From: Candidatus Oxydemutatoraceae bacterium
Lineage (GTDB): Bacteria; Pseudomonadota; Gammaproteobacteria; Poriferisulfidales; Oxydemutatoraceae
Direction: 5' to 3'
DNA length: 64,000 bases
Assembly (NCBI GenBank): GCA_965219575.1
Contig: OZ244779.1
Coordinates: 2,305,098 to 2,369,097, forward strand
The position numbers and the translations under genes were made by a program. The notes beneath the pieces are model-generated. The model had not been told where the DNA came from, did not search any database, and worked only from the letters and a program-made list of their open reading frames with translations. Below are positions 1 to 64,000 of the stretch, in pieces (position 1 is the first letter of the stretch; each line of letters opens with the position of its first letter).

Positions 1-892
1 AACGACGTTTCTCCAGCCGTTGCGGGTCGGAAGCATCTTCCACACACAAAATTAAATCGGCATCGCGAACTTCAACCAAAGTTGCATTAAATGCGTCTAT
101 CAATTCATGGGGCAGGTTTCGTATAAAGCCTACGGTGTCGGAGACCAACACCGTGCAATCCTCCAATTCCAAACGCCGAGTGACAAGGTCTAAGGTCGCA
201 AAGAGCATGTCGGCGGAATCCACATCGGCCGAAGTCAGGGCATTGAACAAAGTAGATTTGCCGGTATTGGTATAGCCGACTAAGGCTATAAGCGGTAAAG
301 CATTTTTTCGGCGATTGCGCCGGCGTTGCTCGTGTTGATGTCTGATACTTTTGAGTTCTTTTTTAATCGTTGCAACGCGCCGTTTTAATAGGCGGCGGTC
401 GGTCTCCAGCTGTTTCTCACCGGGACCGCGCAACCCGATACCTCCCTTCTGACGCTCCAAGTGTGTCCAACCACGTACTAAATGTGTGGCAAGGTATTCC
501 AACTGTGCCAACTCAACCTGCAATTTGCCCTCGTACGACTGCGCTCTTTGCGCAAATATGTCAAGTATCAACCCCGTATAAGTGATAACTCGGGTGCAGG
601 TGTGTTGCTCTAGATTTCGTATCTGACCGGGGCTTAAATCTCGATCTATTATGGTCAAACTTATATTATGTGTTTGCGCTTGCTCACGAATTTCGGAAGC
701 CTTGCCCGAACCGATTAGATATTTAGGGTCCGGACGATGCCGACGAACCTTCAATACGAACTCTGCATGAATTCCGGCAGAGGCAACAAGCTCACAAAAC
801 TCTTCCAAGTGCCGATTATCTTTGCGCTCTCTTCCGAAACTAGTACTAAGCAATATCGCCGACTCGGATATAAATTGATGTGCTTCTCTCAT
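1..892 (-). CDS. hflX: GTPase HflX (3' end runs off the window)
   Basis: Manual translation from ATG at 892 (MREAHQFISESAILL...LEEFCELVASAG). Contains G1 VGYTNTGKSTLFNALT, MLFATLD and DTVGFI motifs and the GPGEKQLETDRR segment. Not in the ORF track because it has no stop in the window. Confidence 0.93.
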   Translation of the reverse strand, partial: MREAHQFISESAILLSTSFGRERKDNRHLEEFCELVASAGIHAEFVLKVRRHRPDPKYLIGSGKASEIREQAQTHNISLTIIDRDLSPGQIRNLEQHTCTRVITYTGLILDIFAQRAQSYEGKLQVELAQLEYLATHLVRGWTHLERQKGGIGLRGPGEKQLETDRRLLKRRVATIKKELKSIRHQHEQRRRNRRKNALPLIALVGYTNTGKSTLFNALTSADVDSADMLFATLDLVTRRLELEDCTVLVSDTVGFIRNLPHELIDAFNATLVEVRDADLILCVEDASDPQRLEKRR

Positions 893-933
893 ACTAGATA
901 AATATTAGCCAGAATTTATTCATTATACAAGAT

Positions 934-980
934 GTTCCACTCCTCCGGAGAGGCGGCAAGTTTCGCCTGACGGGGTGATC
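934..980 (-). repeat. Family B repeat (CACCCCGTCAGGC..GCC.CC.CTCC..AGGAG.GGAA), degenerate copy
   Basis: Reverse complement reads atcaccccgtcaggcgaaacttgccgcctctccggaggagtggaac, matching the copies at 35742 and 26676. Confidence 0.7.
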
Positions 981-1038
981 TCCCCTACTTCAGAAAGCCG
1001 AAAGCAGATTTTTTTGTTATACTTCCCTAAAAATCATA

Positions 1039-4000
1039 TTGGAGAGAAAAGAATTGCCTATAAGCGAAGGACAAATTGAAGACGACTTCATAAAGAAGTT
1101 ACAAGAACTTAAATACACCTATCGTGATGACATTCATGATAAAGCTACGCTTGAGCAAAACTTTCGCCAAAAGTTTGAAGCCCTCAATCGCGTTACTCTG
1201 ACGGATACCGAATTCGCCCGTCTGCTCGGCGACATCGTAAGCAACGATGTATTCAAGGCCGCCAAAACCCTGCGCGAATATCACCACTTTGAACGAGAAG
1301 ACGGCACGCCACTCCAATATACCCTAGTGAACACCAAAGACTGGTGTAAAAACGAATTTGAAGTCATCAACCAAGTACGCATCAATACCAAGTATAGCCA
1401 TCACCGTTATGATGTCGTTATACTCATAAACGGCATTCCCGTCGTTCAATTTGAATTAAAAAGACACGATATCGTCCCTCTCAAAGCCATGGAACAGATT
1501 GTCAAATACAAAAACGACCCCGATAACGGCTACACCAACAGCCTGCTATGTTTTATGCAGCTGTTTATCGTCAGCAACGGATATAAAACCTACTACTTCC
1601 CTAATAATAACAATAAGTATTTTGAATTTAATGCCGACGAACGCTTTCTGCCCATATACCAAATGGCAGACCGAGACAACAAAAAAATCAGCGGATTGGA
1701 TGACTTTGCCGATAGCTTTTTAAGCAAATGCAAACTCGGTCAAATGATCAGTCGCTATATAGTGCTGGTGGAAATGGAAGAAAAACTGATCATTATGCGT
1801 CCTTATCAGATCTATGCGGTGGAAGCCATCGTCGACTGCATTAACGAAAACCGAGGCAACGGCTATATTTGGCATACAACCGGCAGTGGCAAAACCCTGA
1901 CCTCGTTCAAGGCATCGACTCTATTAAAAGACAATCCCGATATTGAAAAATGCTTTTTTGTCGTAGACCGCAAAGATCTTGACTATCAGACCAGAGCGGA
2001 ATTCAACACATTCCAAAAAAAGTGTGTCGAGGAAAACACCAACACCGAAACTTTGGTGCGCCGCATGCTATCGGAGGATATCGCCGACAAAATTATCGTC
2101 ACCACCATTCAAAAACTGGCACTGGCACTGGACGATAGCAGTCAAAAGGCTCGCCGGCATAAACAAAAAGGCAGACAAACCTACAAAGAACGTTTGAAAC
2201 CACTGAGCGACAAGCGCGTCGTATTTATCTTTGACGAATGTCACCGCTCGCAGTTTGGCGAAAACCACAGAGCCATTAAATCCTTCTTTCCTCAAGCTCA
2301 ACTATTCGGCTTTACCGGCACACCGATTTTTGAGGAAAATGCCGCGAAAACAAGAATCGAAGAGACGGTATCTAGCTATGTTACAACCGAGAGTGTTTTC
2401 CAGAAAGAGCTACATGCCTACACCATCACCAATGCCATTGACGACAAAAATGTACTCAAGTTTCATGTTGACTACTTCGGTCAAAACAACGACAAAGACA
2501 CCGACGATACAAGCAAAACGCTGGCGCCGGTTAAACCTACACCCGAGGCGGTCGTCGAAGAAATACTGCGAAAGCACGATAATGCCACCAACCATCGCCG
2601 CTTTAATGCACTGCTGGCTACCGGGTCAATCAACCATGCTATTGACTATTACGAACAATTCAAACGGATACAAAAACAAAAGCAAGCCGAAGACGATGAC
2701 TTTATGCCGCTCAATATCGCCTGTGTATTCACACCACCGATACAAGCCTTAGACAAAGACAATAACAACCTGCACGACATCAAACAGCTACAAGACGAAC
2801 TGGAACAGGAAAAAGAGGACAACAAAGTGGAACCGGAAAAGAAAAAGGCTGCACTCAAAACCATCATTGCCGACTACAACAAGCAATACGGCACCAACTG
2901 TAGCATTAACGAATATGACCGCTACTACCAAAATATACAGCAGCGTATTAAAGATCAGCAATACAAAAATTCCGATCACCCGCATAAAAACAAAATTGAC
3001 ATTACGATCGTAGTGGACATGCTACTCACCGGTTTTGACTCCAAATACCTTAACACCTTGTATGTGGACAAAAACCTCAAATACCACGGATTGATTCAGG
3101 CGTTTTCGCGCACCAACCGAATACTCAACGGCACCAAACCGCACGGCAACATTCTTGATTTTCGCGGACAAAGTAAGGAAGTAGATGACGCGATTATCCT
3201 GTTTTCAGGAAAAGAAGCGTATGCCAATAAAAAAATCTGGCTGGTTGCCCCCGCCTCCGAAGTAATTGAAGAATACGAAACCGCAGTGCAACAACTGCAA
3301 ACTTTTATGGAAAAAGAAAAACTGCAATTCCATCCCTCGGAAATAGCCAACCTCAACGGCGATATTGCCAAAACTAGCTTCATAACCCAATTCAGAGAAG
3401 TGCAGAAACTAAAAACACAGCTGGATCAATACACCGATGTAGATGACGACAACAAACAAAAAATAGAACAACTCTTATCGGATGACCACCTGCAAGGCTA
3501 TAGAAGTGCCTATCTAGAAATTGCACGAGAATTAAAAGAAGGGCGAGAGACCGGCAGCAATGACGAAAAAGCCGAACAACCGGATTTCCAACTGGTGCTG
3601 TTTTCTTCGGTTCTGATCGACTACGACTACATCATCAAGCTAATCTCCGAAATCACGCAATCCGGCACTCCACAAAAAATGAACCGTGGAAAGCTCATTG
3701 AACTTATTCGGAGCGTTGCCAACCTAGAAGAAGACAGAGAGGATATTATCGACTATATCAACAGCCTAGAAACCGGCGTGGTGATGGATGAACAAGCCGT
3801 TCGCGACGGCTATCAAAAATTTAAGGAACAAAAATCACAACGGATACTAACAAACATGGCACAAAAACACGGCTTGCAAACCGATACCCTGCAAAACTTT
3901 GTCGACAACATCCTGAATCGCAGGATTTTTGACGGCGAACACCTGAGCGACTTAATCGCACCGCTGGAACCGGACTGGAAAGCCAGAGTGGAAAAAGAAA

Positions 4001-4083
4001 CCAACCTGATGAAGGACTTAGGACCCTACTTAAGGAAACTGGCTCGCGGGCGAGATATTTCGGGGCTATCGGCGTATGAGTGA
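1039..4083 (+). CDS. hsdR: Type I restriction endonuclease subunit R
   Basis: Nuclease motif D..I.ING.P.V.FELK, Walker A HTTGSGKT, DECHRSQFG, FTGTP, DMLLTGFD and QAFSRTNR helicase motifs. TTG start is uncertain. Confidence 0.96.
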   Translation: MERKELPISEGQIEDDFIKKLQELKYTYRDDIHDKATLEQNFRQKFEALNRVTLTDTEFARLLGDIVSNDVFKAAKTLREYHHFEREDGTPLQYTLVNTKDWCKNEFEVINQVRINTKYSHHRYDVVILINGIPVVQFELKRHDIVPLKAMEQIVKYKNDPDNGYTNSLLCFMQLFIVSNGYKTYYFPNNNNKYFEFNADERFLPIYQMADRDNKKISGLDDFADSFLSKCKLGQMISRYIVLVEMEEKLIIMRPYQIYAVEAIVDCINENRGNGYIWHTTGSGKTLTSFKASTLLKDNPDIEKCFFVVDRKDLDYQTRAEFNTFQKKCVEENTNTETLVRRMLSEDIADKIIVTTIQKLALALDDSSQKARRHKQKGRQTYKERLKPLSDKRVVFIFDECHRSQFGENHRAIKSFFPQAQLFGFTGTPIFEENAAKTRIEETVSSYVTTESVFQKELHAYTITNAIDDKNVLKFHVDYFGQNNDKDTDDTSKTLAPVKPTPEAVVEEILRKHDNATNHRRFNALLATGSINHAIDYYEQFKRIQKQKQAEDDDFMPLNIACVFTPPIQALDKDNNNLHDIKQLQDELEQEKEDNKVEPEKKKAALKTIIADYNKQYGTNCSINEYDRYYQNIQQRIKDQQYKNSDHPHKNKIDITIVVDMLLTGFDSKYLNTLYVDKNLKYHGLIQAFSRTNRILNGTKPHGNILDFRGQSKEVDDAIILFSGKEAYANKKIWLVAPASEVIEEYETAVQQLQTFMEKEKLQFHPSEIANLNGDIAKTSFITQFREVQKLKTQLDQYTDVDDDNKQKIEQLLSDDHLQGYRSAYLEIARELKEGRETGSNDEKAEQPDFQLVLFSSVLIDYDYIIKLISEITQSGTPQKMNRGKLIELIRSVANLEEDREDIIDYINSLETGVVMDEQAVRDGYQKFKEQKSQRILTNMAQKHGLQTDTLQNFVDNILNRRIFDGEHLSDLIAPLEPDWKARVEKETNLMKDLGPYLRKLARGRDISGLSAYE

Positions 4084-4084
4084 G
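4051..4084 (+). repeat. 34-bp direct repeat, copy 1 (hsdR end / hsdS start junction)
   Basis: cgagatatttcggggctatcggcgtatgagtgag, with 2 mismatches to 5413-5446. Confidence 0.9.
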
Positions 4085-4116
4085 CATTGTAAGCCTTAGC
4101 AGGCAAGGAAAATTAG

Positions 4117-4566
4117 ATGATACTTTTGACTCAACACGAAGCAGATAGCCTGCTAAAAATGGAAAAACACTATTTTAATTCAGAAAAACGATTTGATTTT
4201 CCGGACTTGGGAGGTGCATTGCATATCCCATTATATTCACAAGACAGAAGAGAAGAATTTACTCTTGATATTAGACGCGGCCGGATTTCACTTGAGAAAA
4301 ACACCTTCCAAACTAGAGCACGAAAAGCTATCGTTCTGGCACGCTTGGATTTGGGGGCACATCCTCATCAAAACCCTGAACCTGATGGTAGATGGTTTGA
4401 ATGTCCTCACCTCCATTTGTATAGGGAAGGCTTCGGTGATAAGTATGCGTATCCATTATCGAAAGAATTCGCAGGAATTAGCGATCCTTTCGGATTGCTA
4501 GATGTTTTTATGGATTATTGCGTTATCATTAGAAAACCTACTATTAATAGAGGACTATTCACATGA
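4117..4566 (+). CDS. DUF6978-like hypothetical protein
   Basis: Motifs LARLDLG..HQNP.G....PHLHLYREG.GDK.A recalled as typical of the small protein preceding DUF1828 genes. ATGA overlap with the next gene. Confidence 0.7.
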   Translation: MILLTQHEADSLLKMEKHYFNSEKRFDFPDLGGALHIPLYSQDRREEFTLDIRRGRISLEKNTFQTRARKAIVLARLDLGAHPHQNPEPDGRWFECPHLHLYREGFGDKYAYPLSKEFAGISDPFGLLDVFMDYCVIIRKPTINRGLFT

Positions 4567-5330
4567 TGATAGACGACATTCAATCACTGCTAGACGATTA
4601 TATTCGTTGGCTCAAAGATAAAACGGTTCTGAATCAAATAGACAAGCACTGGGTTCAGGTAACCACACCACATCTGGATCGTCACAATGACTGTTTGCAG
4701 TTTTATGTCCGTCAAAAAAATGGCGGCTACCTACTTACAGATGACGGTTATATCATTAACGACTTAATCAGTTCCGGTTGTCCCCTGAACGGTGAAAAAA
4801 AGCAGGAATTGCTAAAAACTACTTTGAACGGATTCGGCGTGCAACGAGAAGGCGAACAGTTGTCACTGAAAGCTACGCCGGAAAATTTCTCCCGGCAAAA
4901 ACATAATTTTGTTCAAGCCATGCTGGCGGTCAATGATTTGTTCTACTTGGCTTCGCCTTATGTAAGAAGTCTATTTTACGAAGATGTTACACAATGGCTT
5001 GACTCGGCAGATATTCGTTTTACTTCGAAGGTTAAATTTACCGGAAAAAGCGGATACGACCATCAATTTGATTTTATTATTCCCAAATCTCGCCAATACC
5101 CCGAGCGGATTATTCAGACAATTAATAACCCTAAAAAAGACAACACAAAAGCACTGCTTTTCAAATGGCATGATACACGCGAGAACAGAACCCCGGATAC
5201 ACAACTCTATGCCTTCTTAAACGACTCAGAGGGATCTGTTGCTGAATCTGCATCCGCTTTGCAAATCTATGACATAAAACCTGTCCCATGGTCTGATCGT
5301 GAAAATGTAAAAAAAGAATTGGTTGCATGA
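4563..5330 (+). CDS. DUF1828/DUF1829 domain protein (C-terminal restriction-nuclease-like region)
   Basis: N-terminal TPHLDRHND...LTDDGY and C-terminal GKSGYDHQFDFII...ERIIQTINNP...W.D motifs. Confidence 0.8.
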   Translation: MMIDDIQSLLDDYIRWLKDKTVLNQIDKHWVQVTTPHLDRHNDCLQFYVRQKNGGYLLTDDGYIINDLISSGCPLNGEKKQELLKTTLNGFGVQREGEQLSLKATPENFSRQKHNFVQAMLAVNDLFYLASPYVRSLFYEDVTQWLDSADIRFTSKVKFTGKSGYDHQFDFIIPKSRQYPERIIQTINNPKKDNTKALLFKWHDTRENRTPDTQLYAFLNDSEGSVAESASALQIYDIKPVPWSDRENVKKELVA

Positions 5331-5412
5331 TTGCGGCAGCGAGCAACCGAGCAACTTAATGACACCAATAAAATTGGATAGGGAAAACAGAATAGAAAAG
5401 TAAACTGGCGGA

Positions 5413-5446
5413 CGAGATATTTCGGGACTATCGGCTTATGAGTGAG
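5413..5446 (+). repeat. 34-bp direct repeat, copy 2 (contains the functional hsdS start)
   Basis: cgagatatttcgggactatcggcttatgagtgag. Confidence 0.9.
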
Positions 5447-6631
5447 AAAAAGCAGAAAGGGCTAGTGCCAAGACTACACTTCCCTGAGTTTCGGGATAGA
5501 GGAGAGTGGGAACTTAAAAGGTTAGGTGTCTGCCTCAAGTACCTACAGCCTACGGAGTATTTGGTGCAAAGTACTACGTATGACGACAAATTTCAAATTC
5601 CTGTCCTGACGGCTGGCAAAACCTTCATTTTAGGGTACACAAACGAAACTAAAGGAGTATTTGATAAAGAACGTCTTCCAGTAATCATCTTTGATGATTT
5701 CACAACAGCTTCTAAATTCGTTGATTTTCCGTTTAAGGCAAAGTCTTCGGCTATGAAGATTTTGCTTGCTCAAGATAACAATATTAATATCAAATTTATT
5801 TATGAGGCAATGCAACGCATTAGGTATGAAGTTGGTGTTCACAAGAGACACTGGATTTCTATATTTTCTAATTTTTACACTCCGATACCAAAATTAAAAG
5901 AGCAGCAAAAAATTGCCGACTGCTTGTCATCCATTGACGAGAGCATCTCCACACAAACCGAAAAGCTCAATGCCCTGAAGAACCATAAAAAAGCCCTGAT
6001 GCAACAACTATTCCCTGCCGAAGGCGAAACCACCCCCAAACTACGCTTCCCCGAGTTTCGGGATGGGGAAGAGTGGGATTGGGGAGAAGTAGGTAATATC
6101 TATGATGTTACTAGAGGTTATGTACTTTCTATGAGCATAATCAACGAAAAATATTCTGAAGAGACTCCTTATCCTGTATATTCTTCACAAACAAAAAATA
6201 ATGGATTAGCAGGTTATTACAATGAATATCTATATGAAGACGCAATTACTTGGACGACAGATGGAGCTAACGCAGGCGATGTGAATTATAGAAATGGTAA
6301 ATTTTACTGTACAAACGTATGTGGAGTTTTACTGAATAACAAAGGGTTCGCAAATCTATGCATGGCAGAACTGTTAAATACAGTGACAAGAAAACATGTT
6401 TCCTATGTTGGCAACCCGAAGCTCATGAACGGGGTCATGAGTAAAATTTCAATTCCATTTCCTAAATTAGAAGAACAGCAAAAAATCGCCGACTGTTTAT
6501 CATTCATTGACGAATTGATAGCCACACAAACCGAAAAAATAGACATGCTCCGAACTCACAAGAAGGGCTTGATGCAACAACTATTCCCCTTATCTGGAGA
6601 GGTTTCAGACTTTGACCTACGGAATAGTTAA
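5438..6631 (+). CDS. hsdS: Type I R-M specificity subunit S
   Basis: Two target-recognition domains, each bracketed by P.L.FPEFRD..EW and EQQKIADCLS.IDE.I.TQTEK...L..HKK.LMQQLFP repeats. Confidence 0.95.
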   Translation: MSEKKQKGLVPRLHFPEFRDRGEWELKRLGVCLKYLQPTEYLVQSTTYDDKFQIPVLTAGKTFILGYTNETKGVFDKERLPVIIFDDFTTASKFVDFPFKAKSSAMKILLAQDNNINIKFIYEAMQRIRYEVGVHKRHWISIFSNFYTPIPKLKEQQKIADCLSSIDESISTQTEKLNALKNHKKALMQQLFPAEGETTPKLRFPEFRDGEEWDWGEVGNIYDVTRGYVLSMSIINEKYSEETPYPVYSSQTKNNGLAGYYNEYLYEDAITWTTDGANAGDVNYRNGKFYCTNVCGVLLNNKGFANLCMAELLNTVTRKHVSYVGNPKLMNGVMSKISIPFPKLEEQQKIADCLSFIDELIATQTEKIDMLRTHKKGLMQQLFPLSGEVSDFDLRNS

Positions 6632-6661
6632 GTTTATGCTTTACAGAAAAGGGATTTAATT

Positions 6662-6952
6662 ATGGATAAACAGCTACAAGCCTTGCAACAAAATCTGGAA
6701 ACTGTAGTGCAACGCACTGATACTGAAGGCATTGAATTCTGGTTTGCACGCGATCTACAGAAACCTCTAGGCTATATCCGATGGGAGAACTTCCAAACCG
6801 TCATCAAGCGCGCCATAGCGTCCTGCCAAACCAGTGGTTATGAGGTTTCCGACCATTTTCGTGGCATCACGAAAATGGTCAAACTAGGCAGTGATGACAA
6901 ATGTAAAAAAGCTGGCGAAACAAACCAAACCACTACCGCTCGGACAAGGTGA
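6662..6952 (+). pseudogene. dinD: Truncated DinD-like (Bro-N-like) protein, N-terminal fragment only
   Basis: EFWFARDLQ..LGY.RWENF..VI.RA..SC..SG..V.DHF....KMV.LGS matches the DinD N-terminus; the sequence then diverges and stops at 96 aa. Confidence 0.7.
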
Positions 6953-6976
6953 TGAAACTAATCAAGAGAAACCGAC

Positions 6977-8587
6977 ATGACCCAAGAGCAACTTAATCAA
7001 CTCGGCAAAACTTTGTGGGATATTGCCGACCAGTTACGCGGTGCCATGGATGCCGACGACTTTCGCGATTATATGCTGTCGTTTCTGTTTTTGCGTTATT
7101 TATCCGACAACTACGAAGCTGCCGCAAAAAAGGAGCTTGGGAAGGATTATCCTAAACCGGCGGAGGGAGACAAACGATCGCCGTTGGCAATCTTATATGC
7201 CGAAACGCCCGACGATGCCGCTAAACTTCAAGAACAGATGCGCCGCAAGATGCATTATGTAATTGAACCCGAATATCTGTGGAGCAGGATTACCGAAATG
7301 GCACGCCTGCAGGATAATGAATTATTAATAACCCTTGAAAATGGTTTCAAGTATATTGAGAACCATAGTTTTGCAAGCAACCTTCAGGGCTTGTTTTCGG
7401 AGATTAATCTACATTCGGAAAAGCTCGGTAAGACTGCAACCGAACGCAATAAAAAACTCTGTACAATCATCCAGAAAATTGCCGAAGGTATGGCAGAGTT
7501 TTCGGCGACTACCGATATTCTCGGCGATGCCTATGAATATCTGATCGGTCAATTTGCCGCCGGGTCGGGTAGAAAAGCCGGTGAGTTTTATACACCACAA
7601 GAAATTTCAACTATCCTATCTCGTATCGTTGCACTTGACCCGCAGAAACCGGAAAACGGAGTCAAAGAAAGGCTGGGAAATGTGCTGGACTTTGCATGTG
7701 GTTCGGGTTCCTTGCTACTCAATGTGCGTCAGCGGTTGGGTGCACACGGTGTCGGTAGGATATACGGTCAAGAAAAAAACATTACCACCTATAACCTTGC
7801 CCGTATGAACATGTTGCTACACGGAGTAAAAGATACCGAGTTTGAGATTCATCACGGTGACTCACTACTCAATGATTGGGATATATTGCGCGAAATGAAT
7901 CCAGCTAAAAAACGGAAGTTTAGTGCTGTTGTTGCCAATCCACCGTTCAGCTACCGCTGGGAACCCGATGACGCACTGCGTAAAGACTTTCGCTTCAAAA
8001 ACCACGGGGTCGCGCCTAAATCGGCAGCGGATTTTGCTTTTTTACTGCACGGCTTGCACTTTCTACACGATGAAGGTGTGATGGTGATTATTCTGCCCCA
8101 CGGCGTACTGTTTCGCGGCAATGTGGAAGCACGTATTCGTACCAAACTCTTAAAAGACAATCACATTGATACGGTAATCGGCTTGCCGGCAAACCTGTTT
8201 TTCTCTACCGGCATCCCGGTTTGTATCCTAGTGCTGAAAAAATGTAAAAAAGACGACGATGTATTATTCATCAATGCGAGTGAACATTATGAAAAGGTCA
8301 AACGACAGAACAAATTATTGGATGAGCATATCAATAAAATTGTAGACACCTACCAATTTCGCAAAGAAGAACCGGGCTATTCGCGCCGAGTCTCTGCGGA
8401 GGAAATCGAGCAGAGCGATTTTAATTTGAACATCTCACGCTATGTGAGCGTTGCCGAACCGGAGCCGGAAATAGATTTAGAGGAAACCCATAAGGATTTG
8501 GTTGAATTGGAAAAAAGAACCGTGAAAGCGACCAAAACCCATAACCAATTTTTGAAGGAATTAGGATTGCCTTTGTTGCCCGATTGA
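6977..8587 (+). CDS. hsdM: Type I R-M methyltransferase subunit M (m6A)
   Basis: LWDIADQLRGAMDA, GEFYTP, DFACGSGSLL (motif I), VANPPF (motif IV), PHGVLFRG. Confidence 0.96.
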   Translation: MTQEQLNQLGKTLWDIADQLRGAMDADDFRDYMLSFLFLRYLSDNYEAAAKKELGKDYPKPAEGDKRSPLAILYAETPDDAAKLQEQMRRKMHYVIEPEYLWSRITEMARLQDNELLITLENGFKYIENHSFASNLQGLFSEINLHSEKLGKTATERNKKLCTIIQKIAEGMAEFSATTDILGDAYEYLIGQFAAGSGRKAGEFYTPQEISTILSRIVALDPQKPENGVKERLGNVLDFACGSGSLLLNVRQRLGAHGVGRIYGQEKNITTYNLARMNMLLHGVKDTEFEIHHGDSLLNDWDILREMNPAKKRKFSAVVANPPFSYRWEPDDALRKDFRFKNHGVAPKSAADFAFLLHGLHFLHDEGVMVIILPHGVLFRGNVEARIRTKLLKDNHIDTVIGLPANLFFSTGIPVCILVLKKCKKDDDVLFINASEHYEKVKRQNKLLDEHINKIVDTYQFRKEEPGYSRRVSAEEIEQSDFNLNISRYVSVAEPEPEIDLEETHKDLVELEKRTVKATKTHNQFLKELGLPLLPD

Positions 8588-8609
8588 CGGGGGATTGCTG
8601 TAATCGGGT

Positions 8610-9075
8610 GGCGCAAGCGGTTGAATTCATGCAGACACTTCTACAACCACCCCGTCAGGCTGAATAGAGCCGCCGATTGAACCAGCAGGTCAATCGGCGT
8701 GACTTTGTTCAGAACCTCAACATGACTGCTAAACGCATGCATTGCAAAATGCATAGGCCACCCCTCCACAGGAGGGGAATTAACTTGTGCAGACCCGCTG
8801 GGACTGTTGAAAAAGTGCGGCATCGTACGAATCCAATCACTTGCGCCATTTGGTTTTGGTTTCCATAAATTGGATGGATGAATGTATAAATGGTGTAGGA
8901 ACAACGCGTTACGGGCGGACATGTTAGTCCGCCCCTACGGGTGGTTTGCAAATATTCACAGCGCAAGCGGTTACGATTGCGCCGTGACGATACTTTTTCA
9001 ACAGCCCGACTTCTACAACCACCCTGTCAGGCTAAATAGAACCGCCGATTGAACCGGTAGGTCAAGTGGCGGTCC
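8610..9075. repeat. Composite repeat cluster: family B split by a family C palindrome, plus a TIR-bounded element (8801-9007) containing a REP (8913-8938)
   Basis: caaccaccccgtcaggct|gaatagagccgccgattgaaccagcaggtcaatcggcg...|ccacccctccacaggaggggaat; ggactgttgaaaaagt...actttttcaacagccc; gggcggacatgttagtccgcccctac. Confidence 0.85.
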
Positions 9076-9200
9076 TGTTTTTGATACCGTTCGTCGGAAA
9101 TGCAAAACAGCACCACATCGCCTATTTTATGATCCGACCATGATTAGACGGCTTGCTATGCTGCAAGCTCTTTCTTATAATTCAACTGAAGAGGTTAAAA

Positions 9201-9818
9201 ATGGAAAATATAGAAAATGTAGATAACTTAACCATTGAAACTATTTACAAAATGGTGCTTGAAATGAAGTCAAAGCTGGACTTTCTAGAATCGGAAACGC
9301 ATGCCCCACAATCGGACAAGGCAGGTTTGTACATGGAAAGTATAGACCTAAGATTAAGCAATGTTAATTCCGACATCGTAAACATGAAAGCTGATACAGA
9401 AAGCATAAAGCTAAGATTAAGCAATGTTGAAACCGATATAGGAAGCATGAAACTGAGACTAAGCAATGTTGAAGCCGACATCGTGGACATGAAAACCGAG
9501 ATGGCAGATATGAAAACCGATATAACAGTCATGAAAGCTGATATAGAAGATATAAAATTAAGGTTAAGCAAGGTTGAAGCCGATATCGTAGACATGAAAA
9601 CTGAGATGGCGGTTATGAAAACCGACATCGCGAATATAAAAGCTGATATTGTAGACATGAAAGCCGACATCGCAGAAATGAGAAGGGATATTGCGAAAAA
9701 TGCAGCGGAACAATCTAAATTGAGAGATGATATCTATAAATGGGGTCTAGTGTTGGCTGCTAGCATCGTTGTTTCGGTAAGTTCTATTGTCAGTATGGTC
9801 GTAATTTTTGTGAACTAA
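9201..9818 (+). CDS. Heptad-repeat coiled-coil protein with C-terminal membrane anchor
   Basis: Repeats of (M/I)K(A/T)DI.D and IKLRLS(N/K)VE, then KWGLVLAASIVVSVSSIVSMVVIFVN. ATG 9201 has a GAGG RBS, so it is preferred over the track start at 9153. Confidence 0.8.
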   Translation: MENIENVDNLTIETIYKMVLEMKSKLDFLESETHAPQSDKAGLYMESIDLRLSNVNSDIVNMKADTESIKLRLSNVETDIGSMKLRLSNVEADIVDMKTEMADMKTDITVMKADIEDIKLRLSKVEADIVDMKTEMAVMKTDIANIKADIVDMKADIAEMRRDIAKNAAEQSKLRDDIYKWGLVLAASIVVSVSSIVSMVVIFVN

Positions 9819-9869
9819 TGCCTGGAGCCTGAGAATGGGGGCTGTTGGGAGAATAGTCTCTACCTCTAC

Positions 9870-10230
9870 AGGAGAGGAATTAACCAGTACAGATACGACG
9901 AGGCTGTTGAAAAAATACTGTTCCGCAAAATTGCAACCGCTTGCACCATTGAATTTACGATAACCACCGAGTCGTAGGGGCAGACCTGTGTGTCTGCCCT
10001 TAAGTATCACTCTGCACGACACCAACCGCTTGCGCCAACAAATAATGGTTTCCATAATACTAATGGGTGAACGCGTTAATCGTGCAAACATGATACGTTT
10101 CGGGCGGACATGCAAGTCCGCCCCTACGGCGGTTTGCAAATGTTCATGGCGCACAGCGATTGGGTTTGAGCAATGCCCATACTTTTTCAACAGCCCCCTT
10201 CCACGACGAACCTGCCACAGGAGGGAAAGC
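9870..10230. repeat. TIR-bounded element (9902-10196) containing an inverted REP doublet (9974-10127), between degenerate family B halves
   Basis: ggctgttgaaaaaata...tactttttcaacagcc; gtaggggcagacctgtgtgtctgccc and gggcggacatgcaagtccgcccctac face each other. Confidence 0.85.
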
Positions 10231-11199
10231 CTACGATAAGGGCCAGAGGCTTCGGATTGCGGCGATGCCTTGTGCGCCGTGCATCCGGCAGTCGGCTAAA
10301 TCGGCAGTTTCGAGTCCGCCGATTGCATAGACCGGTATCGTTATGTCTTTTACGAGTGTCCCGAAGGTCTCCCAACCTAAAGGCGGTTCTCCGGGATGGC
10401 TGGGTGTCGTTTTAAGCGGTCCGAGTAAAGCAAAGTCGGCTTCTAATCGGAAAGCCTGTTCAAGTTCTGCACGATTGTGGCACGAGACGGCAAGCAGTTT
10501 GTCCTCAGGCAACGGGCGAGTGCGATATTTCGCGGCGTATTCGGCACTGAGTTGTACACCGGCAACATTCAAGATATCTACCTGGGCGGGGTGATTATGT
10601 ATCAATAATTTATTGCACCATGCCGAGGACTGCGATAACAGCTTGCGCGCATACTCTATATAAGTGCGGCTATCGAGTTCGGTGGCACGAAAGACGGCAA
10701 GCGATATACCCGATTGAAATGCCGCATTCAAACCTCGTTTTAGTATGCTCAAGTCAAGCGATGCAGGAGTTATTAAATAGCGATCGGGCAGCGATAACGC
10801 TTTGATAATTACGCCGTTCGCCGGCGGAAAATCACCGGCTTTGAGTTCCGATACGGCTCGCCATTCCAACGACCGGTAAAAATGAGAACCCGGCACACCC
10901 CGACAATTTTTTATCTTGTACACACTAAACAAATATCGTTGTGCGTCATAACACCATTCAAACTCAATGAGCGGTTCGGCATCGGTTTCTTTTATTACCA
11001 GCCTGAGTTCTTCTTTTAATTCTCGCGCTACGGCGCGTCTCGGTGTCTCGTTTGATTTGACCTTGCCGCCGGGAAATTCCCAACAGCCTCCTAGATGCAG
11101 TCCATTCTCTCGCCAACCGACGAGTACCCGGTTATCTCGTAAAACAACGCCCAGAGCGACTGAAATTGTCGGGGTTGTTTTAAGTGCGGTATGCGGCAT
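10231..11199 (-). CDS. MutT-type Nudix hydrolase fused to a thiamine-phosphate-synthase (ThiE/TenI)-like domain
   Basis: Nudix box WEFPGGKV.....P..AV.RELKEE; C-terminal SCHN..EL, T.SHP, PVYAIGG and GAQGIAAIR. Typical secA-argJ-mutT context. Confidence 0.9.
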   Translation of the reverse strand: MPHTALKTTPTISVALGVVLRDNRVLVGWRENGLHLGGCWEFPGGKVKSNETPRRAVARELKEELRLVIKETDAEPLIEFEWCYDAQRYLFSVYKIKNCRGVPGSHFYRSLEWRAVSELKAGDFPPANGVIIKALSLPDRYLITPASLDLSILKRGLNAAFQSGISLAVFRATELDSRTYIEYARKLLSQSSAWCNKLLIHNHPAQVDILNVAGVQLSAEYAAKYRTRPLPEDKLLAVSCHNRAELEQAFRLEADFALLGPLKTTPSHPGEPPLGWETFGTLVKDITIPVYAIGGLETADLADCRMHGAQGIAAIRSLWPLS

Positions 11200-12385
11200 T
11201 AATTCTCACATAGTCTTCGGTCAAATCCGATGTCCATATTGTTGCGCTTTCGGTGCCTCTATCAAGTGATACGCTCAAACGGACTTCGGGCTTCTCCATA
11301 ATAGCCTTTGCAATCGCTTCATCGTAATTCGGATCTATAGCACCGCGATGGAACAAACGATGATCACCCATAAAGCAGCTCACCTTGTTTATATCCAGTG
11401 CCTCCAAGCCGCTGCGCCCTACCGCAAGAATAATCCTCCCCCAATTCGGATCGGCGGCAGCAAAAGCTGTTTTAACCAGTGGCGAGTGTGCAATCGTATA
11501 AGCGACTTGCCGCGCCTCTTCGTGAGATTGTGCTTGCTCCACATGTATTTCTATAAAATGACTTGCGCCTTCTGCGTCACGAACGATCATTTTTGCTAAT
11601 TCTTGCAGGACCGCTTTCAATGTCTCGGAGAAAGCATCTTTTTCGGATACGGCTAGCGACTCCCAATCGATGCCGCTCGCACCGGTCGCAAGCAACGCAC
11701 ACGAGTCATTGGTTGAGGTGTCTCCGTCAACCGTGATGCAATTAAGCGAAACTGCCAACGCATCGTGCAATAACCGTTTCAGTGTTTTCGGGTCTGCCTT
11801 TAGATCGGTTGCAACATAAGCCAACATAGTTGCCATATCGGGACAGATCATACCCGAGCCTTTGGCAATACCGGTGATAGAAACCGTTTCCGCACCGAGT
11901 AGTACTTCCGCGCTGAACCATTTGGCAACGGTGTCGGTGGTCATAATTGCCTGCGCAGCCGCTTCCCAATTATCGGGTGAGAGTTTGGCAAGCAAATCGG
12001 GAACGGCAGAGACGATTTTAGATGCCGGCAACCGTTCTACCATGACGCCCGTAGAAAAAGGTAGGACTTGCTCAATATCAACGCCGCTTAAATCGGCAAC
12101 ACTTCGGCAACAGGCTTCGGCATCGTCCATACCTATCCGACCCATACCGGCATTGGCATTACCGGCATTGATAAGCAAGTAACGAGGTTGTGCTACATCG
12201 AGATATGCCTCGCTCAATATCACCGGGGCAGCCTTAAATGCATTACGCGTAAAACACACTGCGGTGTCGGTTGTTTCCGACAGTTCCATCAAAACCAAAT
12301 CGTCGCGTCCCGAATACCGTATTCCGGCGGCAACCGAAGCGATGCGTATGCCCTCAATGGGAACCGGTTTTTCTATCTTTTTCAT
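11180..12385 (-). CDS. argJ: Bifunctional ornithine acetyltransferase / N-acetylglutamate synthase
   Basis: NAGNANAG, STGV, IMTTDT, KGSGMI.PDMATML, DGDTSTND, DPNWGR and YVRINA.Y motifs. Confidence 0.97.
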   Translation of the reverse strand: MKKIEKPVPIEGIRIASVAAGIRYSGRDDLVLMELSETTDTAVCFTRNAFKAAPVILSEAYLDVAQPRYLLINAGNANAGMGRIGMDDAEACCRSVADLSGVDIEQVLPFSTGVMVERLPASKIVSAVPDLLAKLSPDNWEAAAQAIMTTDTVAKWFSAEVLLGAETVSITGIAKGSGMICPDMATMLAYVATDLKADPKTLKRLLHDALAVSLNCITVDGDTSTNDSCALLATGASGIDWESLAVSEKDAFSETLKAVLQELAKMIVRDAEGASHFIEIHVEQAQSHEEARQVAYTIAHSPLVKTAFAAADPNWGRIILAVGRSGLEALDINKVSCFMGDHRLFHRGAIDPNYDEAIAKAIMEKPEVRLSVSLDRGTESATIWTSDLTEDYVRINAAYRT

Positions 12386-15140
12386 AACAACAATGTTTAT
12401 ATTTTTTGCCCGAACCGCAGTAGCACGGGTCGTTTCGCCCCAACTTTTTATGAGTGCGACGAATCGTCCGAGGTTTTAGCGATTGCATGTTTCGCAGAGT
12501 CTGCTGTGCATCTTCCGGCGGTGTGGGGACGACACCGCCGGCTACACCGGGCATTAGTGTAGCAGCATTTGCATCGGGTTGCATCATGGTCGGCGGCAAA
12601 TCGCTCCCCGATTGTCGGTGCTGATAATTTATCGCATCCTCGTTAAGCGGTTGCGCCGGTCTTAACTCCGGTGCTTTGTTCAATCTCATCAGACTCGACG
12701 CAAGTTTGTGGCGGATGGTATTCAACATCAGTTGGAACATCGCAAACGCTTCTCGTTTATATTCTTGTTTAGGGTTTTTTTGCGCAAAACTGCGCAAGCC
12801 GATGCCTTGACGCAGATGATCCATATTAGCCAGGTGTTCTTTCCAGTAATTATCCAAAACACGCATCATCAAAATCACTTCTATTTTGTATAGCATTTCC
12901 GCACCGAAAACAGTCTCTTTTTCTTTATAGGTTTTGAGCATGGTATCGCATACTTTTTCACGTACCGCAGTCGTTGAGATATCGGACTCGGAAGATGCCG
13001 AGGCTTCGAATTTCAACTCCAAGCCGAACTCTTCGGACAGATTTTTTTCGAGTGCTTTGATATCCCATTGTTCCTCCAGCTGTCCTTCGGGAACATACTC
13101 GTCAACTACGGCTTCGCCGACCTCGCTCAATATATCCAGAATCTGTTCGTGCACTTGCTCGGTTTCCATCAGCTCGTTCCTCTGCTTATAAATCACCTGC
13201 CGCTGCTCGTTTGCGACATTGTCGTATTCGAGCAAGTTTTTTCTAATATCGAAGTTATGCGACTCAACTTTGCGTTGCGCATTTTCTATCGCTCTGTTCA
13301 TCCACGGATGTTCTATCGCTTCGCCTGCCTGCATTCCCAATTTTTCTATCAACGACTGCACTTTGTCACCGGCAAAAATACGCAAGAGGCTATCGTCCAA
13401 AGATAGATAAAAGCGGCTCGAACCGGGATCGCCTTGCCGCCCCGAGCGACCTCGCAGCTGGTTGTCTACCCGTCTGGACTCATGCCTTTCGGTGCCGATG
13501 ACCCGCAAGCCGCCCGCTTCTATTACCTGTCGGTGGCGTTGTTGCCAATCCTCGCGCATCGCGTCGTGTTTGCTTTCGTCGGCTTTCTCCAGTTCGGTAT
13601 CGAGCGAACCACCCAGCACGATGTCGGTACCACGACCTGCCATATTCGTTGCAATAGTCACGGCACCGGGACGACCCGCTTGGGCGATGATTTTAGATTC
13701 GGCTTCGTGATGCTTGGCGTTGAGGACTTGGTGCTTGATTTTTGCTTTGCTCAGCGTCTTTGAAAGATACTCGGAGACCGCAATCGAAGCGGTTCCGATC
13801 AATGTCGGTTGCCCGACTTCAAAACTCGTTCTTACATCTTCGAGTATGGCTTCGAATTTCTCCTGCTCGGACATATAAACCGCATCGGGTTCATCTTCAC
13901 GAACCATCGGTACATGGGTCGGGATAACGACGACTTCCAAACCGTAGATATCCTGAAATTCGGAGGCTTCGGTATCGGCGGTGCCGGTCATGCCGCTTAA
14001 TTTTGCGTACAAGCGAAAATAGTTTTGGAAAGTGATAGATGCAAGCGTTTGATTTTCGTTTTCCACACGCACACCTTCTTTTGCCTCCACCGCTTGGTGC
14101 AAACCGTCGGACCAACGCCGGCCGGTCATGACTCGTCCGGTAAACTCGTCGACGATTAAGACTTTGCCGTTGCGCACTAAGTAATCCACATTTTTCTTAA
14201 ACAAGCCGTGCGCCCTGAGCGAGGCACTTACATGGTGTAATAAATTGACATTATTGAGGTCGTAAAGACTCTCGTTTTCTTTTAGCAACCCCTCCCCAAG
14301 CAACGCTCCTTCGATACGCTGATGTCCCGCTTCGGTCAATAACGCGGCACGCGATTTCTCGTCTATCGTATAGTCGTCCGTCTCGCTATCGTCGGTGCAC
14401 GGTTTAAGACGGCTCACCAACTTATCTATCTTATAATAAATATCGGAACTTCCCTCGGTAGGACCGGAGATGATCAACGGCGTGCGTGCCTCGTCGATCA
14501 AAATAGAATCGACCTCGTCTACGATTGCAAAATAATGTCCCCGCTGTACCCTTTGCGAAGCCTCGTAGACCATGTTGTCTCGTAGATAATCAAAACCGAA
14601 CTCGTTATTGGTGCCATAAGTAATATCGGCTTTATAAGCGGCAATCCGCTCTTCGGGTTTCTGTCCGGCAACGACAACCCCGACGCTCAGACCCAATTTT
14701 CTATAAATGGCACCCATCCATTCGGAGTCTCTACGCGCCAAGTAATCGTTGACTGTCACGATATGCACGCTTTGCCCGGTCAGTGCATTCAAATACGCCG
14801 CCAAGGGCGCAACGAAAGTTTTGCCTTCGCCGGTGCGCATCTCGGCAATTTTACCGTCGTGCAGAACCATACCACCGATTAACTGCACATCGAAGTGCCG
14901 CATATTCAGTTCGCGCGACGCCGCCTCTTTAACCGTGGCAAAAGCCTCCGGCAATAAGCTGTTTAGGCTTTGTCCTTGTGCTAGACGCGCTTTGAATTGA
15001 TCTTTTTTAGAGAGTAGTTCGGCATCGCTTATACCTTTGTATTGATCTTCCAGAGCGTTGATAGCCTGAACGACCTTTCGGTATTTTTTTAGTAGCCGCT
15101 CGTTCTTGGACGAAACGAGTTTGTTAATAAGTTTGAGCAT
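12354..15140 (-). CDS. secA: Preprotein translocase ATPase SecA
   Basis: EMRTGEGKT, DEVDSILIDEARTPLIISG, TNMAGRGTDI, QLRGRSGRQGD and C-terminal GRNDPCYCGSGKKYKHCC. Confidence 0.99.
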   Translation of the reverse strand: MLKLINKLVSSKNERLLKKYRKVVQAINALEDQYKGISDAELLSKKDQFKARLAQGQSLNSLLPEAFATVKEAASRELNMRHFDVQLIGGMVLHDGKIAEMRTGEGKTFVAPLAAYLNALTGQSVHIVTVNDYLARRDSEWMGAIYRKLGLSVGVVVAGQKPEERIAAYKADITYGTNNEFGFDYLRDNMVYEASQRVQRGHYFAIVDEVDSILIDEARTPLIISGPTEGSSDIYYKIDKLVSRLKPCTDDSETDDYTIDEKSRAALLTEAGHQRIEGALLGEGLLKENESLYDLNNVNLLHHVSASLRAHGLFKKNVDYLVRNGKVLIVDEFTGRVMTGRRWSDGLHQAVEAKEGVRVENENQTLASITFQNYFRLYAKLSGMTGTADTEASEFQDIYGLEVVVIPTHVPMVREDEPDAVYMSEQEKFEAILEDVRTSFEVGQPTLIGTASIAVSEYLSKTLSKAKIKHQVLNAKHHEAESKIIAQAGRPGAVTIATNMAGRGTDIVLGGSLDTELEKADESKHDAMREDWQQRHRQVIEAGGLRVIGTERHESRRVDNQLRGRSGRQGDPGSSRFYLSLDDSLLRIFAGDKVQSLIEKLGMQAGEAIEHPWMNRAIENAQRKVESHNFDIRKNLLEYDNVANEQRQVIYKQRNELMETEQVHEQILDILSEVGEAVVDEYVPEGQLEEQWDIKALEKNLSEEFGLELKFEASASSESDISTTAVREKVCDTMLKTYKEKETVFGAEMLYKIEVILMMRVLDNYWKEHLANMDHLRQGIGLRSFAQKNPKQEYKREAFAMFQLMLNTIRHKLASSLMRLNKAPELRPAQPLNEDAINYQHRQSGSDLPPTMMQPDANAATLMPGVAGGVVPTPPEDAQQTLRNMQSLKPRTIRRTHKKLGRNDPCYCGSGKKYKHCCYEKDRKTGSH

Positions 15141-15236
15141 AAAGGAAACCTATTTCATTTATTTTTGATACCTTGAACGATATTACGCATAATAAACATT
15201 CTACAGTAAATTTAATGGTTGACTTATGGTGGAACA

Positions 15237-15527
15237 ATGAAAAAACTCGGAGATTTAATCAGTCCTAACTTGATACGAAAAGCACGGCTACTCGAGATTA
15301 TGAGCGAGAGCGCGCGTACTCGATTACCCGGAGAAATAGCACCGCATTGCTGGGTCGGCGGATTTGAGAAAGACCATATCGTTTTGGTTACCGACTATCC
15401 TCATTATGCTACTTATATACGTTGTCATCAGCGCGAGATATTAAAACAACTCAAAGGGGAATTTCGGACTCATTTACCCGAGAGCGTTAGAAAAGTCCGT
15501 ATCAGAGTTTCAAGGATATTATCGTAA
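15237..15527 (+). CDS. DUF721/DciA-like protein
   Basis: About 96 aa between lpxC and secA, the usual DciA position; LP..IA.HC.V......LV......A..IR...EIL..L pattern. Confidence 0.7.
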   Translation: MKKLGDLISPNLIRKARLLEIMSESARTRLPGEIAPHCWVGGFEKDHIVLVTDYPHYATYIRCHQREILKQLKGEFRTHLPESVRKVRIRVSRILS

Positions 15528-15573
15528 ATTGAACGCCCTTTGAATGACCGGTGTCTAAACGACTATCACGCCG

Positions 15574-16491
15574 TCAGGTATAGTCTTCGGCTAAAGGATA
15601 AATGATGGGCAAGACGGCGGTGTCGGAATCCTCTAATAGATTCTCTTCCCACGCCTCGACATCTTCGAGCAGCTTGATGAGTAAGCGGTTATTCAGTTCG
15701 TGTCCGGATTTATGACATTCGCAACAGCCCACCAAGCCGTGTCCGAGTAAATACAAATCTCCGACGACATCGAGCACCTTATGCTTGACACATTCGTCTT
15801 CCGAACGCAGACCGTCTTCGTTCATGACACGGTGTTCGTCGATCACGATAGCATTTTCCAAACTCCCCCCCAGCACCAGTCCACGCTCGCGCAACTTCTC
15901 GTAATCTTTGAGGAAACCGAAGGTTCTGGCACGGCTCACACTGGCTACAAAAGAGGTTGTATTGAAGTCTATTTCAACCCGTTGCTGGCGATCCTCGAAC
16001 ACCGGATGGTCAAAATCAATCGTGAAAGCAACCTTGAATCCGTCATAAGGCTTCAGGCAAATCCACTTGTCGCCATCTTCTATTTTGATTTCCTTTTTGA
16101 TGCGTATAGATTTCTTGGGTGAATTTTGCTCGGCTATGCCGCCCGATTGCAACAAGAATACGAAAGAGCACGCACTACCATCCATAATCGGCACTTCGGG
16201 TGCATCTACATCTATATATAAATTATCAATGCCCAAGCCGGCAATCGCAGCGAGTAAATGTTCAACCGTAGAAATATGTACGCCGTCGATGCCTAAGGTC
16301 GTCGATAGTCGTGTGTCCGTTACATAGCGCGCCTGAGCGGGTATTTCCACCGGCTTTTTTAGGTCTACGCGACGAAATACGATACCTGTGTTAGCCGCTG
16401 CCGACCGCAACGATAATTTTATTTTCTTGCCGGTGTGCAACCCAATGCCCACCGCTTCAATTGAATTTTTTAGCGTTCTTTGTTTAATCAA
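15574..16491 (-). CDS. lpxC: UDP-3-O-acyl-N-acetylglucosamine deacetylase
   Basis: QRTL..GIGLHTG, STVEHLLAA, PIMDGSA, ARTFGF, HKVLD..GDL and KSGH.LN motifs. Confidence 0.98.
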   Translation of the reverse strand: MIKQRTLKNSIEAVGIGLHTGKKIKLSLRSAAANTGIVFRRVDLKKPVEIPAQARYVTDTRLSTTLGIDGVHISTVEHLLAAIAGLGIDNLYIDVDAPEVPIMDGSACSFVFLLQSGGIAEQNSPKKSIRIKKEIKIEDGDKWICLKPYDGFKVAFTIDFDHPVFEDRQQRVEIDFNTTSFVASVSRARTFGFLKDYEKLRERGLVLGGSLENAIVIDEHRVMNEDGLRSEDECVKHKVLDVVGDLYLLGHGLVGCCECHKSGHELNNRLLIKLLEDVEAWEENLLEDSDTAVLPIIYPLAEDYT

Positions 16492-16624
16492 AAGAGGTTC
16501 CTTTTTATTGTAGCTATCCGATAATTATCCATTACTTAAATTAGAATGGTTATAAATGATACCATAAATTATTGCCAAAACAAAGAAAAAAATCGGTGCC
16601 TCAAGTTCTCACTCCGATAATTTC

Positions 16625-17380
16625 TTATACCTTCGCTCCTAAAACAATACCTTTTTGGCGTAAGTCATGGAATATTTGGGGGGCACTTTCTAAAGCTAAG
16701 CCTATATTATCGGGGCAATGTTGTTTTGCGACAGCGATAACGGCATCTCGCCCGCTACTGTCGGTGTGTTCGGACAAATAATCCAATAAAAGCACCGTTA
16801 TGGCATTTAACAGCATATAGCGAACTTTATAGTTCGAGTCTCGGCAAACCGCTAGCCGGTATATTTCGGAACCATGCTCGGCAGGTCTATAGTCGGGGCT
16901 GATACGATGTACCGGCCATCGATAATCGTACCATCGAGCCAATGCCGATAATATCGGTCGTCCTTCGATTAAATCGCCGTTTGAGTCTACCGTAGACATG
17001 TCGGTGCTATCTTCGGCAAATGTCACTACGATTTCCACATGTTCATAATGTGCTAATTCATACAAATACGGAGGGTCGCATCGGCGCAGCGTATGCTCAT
17101 TTTCTAAATAAAGAAGAAACTCTTTCGCGATATCCATGAAATAAGGTGAATGACACCGATGATGTGCATAAAAAATACGCACCAATGTATCCCAATCGTC
17201 CTCCTTATAAAGGCTTTTCAATACCGGAAAACCGCGAGAGATAAAACCCGATATATTTCTGAAAAACAGCTGTCTGTAGATGTCCAGACGACGGTCTTCC
17301 ACCCCTTCGGGAGGCGGGTGGTGTTCGGGGTCTCGTAAATGATCTGCCAGTTGACGCTGCACTTGTTTGAAGTCAATCAT
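16625..17380 (-). CDS. DUF2063 RiPP maturation partner (HvfC/BufC-like)
   Basis: Q..LA.HLRDP...RRL.IY..LF..N...GFPV, H.C.SP.F..I..EF and ELAHYE motifs; downstream of DUF692. Confidence 0.9.
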   Translation of the reverse strand: MIDFKQVQRQLADHLRDPEHHPPPEGVEDRRLDIYRQLFFRNISGFISRGFPVLKSLYKEDDWDTLVRIFYAHHRCHSPYFMDIAKEFLLYLENEHTLRRCDPPYLYELAHYEHVEIVVTFAEDSTDMSTVDSNGDLIEGRPILSALARWYDYRWPVHRISPDYRPAEHGSEIYRLAVCRDSNYKVRYMLLNAITVLLLDYLSEHTDSSGRDAVIAVAKQHCPDNIGLALESAPQIFHDLRQKGIVLGAKV

Positions 17381-17391
17381 TGTTAGTCTTA

Positions 17392-17761
17392 AACCACCCC
17401 GTCAGGCTACGCCTGCCACCCTAAGGGCGGACATGCCGTAGGGCGGACTTATATGTCTGCCCTTAACTAACGTCCGGCACAAACCCAACCGCTTGCGCCA
17501 CCAAATGATAGTTTCCATAATATTAATGGGTGAACGCGTCAATCGTGCAAACATGATATATTTCGGGCAGACATGCCGTAGGGGCGGACTTATATGTCCG
17601 CCTGCCCCTACACATGTCGTCTACATTGTGGTTTTGCACGACTGTAACCGCTTGCGCCGTATGGTTTTGGTTTCCATAAATTGGATGAATGAATGTATAA
17701 ATCGTGCAAGCGTAACGCGTGACGGGCGGACATGCAAGTCCGCCCCTACAAAGAGGGGAAT
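17392..17761. repeat. Family B repeat interrupted by an array of REPs and conserved spacers
   Basis: aaccaccccgtcaggctacgcctgccaccc at 17392; REPs near 17425-17462, 17565-17610 and 17724-17749; closes with aaagaggggaat. Confidence 0.85.
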
Positions 17762-18585
17762 GGCCCACCGCTTTGTATCGTGCGAATATGTGCCACTTCC
17801 GAGAGCAGGCTATCAAATTCGGGAAAGTTGAAATCACGCTCGAGTAAGGTAGGGATAACACCGAACAGCTTATAAGTCTCACCCAATAGACTCCAAACAT
17901 TCTCTATCACATCGGCACCGTGCGTATCGACGATCAGATCGGAAGCTTCGTTGTAATGCCCGGCGATGTGGCAGTAGGCAATACGCTCGGCAGGCAGTTC
18001 CTGCAGATATTGCTTGGGGTCGAATTCGAAATTGACCGAATTGACATACACATTGTTGACATCCAACAATAACCGGCAATCGGATTTCTCCAATACCCGA
18101 TTTATAAAATCGGTCTCGCTCATCATCTTGGCAGGTGCTATATAGGCGGAAACATTTTCTACTGCGATGCGTTGCCCGAGAAAATCCTGAACCTCGCAGA
18201 TACGGTCGGCAACATAATCGGCTGCCTCGGGAGTAAACGGAATGGGCATCAAGTCATAGAGATGACCTTCGTCGGAACAATAACTCAAATGTTCGCTATA
18301 ACAACATACCGAGTATCGCTCTAAGAAGTCCTTGACTTGCTTGAGAAACTTTTTGTCGAGCGGGTCGGGGCTACCTAGAGATAACGATAAGCCATGACAA
18401 ACTAAAGGATACCGCTCGGCTATATACTCGAATTTCTCTTTGATTCGCCCGCCTATGCCGATCCAGTTTTCCGGCGCAGTCTCAAGAAAATCGATTGCCC
18501 CGGCATCGCTATTGTTGATTTCCTTAATGAGACTTCTACGCAGTCCCAATCCGGCACCGGAAACCGAACACGAAGCGGCTGCCAT
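17746..18585 (-). CDS. DUF692 multinuclear non-heme iron-dependent oxidative enzyme (MNIO; HvfB/BufB-like)
   Basis: GLGLRR, E.APENW, HGLSLSLG, SEHLSYC, LYDLMPIPF, ENVS.Y, LLDVNNVYVN, HIAGH, DTHG and LLERDFN motifs. Confidence 0.95.
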   Translation of the reverse strand: MAAASCSVSGAGLGLRRSLIKEINNSDAGAIDFLETAPENWIGIGGRIKEKFEYIAERYPLVCHGLSLSLGSPDPLDKKFLKQVKDFLERYSVCCYSEHLSYCSDEGHLYDLMPIPFTPEAADYVADRICEVQDFLGQRIAVENVSAYIAPAKMMSETDFINRVLEKSDCRLLLDVNNVYVNSVNFEFDPKQYLQELPAERIAYCHIAGHYNEASDLIVDTHGADVIENVWSLLGETYKLFGVIPTLLERDFNFPEFDSLLSEVAHIRTIQSGGPFPSL

Positions 18586-18588
18586 CTC

Positions 18589-19035
18589 TTATTTACGCAT
18601 ACGCGCAATAATATGATCTATGCTCAGCTTTCCCGGACCACTGAAAAATAAAACCAGCAATATAATCAAATAGATTAGCGGCAACTTATAACCGTTATCG
18701 CAAACGTTATAACCATTGCCCGCGTGCACACTGTACCAAGCGACTATATCCAGTATGATTAAAGTGAAAACCCAAAAACGCGTAGCCAGACCGATGGCTA
18801 TAGCTATCGCGCCCAAGACTTCCGACCATGTTGCCAGAAACCAGCTGATACTGGTAGGTATCACGTTAAACGGAAACGGAAAATCATCGACGATGTTGTC
18901 AAACCAATTAGTTCCACCCAGTTTCTTTTGTCCTGCTCCCCAAAACTCCCAAGCAATAAATAAGCGCAGAAGCAACATTGAGAGAAAATCACCGATAGTG
19001 GAAAGTTTTGCATATAAATTATCTATAGCATTCAT
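18589..19035 (-). CDS. DoxX family membrane protein (HvfX-like)
   Basis: LLLRL.IAWEF..AG..K, FPFPF, ATW.E..GA....GLATR, GYNVCDNGYKLPL and GPGKLS.D; 3 bp upstream of the MNIO gene. Confidence 0.9.
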   Translation of the reverse strand: MNAIDNLYAKLSTIGDFLSMLLLRLFIAWEFWGAGQKKLGGTNWFDNIVDDFPFPFNVIPTSISWFLATWSEVLGAIAIAIGLATRFWVFTLIILDIVAWYSVHAGNGYNVCDNGYKLPLIYLIILLVLFFSGPGKLSIDHIIARMRK

Positions 19036-19126
19036 GTATCTATTCCTTAGGTTGTAAAAATTATGATTTTATTATCTCACATTTTAAGCGTATCTCGGTT
19101 TCTTATAAAGTATATAGTATAAAATA

Positions 19127-19921
19127 ATGGTGATTAACTCCATAGTATTGAGGAAAATGTTGCTAGCCGAAGCGTATCACCGACTTGAAAACCGCTATAT
19201 TTTGTATGATTACCGGTTTCCTATAACTGCCGAGTGGTTTGACCGTGACCAATTATCACGGATAGCCGAACTCTGCGGTGAGAGCGAAGGCGGTCGCACC
19301 AAATCAATTTTTTTTAAGATCGACGGACGAGAATACATGCTCAAACATTATCACCGAGGCGGAATAGCGACGCGCTGGCTCAAAGATCATTATTTATATA
19401 GAGGGCATCGTAAAGTCCGTGTGTTTAGAGAATGGCGGTTAATGCACCAGATGCAACGATGGCATTTACCGGTGCCTACACCGTGTGCGGCATCTTACAC
19501 CTCTAAACTGATGCTTTACACCGCAGATATGATTTTCGGTAGTTGCAGACCGGCTAAACCGATATCGTCTTTGTTATGCAAACAAAATATCCAAGAAGCG
19601 CACTGGCGGTTAATCGGTAAAACGATACGACGCTTTCACAATAAAAATGTTTTCCACGCCGACTTGAATGCTCACAACATTTTGTTGTTGCCCGAAAAAG
19701 ACCAAGTTTTTTTGGTAGACTTCGATCGTAGCTTTATATGTAAAAAAAGAAATGCATGGCAACAAGCCAACCTCAACCGCCTGAAACATTCATTAAAAAA
19801 GCTACATAAAAAGCATCGCGGTATTTTCCACTATAACAAGGATAATTTTTCGGCTTTGGTCGAGGGCTATCACGAAAACGCTTATTCTCCCGTATTCCCT
19901 CGCATCAACGGCGGAGGTTGA
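19127..19921 (+). CDS. kdkA: 3-deoxy-D-manno-octulosonic acid (Kdo) kinase
   Basis: HYHRGG, R.FREW, LPVP, HADLNAHNIL, DFDR and NLNRL.HSL motifs; convergent with waaA. Start uncertain. Confidence 0.92.
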   Translation: MVINSIVLRKMLLAEAYHRLENRYILYDYRFPITAEWFDRDQLSRIAELCGESEGGRTKSIFFKIDGREYMLKHYHRGGIATRWLKDHYLYRGHRKVRVFREWRLMHQMQRWHLPVPTPCAASYTSKLMLYTADMIFGSCRPAKPISSLLCKQNIQEAHWRLIGKTIRRFHNKNVFHADLNAHNILLLPEKDQVFLVDFDRSFICKKRNAWQQANLNRLKHSLKKLHKKHRGIFHYNKDNFSALVEGYHENAYSPVFPRINGGG

Positions 19922-21144
19922 AAATCCAGCGATTCTAGTGCTGCAATATAACGCTGGGCAATATCCGTATATCGGCTTAAATAATTTTTCGCCGCTACGG
20001 CATTGTTCTTGTAGTAATCGGGTTGTTTGACGACATTTTCAAAAATATCCGCTAAGGCTCGTACATCGTCTACGATGATAAGCCCCCCCGTCTCGTTTAG
20101 TGCTTGCGCTTCTTCGACTATGTTATCCAGATAAAAACCGGTAACTTGAGGTGTGCCGAGTATCGCAGCTTCCAATATGTTGTGTCCGCCTTTATTAACC
20201 AACGACCCCCCTAAGAAAACCAAACGCGCGTGTTTAATCAGTTGCGGCAGTTGTCCTATGCGGTTGTATAAGATGATATCGCAGTCGCCGACCGCCCCGG
20301 CAGAATGATAATAATCGGCACGAATACGGTTGCCTTGCAAAGCATTTAATATTTTCTCCGCCCTTCGCGGATGACGCGGCGCAATCACCAGCACGCAGTC
20401 CCTTTTCTCTATTCGCTGCCATACTGCGGCGATTTGTAGTTCTTCGTCGTCGTGCGTAGAGGCGGCAAGGATATAAGGTCTGTTAATCAAATCCGGTAAT
20501 TGTTCGTCAAAACTCGCCGCATATTTGAGGTTGCCCACGGTTTTAATTTTCCACGGCGGTGCGCCCGCTCGTATATAAGTTTCTCTATCGCGTTCGGATT
20601 TCGCATAGATCGCTTTTAAGGGCATCATGCTTTGCTCGTAATAGCGACGTACCCACACATTTGCATTCGCAGTACGCTCGGACAAGCGCGCATTGATAAT
20701 CACGGTCGGAATACGAAGTTCGGCACAACGATGGAACAGGTTAAACCAGACTTCGGTCTCCATAATGAGTGCCGCTCGCGGCCGAAGTGTCTTCAAAAAA
20801 TGTTTTACCGGGAAGATGTAATCCAAAGGCAGGTAGCAATGCTGCATTCGATGCCGGGCTTCGGACTCGAATACTCGGGCGGAACTAATCGTAGTCGTCG
20901 TGACGAGTAGGCGATCTTCGGGATATTCGGCGAGCCACTGCTCGAGCAGAAGCAGTGCGGTGTTAAGCTCTCCGACCGAGGCGCAATGTACCCATAACGG
21001 TCGCTCGCGCAAAGCCGGTAGACACATGCCGAAACGTTGCAATATATAACGAAAGCTACGGTATCTAATCCCTACGATAACCGTATAAAGCAATAGTAGC
21101 GGAAAGATTGCCCACAATAAAAGCCGATAGGCTACGGCAATCAT
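19882..21144 (-). CDS. waaA: Kdo transferase
   Basis: WVHCASVGE, YLPLD, METE.W.N, NARLS, GNLK, ASTH, APRHP.R and GGSL...GGHNILE motifs. Confidence 0.96.
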   Translation of the reverse strand: MIAVAYRLLLWAIFPLLLLYTVIVGIRYRSFRYILQRFGMCLPALRERPLWVHCASVGELNTALLLLEQWLAEYPEDRLLVTTTTISSARVFESEARHRMQHCYLPLDYIFPVKHFLKTLRPRAALIMETEVWFNLFHRCAELRIPTVIINARLSERTANANVWVRRYYEQSMMPLKAIYAKSERDRETYIRAGAPPWKIKTVGNLKYAASFDEQLPDLINRPYILAASTHDDEELQIAAVWQRIEKRDCVLVIAPRHPRRAEKILNALQGNRIRADYYHSAGAVGDCDIILYNRIGQLPQLIKHARLVFLGGSLVNKGGHNILEAAILGTPQVTGFYLDNIVEEAQALNETGGLIIVDDVRALADIFENVVKQPDYYKNNAVAAKNYLSRYTDIAQRYIAALESLDFQPPPLMRGNTGE

Positions 21145-21171
21145 TCGGCTATGGTTTATTGCTTGCCGGCT

Positions 21172-22578
21172 TTAGCGCAACCATCGGTCGATTTGTTGTA
21201 TATCCTCTGCGGACAGTACGCCTGCTACCTTTTTTAGACCAATCGTATCGATGATGTAGCGATGACGCGCCATCATATAGTCGCGTTTCGCCGCAAATAA
21301 ATCTTCTACCGCAAGTAGCACATCTACCGAAGAACGCGTGCCTACGCTAAATCCGATTTCATTCGCCTCGTAAGCACTTTGTGCCGAGTCGACAGCACGC
21401 CTCAACGCCTGGGTCCGGCTGATACTCGCCAGCACATTCAAATACGACTCTTGTGCTTGTTGTTTGATAGTGCGATGTGTCTCTTCCGTTTGCTTTTGGC
21501 TTTCTAACGCAAACTGCGAGGCTTGTTTCACCCTATAGTGGGTCTCACCGCCTGCAAACAGCGGGATTTGCAGTTCCAGTCCTAACTCGGTGCCCCGTGC
21601 CGTTCTTTCACTCGGTGCATTACTTCCCATAATTTCATTTTCGTTGCGACGAGCATACGCGCCCAATGTCGGAAAGTGGTCGGCACGCTGTCGCCTCACC
21701 TCGTCCTTGGCAATATTGGTGGTCAGCTTTTGGGCAAGTAGCTCCGGATTTTGCTCGCTTGAGGTCTTGACCCAGGTGTCCATATTCTGCGGACTAGGAT
21801 AAACGATCGGTGCGTCTTCGGATAAGACTCTCAGTGCAGAGATATTCTCGTCGACGATGATTTGCAATTTGGATAGATTTACCGATAATTCGGTCTCGTC
21901 GGATATTTCGTCGGCAATCGTGAGATCGAAGGAGGCTTCGGCCTCTTTGACATCGGTGATTGTCGCAAGCCCGACCTCGAAGCGGGCGCGCGCCTGCTCT
22001 AGTTGCCGTTCTACCGCTTCTTTCTGCGCACGTGTGAATTCCAGCTGGGTCTGCGAGTCCAATACCATAAAATACGCTGCCGCAACACGCTCCAATAAAT
22101 CGTGTTCTGCCAATCGCAATTCAAGCTCTGCGCGCTGCGCCCTAGAACGGGATTGGGCTAGTTCTACATAGTGCTTTTTGTTGAATATTGACTGTTCGAG
22201 CGACAGTGTCATGTTTCGCCTTTGATAACTATAATTAGCTTCCTCCATAGGATTTCCCGGGCTACGCTCGTCAAAACCACGAACCTTTTCATCGTTGATT
22301 TTCGTACGATTTGTCCGCAACGAAATTTGTGGTAATAACCGAGCACGGCTGATCGACGGCTCTAGAATATTCGCCTCATAATTAGCCAGACTTGCCTGAT
22401 AACGCATGTCGTTTTTTGTTGCCATTCGATACAGTTCCGAGAGGCCGCGTTTTTCCGAGGCACGCACGTTTTCGAATTGAACAGTGTCTTGCGCATTGGC
22501 AACGGCGGTTAAAAATAAAATTGCAAAGAGTAAGCCGATTAAATATGCGAACGTTAAATTGTCGTTGTCTTCGTACAT
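21172..22578 (-). CDS. tolC: TolC family outer membrane protein
   Basis: Signal peptide; ARFEVGLATITDV.EA and GFSVGTRSSVDVL.A repeats; upstream of waaA. Confidence 0.92.
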   Translation of the reverse strand: MYEDNDNLTFAYLIGLLFAILFLTAVANAQDTVQFENVRASEKRGLSELYRMATKNDMRYQASLANYEANILEPSISRARLLPQISLRTNRTKINDEKVRGFDERSPGNPMEEANYSYQRRNMTLSLEQSIFNKKHYVELAQSRSRAQRAELELRLAEHDLLERVAAAYFMVLDSQTQLEFTRAQKEAVERQLEQARARFEVGLATITDVKEAEASFDLTIADEISDETELSVNLSKLQIIVDENISALRVLSEDAPIVYPSPQNMDTWVKTSSEQNPELLAQKLTTNIAKDEVRRQRADHFPTLGAYARRNENEIMGSNAPSERTARGTELGLELQIPLFAGGETHYRVKQASQFALESQKQTEETHRTIKQQAQESYLNVLASISRTQALRRAVDSAQSAYEANEIGFSVGTRSSVDVLLAVEDLFAAKRDYMMARHRYIIDTIGLKKVAGVLSAEDIQQIDRWLR

Positions 22579-22607
22579 CTGCTCCGTTCTATTTATAAGT
22601 TAATCTC

Positions 22608-22931
22608 TTATTCGTAAGTCGGCATGCTAGGGTCTATATCTTTAGCCCACGCATCGATGCCACCTTTGAGGTTGATTACTTTTTTGAATCCATGTTTCTC
22701 CATATACAATCCTGCCGCACGACTACGTATGCCGTGATGACAAATGACGACTATTTCGGCATCTCGATTTAATTTACCTATCTGCTCCGGCAGCTCCGAC
22801 ATCGGTATCAACTCGGAATCGGGCAAATGCACGATATCGTATTCCCACTGCTCGCGTACATCTATCAATACGGGCGGTTTATTTGCTTCGCCGATATAAG
22901 TTTTCAGTTCTTTAGGATATAGTTCGTTCAT
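22608..22931 (-). CDS. Single-domain rhodanese-like sulfurtransferase
   Basis: LIDVREQWE, CHHGIRS and NLKGGIDAW...DP.MP.Y motifs. Confidence 0.92.
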   Translation of the reverse strand: MNELYPKELKTYIGEANKPPVLIDVREQWEYDIVHLPDSELIPMSELPEQIGKLNRDAEIVVICHHGIRSRAAGLYMEKHGFKKVINLKGGIDAWAKDIDPSMPTYE

Positions 22932-23005
22932 AAATTAAAAAGTATATTTTAACCATAAATTAATAAATCGATACGATGTTTATTCAACCGCAGTGTAAGC
23001 CACAA

Positions 23006-23053
23006 ATAGAACCGCCGAGTGAAACCGCCGAGTGAACCGGTAGGTCAATCGGC
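23006..23053 (+). repeat. Family C palindromic repeat with an internal duplication
   Basis: atagaaccgccgagtgaaaccgccgagtgaaccggtaggtcaatcggc. Related copies near 8663, 9036, 26470 and 32983 (reverse). Confidence 0.8.
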
Positions 23054-23195
23054 GTCACGCTCTACAAAATATAAACATGGGGCTGATGAAAAAGTATCCA
23101 CGAACCGTAGGGGCGGACTAGCATGATGCCTTATTAAAAATCAAGTCATTTTATTCATTTTTTATCTCCGTTTTATATTTTTCCTGAGTATCGAT

Positions 23196-24182
23196 TTAGG
23201 ACGCAGATGCGCAACAATAATTCGGGTCAAACGGCTTCCTGTATCTGAGTATCCCGTAAATAATACGTGCCAGCTTATGGGCGCAAGCAACAATAATCTG
23301 CTTTTTAGTTAACTCCGGACGCCGCCGACTTAATTGGTCGGCAAAGGCACGGATGATTGGGTTATGAACCCGTGCCGAGAGTGCCGCCATAAACAGCAGG
23401 GTGCGCAGTTCGGCATCGCCCATTTTAGAGATATGCGCCTTCGCCTCGTAGTTGCCGGACTGCCGGTGCCTTGGGTTGAGACCGACATAGACTGCGAATT
23501 GCTCTGCGTTATCAAATGTCTTATCATTGAAAACAGCACACAGGGCAATCGCTGTCTGAGTGCCGATGCCGGTAATGGAACACAGCAACTGCTCAAGCTC
23601 TGCGAGTTGCTCGTCTTGAGCGATAATTTGCTCCATTTCGGCATCCTGCTTAGCAATCTGTTTGTCAAAGTATCTCAGGTTCTCAGCTGCTCGTTTTTTT
23701 TGCCTTGCATCGCATAAGGTTTTCATACAATTACTTAACCCGGTATGATCTTTGACTAATTGCCTGCGCACTTTTCGTGCATCTCTCAAGGCGAGTGCAG
23801 TCGGCGACGGCATTTGCCAATCTTTACCGTCAACAGCGAATGCGAACAGTGCGATGAGCCGCGCATCATCGCGATCGGTTTTATTGTGCATACCAAGCGA
23901 TTGGCGGAAGCTGGCAACCTGCGCCGGTTTGACAATCCTAATCGGATGTTGCGCCAGATAGCCGGCTTTGCACAGGGCGAACTCAAAACCGCCGGTGGCT
24001 TCAACACAGATGCGACAGTGCGGTGCGCAGTGTTTGCTAGCCCAAGCTAACAGCTGCTTAATGCCTTTAGCATCATTGCTAAATTGTGCCTCGGCAAAAC
24101 TATTATCGGTGAATAATAGAGCGGCCTCTAAAGTGTCTTTAGAGACATCCACGCCGATTATGGCAGGGTGTTTGTTTTCCAT
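23196..24182 (-). CDS. IS110 family DEDD recombinase/transposase
   Basis: GVDVSKD, VEATG and KTDRDDA (DEDD); SITGIG..TA, GLNP.HRQSG (catalytic Ser) and ISK.G...LR..L.MAA, HKLARI. ATG 24182 has a GGAGG RBS; the track starts at 24197. Confidence 0.96.
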   Translation of the reverse strand: MENKHPAIIGVDVSKDTLEAALLFTDNSFAEAQFSNDAKGIKQLLAWASKHCAPHCRICVEATGGFEFALCKAGYLAQHPIRIVKPAQVASFRQSLGMHNKTDRDDARLIALFAFAVDGKDWQMPSPTALALRDARKVRRQLVKDHTGLSNCMKTLCDARQKKRAAENLRYFDKQIAKQDAEMEQIIAQDEQLAELEQLLCSITGIGTQTAIALCAVFNDKTFDNAEQFAVYVGLNPRHRQSGNYEAKAHISKMGDAELRTLLFMAALSARVHNPIIRAFADQLSRRRPELTKKQIIVACAHKLARIIYGILRYRKPFDPNYCCASAS

Positions 24183-24234
24183 AATAATATCCTCCATTAT
24201 GGTTGTTCAGTGAATAAAATACTCGGTAGCCAGT

Positions 24235-24436
24235 TCAGGAAAGTATGACTACGCCGCCCACACAGGTAAATACGAGATCTAAAGTCTCAAGCTGCCTTCC
24301 GAGCTCTATAGTCATAGCGCCGGAGGAGTGCTTTTCATGCTAACAGGCTTTAATGCCTCGTCCGTCCTGCGGCGTGTCTCCTCCGACTTCCTAGGTACTG
24401 CAACTACCTAAGCATTTATCTTATATAAATAAGCTA
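24235..24436 (-). ncRNA. Predicted IS110 bridge RNA (5' hairpin, target-binding loop, donor-binding loop)
   Basis: Stems CGGAGGAG/CTCCTCCG and TATGACTA/TAGTCATA enclose guides GGACGGAC + TAGCATG (target GGGCGGA-CA-TGCTA) and AAGGCAGC + TACCTG (donor AAGGCAT-CA-GGTA). RNA ends are approximate. Confidence 0.85.
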
Positions 24437-24442
24437 GGGTTT

Positions 24443-24448
24443 AATATA
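24443..24448 (-). promoter_or_regulatory. -10 box (TATATT) of the IS110 circle-junction promoter; its -35 (TTGATT) is at 23139-23144
   Basis: Joining the element ends through one CA core gives TTGATT-tttaataaggcatcagg-TATATT, a spacer of exactly 17 bp. Confidence 0.8.
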
Positions 24449-24450
24449 CC

Positions 24451-24540
24451 TGTCCGCCCGTAGCGCGTTGGTCGGCACGATTTATACATTCATTCATCCA
24501 ATTTATGGAAACCAAAACCATACGGCGCAAGCGGTTGGGT
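24451..24540. repeat. Right half of the interrupted REP plus conserved REP-spacer module
   Basis: gcacgatttatacattcattcatccaatttatggaaaccaaaaccatacggcgcaagcggtt is the reverse complement of 17646-17707 and is similar to 8840-8895. Confidence 0.85.
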
Positions 24541-24596
24541 TTGCCCTCATAGATTGAAATGTTTAAGCCTATATCTTGCACATAAACCGGCATTAG

Positions 24597-26468
<1,872 letters not shown>

Positions 26469-26469
26469 A

Positions 26470-26713
26470 ATCGCCGATTGGGCCGGTAGGTCAATCGGCA
26501 TGACAGTGTATAGAATAGTGCAGATACGACGGGACTGTTGAAAAAGTATTTCATACAATGTAGGGGCGGGCGGACATGTAAGTCCGCCCCTACGGCTTGG
26601 TGGTTATTATAAATTCACGGCGCAAGCGGTTGGTGTTGTGCGATGTCCGCACTTTTTCAACAGCCCTACGCCACAACCACCCCGTCAGGCTTCGCTCTCC
26701 ACAGGAGGGGAAT
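26470..26713. repeat. Composite repeat: family C, then TIR element (26532-26666) with a REP, then family B
   Basis: gccgattgggccggtaggtcaatcggc; ggactgttgaaaaagt...actttttcaacagccc; gggcggacatgtaagtccgcccctac; aaccaccccgtcaggcttcgctctccacaggaggggaat. Confidence 0.85.
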
Positions 26714-26717
26714 GTAT

Positions 26718-28622
26718 ATGAAACTAATTTATAAAACCATACTGCTTGCCGTTTCGGTATTCATGATACCGGTGGCAGCCGATGAAATACCGACCGAGGT
26801 GATGGTTGTCACCGCGAAAAGATTGCCTACCGACACCGACCGCCTGAGCGGTAGCGTGAGTGTGATTACTGCCGAACAGATAGAACGCCGACAATATCAA
26901 GTACTCGGCGATGCCCTGCGCGATATTCCCGGTTTATCGGCACCTCCGTTGGGCGGTGTGGGCGCGCAAACTTCGGTCTTTATACGCGGTACCGAATCCG
27001 ACCATGTTCTAATCCTGATAGACGGTGTAGAAGTCACCGACCCTGCGGCAGGCAATCGCTACGAGTTCTCGCAGCTTTCGCTGAACGGCGTGGCACGCAT
27101 AGAAGTACTACGCGGTAATTACAGTGCCGAATACGGTTCCGAAGCACTCGGCGGCATCATCAATATCATCACCCGAACACCGACGCAGAACGACATCTAC
27201 GCTCAAGTCGAAGCAGGTTCTTTTGATAGACATTCTGCAACGATCGATATAGATGCGGTTTATAAATCATTGGATTTTTCATTGAGCGGCAGATATTTCG
27301 AGACCGACGGGGAAAGTTTTCTGGCCGACCGCCTACGACTGCGCGATGTCTGTGCAATTCAAGACGAAGAGCGCGACGGCTATAGAAACAGCAATGTCAA
27401 AATCAACGCAGGCTTATTGCTAATCCCCGAAACCGATACCAAGCTGACGATAAAATCGGAATATAGTCAAGCCGACTTGGAATATGACCGTGACTTTGTG
27501 GACCCTGACTTTCCTTTCTGCGAAGATCCAAAAACCGAACAATCGTCCTATACGAAACGGACGACATTCGCGCTTTCGGGAAATTATTTTGACGGGATAT
27601 GGAGTCCGACATGGCGCATGGATTATTATCAACGCGATAGCCGCGACACGGCAAGCCCCCAAAATAAAGGCGAGCGTTTCAAACTTAACTGGCACAATGT
27701 GTGGCAACCGCGCCCGAACTTGGATATGGCATTCGGCGTAGAAACCGAACTGGAACAAGCGCACACCGACGAAGACTTTGACGCAAGCGCACGCACCAAC
27801 GCATTCTATACCGAACTGCGCTACACGCCGACACCCGATTGGCATTTGAATGTGGGCTGGCGCAACGACGACTCCGACGACTTCGCTAGCGAGCGTAGCT
27901 ATCAATTAGGCACGGTACTACATGCAAACCTGAATACACGACTACACCTCAATTACGCGACCGCCTTTAGATCACCTTCGTTGATAGATCGTTTTGGAGG
28001 TTACTCGGGTTTTTCGGCAAACCCGAACTTAAAACCCGAAACCAGCCGCAGCTGGGAAGCGGGTATAGAACAAAACTGGCTACGATGGCGATATGGTTTC
28101 ACTTATTTCAACACCGAAATCAATGATTTAATCGATCTTCATATCAGGACTGTTTTTGACCCGGATCGCAGATTTATATTCATACCCATTAATATAAATC
28201 AAGCACATATAGACGGATTAGAGAGCTTTATCGCGTTTCGAGCGGACGAAACGCTTGCCGCGCGGCTGGATTACACCCAAACCAGTGCCTACGATCAATC
28301 TAATCGAAGACTACTTAGAAGACCGTTGCGCCAAGCTGTTTTATCTGTAGACTACGACCCCGACGAGGGCATGCTGTCGGGTTGGTCTTTCGATATGACC
28401 TTGAACTACAGGGGACCGCAACGCGATGGGGAAAGAATAAATTTCCCAAATACTATAAACAAAGGCGGTTATACCCTCGCCAACTTGAATCTAAACTATA
28501 CGATCAACGATCGCCTGAAACTCTACGGCGGCATCAACAACCTATTCGATAAATCGCACGAACCTGCAGACGGCTACCGAGGCACCGGCATTAACGCACA
28601 TATCGGGTTATCACTAAGATAA
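26718..28622 (+). CDS. TonB-dependent receptor, BtuB-like
   Basis: Signal peptide from MKLIYKTILLAV, TonB box-like VMVVTAKR, plug FIRGTESDHVLILIDGV, IEVLRG...YGSEALGG.INIIT, NPNLKPE, RRP and NNLFDK. The track's N-terminal extension is repeat DNA. Substrate uncertain. Confidence 0.88.
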   Translation: MKLIYKTILLAVSVFMIPVAADEIPTEVMVVTAKRLPTDTDRLSGSVSVITAEQIERRQYQVLGDALRDIPGLSAPPLGGVGAQTSVFIRGTESDHVLILIDGVEVTDPAAGNRYEFSQLSLNGVARIEVLRGNYSAEYGSEALGGIINIITRTPTQNDIYAQVEAGSFDRHSATIDIDAVYKSLDFSLSGRYFETDGESFLADRLRLRDVCAIQDEERDGYRNSNVKINAGLLLIPETDTKLTIKSEYSQADLEYDRDFVDPDFPFCEDPKTEQSSYTKRTTFALSGNYFDGIWSPTWRMDYYQRDSRDTASPQNKGERFKLNWHNVWQPRPNLDMAFGVETELEQAHTDEDFDASARTNAFYTELRYTPTPDWHLNVGWRNDDSDDFASERSYQLGTVLHANLNTRLHLNYATAFRSPSLIDRFGGYSGFSANPNLKPETSRSWEAGIEQNWLRWRYGFTYFNTEINDLIDLHIRTVFDPDRRFIFIPININQAHIDGLESFIAFRADETLAARLDYTQTSAYDQSNRRLLRRPLRQAVLSVDYDPDEGMLSGWSFDMTLNYRGPQRDGERINFPNTINKGGYTLANLNLNYTINDRLKLYGGINNLFDKSHEPADGYRGTGINAHIGLSLR

Positions 28623-28661
28623 CGACGCAAACCACCGTTAGGAGCAAGCGACAATCTACTA

Positions 28662-28670
28662 TGTTATAAT
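28662..28670 (+). promoter_or_regulatory. Candidate extended -10 promoter (TGnTATAAT) for the cytochrome c gene
   Basis: tgttataat about 55 bp upstream of ATG 28724. Confidence 0.5.
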
Positions 28671-28723
28671 CAGCATCATAGCTTAAATGATATAAATACC
28701 TTGATTAACATTTTATAAACGAT

Positions 28724-29209
28724 ATGAAAGACAGTGAATTTATAAATTATTTTATGGTTGTGTTAGGTGTGCTGATTGCGATTACCGTAATCCTACTGGT
28801 GCTGGCTAACAACTTAGCCGCTCGCCAAGAAATAATGGATGTTGCAATGCTCAAGAGTACTAAAGAGCGCATCGCACCTATAGGCCAAGTCAATATAGGA
28901 AATGTTCCCGCACCGAAGGCATCCGCGACCGATGCCGGAGGCGAAGCCACGGCGGTTGCTTTTAGTCCCGAAGGCGTTTATCAATCGGTATGTCATACCT
29001 GCCACGGCACGGGTGTGCTGGAGTCGCCGCGTATAGACGACACTGCCGAATGGAAGAAGCGCTTAGCGGAAGGCTTGGACACCGTCTACCAGAAAGCGAT
29101 ACAAGGGGTCGGCAACATGCCGGCTAAAGGTGGACGCACCGATCTCTCGGATCAAAACTTCAAAAAAATTGTAGATTACATGCTAAAGCAATCCGGTGCC
29201 TCTTCCTAA
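28724..29209 (+). CDS. Membrane-anchored cytochrome c5 family protein
   Basis: N-terminal TM helix, RIAPIGQV, CHTCH heme motif and MPAKGG axial Met. Confidence 0.92.
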   Translation: MKDSEFINYFMVVLGVLIAITVILLVLANNLAARQEIMDVAMLKSTKERIAPIGQVNIGNVPAPKASATDAGGEATAVAFSPEGVYQSVCHTCHGTGVLESPRIDDTAEWKKRLAEGLDTVYQKAIQGVGNMPAKGGRTDLSDQNFKKIVDYMLKQSGASS

Positions 29210-29289
29210 ACATTGAAAAGCAAGGAAATATAAACAGAGATATCACAACCATAAATATCAATAAGAAAGAACAAAAGAAGGTCGGGTAG

Positions 29290-30453
29290 ATGCTAAGCGA
29301 TAAGTATAGAAACCTTCAATTAAAGATTAATTTCGAATCGTTTCTGAGTAAACATCTTGACAGTGGCATCGACACATTAAACTCCGTTTTCCGACCGGAT
29401 GATTTTTTTGTTTCTCGAAACAACGAAGGGCTGGATATTTGGCTACGAGAAATTAATTTATCCTCTCTAGAATGTCTTTTGACATCTCAAAAATCGGAAC
29501 AAACAAAAGAGCTATTCAAATTAATTTATGATGAAATATCAAAAATTCGAAGTTATGGAATCAAAGGAAACAAAAGATTATATGTTGGTTACAATAAGGA
29601 ACGTAAGGTCTTTCAAAGAAAAAACAAAGAGATCCGCAGAGGGAAGCATTATTATGCAAACGACAATACATTTGAAATACACTCAAATCAACTTCCGACC
29701 GAATACGAGAATCAAATCATTTGTGGGGATAGCCATGAAATCCTCAAAAAACTGCCCGACAGTTGTATTGACTTAGTATTTACCTCACCGCCCTATAATT
29801 TTGGATTAGACTACGAAACTTCGGATGATGCGATCGACTGGGATGGGTATTTTAATAAACTATTTGTAATCCTCGACGAATGCATACGAGTATTGAAATA
29901 CGGCGGCAGATTAGTTATAAATGTGCAACCGTTATTCTCCGATTACATACCGAGCCATCACATAATCTCAACCCATTTGATGAATCGGAAAATGATTTGG
30001 AAAGGTGAGATTTTATGGGAAAAAAACAATTACAACTGCAAATATACCGCATGGGGTAGTTGGAAGAGCCCTTCAAGTCCGTATCTGAAATACACCTGGG
30101 AGTTCGTCGAAGTATTCTGCAAAGGAAGTCTGAAAAAAACCGGCAAGTCCTCCGATGCCGATATAGACACGGATTCATTCAAGGAATGGGTTGTCGCAAA
30201 ATGGTCCATCGCGCCTGAGCGTAATATGAGGAAATTTCAACATCCTGCTATGTATCCGGTTGAACTTGCAAGAAGAGTGATTCTGCTTTTTAGTTTTCGA
30301 AACGATATTGTTTTAGATCCATTCAATGGTGCCGGAACGACCTGTGTGGCAGCAAATGCCCACAACAGAACCTATTTAGGCATTGATGTATCCCAAAAAT
30401 ACTGCGACATGTCAAAATCTCGATTATCAAGGCAAAATCCGCTGTTAATTTAA
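29290..30453 (+). CDS. Beta-class amino (N4-C/N6-A) DNA methyltransferase
   Basis: TSPPY (motif IV) precedes HPAMYP and LDPFNGAGTT (motif I); long N-terminal extension. Confidence 0.92.
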   Translation: MLSDKYRNLQLKINFESFLSKHLDSGIDTLNSVFRPDDFFVSRNNEGLDIWLREINLSSLECLLTSQKSEQTKELFKLIYDEISKIRSYGIKGNKRLYVGYNKERKVFQRKNKEIRRGKHYYANDNTFEIHSNQLPTEYENQIICGDSHEILKKLPDSCIDLVFTSPPYNFGLDYETSDDAIDWDGYFNKLFVILDECIRVLKYGGRLVINVQPLFSDYIPSHHIISTHLMNRKMIWKGEILWEKNNYNCKYTAWGSWKSPSSPYLKYTWEFVEVFCKGSLKKTGKSSDADIDTDSFKEWVVAKWSIAPERNMRKFQHPAMYPVELARRVILLFSFRNDIVLDPFNGAGTTCVAANAHNRTYLGIDVSQKYCDMSKSRLSRQNPLLI

Positions 30454-30464
30454 TTGACATATTA

Positions 30465-31217
30465 ATGTCGAAAAAAACATCTCTCATAGAATCTGATCCA
30501 ATTCCAAGTCGTCTTCAAATTATTCAGAAATACAACTCGTTTATCGAGACAATCGATGAGAGAGCGTCTTCTGATAATCAATCAAGAGCATATGGAGGTT
30601 TGATTCGTTCAGAGAAAGGAAAACTTTTGGAATACATTGTTAGACAGCTTATTAGAATCGCATGGCATGAACTTGACCAAGAAAAAAATAGACTGTCAAT
30701 TCATAAAGTGAAGACATACAAAATGCGAGTGAAGCCTGAATATGTTCAACAACTAGAAGATCTGGAAGTTAAGAATTATATTCTCAGCAATATAAAGGAG
30801 TACTCCTACCGTGCGCATGTAGATGTCCATGTATTTGTCGACGACAAATTCATTTTAGGAATTGAATGCAAGTCTTACACTGAAAATGCTATGCTTAAGC
30901 GAATATTGGTAGATTTCATGCTATTAAAGCAAATTCATCCTAATCTTAACTGCTGCCTAATTCAACTGGAAAGTCAGCTGGGAGGCGATTACTCGAGTCC
31001 CAAGTCATTGGTTCAATACGGAAGTCCTACCACACATACATTAATGTCATTTTTTGAAAATGTCCACCTCCACATCATTACGATCCTTGAAGGAGAAAGA
31101 AACATCAATAAACCAATTCATAAAAAGGAATATATAAAAAGGCTTGATAACGATCTTCTCAATCAAGCAATCGAAAAACTAAAACAGCTGTTAAAAGATA
31201 ATATTAGAGACCAGTAA
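30465..31217 (+). CDS. Type II restriction endonuclease, DdeI-like (CTNAG predicted)
   Basis: RAYGG.IR..KGK, VD.HVF.D.KF.LGIECK.YTENAMLKRILVDF and QLESQLGGDYS blocks match my recollection of R.DdeI; adjacent to an MTase. Confidence 0.8.
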   Translation: MSKKTSLIESDPIPSRLQIIQKYNSFIETIDERASSDNQSRAYGGLIRSEKGKLLEYIVRQLIRIAWHELDQEKNRLSIHKVKTYKMRVKPEYVQQLEDLEVKNYILSNIKEYSYRAHVDVHVFVDDKFILGIECKSYTENAMLKRILVDFMLLKQIHPNLNCCLIQLESQLGGDYSSPKSLVQYGSPTTHTLMSFFENVHLHIITILEGERNINKPIHKKEYIKRLDNDLLNQAIEKLKQLLKDNIRDQ

Positions 31218-31322
31218 CCAGTTTGCCAAAATCTGCTTTGCCGACTTCATTAAAACTGTTGCAGGTTTATTTAAGCGAAGTGCCGTATCAATCTTTTTTA
31301 TAATTCCCCCAAAAATACACGC

Positions 31323-32846
31323 TTATACACGCAATAATTTATCCAGAGTTCTGTACGCAATCGCCTCCAGCAAGTGGGGTTCTTCTATTGCTTCGCTAGT
31401 CGTTAGATCGGCAATCGTTCTGGCGACCCTCAGAATCCGGTAATACGCGCGGGCCGATAATTCCATTTTATCTATAAAACGCGTCAATAATTTTTGTTCC
31501 GCTTGCTTGAGCTTGCAGAAATGGTCTATCTCTTTACCTTCCAATAGCGCATTGTTCTTGCCTTGCCTCTGTAATTGCCTTTGCCAAGCCGATAATACAC
31601 GCGCCTGTATCACCGCACTGGTTTCACCGCGTGATGTGATCCGATTCAGCTTGCTCCATTGGATACGCGGCACGCGTATATGTAAATCTATACGATCCAA
31701 CATAGGAGACGAAAGTCTACGATAATAATGTATGAGCCGCTGCTCGCTACAGTTGCAGCGACCGTATTCATCTACATCGGAGCCGTCGGGGCAAGGGTTC
31801 ATTGCTGCGATGAGTTGAAAACGAGCGGGATATGTTACGCTTAAAGATGCACGGGCCAGGTTGATTGTACCGGTCTCTATAGGTTCGCGTAAGCCGTCTA
31901 TGGCTTGACGACTGAACTCGGTCAACTCGTCCAAAAAAAGAACTCCGTTGTGTGCTTTGGATATTTCGCCCGGTTTGGGATGCGTGCCGCCACCGAGCAA
32001 AGCAGCTGCCGACGCGCTGTGATGCGGCGAGCGAAACGGTCGGAGATAAAAATTATTCGGTGTTAATGCCTCTGCCCCCAACGACATAATGGATGCGGTT
32101 TCTATTGCTTCATTTTTGTTCATCAACGGCAAAATAGTCGGGAAACGTTGCGCCAACATCGTCTTGCCACTACCGGGAGACCCCATCATCAAGCAGTGAT
32201 GACGACCGCTCGCAGCAATTTCCAATGCCCGTACGGCGTGACCTTGTGCGCGCACTTCGGACATATCACCGACATCAACTATCGTTGTGGCTTCCTTCAA
32301 AGGCGATACCGGTTTCGGTTCATTGAGTTCGCTCAACCAGCGATACACTTCGATTAAATGCTCGGCACAATAGATTTGAGCCTGCGGCTGCGCGGATAAA
32401 ATCAAGCCTGCTTCTCTTTCATTGGCATGAGAGATAACCAATCGTCGCTTTGCTTTGATGGCAGCGAGGATGATCGGAATAACACCTTTTACCGATAGCA
32501 GTTCACCGCTTAAACTGAGTTCGGATAAAAACTCGTAGCCGACTAGTTTCTCATGCGCTAACTGACCGCTCGCAGCCAATATGCCCAGCGCGATAGGCAG
32601 ATCGAAACGCCCACCCTCTTTGGGTAAATCGGCCGGAGACAAATTAACCGTGACCCGTTGCTGAGGAAATTTGAATTGATTATGCGACAGTGCGGCACGA
32701 ACCCGATACTGGCTTTCTTTAACCACCGTTTCGGGTAAGCCTACGATATGCATGCGCGGAAGTCCCGAAGCGATGAATACTTCTACCTTCACCGCGATCG
32801 CTTCAATTCCGCTACAGGTTCTGCTATGTACGATTGCAAGGCGCAT
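31323..32846 (-). CDS. comM: ComM/YifB Mg-chelatase-like AAA+ ATPase
   Basis: IVGLP..VKES..RV, NLSPADLPKEG.RFDLPIA, GSPGSGKT, PFRSPHH, AHNGVLFLDE and RVARTIADL. ATG 32846 has a GGAG RBS. Confidence 0.95.
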   Translation of the reverse strand: MRLAIVHSRTCSGIEAIAVKVEVFIASGLPRMHIVGLPETVVKESQYRVRAALSHNQFKFPQQRVTVNLSPADLPKEGGRFDLPIALGILAASGQLAHEKLVGYEFLSELSLSGELLSVKGVIPIILAAIKAKRRLVISHANEREAGLILSAQPQAQIYCAEHLIEVYRWLSELNEPKPVSPLKEATTIVDVGDMSEVRAQGHAVRALEIAASGRHHCLMMGSPGSGKTMLAQRFPTILPLMNKNEAIETASIMSLGAEALTPNNFYLRPFRSPHHSASAAALLGGGTHPKPGEISKAHNGVLFLDELTEFSRQAIDGLREPIETGTINLARASLSVTYPARFQLIAAMNPCPDGSDVDEYGRCNCSEQRLIHYYRRLSSPMLDRIDLHIRVPRIQWSKLNRITSRGETSAVIQARVLSAWQRQLQRQGKNNALLEGKEIDHFCKLKQAEQKLLTRFIDKMELSARAYYRILRVARTIADLTTSEAIEEPHLLEAIAYRTLDKLLRV

Positions 32847-32982
32847 CAAATTATTCTCCATCAATGCACTAGAATAATTTGAAGTCACGGCAATGGCCGT
32901 TATTTCCGATAAAATCGCCCGATTAACCGACGAACGACAAAACAACGATGTAAATTATAAAATTTAGGGGCACCCATCATAA

Positions 32983-33063
32983 TTGCCGATTGACCTACTG
33001 GCTCAATCGGCGGCTCTATATTGCCGATTGACCCGTCGGGCGGACATGCCAGTCCACCCCTAC
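32983..33063. repeat. Family C palindrome (reverse orientation) plus REP
   Basis: ttgccgattgacctactggctcaatcgcggctctat, then gggcggacatgccagtccacccctac. Confidence 0.8.
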
Positions 33064-33113
33064 GTAGGTAAACATAAATTGGGTTGGTAAATATTATATG
33101 ATGCTTGACGACA

Positions 33114-33347
33114 CTACCGTTCGGCTTCGGCAATCCGTTTTTCTAAGTCTTCAACTTGTTTGAGTAAGCGATGCAGCAACGCAACTTGCGCGTCGTATTC
33201 TTCACGACTGACTAGATTCATCTTTTTGATCAGTGCTTCCAACCCCAGCCGTATGCCCTGCTCTACTTCTTTGCGTGCATCGCCGACGAAAGGTGGCAAA
33301 CCTTTTATAATCTCCTGCACCAGTTGATTGATCTCTTCCTTTTTCAT
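33114..33347 (-). CDS. ubiK: Ubiquinone biosynthesis accessory factor UbiK (YqiC/BMFP)
   Basis: KMNLVSREEYDAQ..LL......LE.RI..E motif; conserved position upstream of comM. Confidence 0.88.
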   Translation of the reverse strand: MKKEEINQLVQEIIKGLPPFVGDARKEVEQGIRLGLEALIKKMNLVSREEYDAQVALLHRLLKQVEDLEKRIAEAER

Positions 33348-33392
33348 GGATTATCGTGGTTATTTATTTTGCGTATAGCTTGCCGGGTCTAA

Positions 33393-34484
33393 TCAATGCC
33401 GAGTGCTCGAAAAATCAATCATTCTTTGGGTTGAGCGCAACGCTTTGCGACGTATTGTCTCGGGAACTTTGACCTCATTATCAAGTTTATCCAGGGTTTG
33501 TTCTAGATTATCCAATCCGTTCATCGCCATCCACGGACAGTGTGCGCAGCTTTTGCAGGTTGCGCCTTCCCCTGCGGTTGGGGCTTCGATAAATTCTTTA
33601 TTTTTCGCAAGTTGTCTCATCTTATAGAAAATGCGGTTGTCGGTTGCAACGATAAAACGCTTATTCGGCAATTCCACGGCAGCCTTGATCAACGCACTGG
33701 TAGAACCGACCGCATCGGCTATGTCGATCACCGCCTCGGGAGATTCCGGATGCACAAGTACCGCAGCGTCGGGATAACGCGCTTTTAACTCTAATACACC
33801 GCTATACTTAAACTCCTCATGCACCACGCAGCTACCTTGCCACAACAACATGTCGGCACCGCTTACCTTTTCGATATAACGACCTAAATACCTATCGGGT
33901 GCCCAAATAATTTTCTCGTCCCGATCCATTAAATGAGAGATAATCTGCACTGCGTTGCTGGAGGTGACCACCCAATCGGCAAGTGCCTTGACCTCGGCGC
34001 TCGTGTTCGCATAAACAACGACTACCCGCTCCGGATGTTGCTTACAAAACGACGCGAATTGATCGGCAGGGCAACTCAAATCCAACGAACAAGTGGCTTC
34101 AAGCGTAGGCATCAACACTCGTTTTTCGGGGTTGAGAATCTTTGCGGTTTCACCCATGAAACGGACACCCGCAACAACCAAGGTTTGGGATTCGGTATTT
34201 TGACCGAATTTTGCCATCTCCAAAGAATCTCCGACAAAACCACCCGTTTTCTCGGCCAATTCCTGTATGTCTTCGTGTACGTAATAATGGGCAATCAAAG
34301 TCGCATTTAGCTTGCGAAGTTTCTCGGCGATATATACGAGTCTCAATTCCCGTTCGCGACCGTGATATTCGGGTACGAGCGTACATACATCGGCGGTTAT
34401 CGGGGCTTTAACCGCAACCGCTTCGGGCATATACCGTATTGTTTGTGATTCAGCAGAAATCATAATTTCGTATTTCCATGGCAA
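33393..34484 (-). CDS. nadA: Quinolinate synthase A
   Basis: [43 protein letters not shown] and CAHCPWM motifs. Start may be a downstream Met. Confidence 0.97.
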
Positions 34485-34542
34485 TTAGTTATCGGGGGAT
34501 CGTTGTACATAATAACATATCATGGTGCAGAGATACACAGAA

Positions 34543-35055
34543 CTAACCGGCACGACCGGTTGTGCGCAAAGGAATAGCTCTTTGAGTTACGGTCTGCTCT
34601 TTGCCCGATAATGCCTGCCATTCGAGTTTTATCAAAAAATACCGTCCCGAACGATTGATAGTCAATTTTCCTTGAGGAAACAGCGGCTTTGTGATACCGA
34701 ACCGCCGACACTGTGCGGATTTTATTGCCGTCTTGCAGCCCCATAAAGCCAACTGAAAGCCGGCGAACTCCCGAGGGTTGCATGTCTTCGAGAAACAGTC
34801 AGAAGCACCGACACCGGAATTACCGCTACTTAGATAGTATTCGGCGTGCGGACTGGCGTATAGCACTGCGGAAATTTCGTCCAACAACAGGCGCGCTTGT
34901 AATAAGCGTATCAGTTCTCTCTCGGTGGACAAATTTTTCTGTTGTAACTGCGCAAATCCCAATAATGCGATAACCGAGATCGCCAAGGCAAGCAAAAGTT
35001 CTATCAAGCTAAACCCCGAGCATGCGAACCGACGATGAGAACGAGAGTATCGCAT
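34543..35055 (-). CDS. pilV: Type IV pilus modification protein, PilV-like
   Basis: Prepilin site GFSLIELLLAL...LLG...LQ and a C....C.P...A...L..W motif. Confidence 0.75.
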   Translation of the reverse strand: MRYSRSHRRFACSGFSLIELLLALAISVIALLGFAQLQQKNLSTERELIRLLQARLLLDEISAVLYASPHAEYYLSSGNSGVGASDCFSKTCNPREFAGFQLALWGCKTAIKSAQCRRFGITKPLFPQGKLTINRSGRYFLIKLEWQALSGKEQTVTQRAIPLRTTGRAG

Positions 35056-35058
35056 CGT

Positions 35059-35613
35059 TCAAGACGAGCAGTCGCCGACATCGGGCGGCAGACCATCGTT
35101 TTGATATTGCACCAAACGCACTCTGCCGCTTTGACTGATGACAAGCTCCGAAATCGCTTGCGTTGACGACCCCGAACAAAGGATAAAACGTCCGTTGTAA
35201 TTCGCTTTGCCGAAACGATTATAAGTAATGAACCGTGAAAAAGTTTTCGAGCGTATGACAATGTCTCGGGTGTCGCCTTGTTGCACCATCAGGAGACGCT
35301 CATTGCGATCCAATTTTCCATTGACAGAATCGGGATGCTCGATAAAAACAAGCCAGCCTTTTTCGTAAGATATCCCCGAACAACGCGCACCATCCTCACT
35401 ACTGCAAATCGTAGTCGCACTGCCGCTGACCGTCGCATAGCTACGCGCAAACTCTAAGGCTTCCCAAAACCGATGCGTATAATGCATGAATCTATTCTGC
35501 TTAACCCAGTAAGCAGGCAATGCTAAAACCGAGACCAACAACAAACCGCTAATCGCCAGTGTAAGCAACAACTCGATCAATGTGAAACCCGCAGTCGTAT
35601 TTTTCCTATCCAT
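35059..35613 (-). CDS. fimT: GspH/FimT family minor pseudopilin
   Basis: GFTLIELLLTL, L.FARS.A, ICSS.DG..C, GWLVF and ISQSGRVR motifs. Confidence 0.8.
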   Translation of the reverse strand: MDRKNTTAGFTLIELLLTLAISGLLLVSVLALPAYWVKQNRFMHYTHRFWEALEFARSYATVSGSATTICSSEDGARCSGISYEKGWLVFIEHPDSVNGKLDRNERLLMVQQGDTRDIVIRSKTFSRFITYNRFGKANYNGRFILCSGSSTQAISELVISQSGRVRLVQYQNDGLPPDVGDCSS

Positions 35614-35717
35614 GTTGCCATATTAGACAACGCGGATAGACAAAAAAAATTTATCCGACCAACAAGCCTAAATAAGCGATAAACAAGATTGGAAGCAAAT
35701 TGCTAGGAATACTATCA

Positions 35718-35900
35718 CTGTACTTGTGCAGAATGCGCGGCAACCACCCCGTCAGGCTAACGCCTGCCACCCCTCCACAGGAGGGGAATGTACCGATACT
35801 GTACCTTGTGCAGAATGCGCGGCAACCACCCCGTCAGGCTAACGCCTGCCGCCATAAGGGCAGACATGCCAGTCCGCCCCTACAAGGAGGGGAATGTACC
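35718..35900 (+). repeat. Two tandem family B units; the second has a REP inserted in its terminal hairpin
   Basis: (ctgtac.ttgtgcagaatgcgcggcaaccaccccgtcaggctaacgcctgcc) x2; the second continues gccataagggcagacatgccagtccgcccctacaaggaggggaat. Confidence 0.9.
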
Positions 35901-35905
35901 ATTAG

Positions 35906-36946
35906 TTATTTAACTTCAATTTTTCCCGAGTCTAGATTACTCAAGATGCCGATGGGGGCTGCTCGTTCAAAACCTTTTGCAAAGAATAAGTTCATTACTT
36001 TCGGTATAGCCGCCGGTGCGCAAGCAATGAGTAGACCGCCGTTGGTTTGAGGATCGCTTAGCAGGGTTTTGATTTTTTTTGCTTTAGCCGATAAATCTAC
36101 ATCACGACGGCAATGTTCCCAGTTACGAGTGCCTGCTCCGGTGCTAACACCGTTCGCTGCCAAATCTACGGCTTGTTCAATCAACGGGATATTATTGATA
36201 ATGATTGAGGCTCGCAGTTTTGACGCTCGGCACATCTCCAGTAAATGGCATAATAATCCGAACCCGGTGACATCGGTCATCGCATGCACCGACCTTAGCT
36301 TTGCGAGTTCGACACCTACATCGTTCAGTTGGCTTGCATGCTTTATCAAGGTTTTGTAGCCTGCTTGATCGAGTTTGTTTTGTTTATAAGCAGCTGCCAA
36401 TACGCCGATGCCCAGCGGCTTGCTCAATAGCAAGACGTCGCCGGATCGTGCCGTGTTGTTCCGCTTAATATGACTAGAATGCACCAAACCACAAACCGAG
36501 AGACCGTAGAAAGGTTCCCGACAGTCTATAGAGTGTCCGCCGGCCACCGCAACACCGGCATGATTACAGCTTGCACTACCACCCTCTAATATTTGTGCTA
36601 TCACCTCCGTTGCCACTTTATCGGTCGGCATACCGAGTATGTTTAATGCCAAAAACGGTTTTCCACCCATCGCATAAACATCGGACAATGCATTGGCAGC
36701 GGCAATGCAACCGAAATCAAAAGGATTGTCTACCAGAGGTGCAAAGAAATCGGTTGTCGCAATCAATGCTTGTTTGGAATTAAGTTCATAGAGGGCTGCG
36801 TCGTCGAGAGTATTGCGACCCGAAATGAGTTGCGAGTCGGATAAGGCAGGGATATTTTCCAGCAATTTCCCGAGTATATCCGGGGAAATTTTGCATCCAC
36901 ATCCGCCGCCGTGAGATAATGCGGTTAATTTGAAGTTTTGAGTCAT
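35906..36946 (-). CDS. selD: Selenophosphate synthetase (Cys form)
   Basis: SHGGGCGCKI, DDAA, TTDFF, AANALSDVYAMGG, GGHSI, TDVTGFGL and DPQT.GGLL motifs. Confidence 0.97.
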   Translation of the reverse strand: MTQNFKLTALSHGGGCGCKISPDILGKLLENIPALSDSQLISGRNTLDDAALYELNSKQALIATTDFFAPLVDNPFDFGCIAAANALSDVYAMGGKPFLALNILGMPTDKVATEVIAQILEGGSASCNHAGVAVAGGHSIDCREPFYGLSVCGLVHSSHIKRNNTARSGDVLLLSKPLGIGVLAAAYKQNKLDQAGYKTLIKHASQLNDVGVELAKLRSVHAMTDVTGFGLLCHLLEMCRASKLRASIIINNIPLIEQAVDLAANGVSTGAGTRNWEHCRRDVDLSAKAKKIKTLLSDPQTNGGLLIACAPAAIPKVMNLFFAKGFERAAPIGILSNLDSGKIEVK

Positions 36947-37997
36947 GTTTAAGCTAGCAGAAAATTGGACCTTAGATCATCTTGTGCGTTTTGACGACAT
37001 CTTAGATGTGCGCTCACCTGCAGAGTACGAACTCGACCATATGCCTCAAGCACTTAATTTTCCGGTGCTGGACGATGAAGAACGTTCACGCATAGGCACA
37101 TTATATAAAAAAGTCTCCGGTTTTGAGGCTAAAAAGCGAGGTGCCGCTTTGGTGGCATCGCATATCGCATCGCACATAGAAAAGCATCTTGCCGACAAAG
37201 CCGAGAGCTGGCAACCTTTAGTGTATTGTTGGCGCGGTGGCACCCGTAGCGCAGCGATGGTTCAAGTCCTAAACGACATAGGCTGGCAAGCGCAACAGCT
37301 ACCCGGTGGCTACAAAGCGTATCGGCGTAGGGTGATAGAAACATCCGCCGAACTTGCTCCTCGATTACGCTTTATAGTATTATGCGGAAAAACGGGTGTC
37401 GGCAAAACACGATTGCTAGAGGCTTTGCGTAAGCATGGAAAACAAGTACTGGACTTGGAAAAAATCGCAAACCACAAAGGTTCGGTACTCGGTGAACCAA
37501 CGGAGGGAGAACAACCCTCGCAGAAAGGTTTTGAAAGCACGTTGTGTCATACGATAAGGGCCTTAGACCTTGAGCAAGCCGTTTATGTGGAAGCAGAGAG
37601 TCCTAAGATTGGGCGCATCCAAATTCCGACGGTTCTACTCGATGCGATGCACTGCGGCCGATGTCTACATATAGAAGCGACACGCTCTGCACGGGTGGCT
37701 TTTCTATGCGAGGAGTACCAGCATTTTCTGCAAGATCCGGAATTATTCGAATCGGCAATATCACGATTGACGGTTCATGTGGGCAAGAAAAAAATAGCGC
37801 ATTGGTTGTCCTTACATAAAGCAAAAAAAATGACAGCATTAGTAGAAGACTTGCTGGTCTCGCATTACGACCCTTTTTATACACGTTCTACGAATAAACA
37901 TTTTAAGCATTATCAGAATACCGGTACTACGATACAGCTCAACGACATAGACGAAGAGAACCTCAACAAAGCTGTTACCGATATTGAACAAATATAG
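36945..37997 (+). CDS. mnmH: tRNA 2-selenouridine synthase (SelU/MnmH)
   Basis: DVRSPAEY, rhodanese YCWRGG.RS, GGYKAYR, P-loop GKTGVGKT, DLE..ANHKGS, QPSQK.FE, EAES..IG and HYDP.Y motifs. Confidence 0.96.
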   Translation: MFKLAENWTLDHLVRFDDILDVRSPAEYELDHMPQALNFPVLDDEERSRIGTLYKKVSGFEAKKRGAALVASHIASHIEKHLADKAESWQPLVYCWRGGTRSAAMVQVLNDIGWQAQQLPGGYKAYRRRVIETSAELAPRLRFIVLCGKTGVGKTRLLEALRKHGKQVLDLEKIANHKGSVLGEPTEGEQPSQKGFESTLCHTIRALDLEQAVYVEAESPKIGRIQIPTVLLDAMHCGRCLHIEATRSARVAFLCEEYQHFLQDPELFESAISRLTVHVGKKKIAHWLSLHKAKKMTALVEDLLVSHYDPFYTRSTNKHFKHYQNTGTTIQLNDIDEENLNKAVTDIEQI

Positions 37998-38068
37998 GTT
38001 GCAGATATAGTAAAATAATTTTAACTATTTAATATATCTTTAATTCCTAAAATTAAAAAATATAAGTA

Positions 38069-38986
38069 ATGTCTTATCCTCCTATTTATATCATCAACTT
38101 GAAGCGTACTCCGGAAAGGAAATTATCTATGCAAAGACGGCTTGATGCCTTTAATCTAAACTATAAATTTGTAGAGGCGATTGATAGATACGATTTAAGG
38201 TCTAAAGAGGATCGCTCAATCACTGCCTATCAACTGGGCATTGACACAAACAATATGGAAACCTTATACGATTATTGTAACGATTTCGGTGCTTTAGCTT
38301 GTTTGTTAAGCCATGTTAAAGTCTATAATTTAATCATAGAAAATAATATTCCATGTACTTGTGTGTTAGAAGATGATGCTTATCTATTACCTGCCTTTCC
38401 CAAGATATTAATAGCCGCGCAGCAGATATCCTGGGAGGTTTTAATGCTTTCTAGTCAATCAGTTTATGCTCGGAAAATATTATTGTCTCCCCCTTGCGGT
38501 TTCCCTAAATTAATATGCTATAAAAAATATTATCCTGCATTAAATCTCTTTACTGCTCCTATCATAGCCTTAAAATTCATAAAGTTTCTTATATTGAAAT
38601 TTATACTGCGACATAAGAATAGACTCTCAAAGCATAAATACATTAAAAAAAGAACTCTCTCAGAATCTCTACTGTGGTATGTGGCATGTGAAATAGGTGC
38701 GATACCTAATCAAGATAGACATTCATGGCATAAAGTCGCTCCTAATCACTACATTACTACACCGTCGTTACAACCAGATGTAACTTCAGGCATGGCTTAT
38801 ATGCTGACTCGATCGGCAGCAATTAAATGGAAACAGGCAATACTTTCTGATAGAACGCACGCTATAACGCATGCTATAGATCTTGTGCCTTATCAGTTGT
38901 ACAGAAAAAAAACCTTAAACCTTTATATTGTTACTCCACCCTGTGTTAAGGCTATATATCAGTATTTAGTAAATAGCAGTAATTGA
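38069..38986 (+). CDS. Glycosyltransferase family 25, copy 1
   Basis: IYIINL.R..ER, F.EAID, AC.LSH...Y and VLEDD motifs; AT-rich. Confidence 0.88.
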   Translation: MSYPPIYIINLKRTPERKLSMQRRLDAFNLNYKFVEAIDRYDLRSKEDRSITAYQLGIDTNNMETLYDYCNDFGALACLLSHVKVYNLIIENNIPCTCVLEDDAYLLPAFPKILIAAQQISWEVLMLSSQSVYARKILLSPPCGFPKLICYKKYYPALNLFTAPIIALKFIKFLILKFILRHKNRLSKHKYIKKRTLSESLLWYVACEIGAIPNQDRHSWHKVAPNHYITTPSLQPDVTSGMAYMLTRSAAIKWKQAILSDRTHAITHAIDLVPYQLYRKKTLNLYIVTPPCVKAIYQYLVNSSN

Positions 38987-39332
38987 GGCTGTCGGACTGG
39001 ATTTTGGTCCTCTTCTAAAAAGTAGACAAAACTAAGCTTCTATGTTTTTTCAGGCATAAACCGCCGTCGCTAAACACAAAAACTTTCCTCTGCCATTCCT
39101 TAAGATATATTAAACAACTTTTGACCTTCCCCAAAAAAACACAGCGCATTGGGTTATCAAGCCCCAAGTGTATTTGCGGAGGCTATAGCATGAAAACTAA
39201 CTTTGTAGATGGTAATAAAAATAGGAATTATATACTTAAATACATAACTGATTAATGAAAGCTATATAACTCAAGGGTTATTTAAGGTTTTATTTATTTT
39301 AATTTTGTGACACAATGATACATAAATAACCT

Positions 39333-40292
39333 ATGGAGATAAACATGAAAAGACGAGCTAAAACAATCGGCATACTAGAGTTGCAAAAGATGTTTTCCAC
39401 TGAATACAAAGCGAGTAAATGGTTTGAAGCTGTGCGTTGGAACGGCACCCCAGTATGTCCTAAATGCAATGCAGAGGATAACATAGTTAAGCGCAGAGAT
39501 AAGCAACACCAGCACGCTTATTGCTGTAATTCGTGTAGTCCACAATACACATTTACGGTCAAAACTGGGACGCTAATGCATGCTTCAAAATTGCCTTTAG
39601 CAAAATGGGCGATTGTTTGTTATTTAATTCTAACGGCGCGTAAAGGTGTATCGTCTTTACAGCTATCAAAGGAATTAAGCATTACTCAAAAGTCGGCTTG
39701 GTTTATGCTACAGCGTGTCCGTGAGGCATGCCAGCAAGGTGCTTTTAAGCTATCGGGTTCAGTGGAAATAGACGAAACCTATATTGGTGGTAAGGAAAGG
39801 AACAAGCACGAGAACAAGCAGTTGAAATCTGGCCGAGGTGTCGTTGGGAAATCTATCATACTCGGCATGCGCGAGAGATGCGGTAGAACTAAAGCGATGC
39901 CAGTTGCAAACACCAAGCAACCTACACTACACAGAGCAATAACTAGCAATGTAGAAATCGGTAGCCAATTATATACTGATGAACATTCAGGTTATTTGAG
40001 TGTCAGTGGTATGCTCTACAAACATGATACAGTCAATCATTTGGCGAAGGAATATGTCAATGGCATGACACATACCAACGGCATAGAAAGCGTATGGGCT
40101 TTGCTTAAGCGCGGATTAAGCGGAACTTATCATCATGTCAGCATAAAGCATTTGCCGAGATATGTAGATGAGTTTTCTTTTAGATTGAACAAAGGAAACT
40201 GTCAAGTAGATACCCTAGAGCGCATGGCAGCACTAGCTAAAGGCTTTTTGGGTAAGCGATTAAGTTATAAAGAACTCACCGACAGTAATTAA
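39333..40292 (+). CDS. IS1595 family (ISXO2-like) DDE transposase
   Basis: Zn ribbon CPKC...CNSC, GVSSLQL...L.ITQKSAW, VEIDETYIGG, YTDE, HTNGIES.W.LLKR and YVDEF.FR.N motifs. Confidence 0.95.
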   Translation: MEINMKRRAKTIGILELQKMFSTEYKASKWFEAVRWNGTPVCPKCNAEDNIVKRRDKQHQHAYCCNSCSPQYTFTVKTGTLMHASKLPLAKWAIVCYLILTARKGVSSLQLSKELSITQKSAWFMLQRVREACQQGAFKLSGSVEIDETYIGGKERNKHENKQLKSGRGVVGKSIILGMRERCGRTKAMPVANTKQPTLHRAITSNVEIGSQLYTDEHSGYLSVSGMLYKHDTVNHLAKEYVNGMTHTNGIESVWALLKRGLSGTYHHVSIKHLPRYVDEFSFRLNKGNCQVDTLERMAALAKGFLGKRLSYKELTDSN

Positions 40293-40385
40293 AGTGGATA
40301 GCTTGGAGCGGTTTCATAACACAGCTGCAATCGCCAACAAGTATGTTGCCAGCGTTGTCAAGTGAAGTAAGCGAAAGTTTAAGAA

Positions 40386-40544
40386 ATGAACCCTAAAGAT
40401 CATAAACCAATAAACGAAAGGGATTTTAAGGAAGCTATAAAAGAGGTGTTGCTAAAGCCTACCCCTAATCGCACAAAGTATCAGAACAAAAACCCCACAA
40501 ATAAGGAGCTAAATACTCGCTTTAAGCTAGAAAAGCGAGAGTGA
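40386..40544 (+). CDS. 52-aa basic passenger ORF inside IS1595
   Basis: MNPKDHKPINERDFKEAIKEVLLKPTPNRTKYQNKNPTNKELNTRFKLEKRE*, ending 1 bp before the right IR; below the track's length cutoff. Confidence 0.55.
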   Translation: MNPKDHKPINERDFKEAIKEVLLKPTPNRTKYQNKNPTNKELNTRFKLEKRE

Positions 40545-40603
40545 TTTATGTATTTAAGTATATAATTCCCATAAAAATGGGGTAACGTCACGAGCGAGAT
40601 GAT

Positions 40604-41389
40604 ATGCGTTTTGTGGAGGATAATTGGGAGTCACCGACATTGGGGGCTTGGGGTCTGGGTTGGGAGGTATGGCTCAACGGCATGGAGATCGGTCAATTCA
40701 CTTATTTCCAACAAATGGGCGGGGTAGAATGTGCGCCGGTTGCGGGCGAGATTACATACGGCATCGAGCGTCTTGCGATGAGCTTGCAACAAATAGATAA
40801 TACTTTCGATTTGCTGTGGGCAAACTACGATCACGCAAAGCTATATTATCGTGATTTATTTTATCAAAACGAAAAGCAACAATCGGTTTACAATTTCGAC
40901 AAGGCAAATGTGTCACAGTTGAAGCGACAATTTGACGAAAAAGAGCAAGAGTGCATGCAGTTGATAGAAAAGGCGTTGGTGTTGCCCGCTTACGAGCAAG
41001 CCGTTATGGCCTCTCATTTTTTCGACCTACTCGATGCGATGCACTGCGGCCGATGTCTACATATGGAAGCGACACGCTCTGCACGGGTGGCTTTTCTATG
41101 CGAGGAATATCGGCATTTTCTGCAAAACTCGGAATTATTCGAATCGGCAATATCACGATTGACGGTTCATGTGGGCAAGAAAAAAATAGCGCATTGGTTG
41201 TCCTTACATAAAGCAAAAAAAATGACGGCATTAGTAGAAGACTTGCTGGTCTCGCATTACGACCCCTTTTATACACGTTCTACGAATAAACATTTTAAGC
41301 ATTATCAGAATACCGGTACTACGATACAGCTCAACGGCATAGACGAAGAGAACCTCAACAAAGCTATTGCCGATATTAAGGAAATGTAG
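40604..41389 (+). pseudogene. In-frame chimera of an internal glyQ fragment and the mnmH 3' end (duplication junction)
   Basis: The first ~143 aa match GlyQ ([16 protein letters not shown]...ASHFF.LLDA); the remainder matches MnmH ([10 protein letters not shown]...HYDPFY...). Junction at CTACTCGATGC, 41027-41037. Confidence 0.92.
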
Positions 41390-41461
41390 ATTGTAAATAT
41401 GAAAAAATGTTTCAGGATGTTTATAATGTATCCTTAATTACTAAAACTTAAAGAGAACCAA

Positions 41462-42373
41462 GTGGCGTCTTATCCTCCTATTTATATCATCAGCTTGAAG
41501 CGTACTCCGGAAAGGAAGTTATCTATACAAAGACAGCTTGACGGCTTAAATCTAAACTATGAATTTGTAGAGGCGATTGATCAATACGATTTAAGTTGTA
41601 AGGCGGAGCGTACCATCATTGCCGATCAACTGGGTATCAACACAATCAAGATGAAATCCATGTATGATCGTCATAGTGACCATCTCGGAACCTTAGCCTG
41701 TTCGTTAAGCCATATTAAAGTCTATAATTTAATCATAGAAAATAATATCTCATATGCTTGTGTGTTAGAAGATGATGCCTATCTATTGCCTGCTTTTTCT
41801 AAGATATTAATAGCTGCGCCGGAAATATCTTGGGAGGTTTTAATGCTTTCTAATCAATCAATTTATGTTCATAAAATATTATGGACTTCCTACCGTGGTT
41901 TACTTAAATTAATACGCTATAAAAAATATTATCCTGAATTAATTCTCTCTATTGTTCCTATCATAGCCTTAAAACTCATGAAGCTTTTTATATTGAATTT
42001 TATACTGCGGCACAGGAGTAGATTCTCGAAACATAAATCCTTTAAAAAAAGACATTACTCGACATCTCTAGTATGGTATGTGGCATGTGAAATAGGGGCG
42101 TTACCTAATCAAGATAGACGTTCATGGCATAAAGTTGCTCCTAATCACTACATCACTACACCGACGCTAAAAAAAAATGCAACGTCGGGCATGGCTTATA
42201 TGCTGACCCGATCGGCAGCAATTAAATGGAAACAGGAAATACTTTCTGATGAAACGCATGTTACAGATCTTGTGCCTCATCGGTTGTACAGAAAAAAAAC
42301 CTTAAACCTGCATATTGTTACTCCACCCTGTGTTAAGGCTACATATCAGTTTTTATTAAATACCACTAATTGA
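41462..42373 (+). CDS. Glycosyltransferase family 25, copy 2
   Basis: Collinear paralogue of 38069-38986 with the same motifs, roughly 70% aa identity by eye. Confidence 0.88.
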   Translation: MASYPPIYIISLKRTPERKLSIQRQLDGLNLNYEFVEAIDQYDLSCKAERTIIADQLGINTIKMKSMYDRHSDHLGTLACSLSHIKVYNLIIENNISYACVLEDDAYLLPAFSKILIAAPEISWEVLMLSNQSIYVHKILWTSYRGLLKLIRYKKYYPELILSIVPIIALKLMKLFILNFILRHRSRFSKHKSFKKRHYSTSLVWYVACEIGALPNQDRRSWHKVAPNHYITTPTLKKNATSGMAYMLTRSAAIKWKQEILSDETHVTDLVPHRLYRKKTLNLHIVTPPCVKATYQFLLNTTN

Positions 42374-42592
42374 GATTGTCGGACCGGAATTTGGTCTTCT
42401 TCTAAAAAGTAGACAAAACTACGTTTCTATGTTTTTTCCGGCATAAACCACCGTCGCTAAACACAAAGACTTTTCTCTGCCATTCCTCAGGATATATTAA
42501 ACAACTTTTGACCTTCCCTCAAAAACATAACTTATGCCGAACCATAAATTCATTTGATAGAATAGACACCTTAATTATTCAAATTTAAGTTT

Positions 42593-43474
42593 ATGACACC
42601 TAAAACAGATACGATTCAGGGCATGCTGCTATGCTTGCAGCATTATTGGGCGGAGCAGGGTTGTGCGTTACTACAGCCCTGCGATCTGCCCATGGGAGCG
42701 GGCACATTCCATCCGGCAACTTTTCTGCGGGTGTTGGGCACCGAATCTTGGCGGTGTGCCTATGTGCAACCGTGCCGACGTCCTGCAGACGGTCGTTACG
42801 GCGACAACCCTAATCGCTTGCAACATTATTATCAGTTTCAAGTGGTTCTAAAACCTTCACCGCACGCTATACAGCAGTTGTATCTAGACTCTCTAAACGC
42901 ACTGGGCATTGAAGTCGAGCGAGACGATGTGCGTTTTGTGGAGGATAATTGGGAGTCACCGACATTGGGGGCTTGGGGTCTGGGTTGGGAAGTTTGGCTC
43001 AATGGGATGGAGATCGGTCAATTCACTTACTTCCAACAAATGGGTGGGATAGAATGTGCGCCGGTTGCGGGCGAGATTACATACGGCATAGAGCGTCTTG
43101 CGATGAGCTTGCAACAAATAGATAATACTTTCGATTTGCTGTGGGCAAACTCCGATCACGCAAAGCTATATTATCGTGATTTATTTTATCAAAACGAAAA
43201 GCAACAATCGGTTTACAATTTCGACGAGGCAAATGTATCTCAATTGAGGCATCAATTTGACGAAAGAGAGCAAGAGTGTTTACAGTTGATAGAAAAGGCG
43301 TTGGTGTTGCCCGCTTACGAGCAAGCCGTTATGGCCTCTCATTTTTTCAACCTACTCGACGCACGAGGGGCAATTTCGGTAACCGAAAGGCAACGTTATG
43401 TATTGAGAATCTGTAAGCTCACACATCAAATCGCTAAGCACATCGGCGACAACGAATCCCGGAATAAACGATAA
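42593..43474 (+). CDS. glyQ: Glycine--tRNA ligase alpha subunit
   Basis: [41 protein letters not shown] and [14 protein letters not shown] motifs. Confidence 0.98.
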
Positions 43475-43514
43475 ACCGCTTAGCCGATATATAGCATTAA
43501 AGTCATTCGAGAAA

Positions 43515-45614
43515 ATGCAAAGACAGAATTTGCTCATAGAAATAGGCACCGAAGAACTGCCGCCCGACGGATTATTCGAATTGGGCGAGGCTTTTGCGCA
43601 AACCCTTAAAAGGCTATGCGGTGATGCCGGTTTTGACAGCGAGCAGGCACATTCTTTTGCAACACCCCGCCGTGTCGCTGCTCGGTTGGATGCTTTGGTC
43701 GAAACACAAGCAGATCAAACGATAAAGCGCAAGGGACCACTCATAGCAAAAGCATACGATAAAGACGGAAACCCACTGCCGGCGGCGATCGGTTTTGCTA
43801 AGTCGTGCAAAGTAGCCATATCGGGACTGCAGATTGTCGAGATTAAAGACGAACAACGTCTTTATGTTGAAAAGACCGTCAAAGGTCAAAACATAAACGA
43901 TTGTATTGCGGCACTGTTAGAGCAAACACTGCAACAATTACCGATGAGTAAACGGATGCGGTGGGGAGATACCGATTATGAATTCATACGCCCGATACAT
44001 TGGGTGCTGGCTCTATACGGTGAGCAAACACTCGAATTGGAAGTGGCAGGCATCACCGCCGGCAAGCATACTTATGGACATCGTTATCATTGTCCCGATG
44101 CGTTAAGCGTGCCGCACGCGGATCACTACGAAAATCTATTGGAACAACAGGCTAAAGTCATTCCTTCGTTCAAAAAACGCTTGCAAAAAATAAGTTTGCA
44201 AATAGAAAAGGTAGCACAACTCGGCAAAGTGCAAACAAACGACCGCCTACTCGAGCAGGTTACATCGATTGTTGAGTGGCCGATTGCGGTTTCCGGTCGC
44301 TTTGACGAAAGTTTTTTGAACCTACCGGCGATCGTGATCGGCAAGATACTGGAAAAAGACCAAAAATGCTTTACCGTTTTAGCCGCGGACGAATCTCTAG
44401 TGCCGGAATTTATAGTGATAGCCAATATAGAAAGCACCGACCCAGATGCATTACGCCACGGTTATGAGCGAGTGGTAGAACCTAGACTGAAGGACGCGAG
44501 CTTTTTTATCGACCAAGATAGAAAACATTCGCTGGCACATTATGCGGATAGTCTTGATAAATTAGTTTTTCATCACCGATTAGGCAATTTAGCGGATAAG
44601 GTTACACGCATCACGGATATATCTCGTGCTATCGCACAACACTTGTCGGCGTCGGATAGTGCTTATGATTTTGACCGCCACGACAAAGGGATAATTGAAA
44701 GAGCCGCTTATCTTTGCAAGGCGGATCTCAGAACCGGCATCGTTTGTGAATATCCCGAACTCGCCGGCTATATAGGTGGCTATTATGCAGAATGCGACGG
44801 CGAACCTCCGGCGACATGTCGTGCAATACGGCAGCATATAAAACCGGTGCGCGCCGGCGATTCGCTGCCCGAAGAGAGAATTGCTATCGTACTGGCGATT
44901 GCCGATAGGCTAGATACCCTGGTCGGTATTTTCGGAATTGGAGAATATCCGAGTGGTAGCCGCGATCCTTATGCACTACGGCGCGCAAGTCTGGCATTGA
45001 TACGCATCCTCAGCGAATATCAACTGGATTTGGACTTGGCAATGTGGGTTGAACAAAGCCGGCAACGCTATGCCGAGAAAGTCAAAGCGGAGGGTGTTGT
45101 GCGGTTGTCGGATTATTTGAAAGAGCGGCTCAAACATTATTTCATAGAGTGTGGCTTTAGCGGCGATAGAGTAGATGCGGTCGCTACAAATCGACCGCTA
45201 CATTGCCACGATATGCACCAACGTCTGCTCAAACTGCAAAGTTTTATGCAAATGCCCCAAAGCATTGAACTTGCGGCAGCAACTAAACGAATACGCAATA
45301 TCTTAAAAAATAATCTCCCCGAAAATATCGGAGAACTTAATCGTGAAATGTTAAATGACGATGCAGAATATCGGCTTTATGAGGCGTTTAATAAACGAAG
45401 CCCACAAGTTCAGACGCTAATCAAGCACGGAGACTATTTAGAAGCCCTAAAGACTCTGGCACAGCTACACGACCCTATAGACAACTTTTTTGATAAAGTG
45501 CTCGTGATGTCCAAAAATGAAGCCGAAAAAAATAACCGCCTCATCTTACTCTACCAAATCGATTGCTTGTTTATGCAGATTGTAGATTTCTCCGCACTAC
45601 AATTAGAGGAATAG
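43515..45614 (+). CDS. glyS: Glycine--tRNA ligase beta subunit
   Basis: EIGTEELP, TPRR, MRWG, F.RP, GHR, PRL.DA.FF, KADL, SGSRDPYALRR and NRL.LL motifs. Confidence 0.97.
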   Translation: MQRQNLLIEIGTEELPPDGLFELGEAFAQTLKRLCGDAGFDSEQAHSFATPRRVAARLDALVETQADQTIKRKGPLIAKAYDKDGNPLPAAIGFAKSCKVAISGLQIVEIKDEQRLYVEKTVKGQNINDCIAALLEQTLQQLPMSKRMRWGDTDYEFIRPIHWVLALYGEQTLELEVAGITAGKHTYGHRYHCPDALSVPHADHYENLLEQQAKVIPSFKKRLQKISLQIEKVAQLGKVQTNDRLLEQVTSIVEWPIAVSGRFDESFLNLPAIVIGKILEKDQKCFTVLAADESLVPEFIVIANIESTDPDALRHGYERVVEPRLKDASFFIDQDRKHSLAHYADSLDKLVFHHRLGNLADKVTRITDISRAIAQHLSASDSAYDFDRHDKGIIERAAYLCKADLRTGIVCEYPELAGYIGGYYAECDGEPPATCRAIRQHIKPVRAGDSLPEERIAIVLAIADRLDTLVGIFGIGEYPSGSRDPYALRRASLALIRILSEYQLDLDLAMWVEQSRQRYAEKVKAEGVVRLSDYLKERLKHYFIECGFSGDRVDAVATNRPLHCHDMHQRLLKLQSFMQMPQSIELAAATKRIRNILKNNLPENIGELNREMLNDDAEYRLYEAFNKRSPQVQTLIKHGDYLEALKTLAQLHDPIDNFFDKVLVMSKNEAEKNNRLILLYQIDCLFMQIVDFSALQLEE

Positions 45615-45695
45615 GACTGTTGAGAGAGTATTTTATGCACCGTAGAGGCGGGTGGACATGCTGTAGGGGCGGACTTATATGTCCGCCCGCCCTAC
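45615..45695. repeat. Degenerate TIR end plus overlapping REP copies
   Basis: ggactgttgagagagta; gtagaggcgggtggacatgctgtaggggcggacttatatgtccgcccgccctac. Confidence 0.75.
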
Positions 45696-45714
45696 ATTAC
45701 GAAAAGCATAAATA

Positions 45715-46680
45715 ATGCGGTTGCTTCATAGCCTAGATAGCCTAGCTACATTCAAGCATCCTTGCGTTGCTACGATAGGTGCTTTCGATGCCTTGCACAT
45801 AGGACATCGAGCGATTATAGCTAAGACCAAAGCCTTAGCGAAAGATTATCGCTTACCAGTGGTTGTAGTGATGTTTGAACCGTTGCCCGGCGAGTTCTTT
45901 GCCGATAAAGACGCATTGCCGAAGCGTATCTATACACTACGCAAGCGCATCGAACGAGTACGAGATATCGGTGCCGATTATTTGGTATGTCTAAACTTCA
46001 ACAAAACTTTAGCGAATTGGACGGCGGCTGAATTCATTCAGGGTATCATACTGAACGGCTTGCATGTGCGTCATTTAGTCGTAGGAGACGATTTCCGTTT
46101 CGGTAAAAACAGAGAAGGAGACTATAATACGCTTTGCGATTACGGAAATCGTCTCGGTTTTGAGCTGAGTCGTATGGAGGCGGTGACGGTCGGAAATGTG
46201 CGGGTTAGTAGCACTCGGATACGCAAGTTGCTACTCGCCGGCAAGTTGCCACAAGCCAATCGAATGCTCGGGAGTCCTTATAGTGTCACAGGCCGCATTC
46301 GCCCAGGCGACAGATTGGGTACACAATTAGGTTACCCTACCGCTAATTTGGGTTTCGGCAAACGCCAACCGCCGTTGCACGGTGTTTTTGCGGTTTCGGT
46401 GGCGATTCGAGATATGAAACTTAAAGGTGTATCCAATGCCGGTGTGCGCCCTACCGTAGATGCCGAACAATACCGAATAGAAACTCATATTTTTGATTTT
46501 GATAAAGATGTGTACGGAGAGCGCATGACTATTTATCCGCAACACTATATCAGAGCGGAACAGCGATACGACGATATAGCGCAACTCAAAAATGCGATAC
46601 GCAAAGACCTAAAAGTAGCAAGGATGCTTTTAGAGAGCGAACCGAACGATAACACACAGACACGATATGTAAATAGCTGA
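45715..46680 (+). CDS. ribF: Bifunctional riboflavin kinase / FAD synthetase
   Basis: TIG.FD.LH.GH, VGDDFRFG, SSTRIR, LGYPTAN, G.RPTV and ETHIFDF motifs. Confidence 0.97.
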   Translation: MRLLHSLDSLATFKHPCVATIGAFDALHIGHRAIIAKTKALAKDYRLPVVVVMFEPLPGEFFADKDALPKRIYTLRKRIERVRDIGADYLVCLNFNKTLANWTAAEFIQGIILNGLHVRHLVVGDDFRFGKNREGDYNTLCDYGNRLGFELSRMEAVTVGNVRVSSTRIRKLLLAGKLPQANRMLGSPYSVTGRIRPGDRLGTQLGYPTANLGFGKRQPPLHGVFAVSVAIRDMKLKGVSNAGVRPTVDAEQYRIETHIFDFDKDVYGERMTIYPQHYIRAEQRYDDIAQLKNAIRKDLKVARMLLESEPNDNTQTRYVNS

Positions 46681-46689
46681 ATACGAACA

Positions 46690-49485
46690 ATGGGAGACTA
46701 CAAAGACACATTAAATTTACCGAAAACCGACTTCCCGATGCGCGCCAACTTGGCGCAACGAGAACCGGAAATTTTGGCTTATTGGGAGTCGATAAAACTG
46801 TACGAGCTGATACGCTCGGAGCGAAGCGGGCGCAAGCAGTTTATCCTTCACGACGGTCCTCCTTATGCAAACGGCGATATCCATATCGGACATGCGGTCA
46901 ATAAAACGCTAAAAGATATCATCGTCAAAAGTCGGTTGATGCAAGGACTCGATGTGCCTTATGTGCCGGGTTGGGATTGTCACGGACTGCCTATAGAACA
47001 ACAAGTGGAAAAAAAATACGGCAAAGCCAAAACCACGGAAGATACTACCTTGTTTAGAAAACGATGCCGGGAGTATGCAACCGGCCAAATTGAAAAACAA
47101 CGGCAAGATTTCATACGCCTGGGCGTGTTGGGTGATTGGCAAAATCCTTATCTCAGCATGGCGTTCGATACCGAAGCGGATATATTGAGAACCCTAGGTA
47201 AGCTGCTCGGCAAAGGCTATCTGAAGCAAGGACATAAACCGGTGCATTGGTGCTTGGAATGTAGCTCGGCACTTGCCGAAGCGGAGGTTGAATATCACGA
47301 CAAAGTATCTAAAGCGGTCGATGTCGCATTTGCGGTGCAGGACACGGACGACCTAAACGAAAAGCTACAACTAGAAACCGACAGCGCATCTAATATAGTG
47401 ATTTGGACTACTACGCCGTGGACTTTGCCTGCCAACCAAGCCGTTGCACTGCACCCGGAGTTGGATTATGTAGCATTTCTTCACGACACTCAAATCTATA
47501 TCGTCGCCGAGGGACTTGCCGAGCAATGTTGCACGCGTTACGGGTGGGACCCTACTTTGCTATGCACTTTCAAAGGCGAATGTTTAGAAGGCTTAAATCT
47601 GAAGCATCCTTTTTACGCTTATACCGTGCCTGTCGTTATGGGTACGCATGTAACTTTGGAAGCCGGCACCGGTTGCGTACACATCGCACCGGCGCACGGT
47701 GTAGACGATTATATATTGGGACAACGCTACGAACTTCGTTGCCAAACGCCACTATCGGCCGATGCCGTATTCGCACCTACGGCAGGATTTCTAGCAGGCT
47801 ATCATGTGCGCAAAAGCGACGCACCGATTATCGAGAAGCTCGACGAAAACCGAAAATTAGTACACAGTTGCGATTACCGGCACAGCTATCCTCATTGTTG
47901 GCGGCATAAAACCCCTATCATCTTTAGGGCAACGCCACAATGGTTTATCAGCCTAAAAAATAACGGGTTGTTGGATAAAGCCTCTGCCGAATGCGATACA
48001 GTGCATTGGACACCGCAATGGGGACACGCGCGCATCAAAGGAATGCTGGGTTCCAGACCGGACTGGTGCGTGTCTAGGCAACGCTATTGGGGTGTACCGA
48101 TTGCAGTATTCGTACACAAACAATCCGGTGACTTGCATCCCCGTACTGCGGAGATCATAGAACATGTGGCACAAAAAATAGAACAAACCGGTATAGAAGC
48201 ATGGTTTGAATCGAATTACGAAGAACTCCTGGGAGACGATGCCAACGACTATAAGAAAGTTGAAGATGTATTGGATGTTTGGTTCGACTCGGGTGCCACA
48301 CACGCCTGCATACTCGATAAACGCAGTGAGTTGCGGCGGCCTGCCGACCTCTATTTGGAGGGATCGGATCAACATCGCGGGTGGTTTCAATCGTCGTTGC
48401 TTACTTCGGTTGCATACAACGGTAAGGCACCGTATCTCGGCGTGCTAACACATGGCTTCGTGGTAGACGAAAGCGGTCAGAAAATGTCTAAATCCAAAGG
48501 CAACGTAGTCTCACCCCAAAATGTCATCAAACAATATGGTGCCGATATTTTACGGTTGTGGATCGCAGCAACCGACTCCGCCGGCGAAATGACTATATCC
48601 GACGAAATTCTAAAACGGATTGTAGACGCGTATCGCCGTATCAGAAACACGGCGCGCTTTTTACTGGCCAACTTGAGCGATTTTAATCCCGAAGCGGATC
48701 GAATAGATCCGAATTCCATGCTCGCATTGGATCGCTGGGCAGTAGCCGTTAGTGCCGAATTGCAACGCAAGATACAAGAAGACTACCGAGACTATACTTT
48801 TCATCGTCTGTACCATCGGCTACATAATTTTTGCAGTATACAGATGGGTGGTTTTTATTTGGATATTATCAAGGATCGTCTTTATACGGTACACCCCCGA
48901 GCTCCGGCTAGGCGTTCTGCGCAAACTGCGATGTACCATATCATCCAAGCATTGGTGAAATGGATTGCGCCGATTTTAAGTTTTACCTCGGAAGAGATCT
49001 ATAAATCACTACCGGGAGGAAAATTAAAAAGCGTTTTCTTATCCGAATGGTACGACGGTTTGTTCGATCTATCGGAAAATGAAGCACTGAGTATGTCCGA
49101 GTGGAATCAAATACTCGGTTTACGGGATATCGTCAACAAGCAAATAGAAAATATAAGACAAACCGGTACCATAGGCTCCTCGCTCGATGCCGAAATAAAA
49201 CTCTATTGCGATAACGATGATTACCGACTACTCAAGCAACTGAATCAAGAACTTAAATTTTTGTTTATTACCTCGGCTGCCGAAGTCTTTCCATCGGCAC
49301 AAGCCGGCGAGGACTCCGTACGAATCTCGGATCGTATAGCGATTGCTATATCCGCCAGCCGACATCCAAAGTGTCCGCGTTGTTGGCAACACTGCGACGA
49401 TCTTGAGGGATCCGATCATGGTACGATATGTGCACGTTGCATGCTAAATGTCAACGGTGAAGGAGAAAAACGCACCTATTTATAA
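46690..49485 (+). CDS. ileS: Isoleucine--tRNA ligase
   Basis: [46 protein letters not shown] and C-terminal CPRCW...CARC. Confidence 0.99.
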
Positions 49486-49490
49486 ACATA

Positions 49491-52007
49491 ATGAAAAAAA
49501 TCTTCATCGTTTTTCTTATTTTGCTCTTGTTATTCGGGGGAATAGTCGGTGCGGAAACATCAAATGCTTCCAAACCCAATATGATATTTGTCATGGCCGA
49601 TGATCTAGGCAAAAACATACTTTCTTTGCCTAGGATAAAAAAGGTCATTAAGATGCCTAATCTTCAAAGACTTGCTGCAGAGGGGGTGACATTCAAGAAT
49701 GCTTATGCAACACCATTTTGTTTTTCTACACGAGTAAAGTTGCTAAGTGGGCGAGCAGCAGTAAATACGGGAGCTTATAACAATGAGTTCCCCGGTGGTA
49801 GTAGAAGGAGTAAATATCTTCATAGAGTTAAAAATCAGGGACGTACTACAGGATTTTATAAATATTTTTATGACGGCGATTCGAGTGTACATCCTTTTAT
49901 AGACACTCGATATATGCCTAGCTTTGCCCTACCGCTTAAGCAAGCAGATTATACAAACGCGGTGGTCGGCAAATGGCACCTAAACGACTATATCAAGCAA
50001 CCTCGTATTTTCAAAACATTCGGATTTGACCGATGGATGATATCTGCATCGCATACAGCGATGGGAGCACATACCGATAAAGGGTTTGTAGCAACACCCG
50101 GTTTCCCTCCCGAAAAATTAGCCGATTTTGTCGTTGATTTCATTACCGAAAATAAAGATAAACCTTTCTTTGTCTACTATCCCATGCACTTGGTTCATCA
50201 TGGTTATGTAGCCACACCCTTAGCCCCGGATTCAGAAACCACGGAAGAAAAAATGATTTCAATGATTGAATATGTGGATTTGATTATAGGACGTTTGATA
50301 AAAACCTTAGAAACATTAAACATAAAAGATCGAACTATCATCTTTTTCTCGGGCGATAACGGAGACGCTTTAGATTATCGTCTTTTGTACGAACTTATTC
50401 AAGGACCCGAAAAAAGCAAAGAACAACCTTTCCACGGTAAAGGTTCTTTATACGAAGGTGGTGTCAACGTACCTTTAATAGTGAGCGGCGGTCCTGTTGT
50501 GAAAAGGGGAGAAACCGAAGCGTTGGTGGATTTTACCGATATCCTGCCGACACTTGCCGATCTTGCCGGTGTCTCCGTTGTTAGAAAAAATCGAGAAAAA
50601 AACGATGATTACAGAGGAATAGCCGATCGATATGTTTCCGTTGCCGAACTATACAAAGGAGACGGCTACTCCATAGCACCCTTTCTAATCGGACAAAGCG
50701 ATGACACACCACGAAAATGGATGATGTATTCATACTATAATGACATAGTGGTGCGCAACAAAGAGTTTAAGCTCTGGGCAAAAATAGAGAATAATACATA
50801 TCGAGGATATAAACTCTATGATTTATATAACGATCCCTACGAACAAACCAATTTATACGACAGCACGGATCAAACTATTCTCACGGCTAAGCAACAAATA
50901 GAAAATATACTAAACAGTATCCCCAAACCCACAACGATAGACGAATATTTTGATCCGGTAGATTGGAACTACGGTATGTTGTCTCATTGGTCTATGAATC
51001 AACTAAAACCGACCGATACCGAAAGCGGCTATAATGCAGAAAGCGATAGAACCATTGTTAAGAAAAAAGGGATACTCGGCAAAGCAATCGAGGCAACCCA
51101 CTTATACGCCCCCTATTCCAAAGATTTATTTTATAACTTTGTCGTAGATGCAAACGATAGGTTATACCGGAAATTAATACAATTACAAAATGTTAGACAA
51201 TTTCCCGGAAGTAGAACTTTCTATGTAGGAGTGGGTAAGGTCATAAGAAATTCCAATGAACCTTTTATGGAATATGCAAACACTATCTTTAATCGGATTA
51301 GCCCCGATACATACTTCTCAAGAAGAGGAGACAGAGAAAAATTTCTCTCCGGCATGACCGTATCGGCATGGGTGCAAACCCCACAACCAGAACAAAATAT
51401 TTATATTCTGAAGCAGCCGTACGCCGACAAAAAAAGTAATCTAGTAAGTTTTTTCATCACCGAAGATGCAACCGTCAATTTTGAATTAACCACGAACGAT
51501 AAAAACCATAAGCTGGTAAGCAAAACTTTAGACCAAACACTTTGGGAGCAATGGATACACATTGCGACAACATGGGACGGGCGTAGCGAATGTGGCGAAA
51601 CCATTCTTTATGTCAACGGTGCGCGTGTCGCCCGAGCGTGTTTAGGAAAACCTTTGTCGGCGGACAATACCGACAACCTACTGCTGGGTGGCTTTGCCGA
51701 AGATCCTAAAACCAATCACCCCGAAACCTTGATAGACGATATTGCTTTATGGCGGCAACCGCTGATGCCGATGCAAATAGAAGCACTGTATCGGCTCGGC
51801 AATCGTTTCTCTTACGATGCCTCGCAAGTCGATGCTTTGTTCAATACGCCCGAGGATAATGGTACGACAAAAATCGGAGATCGGGTATGGCATCGTACGG
51901 CATTAGAAGAAACGACCGATACCGAGCGTTTGATGATTCTAGAACTTCGCGATGAAGTGAAGGTTCAATTCGGGGATGTGATAGCAATCGAAACGATATC
52001 TCCCTAA
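49491..52007 (+). CDS. Secreted sulfatase-like hydrolase with C-terminal LamG/ConA-like domain, copy 1
   Basis: Signal peptide, KPN.IF.MADD.G, CFSTR..L.SGR, GKWHL, GDNG and K.SLYEGG.NVP; C-terminal TVSAW, W.HIA.TWD, LYVNG and IDDIALW...L. Confidence 0.88.
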   Translation: MKKIFIVFLILLLLFGGIVGAETSNASKPNMIFVMADDLGKNILSLPRIKKVIKMPNLQRLAAEGVTFKNAYATPFCFSTRVKLLSGRAAVNTGAYNNEFPGGSRRSKYLHRVKNQGRTTGFYKYFYDGDSSVHPFIDTRYMPSFALPLKQADYTNAVVGKWHLNDYIKQPRIFKTFGFDRWMISASHTAMGAHTDKGFVATPGFPPEKLADFVVDFITENKDKPFFVYYPMHLVHHGYVATPLAPDSETTEEKMISMIEYVDLIIGRLIKTLETLNIKDRTIIFFSGDNGDALDYRLLYELIQGPEKSKEQPFHGKGSLYEGGVNVPLIVSGGPVVKRGETEALVDFTDILPTLADLAGVSVVRKNREKNDDYRGIADRYVSVAELYKGDGYSIAPFLIGQSDDTPRKWMMYSYYNDIVVRNKEFKLWAKIENNTYRGYKLYDLYNDPYEQTNLYDSTDQTILTAKQQIENILNSIPKPTTIDEYFDPVDWNYGMLSHWSMNQLKPTDTESGYNAESDRTIVKKKGILGKAIEATHLYAPYSKDLFYNFVVDANDRLYRKLIQLQNVRQFPGSRTFYVGVGKVIRNSNEPFMEYANTIFNRISPDTYFSRRGDREKFLSGMTVSAWVQTPQPEQNIYILKQPYADKKSNLVSFFITEDATVNFELTTNDKNHKLVSKTLDQTLWEQWIHIATTWDGRSECGETILYVNGARVARACLGKPLSADNTDNLLLGGFAEDPKTNHPETLIDDIALWRQPLMPMQIEALYRLGNRFSYDASQVDALFNTPEDNGTTKIGDRVWHRTALEETTDTERLMILELRDEVKVQFGDVIAIETISP

Positions 52008-52071
52008 CCCGAACCCGGAACCGAACAATACTATAGTAAGATAAGAAACTCTTTGCAACCAATATCTAAGT

Positions 52072-54591
52072 TTGATGAACAATACTCAAAAATTAATTGT
52101 TATTGCTTTTGTTATCTTGCTCTGGTTATTCGGAGCAGTGGTCGGTGCAGAAACGCCCCACTCCTCCAAGCCTAATATGATATTTATCATGGCCGATGAT
52201 ATAGGCAAAAACATACTCTCTTTGCCTAGGATAAAAAATGTCATTAAGATGCCTAATCTCGAGCGACTTGCCGCTGAGGGGGTAACATTCAAGAATGCTT
52301 ATGCAACACACCTCTGTTTTTCCACACGAGTAAAACTAGTAAGTGGACGAGCTTCATTGAATACGGGGGCTTATGGGAATCAGTTTCCGGACGGTGGTAA
52401 TCCGAATAGGGTAGTTGACAAAGAACGTACTACGGGATTTTACAAATATTTTTATGACGGCGATTCAAGTATATACCCCTTCATAGACCCTCAATACACG
52501 CCTAGCTTTGCGCTACCACTTAAGCAAGCAGGTTATACAACCGCAGTGGTGGGAAAATGGCATTTGAATGGCTATATCAAGCAACCTCGTATTTTTAGAA
52601 CGTTCGGCTTTGATGAGTGGATGATATCTAGCAGCCATGTTGCCCCCGGTGCATTAACCAATAAAGGATATGTGGTTACCCCTAGTAGATCTCATGCCGA
52701 AAAATCGGCCGACTTCGTTGTTAACCTCATCACGGATAATAAAGATAAACCTTTCTTTGTCTACTATCCCATGAATTTAGTACATTCACCCTTTGTAATG
52801 CCTTCCAATCCGGTAGGGCATCTGACGCATACTTTGGTAGAAAGACAGATTGCTATGATTGAATATGTAGACCAAATTATAGGGCGTTTGATAAAAACCT
52901 TGGAAACATTAAACATAAAGAACCGGACTATTATCTTTTTCTCGGGTGATAACGGAGATGCCGGTGCGTATCGTTCTTTGTACGAACTTATTCAAGGACC
53001 CGAAAAAAGCAAAGCACAACCTTTCCGCGGTAAAAGTACTCTATACGAGGGCGGTGTCAATGTACCTTTGATAGTGAGCGGTGGTCCCGTCTTAAAAAGA
53101 GGAGAGACCGAAGCCTTGGTCGATTTTACCGATATCCTACCCACACTTGCCGACCTCGCCGGTATCTCCGTTTTTAGAAAAAATCGGAAAAACAACAATG
53201 ATTACAGAGGAATAAACGATCAGTATGTCTCCGTAGCAGGACTATACAAAGGAGACGGCTATTCCATAGCACCTTTTCTAACCGGACAAAGCGATGACAC
53301 ACCACGAAAATGGATGATGTTTGCATCGCAAGGTGACATCGTGGTGCGCAATAAAGAGTTTAAGCTCTGGGCAAAATTGAACAATAACGAATACCGAGGA
53401 TATAAACTCTATGATTTATATAACGACCCCTACGAACAAACCAATTTATACGACAGCACGGACCAAACTATTCTCACGGCTAAGCAACGAATAGAAAATA
53501 TACTGGACGGTGTCCCCAAACCCACACGGATAGACGAATATTTTGATCCGGTAGATTGGAATTACGGTATGCTGTCTCATTGGACTTTTAACCAACCGAA
53601 ATTTCTAACGGACAAAAGTAAATTAGCCGATATCGAGAGTGGTTACGATGCATACGATGCCGAAATCGTTTTTGATGAACAAGGAAAATTCGGACAAGCA
53701 ATCAGCGCAGACCGTCTACAGATTCCTTATTCCCAAGGGCTGTTTTATAACTTTATCGTTGGTGACAACGAAAGGCTTTTTAACCGACACGGTAAAGGGA
53801 TATTCTATAGGGGAATCACAAAATTAATAGAAACAAACAAAACACTAATGGAATTTTCAAACTCTCTTTATACCAAGTGGTCTCCTCCTAATGAATATCC
53901 TTCCATAAGAGGAGACAGAGAAAAATTTCTCTCCGGCATGACCGTGTCGGCATGGATACAAACCCCACAACTCAAGCAGGATATTTATATTCTGAAGCAG
54001 CCGTACGCCGACAAAAAAGGTAATCTGATAAGTTTTTCTATTACCGAATATGCAACCGTCAATTTCGAATTAACCACGAACGATAAAACCGCTAAGCTGG
54101 AAAGCAAAACTTTAGACCGAACACTCCGGGGACAATGGATGCACATCGCGGCAACATGGGACGGGCGTAGCGAATGTGGCGAAACCATTCTTTATGTCAA
54201 CGGCGCGCGTGTCGCCCAGGCGTGTTTAGGAATGCCTTTGTCGGCGGACGATACCGACAACCTACTGCTGGGTGGCTTTGCCGAAGATCTAAAAACCAAT
54301 CACCCCGAAACCTTGATAGACGATATTGCTTTATGGCGGCAACCGCTGATGCCGATGCAAATAGAAGCACTGTATCGGCTCGGCAATCGTTTCTCTTACG
54401 ATGCCTCGCAAGTCGATGCTTTGTTCAATACGCCCGAGGATAATGGTACGACAAAAATCGGAGATCGGGTATGGCATCGTACGGCATTAGAAGAAACAAC
54501 CGATACCGAGCGTTTGATGATTCTAGATCTCCGCGACGAAGTCAAAGTTCAATTCGGGGATGTGATGGCAATCGAAACGATATCTCCCTAA
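52072..54591 (+). CDS. Secreted sulfatase-like hydrolase with LamG domain, copy 2
   Basis: Collinear paralogue with the same motifs. Confidence 0.88.
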   Translation: MMNNTQKLIVIAFVILLWLFGAVVGAETPHSSKPNMIFIMADDIGKNILSLPRIKNVIKMPNLERLAAEGVTFKNAYATHLCFSTRVKLVSGRASLNTGAYGNQFPDGGNPNRVVDKERTTGFYKYFYDGDSSIYPFIDPQYTPSFALPLKQAGYTTAVVGKWHLNGYIKQPRIFRTFGFDEWMISSSHVAPGALTNKGYVVTPSRSHAEKSADFVVNLITDNKDKPFFVYYPMNLVHSPFVMPSNPVGHLTHTLVERQIAMIEYVDQIIGRLIKTLETLNIKNRTIIFFSGDNGDAGAYRSLYELIQGPEKSKAQPFRGKSTLYEGGVNVPLIVSGGPVLKRGETEALVDFTDILPTLADLAGISVFRKNRKNNNDYRGINDQYVSVAGLYKGDGYSIAPFLTGQSDDTPRKWMMFASQGDIVVRNKEFKLWAKLNNNEYRGYKLYDLYNDPYEQTNLYDSTDQTILTAKQRIENILDGVPKPTRIDEYFDPVDWNYGMLSHWTFNQPKFLTDKSKLADIESGYDAYDAEIVFDEQGKFGQAISADRLQIPYSQGLFYNFIVGDNERLFNRHGKGIFYRGITKLIETNKTLMEFSNSLYTKWSPPNEYPSIRGDREKFLSGMTVSAWIQTPQLKQDIYILKQPYADKKGNLISFSITEYATVNFELTTNDKTAKLESKTLDRTLRGQWMHIAATWDGRSECGETILYVNGARVAQACLGMPLSADDTDNLLLGGFAEDLKTNHPETLIDDIALWRQPLMPMQIEALYRLGNRFSYDASQVDALFNTPEDNGTTKIGDRVWHRTALEETTDTERLMILDLRDEVKVQFGDVMAIETISP

Positions 54592-54655
54592 CCCGAACCC
54601 GGAACCGAACAATACTATAGTAAAATAGGAAACTTTCTGCAACCAATATCTAAGT

Positions 54656-57172
54656 TTGATGAAAAATACTCAAAAACTAATCGTTATCGTTTTTGTTATC
54701 TTGCTCTGGTTATTTGGAGCAGTGGTCGGTGCAGAAACACCCCATTCCTCCAAGCCCAATATGATATTTATCATGGCCGATGATATAGGCAAAAACATAC
54801 TTTCTTTGCCTAGGATGAAAAATGTGATTAAGATGCCTAATCTTGAGCGACTTGCTGCAGAGGGGGTAACATTCAAGAATGCTTATGCAACATACCTTTG
54901 TTTCTCCACACGAGTAAAACTAGTAAGTGGACGAGCTTCATTGAATACAGGAGCTTATAACAATGAATTTCCCGATGGTGATAGAAGAAGTAAATATCTT
55001 CATAGAGTTAAAAATCAGGGACGTACTACAGGATTTTATAAATATTTTTATGACGGCGATTCGAGTATACACCCCTTCATAGACACTCAATATACACCGA
55101 GCTTCGCCCTACCGCTCAAGCAAGCAGGTTATACAAACGCAGTGGTGGGAAAATGGCACCTAAACGACTATATCAAGCAACCTCGTATTTTTAGAACGTT
55201 CGGATTTGACCGATGGATGATATCCAGAGGAAATAAAGCACCGGGAGCATACACCGATAAAGGATTTATAGCAACACCTAGTTTTCCTCCCGAAAAATTA
55301 GCCGACTTTGTCGTTGATTTTATTACCGAAAATAAAGATAAACCTTTCTTTGTCTACTATCCCATGCACTTGGTTCATGCTCCTTTTGTAGCCACACCGC
55401 TAGCCCCGGATTCAGAAACTACGAAAGAAAAAATGATTTCCATGATTGAATATGTAGATTTGATTATAGGGCGTTTGATAAAAATCTTAGAGACTTTAAA
55501 CATAAAGAATCGGACTATTATCTTTTTCTCGGGTGATAACGGAGATGCCGATGCGTATCGTTCTTTGTACGAACTTATTCAAGGACCCGAAAAAAGCAAA
55601 GCACAACCTTTTCGAGGTAAGAGTTCTCTATACGAGGGCGGTGTCAATGTACCTTTGATAGTGAGCGGTGGTCCTGTCGTAAAAAGAGGAAAGACCGAAG
55701 CCTTGGTCGATTTTACCGATATCCTACCCACACTCGCCGACCTCGCCGGTATCTCCGTTTTTAGAAAAAATCGGAAGAATAATGATGATTACAGAGGAAT
55801 AAACGATCAATATGTCTCGGTAGCAGGACTACACAAAGGAGACGGCTATTCCATAGCACCTTTTCTAACCGGACAAAGTGATGACACACCACGAAAATGG
55901 ATGATGTTTGCATCGCAAGGTGACATCGTGGTGCGCAATAAAGAGTTTAAGTTATGGGCAAAAATAGAGAATAATAAATATCAAGGATATAAACTCTATG
56001 ATTTATATAACGACCCCTACGAACAAACCAATTTATACGACAGCACGGACCAAACTATTCTCACGGCTAAGCAACGAATAGAAAATATACTGGACGGTGT
56101 CCCCAAACCCACACGGATAGACGAATATTTTGATCCGGTAGATTGGAATTACGGTATGCTGTCTCATTGGACTTTTAACCAACCGAAATTTCTAACAGAC
56201 AAAAATAAATTAACCGATACCGAAGGTGGTTACGATGCATACGATACCGAAATTATTTTTGATGAACAAGGAAAATTCGGACAAGCAATCAGCGCAGACC
56301 GTCTACAGATTTCTTATTCCGAAGGGCTGTTTTATAACTTTATCCTTGGTGACAACACCAAGCCTAAACTAAGCAATAAACTGATATCCCCCAAAGAAGT
56401 CGCAAAAATGATAGAAAAAAGCAAAACACTAGTGGAATTTGAAAACTCTTTTTATACTAAATGGTCTTCTTCTAATGAATATCTTTCCAAAAGAGGAGAC
56501 AGAGAAAAATTTCTCTCCGGCATGACCGTGTCGGCATGGATACAAACTCTACAACCCAAACAAGATATTTATGTTCTGAAGCAGCCGTACGCCGACAAAG
56601 AAGGTAATCTGATAAGTTTTTCCATCACCGAAGATACAACCGTCAATTTTGAATTAACCACGAACGATAAAAACCATAAGCTGGTAAGCAAAACTTTAGA
56701 CCAAACACTTTGGGAGCAATGGATACACATTGCGGCAACATGGGACGGGCGTAGCGAATGTGGCGAAACCATTCTTTATGTCAACGGCGCGCGTGTCGTC
56801 CAGGCGTGTTTAGGAAGGCCTTTGTCGGCGGACGATACCGACAATCTATTGTTGGGTGGCTTTGCCGAAGATCCTAAAACCAATCACCCCGAAACCTTGA
56901 TAGACGATATTGCTTTATGGCGGCAACCGCTGATGCCGATGCAAATAGAAGCACTGTATCGGCTCGGCAATCGTTTCTCTTACGATGCCTCGCAAGTCGA
57001 TGCTTTGTTCAATACGCCCGAGGATAATGGTACGACAAAAATCGGAGATCGGGTATGGCATCGTACGGCATTAGAAGAAACAACCGATACCGAGCGTTTG
57101 ATGATTCTAGATTTCCGCAACGAAGTCAAAGTTCAATTCGGGGATGTGATGGCAATTCGTCTAAAAATATAG
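54656..57172 (+). CDS. Secreted sulfatase-like hydrolase with LamG domain, copy 3
   Basis: Collinear paralogue 2584 bp after copy 2, with a near-identical upstream spacer. Confidence 0.88.
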   Translation: MMKNTQKLIVIVFVILLWLFGAVVGAETPHSSKPNMIFIMADDIGKNILSLPRMKNVIKMPNLERLAAEGVTFKNAYATYLCFSTRVKLVSGRASLNTGAYNNEFPDGDRRSKYLHRVKNQGRTTGFYKYFYDGDSSIHPFIDTQYTPSFALPLKQAGYTNAVVGKWHLNDYIKQPRIFRTFGFDRWMISRGNKAPGAYTDKGFIATPSFPPEKLADFVVDFITENKDKPFFVYYPMHLVHAPFVATPLAPDSETTKEKMISMIEYVDLIIGRLIKILETLNIKNRTIIFFSGDNGDADAYRSLYELIQGPEKSKAQPFRGKSSLYEGGVNVPLIVSGGPVVKRGKTEALVDFTDILPTLADLAGISVFRKNRKNNDDYRGINDQYVSVAGLHKGDGYSIAPFLTGQSDDTPRKWMMFASQGDIVVRNKEFKLWAKIENNKYQGYKLYDLYNDPYEQTNLYDSTDQTILTAKQRIENILDGVPKPTRIDEYFDPVDWNYGMLSHWTFNQPKFLTDKNKLTDTEGGYDAYDTEIIFDEQGKFGQAISADRLQISYSEGLFYNFILGDNTKPKLSNKLISPKEVAKMIEKSKTLVEFENSFYTKWSSSNEYLSKRGDREKFLSGMTVSAWIQTLQPKQDIYVLKQPYADKEGNLISFSITEDTTVNFELTTNDKNHKLVSKTLDQTLWEQWIHIAATWDGRSECGETILYVNGARVVQACLGRPLSADDTDNLLLGGFAEDPKTNHPETLIDDIALWRQPLMPMQIEALYRLGNRFSYDASQVDALFNTPEDNGTTKIGDRVWHRTALEETTDTERLMILDFRNEVKVQFGDVMAIRLKI

Positions 57173-57186
57173 AACCGACAATTCGC

Positions 57187-59031
57187 TCACTCTACGGTAA
57201 CCGATTTTGCAAGGTTACGGGGTTGGTCTATATCGGTGCCTTTCAACAACGCCGTATGATATGCGAGTAATTGCAGGGGTATAGTAAATAGAATCGGCGA
57301 AACCGCATTTTCGGAGGCATTCAATCGTATCACTTTCAAAGATGACTCCTTGTCCGACTGAAACCCGGTACCGGAATCTGCAAAGACATGCAAATGCCCT
57401 CCTCTCGCTCGCACTTCTTTTAGATTAGATTTAAGTTTAGACAGTAATCGGTCGTTCGGTGCGACCGCAACGACCGGCATATTAAAATCCACTAAAGCCA
57501 GCGGGCCATGCTTGAGTTCGCCGGCGGCATAAGCCTCGGCGTGTATATACGAAATTTCTTTCATTTTGAGAGCTCCTTCCATAGCGATCGGGTAATGCAG
57601 ACCTCGCCCCAAGAATAGTGCATGCTGCTTGTCGGAATACTCTCTCGCTAACAGGCGTATCTGCTCCTCGCAATCTAAAATTTGCTCCAGACGTGCAGGC
57701 AGGTTGCGTAATTGTCCGACAAGATCGGATACTACCGATTTCGTCAAACACCGCCGTTTACCCAAGAGTATGGTCAGTAGCAACAAAACGGTAAGCTGTG
57801 TTGTGAATGCTTTAGTTGAAGCCACACCTATTTCGGGACCGGCGTGGGTCATCAATACCGCATCGACCTCGCGAGTTAGCGAACTTTCCGGCACATTACA
57901 AATAGCCAATGTTTTGAAATAACCGTGTTGTTTGGCAATCCGCAGTGCTGCTAAAGTATCCGCAGTCTCGCCCGACTGAGAAATTACAATGAGCAAGGTA
58001 TTCCGAGGCACAAAGTGATGTCGGTATCGAAATTCGCTGGCGATTTCGGCACTGCAAGACATATTCGCAAACTCTTCCAACCAATAACGGGCGACAAGTG
58101 CGGCGTGATAGCTGGTTCCACAGGCAACGATATGCACCTGTTCGGTACAATCGAGAAACTCGGTTGCATCGGGAGAAATAATATCGTCCGGAATATCGTT
58201 GGCAAGCAAACGGCCTTCGAGCGTATCTGCGATAACACGAGGTTGATCGTATATTTCTTTCTGCATATAGTGTCGATATTCGCCCAAGTCGCTGTTGTAC
58301 GATGCCAACGATATTTCATGGTGTTGGCGCACTACGGGTTTCAAATGACTATCAAAAATACCTACTTGATCTCGGCTAATCTCCGCGATGTCCCCGTTTT
58401 CCAAATGGATAAAGGTTTGAGTAACCGAGGACAACGCCTGTATATCGGATGCTGCATAGTTGGCATCCTTTCCGATACCGATGACCAGCGGGCTTCCTTC
58501 CCGCACCAATACGACATGCTCGGGATTTTGTGCATCAAGCACAGCCAAGCTATATGCGCCTTCAAGGTCGTTTATGGTTTTTGATATCGCACCCAATAAA
58601 TCCTCATTCTGCCGCAAATAAAATATAATCTGATGCGCTATGACTTCGGTATCGGTTTCCGAATTAAACTCAAAGCCCTCGGATTTTTGTGCCTCCTTCA
58701 AAACCTCGTAATTTTCTATGATGCCGTTGTGGACGATAGCGATACGGTTATCGGAAATATGCGGGTGTGCATTTGCTTTATCGGGTGCGCCGTGGGTCGC
58801 CCAACGGGTATGCGCTATGCCGATATGGCTACGGCATGGTGTCGATTTTAATAATTCCGCTAGTTTCGCTACCTTACCCAAACATCGTATGCGTTGTATC
58901 GGAACATCATCGTTATCGCTCAGAACCGCAATACCGGCAGAGTCATAACCACGGTATTCCAGTCTGAATAACCCCTCCATTAAAATATCGCTTACATCGG
59001 ATGCTGCAATCGCAGCGACTATGCCACACAT
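57187..59031 (-). CDS. glmS: Glutamine--fructose-6-phosphate aminotransferase
   Basis: True start MCGIV at 59031; LEYRGYDSAG, HTRWATHG, HNGIIEN, SQSGET, ASTKAF and PRNLAKSVTVE motifs. Confidence 0.99.
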   Translation of the reverse strand: MCGIVAAIAASDVSDILMEGLFRLEYRGYDSAGIAVLSDNDDVPIQRIRCLGKVAKLAELLKSTPCRSHIGIAHTRWATHGAPDKANAHPHISDNRIAIVHNGIIENYEVLKEAQKSEGFEFNSETDTEVIAHQIIFYLRQNEDLLGAISKTINDLEGAYSLAVLDAQNPEHVVLVREGSPLVIGIGKDANYAASDIQALSSVTQTFIHLENGDIAEISRDQVGIFDSHLKPVVRQHHEISLASYNSDLGEYRHYMQKEIYDQPRVIADTLEGRLLANDIPDDIISPDATEFLDCTEQVHIVACGTSYHAALVARYWLEEFANMSCSAEIASEFRYRHHFVPRNTLLIVISQSGETADTLAALRIAKQHGYFKTLAICNVPESSLTREVDAVLMTHAGPEIGVASTKAFTTQLTVLLLLTILLGKRRCLTKSVVSDLVGQLRNLPARLEQILDCEEQIRLLAREYSDKQHALFLGRGLHYPIAMEGALKMKEISYIHAEAYAAGELKHGPLALVDFNMPVVAVAPNDRLLSKLKSNLKEVRARGGHLHVFADSGTGFQSDKESSLKVIRLNASENAVSPILFTIPLQLLAYHTALLKGTDIDQPRNLAKSVTVE

Positions 59032-59036
59032 CGTTT

Positions 59037-60413
59037 CTATTTCTTCATCGGTCGTCGCCAGCCTTTCACGGTGGTCTGTTTGCAACGAGATAATGTCAAT
59101 TTATCGGCAGGTACATCGTGGGTGATTGTCGAACCGGCACCGATGGTGGCATTGGAACCTATTTCAATGGGGGCGATGATTTGCGTATCCGAACCTATAA
59201 ATACATTGTCTCCGATAACCGTGCGGTGTTTATAGGCACCGTCGTAGTTACATGTGATTGTGCCGGCACCTATATTGACCTTGGAACCCATTTCACTATC
59301 TCCTATATAGCTCAGGTGGTTGATTTTAGCGTCATGACCGGTTGTGGTCTGTTTTATCTCTACGAAATTACCGATGCGGTTATTATCACCTATGTGCGTC
59401 TCGGGGCGCACCCGTGCATAAGGTCCCACGATGCAACATTTGCCGATATGCGCGCCTTCTATATGAGAAAAAGACCTAACCACCGTGCCTGCCGCAATAG
59501 AGACATTTTTCAACACGCTATAGGCCTCTACCTTAACATCGTCGCCGAGTTTTATTTCACCCTCGAGTATTACACCGACATCGAAGATAACACCTTTGCC
59601 GAGCTGCACTTCGGCACGCACGTCCAAACGCTCGGCATCTTGGACTATAGCACCGTTTTCTATCAATTCGGCAACCCGAATGCGCTGTAACAATCGCTCC
59701 GCTTCGGTATACTGACAGGGGGTGTTGATACCCATGGCACGCCATGTTTCTTTCAACCCGCAAACCTCTATATCCAAATCTTCGTCGACCGCAATCCGTA
59801 TACAATCGGTCAAATAGTATTCTTGTTGCTTATTGTCGTTTACTACTTTTTGTATTAATTTGCTTAGAGTTTTTGCTTGTGCGGTCATAATGCCTATGCT
59901 GACTTCCTCCACCTTGCGTTCGTCGAGCGAAGCATCCGCCTCCTCGACGATACGCGTCACCCTTCCGTCATCGGTACGCAGCACGCGTCCGTAACCGGTA
60001 GGGTCTTTCAATTGCGTAGCCATAAAAGTAAGTTCGTGCTGCGCTTGTAGCGCGAGCAACATTTGATAGCTCGATGTATCGACAAACGGCATATCGGTAT
60101 ACGAAACTAAAACTTGATCGTCGGGTGTTATCGCCGGCAGTGCTTGAGAAACCGCGTGTGCCGTACCGAGCTGTTCGGCTTGTCGATGCCAATATATATT
60201 GTCCAATCCCGCAAAACGATCGGAAACCGCCTCCCGAACCTGTTCGCCACCGAAACCTACAACAATATGTAACTGTGCCGATTGAAGTTTCCGGATCTCC
60301 CTAAGGACATGGAAAATAAGTGGTTCACCGCCCAACTTGAGGAGTGCTTTAGGTTTTGTGCCGCCCATCCGCCGGGCTTTACCGGCTGCAAGAAGAACGA
60401 TAGAAAGGCTCAT
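59037..60413 (-). CDS. glmU: Bifunctional UDP-GlcNAc pyrophosphorylase / acetyltransferase
   Basis: LAAG...RM, Q.EQLGTAHAV, GYGR, EYYLTD, GNFVEIK, HLSYIGD and ITCNYDG plus hexapeptide repeats. Confidence 0.98.
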   Translation of the reverse strand: MSLSIVLLAAGKARRMGGTKPKALLKLGGEPLIFHVLREIRKLQSAQLHIVVGFGGEQVREAVSDRFAGLDNIYWHRQAEQLGTAHAVSQALPAITPDDQVLVSYTDMPFVDTSSYQMLLALQAQHELTFMATQLKDPTGYGRVLRTDDGRVTRIVEEADASLDERKVEEVSIGIMTAQAKTLSKLIQKVVNDNKQQEYYLTDCIRIAVDEDLDIEVCGLKETWRAMGINTPCQYTEAERLLQRIRVAELIENGAIVQDAERLDVRAEVQLGKGVIFDVGVILEGEIKLGDDVKVEAYSVLKNVSIAAGTVVRSFSHIEGAHIGKCCIVGPYARVRPETHIGDNNRIGNFVEIKQTTTGHDAKINHLSYIGDSEMGSKVNIGAGTITCNYDGAYKHRTVIGDNVFIGSDTQIIAPIEIGSNATIGAGSTITHDVPADKLTLSRCKQTTVKGWRRPMKK

Positions 60414-60630
60414 AGAATTATCAAAACTTAAAATTGCACAAATAAACTACATGGTTCGGTATTATACCTTAGGGTAAAATGGTCTCTATCGCAAAATTAT
60501 AAATCGGAACCGAGGGCTTTAATCCGATATTGTGTCGCTACCCACCTCGCGTACTCGACTATACATTGTATAATAGACCACTGATGTATCGTAGTCACCG
60601 GGGTACATCGTTTCAATATCTATTTTTAAT

Positions 60631-61380
60631 ATGTTTAGCAAAAAATTCGTACAAGGCACGGTTATAGAAAACAAGCACTGGACGGAGCGATTATACTCGT
60701 TGAAGGTGGATGCCGAAATTCAAACCTTTTTGCCGGGTCAATTCGGACGTCTGGGCTTAGAGCTTGAAGGAGAAGAAATTGCTCGTCCGTATTCTTTTGT
60801 CAATGCACCGACCGAACCTTATCTGGAGTTTTACTCGATCATAGTGCCCGAGGGGCACTTGTCGTCTTGTTTGCACCGATTGCAATCGGGTGCTAAAGTG
60901 TGGGTCGCCGCTTCGCCTTCGGGGTTTTTCACATTGAACGAAATTCCCGAAGGACGCGAGCTTTGGATGCTCTCTACGGGCACCGCTTTAGGGCCTTTCC
61001 TTTCAATATTAAAAACAGATGAGCCGTGGCAACGTTTCGATAAAATTGTGTTAGTGCACGCAGTGCGCACCGAAGAGGAACTTACTTATAAAGAAACGAT
61101 TGCGGCTTTTAAGCGACGTTCCCCCGACCGATTTACAATGATACCTTTTGTCAGCCGAGAACGGACATCGTATGCATTGCCGGGGCGTATACCCGCTGCG
61201 ATTGAAAACGGCACTCTGGAGGAACGAGCCGATACGCCACTGGTTATTGAGAGTTCTCAAGTGATGATTTGCGGCAATCCCGATATGGTGAGCGATACCA
61301 CCGATGTATTAAAAAACAGAGGTTTTACCAAAAACAGACGCCGAAATCCGGGCAATATCACAACCGAAAATTACTGGTAG
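60631..61380 (+). CDS. fpr: Ferredoxin--NADP+ reductase (bacterial type)
   Basis: PGQF, RPYS, G.LS..L, STGTALGPF, MICGNP.M and C-terminal ENYW. Confidence 0.95.
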   Translation: MFSKKFVQGTVIENKHWTERLYSLKVDAEIQTFLPGQFGRLGLELEGEEIARPYSFVNAPTEPYLEFYSIIVPEGHLSSCLHRLQSGAKVWVAASPSGFFTLNEIPEGRELWMLSTGTALGPFLSILKTDEPWQRFDKIVLVHAVRTEEELTYKETIAAFKRRSPDRFTMIPFVSRERTSYALPGRIPAAIENGTLEERADTPLVIESSQVMICGNPDMVSDTTDVLKNRGFTKNRRRNPGNITTENYW

Positions 61381-62279
61381 TGTTCGGGTGATATCTGTTC
61401 AATACGATTTTTGATGATACCGATTTTTTCTACTTCGCACTCTACGATATCACCGGGGCGAAGGTATTGCGGAGGCTTTCTCACATAACCGACACCGCTA
61501 GGCGTACCGGTCGCAATCACGGTGCCCGGTTGCAAAGCTATAATCTTGGATATAGCCGAGATAACGGTGGCAACATCAAAAATCTGACTTGCCGTTGTGT
61601 CGTCTTGCTTAATAACTCCGTTTACACGACTTCGCACGAAAAGTGATTGCACATCACCGATGTCGGCAGCGGTCGCTATGCAGGGACCCATCGGACAACT
61701 GCCCGGTAGGCTTTTGCCCAAAAAAAACTGCCGATGCCGTTTTTGCAAATCCCTGGCCGATATATCGTTAATTACGGTATAGCCGAACACATAATCTAGG
61801 GCTTTTTCTCTATTTACTTTGTGAGCGGTTTGTCCTATCACGACTGCCAATTCGGCTTCCCAGTCTATTTTTTCGGAAACTTCGGCATCGTAAGGAATGT
61901 TATCGTGAGGACCGATCACCGTAGAAACATCTTTGGTGAACACGATAGGATACTGGGGCAAATCTTTCTGTACAAGCGTATTGCCTCGGGTTTCCTTGAC
62001 ATGATCGGAATAGTTCCAACCCAAACACATGATGTTGCAAGGCGGACGAGGAATAGGTGCCTGCAACTTTTGCAATTCTACTTTTACTTTCGCACATCGA
62101 GGAACACCTTCAACCCATTCGGCCAAATGTGCTAAGCCTTGGAAACCTGCCTTAATCAGCGATAACATATCGGTATAGGGTCCGGACCAATCAGGATCCA
62201 GTGTAGGTAGAAAAACCTCCTTATCCACCAATACACCGATATGCGATGTTTGTTTATAGCAATAATTAACCAGTTTCAT
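61371..62279 (-). CDS. Fumarylacetoacetate hydrolase family protein
   Basis: C.G.NY.DH..E, DWEAELAVVIG, NDISARDLQ, GKS, TGTPSGVG and L.PGD.VE motifs. Confidence 0.93.
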   Translation of the reverse strand: MKLVNYCYKQTSHIGVLVDKEVFLPTLDPDWSGPYTDMLSLIKAGFQGLAHLAEWVEGVPRCAKVKVELQKLQAPIPRPPCNIMCLGWNYSDHVKETRGNTLVQKDLPQYPIVFTKDVSTVIGPHDNIPYDAEVSEKIDWEAELAVVIGQTAHKVNREKALDYVFGYTVINDISARDLQKRHRQFFLGKSLPGSCPMGPCIATAADIGDVQSLFVRSRVNGVIKQDDTTASQIFDVATVISAISKIIALQPGTVIATGTPSGVGYVRKPPQYLRPGDIVECEVEKIGIIKNRIEQISPEHYQ

Positions 62280-62337
62280 TTTTTATTTGAACGCAGGGAT
62301 GCAATATTGAAATTCAGACAATAAATAAAGTTCATCT

Positions 62338-63384
62338 TCAATCTAATAATGTCGAATAATGGCTATGATGTCTTTTTAATAAATCCTTTCGAGGGATCGG
62401 CATACCGTGGTCCGAGGAATTCCTACCCATAGAAAAATTTTTAACGAGCCATCTCCCGTCCAATGCGGCAATTTTGATTGAAGGATTTAAGAATCTTGTC
62501 ACATCTACAAAACCGGAACCCGTTGTATATACAAAATTAGCTTTTGCCAATATCAGCATGTCTATAAAAGCATCTGTTTTTTGATTACCTATGTGATCTA
62601 ACTCACGATGAAGCGTGCGGCTATCGTATGAACGTTTAATATCTCTTGCAAATACTCTCTCGGGAAATGCACTATACATTGTGTCGATGAATTGCGCTTG
62701 ATCCGAGCAAGCAAAAATACTACACCAATCATCTAATACTTTTTTCAAATAAACGATATACGTATCAATCTCTAAATATCTATCTATGCACTTAGTCTTT
62801 ATGTCCGTTCCACGATAGTGAACCGCCACCCAATCACCTTTAATACGGTTGTTAAACCATTCGTCGGCACTTTCTATTAATTGCTTTTTAATCGGCATCT
62901 TTTGCAGTATCTTATAACCGTATTCGGAATGAACATACATCTCTCCGACCCAAACGATATCTGCTTTCCCGGCATAAAATTCTTTGCCGTATTCAAAATC
63001 ACTTTCGTCGTATTTAGATAGATTATTAATTATTATATTATTTTCGAAAAAGTCGGATAAGCCCTCAATCTTCAGATTGACTTGCATCTTTTCACATAAC
63101 CATGCCGTAGCTATTACACCGTAGAATATATTCGCTATACTCTTAAAAGGACGACCACATAAAACAAGGTGTTTTGTCTCTATAAATTCTTTGCGATACG
63201 AAGCAATATAATGCCTGGACTTTCTATAGCTATTCCAAAAGAAAGCTGTCGATTCCGATGATAATATTTTACATCTTAAATATTTCCGTCGGGCAGCACA
63301 ACTGTATCCGCAACTATAAACGATAAGCACCTCCAGCTTTACTATATGCCATAACAATAAAATATTTCGCATCTTTAGCCTCAT
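62338..63384 (-). CDS. NodZ/O-fucosyltransferase-like GDP-fucose glycosyltransferase
   Basis: VAVHYRGTD (motif I), IFACSDQ (motif II) and DAFIDMLILAKA....SGF (motif III). Confidence 0.75.
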   Translation of the reverse strand: MRLKMRNILLLWHIVKLEVLIVYSCGYSCAARRKYLRCKILSSESTAFFWNSYRKSRHYIASYRKEFIETKHLVLCGRPFKSIANIFYGVIATAWLCEKMQVNLKIEGLSDFFENNIIINNLSKYDESDFEYGKEFYAGKADIVWVGEMYVHSEYGYKILQKMPIKKQLIESADEWFNNRIKGDWVAVHYRGTDIKTKCIDRYLEIDTYIVYLKKVLDDWCSIFACSDQAQFIDTMYSAFPERVFARDIKRSYDSRTLHRELDHIGNQKTDAFIDMLILAKANFVYTTGSGFVDVTRFLNPSIKIAALDGRWLVKNFSMGRNSSDHGMPIPRKDLLKRHHSHYSTLLD

Positions 63385-63388
63385 ACTA

Positions 63389-64000
63389 TTAAAAATAACC
63401 GGTCTTTCTGTATTGCTTGACTAGGTGTTTGAATAAATCCTCCTTGGGGATAGATGCGCCATTCGCGGCACTTCTGCCTATACAAAATCTTTTGACAAGC
63501 CATCTCCCGTCTAAGGAAACAATCTTGATTGAAGGATTTAAGAATCTTAGCGTATCTATAAAACCCGAACCCGTTGCGTACACGAGATTAGCCTTTGCCA
63601 AAACCAACATATCTATTAAAGCGTCTTTTTTTTGTTGAACACCTATATATTCCGGGTCGGTGTGCAGTAAGCGATCATTGTAAGAGCGTTGAATATCTCT
63701 AGCGAATACCTTGGCGGGAAATGCGATACGCATTCTGTCGATAAATTGCACCTGATCCGAACAGGCAAAAATACTGTTTTCGCCACCCAATACCTCTCTC
63801 AGATAAGTGATGTAATCATTAATTTTAATATATCTATATTTAAATTTCTTCTTGACGTCCGTTCCACGATAATGTACCGCTCCCCAATTCCCTTTAATAT
63901 GATTATCAAACCATTCGTCGGCGCATCGTTCAAGCTCCCTGTTCATCCGTATTTTTTGTGTTATTTTGTATCCGTATTCGGAGCGTATATAGACTGCTCC
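63389..64000 (-). CDS. Second NodZ/O-fucosyltransferase-like paralogue (5' end outside the window)
   Basis: The frame stays open to the window edge (GAVYIRSEYGYKITQK, compare GEMYVHSEYGYKILQK in the neighbour); same HYRGTD, SDQ and DML.LAK motifs. Confidence 0.75.
   Translation of the reverse strand, partial: GAVYIRSEYGYKITQKIRMNRELERCADEWFDNHIKGNWGAVHYRGTDVKKKFKYRYIKINDYITYLREVLGGENSIFACSDQVQFIDRMRIAFPAKVFARDIQRSYNDRLLHTDPEYIGVQQKKDALIDMLVLAKANLVYATGSGFIDTLRFLNPSIKIVSLDGRWLVKRFCIGRSAANGASIPKEDLFKHLVKQYRKTGYF

Follow-up and report, generated by a model that had tools for sequence, protein, structure and literature searches.

A CA-core IS110-group insertion sequence with a predicted IS621-type bridge RNA aimed at a REP-like host palindrome

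The insertion sequence, its palindrome and its copies

The window (the whole stretch of DNA that was analysed, 64,000 nucleotides from a Candidatus Oxydemutatoraceae bacterium) was found to contain an IS110-group insertion sequence on its minus strand. The element consisted of a recombinase gene between a long left and a short right non-coding end, and the only terminal repeat was a short subterminal ATA/TAT. According to the available part of the source, the IS110 group is marked by a long left end, a short right end and a subterminal repeat of only 2–3 bp, with no long terminal inverted repeats, and an ATA/TAT signal has been described in IS110 donors (PMC11208160). The features of the locus are given in Table 1. 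When the minus strand was read directly, all of the coordinates and motifs of the original prediction were present.

Table 1. Features of the insertion sequence and its target (window positions)
Feature	Position	Strand	Basis or remark
IS110-group insertion sequence, 1325 bp between two CA cores	23126..24450	minus	junction reading, 7 same-ended copies in the genome
CA core, left copy (crossover dinucleotide)	24451..24452	minus	same in 25/25 tabulated elements
CA core, right copy	23124..23125	minus	junction reading
Left junction: flank CGGGCGGA, CA, element start GGTATATT	24460-24453, 24452-24451, from 24450	minus	
Right junction: element end AATAAGGCAT, CA, flank TGCTAGTCCGCCCCTAC	23135-23126, 23125-23124, from 23123	minus	
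Left target CGGGCGGA (left palindrome arm, REP-like repeat)	24453..24460	minus	
Right target	23107..23123	minus	TGCTA of the loop at 23123-23119, GTCCGCCC of the right arm at 23118-23111, followed by CTAC
Left non-coding end, 268 nt, encoding the predicted bridge RNA	24183..24450	minus	folds, alignment
Right non-coding end, 70 nt	23126..23195	minus	terminates in left donor AAGGCAT (23132-23126)
ATA of the short subterminal inverted repeat	23134-23132	minus	right end
TAT, right half of the same repeat	24448-24446	minus	left end, inside the -10 box
Recombinase gene (328 aa, start at second ATG)	23196..24182	minus	PF01548 + PF02371; IS621 transposase 8wt6 alignment
-10 box TATATT of the predicted circle-junction promoter	24443..24448	minus	invariant in 25/25 elements
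-35 box TTGATT, right end	23139..23144	minus	17 nt from the -10 box solely after circularisation
5' stem-loop of the bridge RNA	24390..24412 (hairpin 24410-24391)	minus	folds
Target-binding loop module	24319..24387	minus	outer stem 24387-24378 / 24328-24319, inner hairpin 24358-24345
Stem of loop 1, bounds of the original prediction	24385-24378 / 24328-24321	minus	
Donor-binding loop module	24244..24316	minus	outer stem 24316-24308 / 24252-24244, hairpin 24289-24273
Stem of loop 2, bounds of the original prediction	24316-24309 / 24251-24244	minus	
Left target guide GGACGGACG	24359..24367	minus	same sense as left target + core; would pair with the bottom strand
Left target guide, 8-nt form of the original prediction, GGACGGAC	24367-24360	minus	
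Right target guide	24334..24342	minus	TAGCATG 24342-24336, then handshake dinucleotide AA 24335-24334
Left donor guide AAGGCAGCT	24290..24298	minus	pairs with AAGGCAT-CA
Left donor guide, 8-nt form of the original prediction, AAGGCAGC	24298-24291	minus	
Right donor guide	24261..24268	minus	TACCTG 24268-24263, then handshake dinucleotide TG 24262-24261

The recombinase protein matched PF01548 (residues 14–160, E 3.4e-21) and PF02371 (residues 203–285, E 1.8e-22), each above its cut-off. The IS621 transposase (PDB 8wt6) matched the protein at E 3.2e-44, and in this alignment the residues D12, E61, D103, D106 and S242 were aligned with D11, E60, D102, D105 and S241 of IS621, respectively, the catalytic roles of which are described in PMC11208158. 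The second ATG was taken as the start because a stop comes directly after the first ATG (24197) in the second subfamily of the element. The closest relatives of the recombinase outside the clade were at most 37% identical. The scan of genome contigs gave only four loci, all in one 'candidatus Porisulfidus' MAG (G018), and the metagenome scan gave only distant relatives of 28–36% identity.

CA was the sole dinucleotide common to both junctions of the window element, and the proposed CA core was borne out by the presence of CA at both junctions in all seven copies of the genome and in all 25 tabulated elements. The insertion point was the junction between the left arm and the loop of the palindrome, where C is the last arm base and A the first loop base. 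Excision of the element with one core, which had been predicted to restore the host repeat, gave a palindrome of 22 nt with 8-bp arms and a 6-nt loop, and the same site was found empty, in exact form, at 34 further places in the genome. With at most one mismatch per 8-bp arm, 295 copies of the palindrome were found in 2.37 Mb. The arm GGGCGGAC was present in 207 of the 242 canonically oriented palindromes, and the loop allele TGCTA in 38 unoccupied ones. Only 28 of the 295 palindromes lay wholly within an ORF of at least 150 aa, though such ORFs made up 86% of the genome, which is a crude ORF proxy for extragenic location used in place of annotation. The RAYT (Y1 transposase) profile PF01797 had no match in this genome (98.9% complete), the control being positive in 6 of the 14 named genomes, and the repeat is therefore termed REP-like. 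The identification of the repeat as a REP was thus upheld for its GC-rich composition, its hundreds of copies and its extragenic location but not for an associated RAYT gene.

Seven intact copies were found in the genome, four at 98–100% and three at 81–82% identity, all with open frames and all inserted at CA in the same REP-like palindrome. Over 1374 nt, the window copy and the copy at C1:1429115-1430488 showed 100% identity, and the flanks of these two copies diverged outside a repeat unit of about 90 nt around the palindrome. All seven copies were on the same contig strand. A replication-linked orientation was considered and rejected, as the seven minus-strand copies were located on both sides of the extremes of the cumulative GC skew (minimum near 2.33 Mb, maximum near 1.5 Mb). 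The circle junction, joining 24450 back to 23126, did not occur in the assembled contigs of four sequencing runs. Contig joints from 23119/23123 to 24451 did occur, but with sides of just 21–28 nt they are indistinguishable from other empty palindromes of the genome and so give no evidence on excision or an empty allele. Among the sequencing runs listed as containing the stretch, none is recorded as RNA. The empty site was also sought in the orthologous thiC upstream region of the sister genome G018, which was rearranged, with another repeat and a different neighbour.

The predicted bridge RNA and its guides

The minimum-free-energy fold of 24198-24450(-) contained both of the stem-enclosed loops (z = -2.47; equally good folds in 3 of 200 shuffles). 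[quoted passage not shown] The scaffold columns of the RNA were 94% identical across elements whose recombinases were just 57–70% identical, and the variable columns of the alignment were clustered in the guide stretches. Only one of the 52 predicted pairs showed a compensatory change within the clade; with the scaffold near-invariant there, structural covariation rests on a model-fitted alignment with distant sequences. The covariance model of the clade RNA matched 11 of 80 distant IS110 loci (28–36% protein identity), and all 11 matches were on the coding strand and ended 7–56 nt ahead of the start of the protein match. When 10 of these 11 loci were added, 93.4% of the cells of the alignment paired and 40 of the 44 pairs changed on both sides, including all eight pairs of the 5' stem-loop; none of 500 shuffles matched this alignment and slid controls paired at 38–43%, figures to be read with the bias of a model-fitted alignment toward the structure. 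No matching RNA family was found in Rfam 15 over 22900-24700 at E values up to 1.

The right guides of the window copy were fully paired. The right target guide paired at 7/7 Watson–Crick positions as the exact reverse complement of core plus loop (CATGCTA), and the right donor guide paired at 6/6 as the exact reverse complement of CAGGTA at the element start. The left target guide showed seven Watson–Crick pairs, one G.T wobble and one A.C mismatch over nine positions, and the left donor guide paired at 7/9, with mismatches at left-donor position 7 and core position 2. Both core bases were paired by the right guides, whereas the left guides paired the first core base and showed a wobble or mismatch at the second. 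The 7/8 matches proposed for the left guides were present but are weaker when core position 2 is counted, where the target guide has the G.T wobble and the donor guide is unpaired. Among the 25 elements, 23 had no Watson–Crick pair between the left guides and the second core position, and 23 had mismatches of the left donor guide both at core position 2 and at donor position 7. The A.C mismatch at position 3 of the left target guide was present in all seven copies of the genome, and an arm that fully matches this guide was found in just one of the 242 canonically oriented palindromes. The right guides had been called naturally long; their lengths of 7 and 6 nt were confirmed but the wording was overstated, since right guides of 4–7 nt are reported across IS110 orthologues in the available part of Durrant 2024 (PMC11208160).

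The matches were compared with 20,000 mononucleotide shuffles of the non-coding end minus its first 12 nt, in which any order or position was accepted. Single guide matches were found in 1312, 355, 1768 and 1076 of the shuffles (1.8–8.8%), at least three jointly in nine, and all four in none. A handshake rule, in which the base after a right guide pairs with the non-cognate and not the cognate substrate at position 7, has been described (PMC11208158). In the window element, the right target guide is followed first by A, which is complementary to the T at donor position 7 but not to the A at target position 7. The right donor guide is followed first by U, which is complementary to the A at target position 7 but not to the T at donor position 7. 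At the second handshake positions the rule was kept inconsistently across lineages.

In 25 circle junctions built in silico, the -35 box was TTGATT in 22 and TTGACT in three, and the spacing of 17 nt and the TATATT box were kept in all 25. In the integrated state, the hexamer at the -35 place was unrelated, and no promoter-like site was found upstream of the RNA. In the proposed cycle, the element would excise as a circle, and the joining of its ends would build a sigma-70 promoter with the -35 box of the right end and the -10 box of the left end. The products of this promoter would be a bridge RNA about 190 nt long and probably also the mRNA of the recombinase. [quoted passage not shown] The DEDD/serine recombinase would then swap strands at the common CA dinucleotide, leading to insertion at the junction of left arm and loop in a single orientation. 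Transcription, circle formation and catalysis of the window element are here predicted from its sequence.

A candidate orphan 'half bridge RNA' was observed 24 kb ahead of the window, in a single syntenic location, with orthologues in two sister genomes. It would consist of a promoter-bearing 5' stem-loop and the scaffold of the target-binding loop, with neither a donor loop nor a recombinase gene. In the search for targets of its guide-like stretch, 9–12-mers were about as frequent as expected by chance. Two RNA molecules supply the two loops of a synaptic complex in IS621, and the orphan could for this reason act in trans on resident recombinases. If so, it may be a decoy that damps transposition or a half-guide that retargets it.

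Guide covariation and alternative explanations

The guide table comprised 25 full elements from four genomes of one genus, out of 38 protein matches. Seven full-length G017 copies and one G018 fragment, none of which was assigned a locus, were left out, as were five fragmentary or broken G018 copies (L050, L054, L056, L058 and L060). For three G018 rows (L040, L047 and L044), the right target guide was read by hand from alignments. The distant metagenome loci were used in the RNA model, the guide tables being restricted to elements with defined ends.

The right target guide was fully Watson–Crick paired in 19 of the 25 elements, with one G.U wobble in three and one mismatch in three, and its four alleles followed the alleles of the target loop. 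The variable pair of the right donor guide was kept in all 25 elements, as C:G in 17 and U:A in eight. In the second-subfamily copies d2 (C1:2071209-2072582) and d3 (C1:883758-885120), the guide was TTGCATG instead of TAGCATG and the target CATGCAA instead of CATGCTA, and in their right donor guide a T for C was matched by an A for G in the left end. Where the palindrome arm changed from GGGCGGA to GGGAGGG, the left target guide tracked one position in all lineages and a second position in one lineage. The left donor was invariant across the tabulated elements, and its guide therefore yields no covariation test. Covariation in homologues, the check that the original prediction had set for its guides, was accordingly found in the right target and right donor guides and in part in the left target guide.

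The third second-subfamily copy, d1 (C1:1384812-1386189), was found to be a chimera. Its first 200 nt, which hold the RNA, were 100% first-subfamily, whereas nucleotides 201–1300 were 94–100% second-subfamily per 100-nt window, with 81% in the short last window. This copy was inserted in the target allele of the first subfamily. The site that it occupies follows its own RNA and not its own protein.

We consider the window element to be an intact, recently active IS110-group insertion sequence that would work like IS621, with a probability of roughly 0.88. The strongest of the alternatives, which we regard as possible but improbable, also holds a bridge-RNA element, in which the hairpin structure of the palindrome weighs as much as the pairing, a gate of sequence plus structure as in ISPpu10. 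The left arm would in that case be read largely as a stem-loop, and the RNA would read mainly the loop and the core. The left target guides were imperfect in every lineage, with A.C mismatches and with just five Watson–Crick pairs of nine in the most numerous sister lineage (12 tabulated elements; 17 protein matches in its genome). In this lineage, the five pairs were joined by one wobble in the 10 rows with the ordinary palindrome, and two other rows, behind a duplicated left-end prefix, differed. With such sparse pairing on the left side, pairing there cannot account for all of target choice. The structural reading is further favoured by the 7-nt right target guide, which spans exactly the core and the loop, and by the position of every insertion, where arm and loop meet in a GC-rich hairpin of 8 bp. 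It is also favoured by the target stem-loop of ISPpu10, which acts as a second specificity determinant with wobble tolerated at the left interface, as given in the available part of 10.64898/2026.03.19.712850. However, the geometry is unlike that described for ISPpu10, where the stem-loop lies 5' of the left target, whereas the crossover here is inside the palindrome, and at one or two positions the left guide still tracks the change of arm from genome to genome.

It is very unlikely that the copies are inactive relics whose number reflects past activity or duplicated host segments. The shared contig strand of the seven copies would fit such an origin, but two of them are identical throughout with flanks that diverge past the repeat unit, all seven frames are open with the catalytic residues kept, the guide changes are compensated, and a recombinant copy sits in the target predicted from its RNA. 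That the guide-like matches are chance or target-derived sequence without a role has next to no probability. The single matches are short and each recurs in shuffles, but the four jointly never do. Compensated changes occur in two guides across four genomes and both subfamilies, the logic of the strands and the placement of the loops match those of IS621, and the variable RNA columns are concentrated in the guide stretches of a scaffold otherwise 94% identical.

The reading as a working bridge-RNA element makes the genus a natural experiment on bridge-RNA programming, in which single-base guide changes are matched by changes in target or donor. With G.U wobbles, a single guide allele could recognise two alleles of the repeat, and the host has about 240 compatible palindromes on which the element might land. 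Matched and mismatched guide/target pairs are ready-made for testing. A more speculative proposal, which we hold as doubtful, is that the genus keeps a half bridge RNA acting in trans, that its sub-lineages have been re-aimed at palindrome alleles by single-base guide changes, and that the RNA module has been swapped between recombinases about 68% identical.

Comparison with known systems

The assignment to the IS110 group held on all points that can be tested on sequence, as did the CA core, the REP-like target and the placement of an IS621-type bridge RNA in the left end. IS621 of Escherichia coli (PDB 8wt6) shares with the window element the two protein domains, the five catalytic residues and a long left end. 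In both, this end encodes an RNA in which a 5' stem-loop is accompanied by one loop for target binding and one for donor binding. Left guides are complementary to the bottom strand and right guides to the top strand in both elements, a handshake base follows each right guide, an ATA/TAT short inverted repeat surrounds the donor, a promoter forms at the circle junction (here in silico) and a REP is the target. IS621 has a CT core, whereas the core here is CA, and its wild-type right target guide forms 4 bp (extendable to 7), whereas 7 nt are native here. The IS621 protein is a distant relative of the window recombinase (E 3.2e-44). Unlike IS621, the second core position has no Watson–Crick pair with the left guides in 23 of 25 elements, and the crossover lies at the arm/loop junction of a palindrome. 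ISCro4/IS622 of Citrobacter rodentium (PDB 9t56) is the second solved relative of the recombinase (E 3.8e-41); it recognises 14 bases per substrate and has handshake guides, but differs in its CT core and belongs to another clade.

ISPpu10 of Pseudomonas putida, as described in the available part of 10.64898/2026.03.19.712850, is likewise an IS110 element; its left end holds a bridge RNA that targets a REP, and it has a circle-junction promoter, tolerance of non-canonical pairs at the left target interface and a hairpin-forming target. It differs in its CT core and in a stem-loop 5' of the left target, not around the crossover, and it has been tested experimentally, whereas the window element is known here from sequence alone. 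Natural re-direction, with target-matching stretches that differ within a conserved RNA scaffold, was reported for ISEc11 and ISXne4 (seekRNA) in the available text of PMC11187229. Those elements are of the IS1111 group, in which the RNA lies downstream of the gene, and most of the target was replaced between them, whereas here single-base steps separate the alleles of one repeat and a single genome carries both guide forms. In P. putida, the IS110-family element ISPpu9 is located in REPs, and further copies of its ssr9 RNA lie at other places of the genome, its RNA being downstream of the transposase gene, in the part of PMC12288879 available; the extra copies may be a possible parallel to the orphan RNA.

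In our literature search, no paper was found to join a bridge RNA with a CA core; the catalogue of thousands of elements in PMC11208160, of which a part was available, may list this clade or core, and the core was not mentioned in 10.1101/2025.10.25.684509. REP targeting (IS621, and ISPpu10 with a CT core), right guides of 4–7 nt and natural re-aiming have already been published, and the window element therefore joins a known class and is not a new kind of system. The picture of how the IS110/IS621 class works is unchanged. The CA core is the main distinction of the element, which adds a natural CA-core system to a field in which the characterised tools use CT and, if active, would widen the set of core sequences addressable by bridge recombinases.

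Junctions, recombinase and target palindrome

The minus strand of 22900-24700 was read, and the junctions and motifs of the original prediction, an IS110 element with a bridge RNA aimed at a REP repeat, were all found where they had been placed. CA was the sole sequence common to the left and right junctions, and removal of the element with one CA restored a palindrome of 22 nt (arms of 8 bp, loop of 6 nt), of which 34 exact occurrences were found elsewhere in the own genome. The donor (the joined element ends) contained ATA and TAT on either side, a short inverted repeat known around IS110 donors (PMC11208160). The element lies ~150 nt upstream of thiC (24603-26468; PF01964, E 1.1e-186), and a rhodanese gene (22608-22931) was present on the opposite side. 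A search of the stretch that separates the element from thiC (24451-24602) against Rfam at E up to 1 gave neither a TPP riboswitch nor any other family.

Features of the element and of the second-subfamily copies (C1, own-genome contig)
Feature	Sequence	Position	Strand	Remark
Left flank	CGGGCGGA	24460-24453	minus	junction reading
Left core	CA	24452-24451	minus	junction reading
Element start	GGTATATT	from 24450	minus	junction reading
Element end	AATAAGGCAT	23135-23126	minus	junction reading
Right core, then right flank	CA, then TGCTAGTCCGCCCCTAC	CA 23125-23124	minus	junction reading
Left target guide	GGACGGACG	24367-24359	minus	loop 1; same sense as left target and core
Right target guide	TAGCATG	24342-24336	minus	loop 1; reverse complement of core and palindrome loop
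Left donor guide	AAGGCAGCT	24298-24290	minus	loop 2; same sense as right tip of element and core
Right donor guide	TACCTG	24268-24263	minus	loop 2; reverse complement of core and left tip
d1		C1:1384812-1386189	minus	second subfamily; locus L052
d2		C1:2071209-2072582	minus	second subfamily
d3		C1:883758-885120	minus	second subfamily

The element contained a single long frame (23196-24197, minus) with domains PF01548 and PF02371. The second ATG (24182) is the likely start of a predicted product of 328 aa, since it is preceded by GGAGGA and the second subfamily has a stop directly after the first ATG. The closest solved structure was the IS621 transposase 8wt6 (E 3.2e-44), followed by ISCro4 9t56 (E 3.8e-41). 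Residues D12, E61, D103, D106 and S242 aligned to the identical D11, E60, D102, D105 and S241, the catalytic residues of IS621 (PMC11208158); with these conserved, both domains and an open frame, the recombinase appears intact, as had been claimed.

The own genome contained 295 palindromes (at most one mismatch per arm), and in 242 of them the AT.... loop orientation placed CA at the arm/loop junction. The loop alleles were ATGTTA (59), ATGCAA (45), ATGCTA (38), ATGCCA (37), ATATAA (32), ATACAA (17) and others (14). Only 28 of the 295 were inside ORFs of at least 150 aa, though such ORFs make up 86% of the genome. The predicted REP target was therefore borne out as a many-copy, mostly extragenic palindrome at the insertion sites, but a RAYT gene was not found in the genome, and the repeat is for this reason termed REP-like. 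The palindrome was also found to lie in the middle of a longer repeat, conserved among copies for ~60-85 nt to the left and ~40 nt to the right; its flanks are at 24461-24545 and 23060-23106 in the window and recur in sister genomes.

Predicted bridge RNA, guides and their covariation

The predicted fold of the 253 nt from the element start to the first ATG (z = -2.47) comprised a small hairpin, the 5' stem-loop and a pair of long stems, each long stem surrounding an internal loop with a hairpin at its centre; it thus contained the two stem-enclosed loops and the 5' stem-loop that had been proposed. No matching Rfam family was found for this RNA. In IS621 the left guides pair with the bottom strand and the right guides with the top strand, each including the core (PMC11208160), and the four guides of the element follow the same logic. 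The guide matches were reached singly in 1312, 355, 1768 and 1076 of 20,000 shuffles of the non-coding end, and jointly in none of 20,000. The published handshake rule for the bases after the right guides (PMC11208158) was obeyed in both loops: the A after the right target guide is complementary to T7 of the donor but not to A7 of the target, and the U after the right donor guide is complementary to A7 of the target but not to T7 of the donor. The second handshake positions followed the rule only inconsistently.

The own genome (one contig, 2.37 Mb) contained seven full copies, four of 98-100% identity (first subfamily) and three of 81-82% (second subfamily). All seven were inserted at the CA of the same palindrome with open frames, and the second-subfamily recombinase frame stopped five codons earlier than that of the first. 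Left-end alignment showed the right target guide TTGCATG in d2 and d3 versus TAGCATG in the remaining copies, and their right flank was CATGCAA rather than CATGCTA. In the same two copies the right donor guide was changed from C to T and the own left tip from G to A, so that among own-genome homologues the guide changes were matched in both target and donor. The first 200 nt of d1 (bridge RNA) were 100% identical to the first subfamily, whereas identity to the second was 94-100% across nucleotides 201-1300 (100-nt windows) and 81% in the short last window. d1 is a chimeric element, and it was inserted in CATGCTA, the target of its own RNA and not of its protein's kin. One first-subfamily copy was in CATGTTA, where the guide could pair through a G.T wobble. 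By the loop-allele counts, perfectly matching free right-guide sites number 38 for the first and 45 for the second subfamily. An arm fully matching the left target guide was present in only 1 of 242 palindromes, and an A.C mismatch is hence the normal state for this guide. All seven copies were on the contig minus strand, yet the oriented palindromes were 127 plus and 115 minus; the shared strand is not explained by replication direction, since copies are found to either side of the GC-skew extremes.

The protein search limited the clade to one genus, with matches in four of the family's 19 genomes and, at the level of the order, in four of 53, own genome counted. A set of 5.8 billion proteins contained 19 clusters at least 49% identical, followed by a drop to at most 37%. 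Guides were tabulated for 25 full elements of four genomes from 38 protein matches, leaving out seven full-length G017 copies, one G018 fragment and five fragmentary or broken G018 copies (L050, L054, L056, L058, L060). The right target guide alleles TAGCATG, TTGCATG, TAACATG and TGGTATG were paired with the loops CATGCTA, CATGCAA, CATGTTA and CATATCA/CATGCCA, respectively; 19 of 25 elements matched perfectly, three with one wobble and three with one mismatch. TGGTATG (G018 elements L040, L047 and L044) met its two loop alleles with one G.U wobble each and may be a natural degenerate guide. The variable position of the right donor guide was paired in 25/25 elements (17 C:G, 8 U:A). The left donor was invariant in all 25, and its guide mismatched donor position 7 in 23 and matched in two; this position is reported to tolerate mismatches in IS621 (PMC11208160). 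Palindrome arms were GGGAGGGC in the sister genomes versus GGGCGGAC in the own genome, and the left target guide tracked this change, with one position altered accordingly in every lineage and a second one in a single lineage. Within the sister lineage with the most elements, only 5 of the 9 guide positions were Watson-Crick. The expected covariation of guides with target and donor was thus found for both right guides, in part for the left target guide, and the left donor gave no variation. Scaffold columns were 94% identical versus recombinases down to 57-70%, and variable RNA columns gathered in the guide stretches.

In L045 (G017) and L042 (G016), left-end prefixes of ~52 and ~88 nt were duplicated ahead of a complete copy, with both joints at CA within the RNA gene and a normal palindrome at the right junction. 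In both cases the arrangement resembles what off-target recombination into a resident copy, with a later deletion, would leave behind.

Predicted circle junctions and relatives of the RNA

Circle junctions were assembled in silico by script for 25 elements, and all contained TATATT preceded, at a spacing of exactly 17 nt, by TTGATT (22) or TTGACT (3). With the element integrated, an unrelated hexamer occupied the -35 place, and scanning the region upstream of the RNA gave no promoter-like site. The predicted promoter matches the junction promoters already published for IS621 (PMC11208160) and ISPpu10 (10.64898/2026.03.19.712850). Among the listed sequencing runs with this stretch, none is recorded as RNA. 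Sequence contigs of four runs contained no circle junction, and no empty allele could be recognised in them unambiguously. By analogy with IS621 and ISPpu10, we infer that the element would be transcribed, form circles and be catalytically active.

Within the clade the stems were nearly constant, with compensatory change at 1 of 52 predicted pairs. A covariance model of 171 positions and 44 pairs, built from 10 clade sequences, was searched against 80 distant metagenome IS110 loci of 28-36% protein identity and matched 11 (E 1e-4 to 0.2), all on the coding strand and ending 7-56 nt ahead of the protein match. When 10 distant and 6 clade sequences were aligned, 93.4% of cells paired, with both-sided changes at 40 of 44 pairs; this pairing was reached by 0/500 shuffles and slid controls gave 38-43%, in an alignment that is model-fitted and favours structure.

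An orphan RNA, a relative of the bridge RNA, was present outside the window at C1:2280574-2280715 (+) (L186:1501-1642; 43.5 bits with model R1). It contained only the 5' stem-loop and target-binding-loop scaffold, with no donor loop, element terminus or nearby recombinase gene, and a consensus TATAAT 7 nt before it. Orthologues in two sister genomes (33.6 bits) kept the -10 unchanged, and in their outer stem an A-U pair was replaced by U-A, a compensatory change; the loops had diverged, and with one of the two sister genomes the downstream flank was shared. No genomic target stood out for its guide-like stretch. In the sister genome G015 no close recombinase match was found at E <=1e-40, and eight RNA-model matches of 31-133 bits (L190, L194, L198, L201, L205, L208, L211, L214) had flanks other than the palindrome. 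L214, upstream of the G015 thiC, is a mini-element whose left end (5' stem-loop, target loop) is fused to the right end, with neither donor loop nor gene; its junction dinucleotides differ (TA and CA), and its left flank is identical over 11/11 nt to the 5' part of the mini-element's own target loop.

Comparison with known bridge-RNA systems

Bridge-RNA elements aimed at REPs were reported for IS621 (PMC11208160) and ISPpu10 (10.64898/2026.03.19.712850), the latter also with wobble tolerance at the left interface, and natural re-direction of a related RNA is in print (PMC11187229). The long right guides of the original prediction kept their lengths of 7 and 6 nt, which fall within the 4-7 nt already published (PMC11208160). 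Judged from sequence, the element is set apart by its natural CA core, by a predicted crossover at the palindrome arm/loop junction, by left guides that would have no Watson-Crick pair at core position 2, and by an unusually clear natural series of single-base guide changes, with a chimera, in one genome. No mention of CA cores was found in the main texts of the bridge-RNA papers searched, as distinct from the supplementary element catalogues. We consider it highly probable (about 0.88) that this is a functional IS621-type element, and it belongs to that known class rather than to a separate kind of system.
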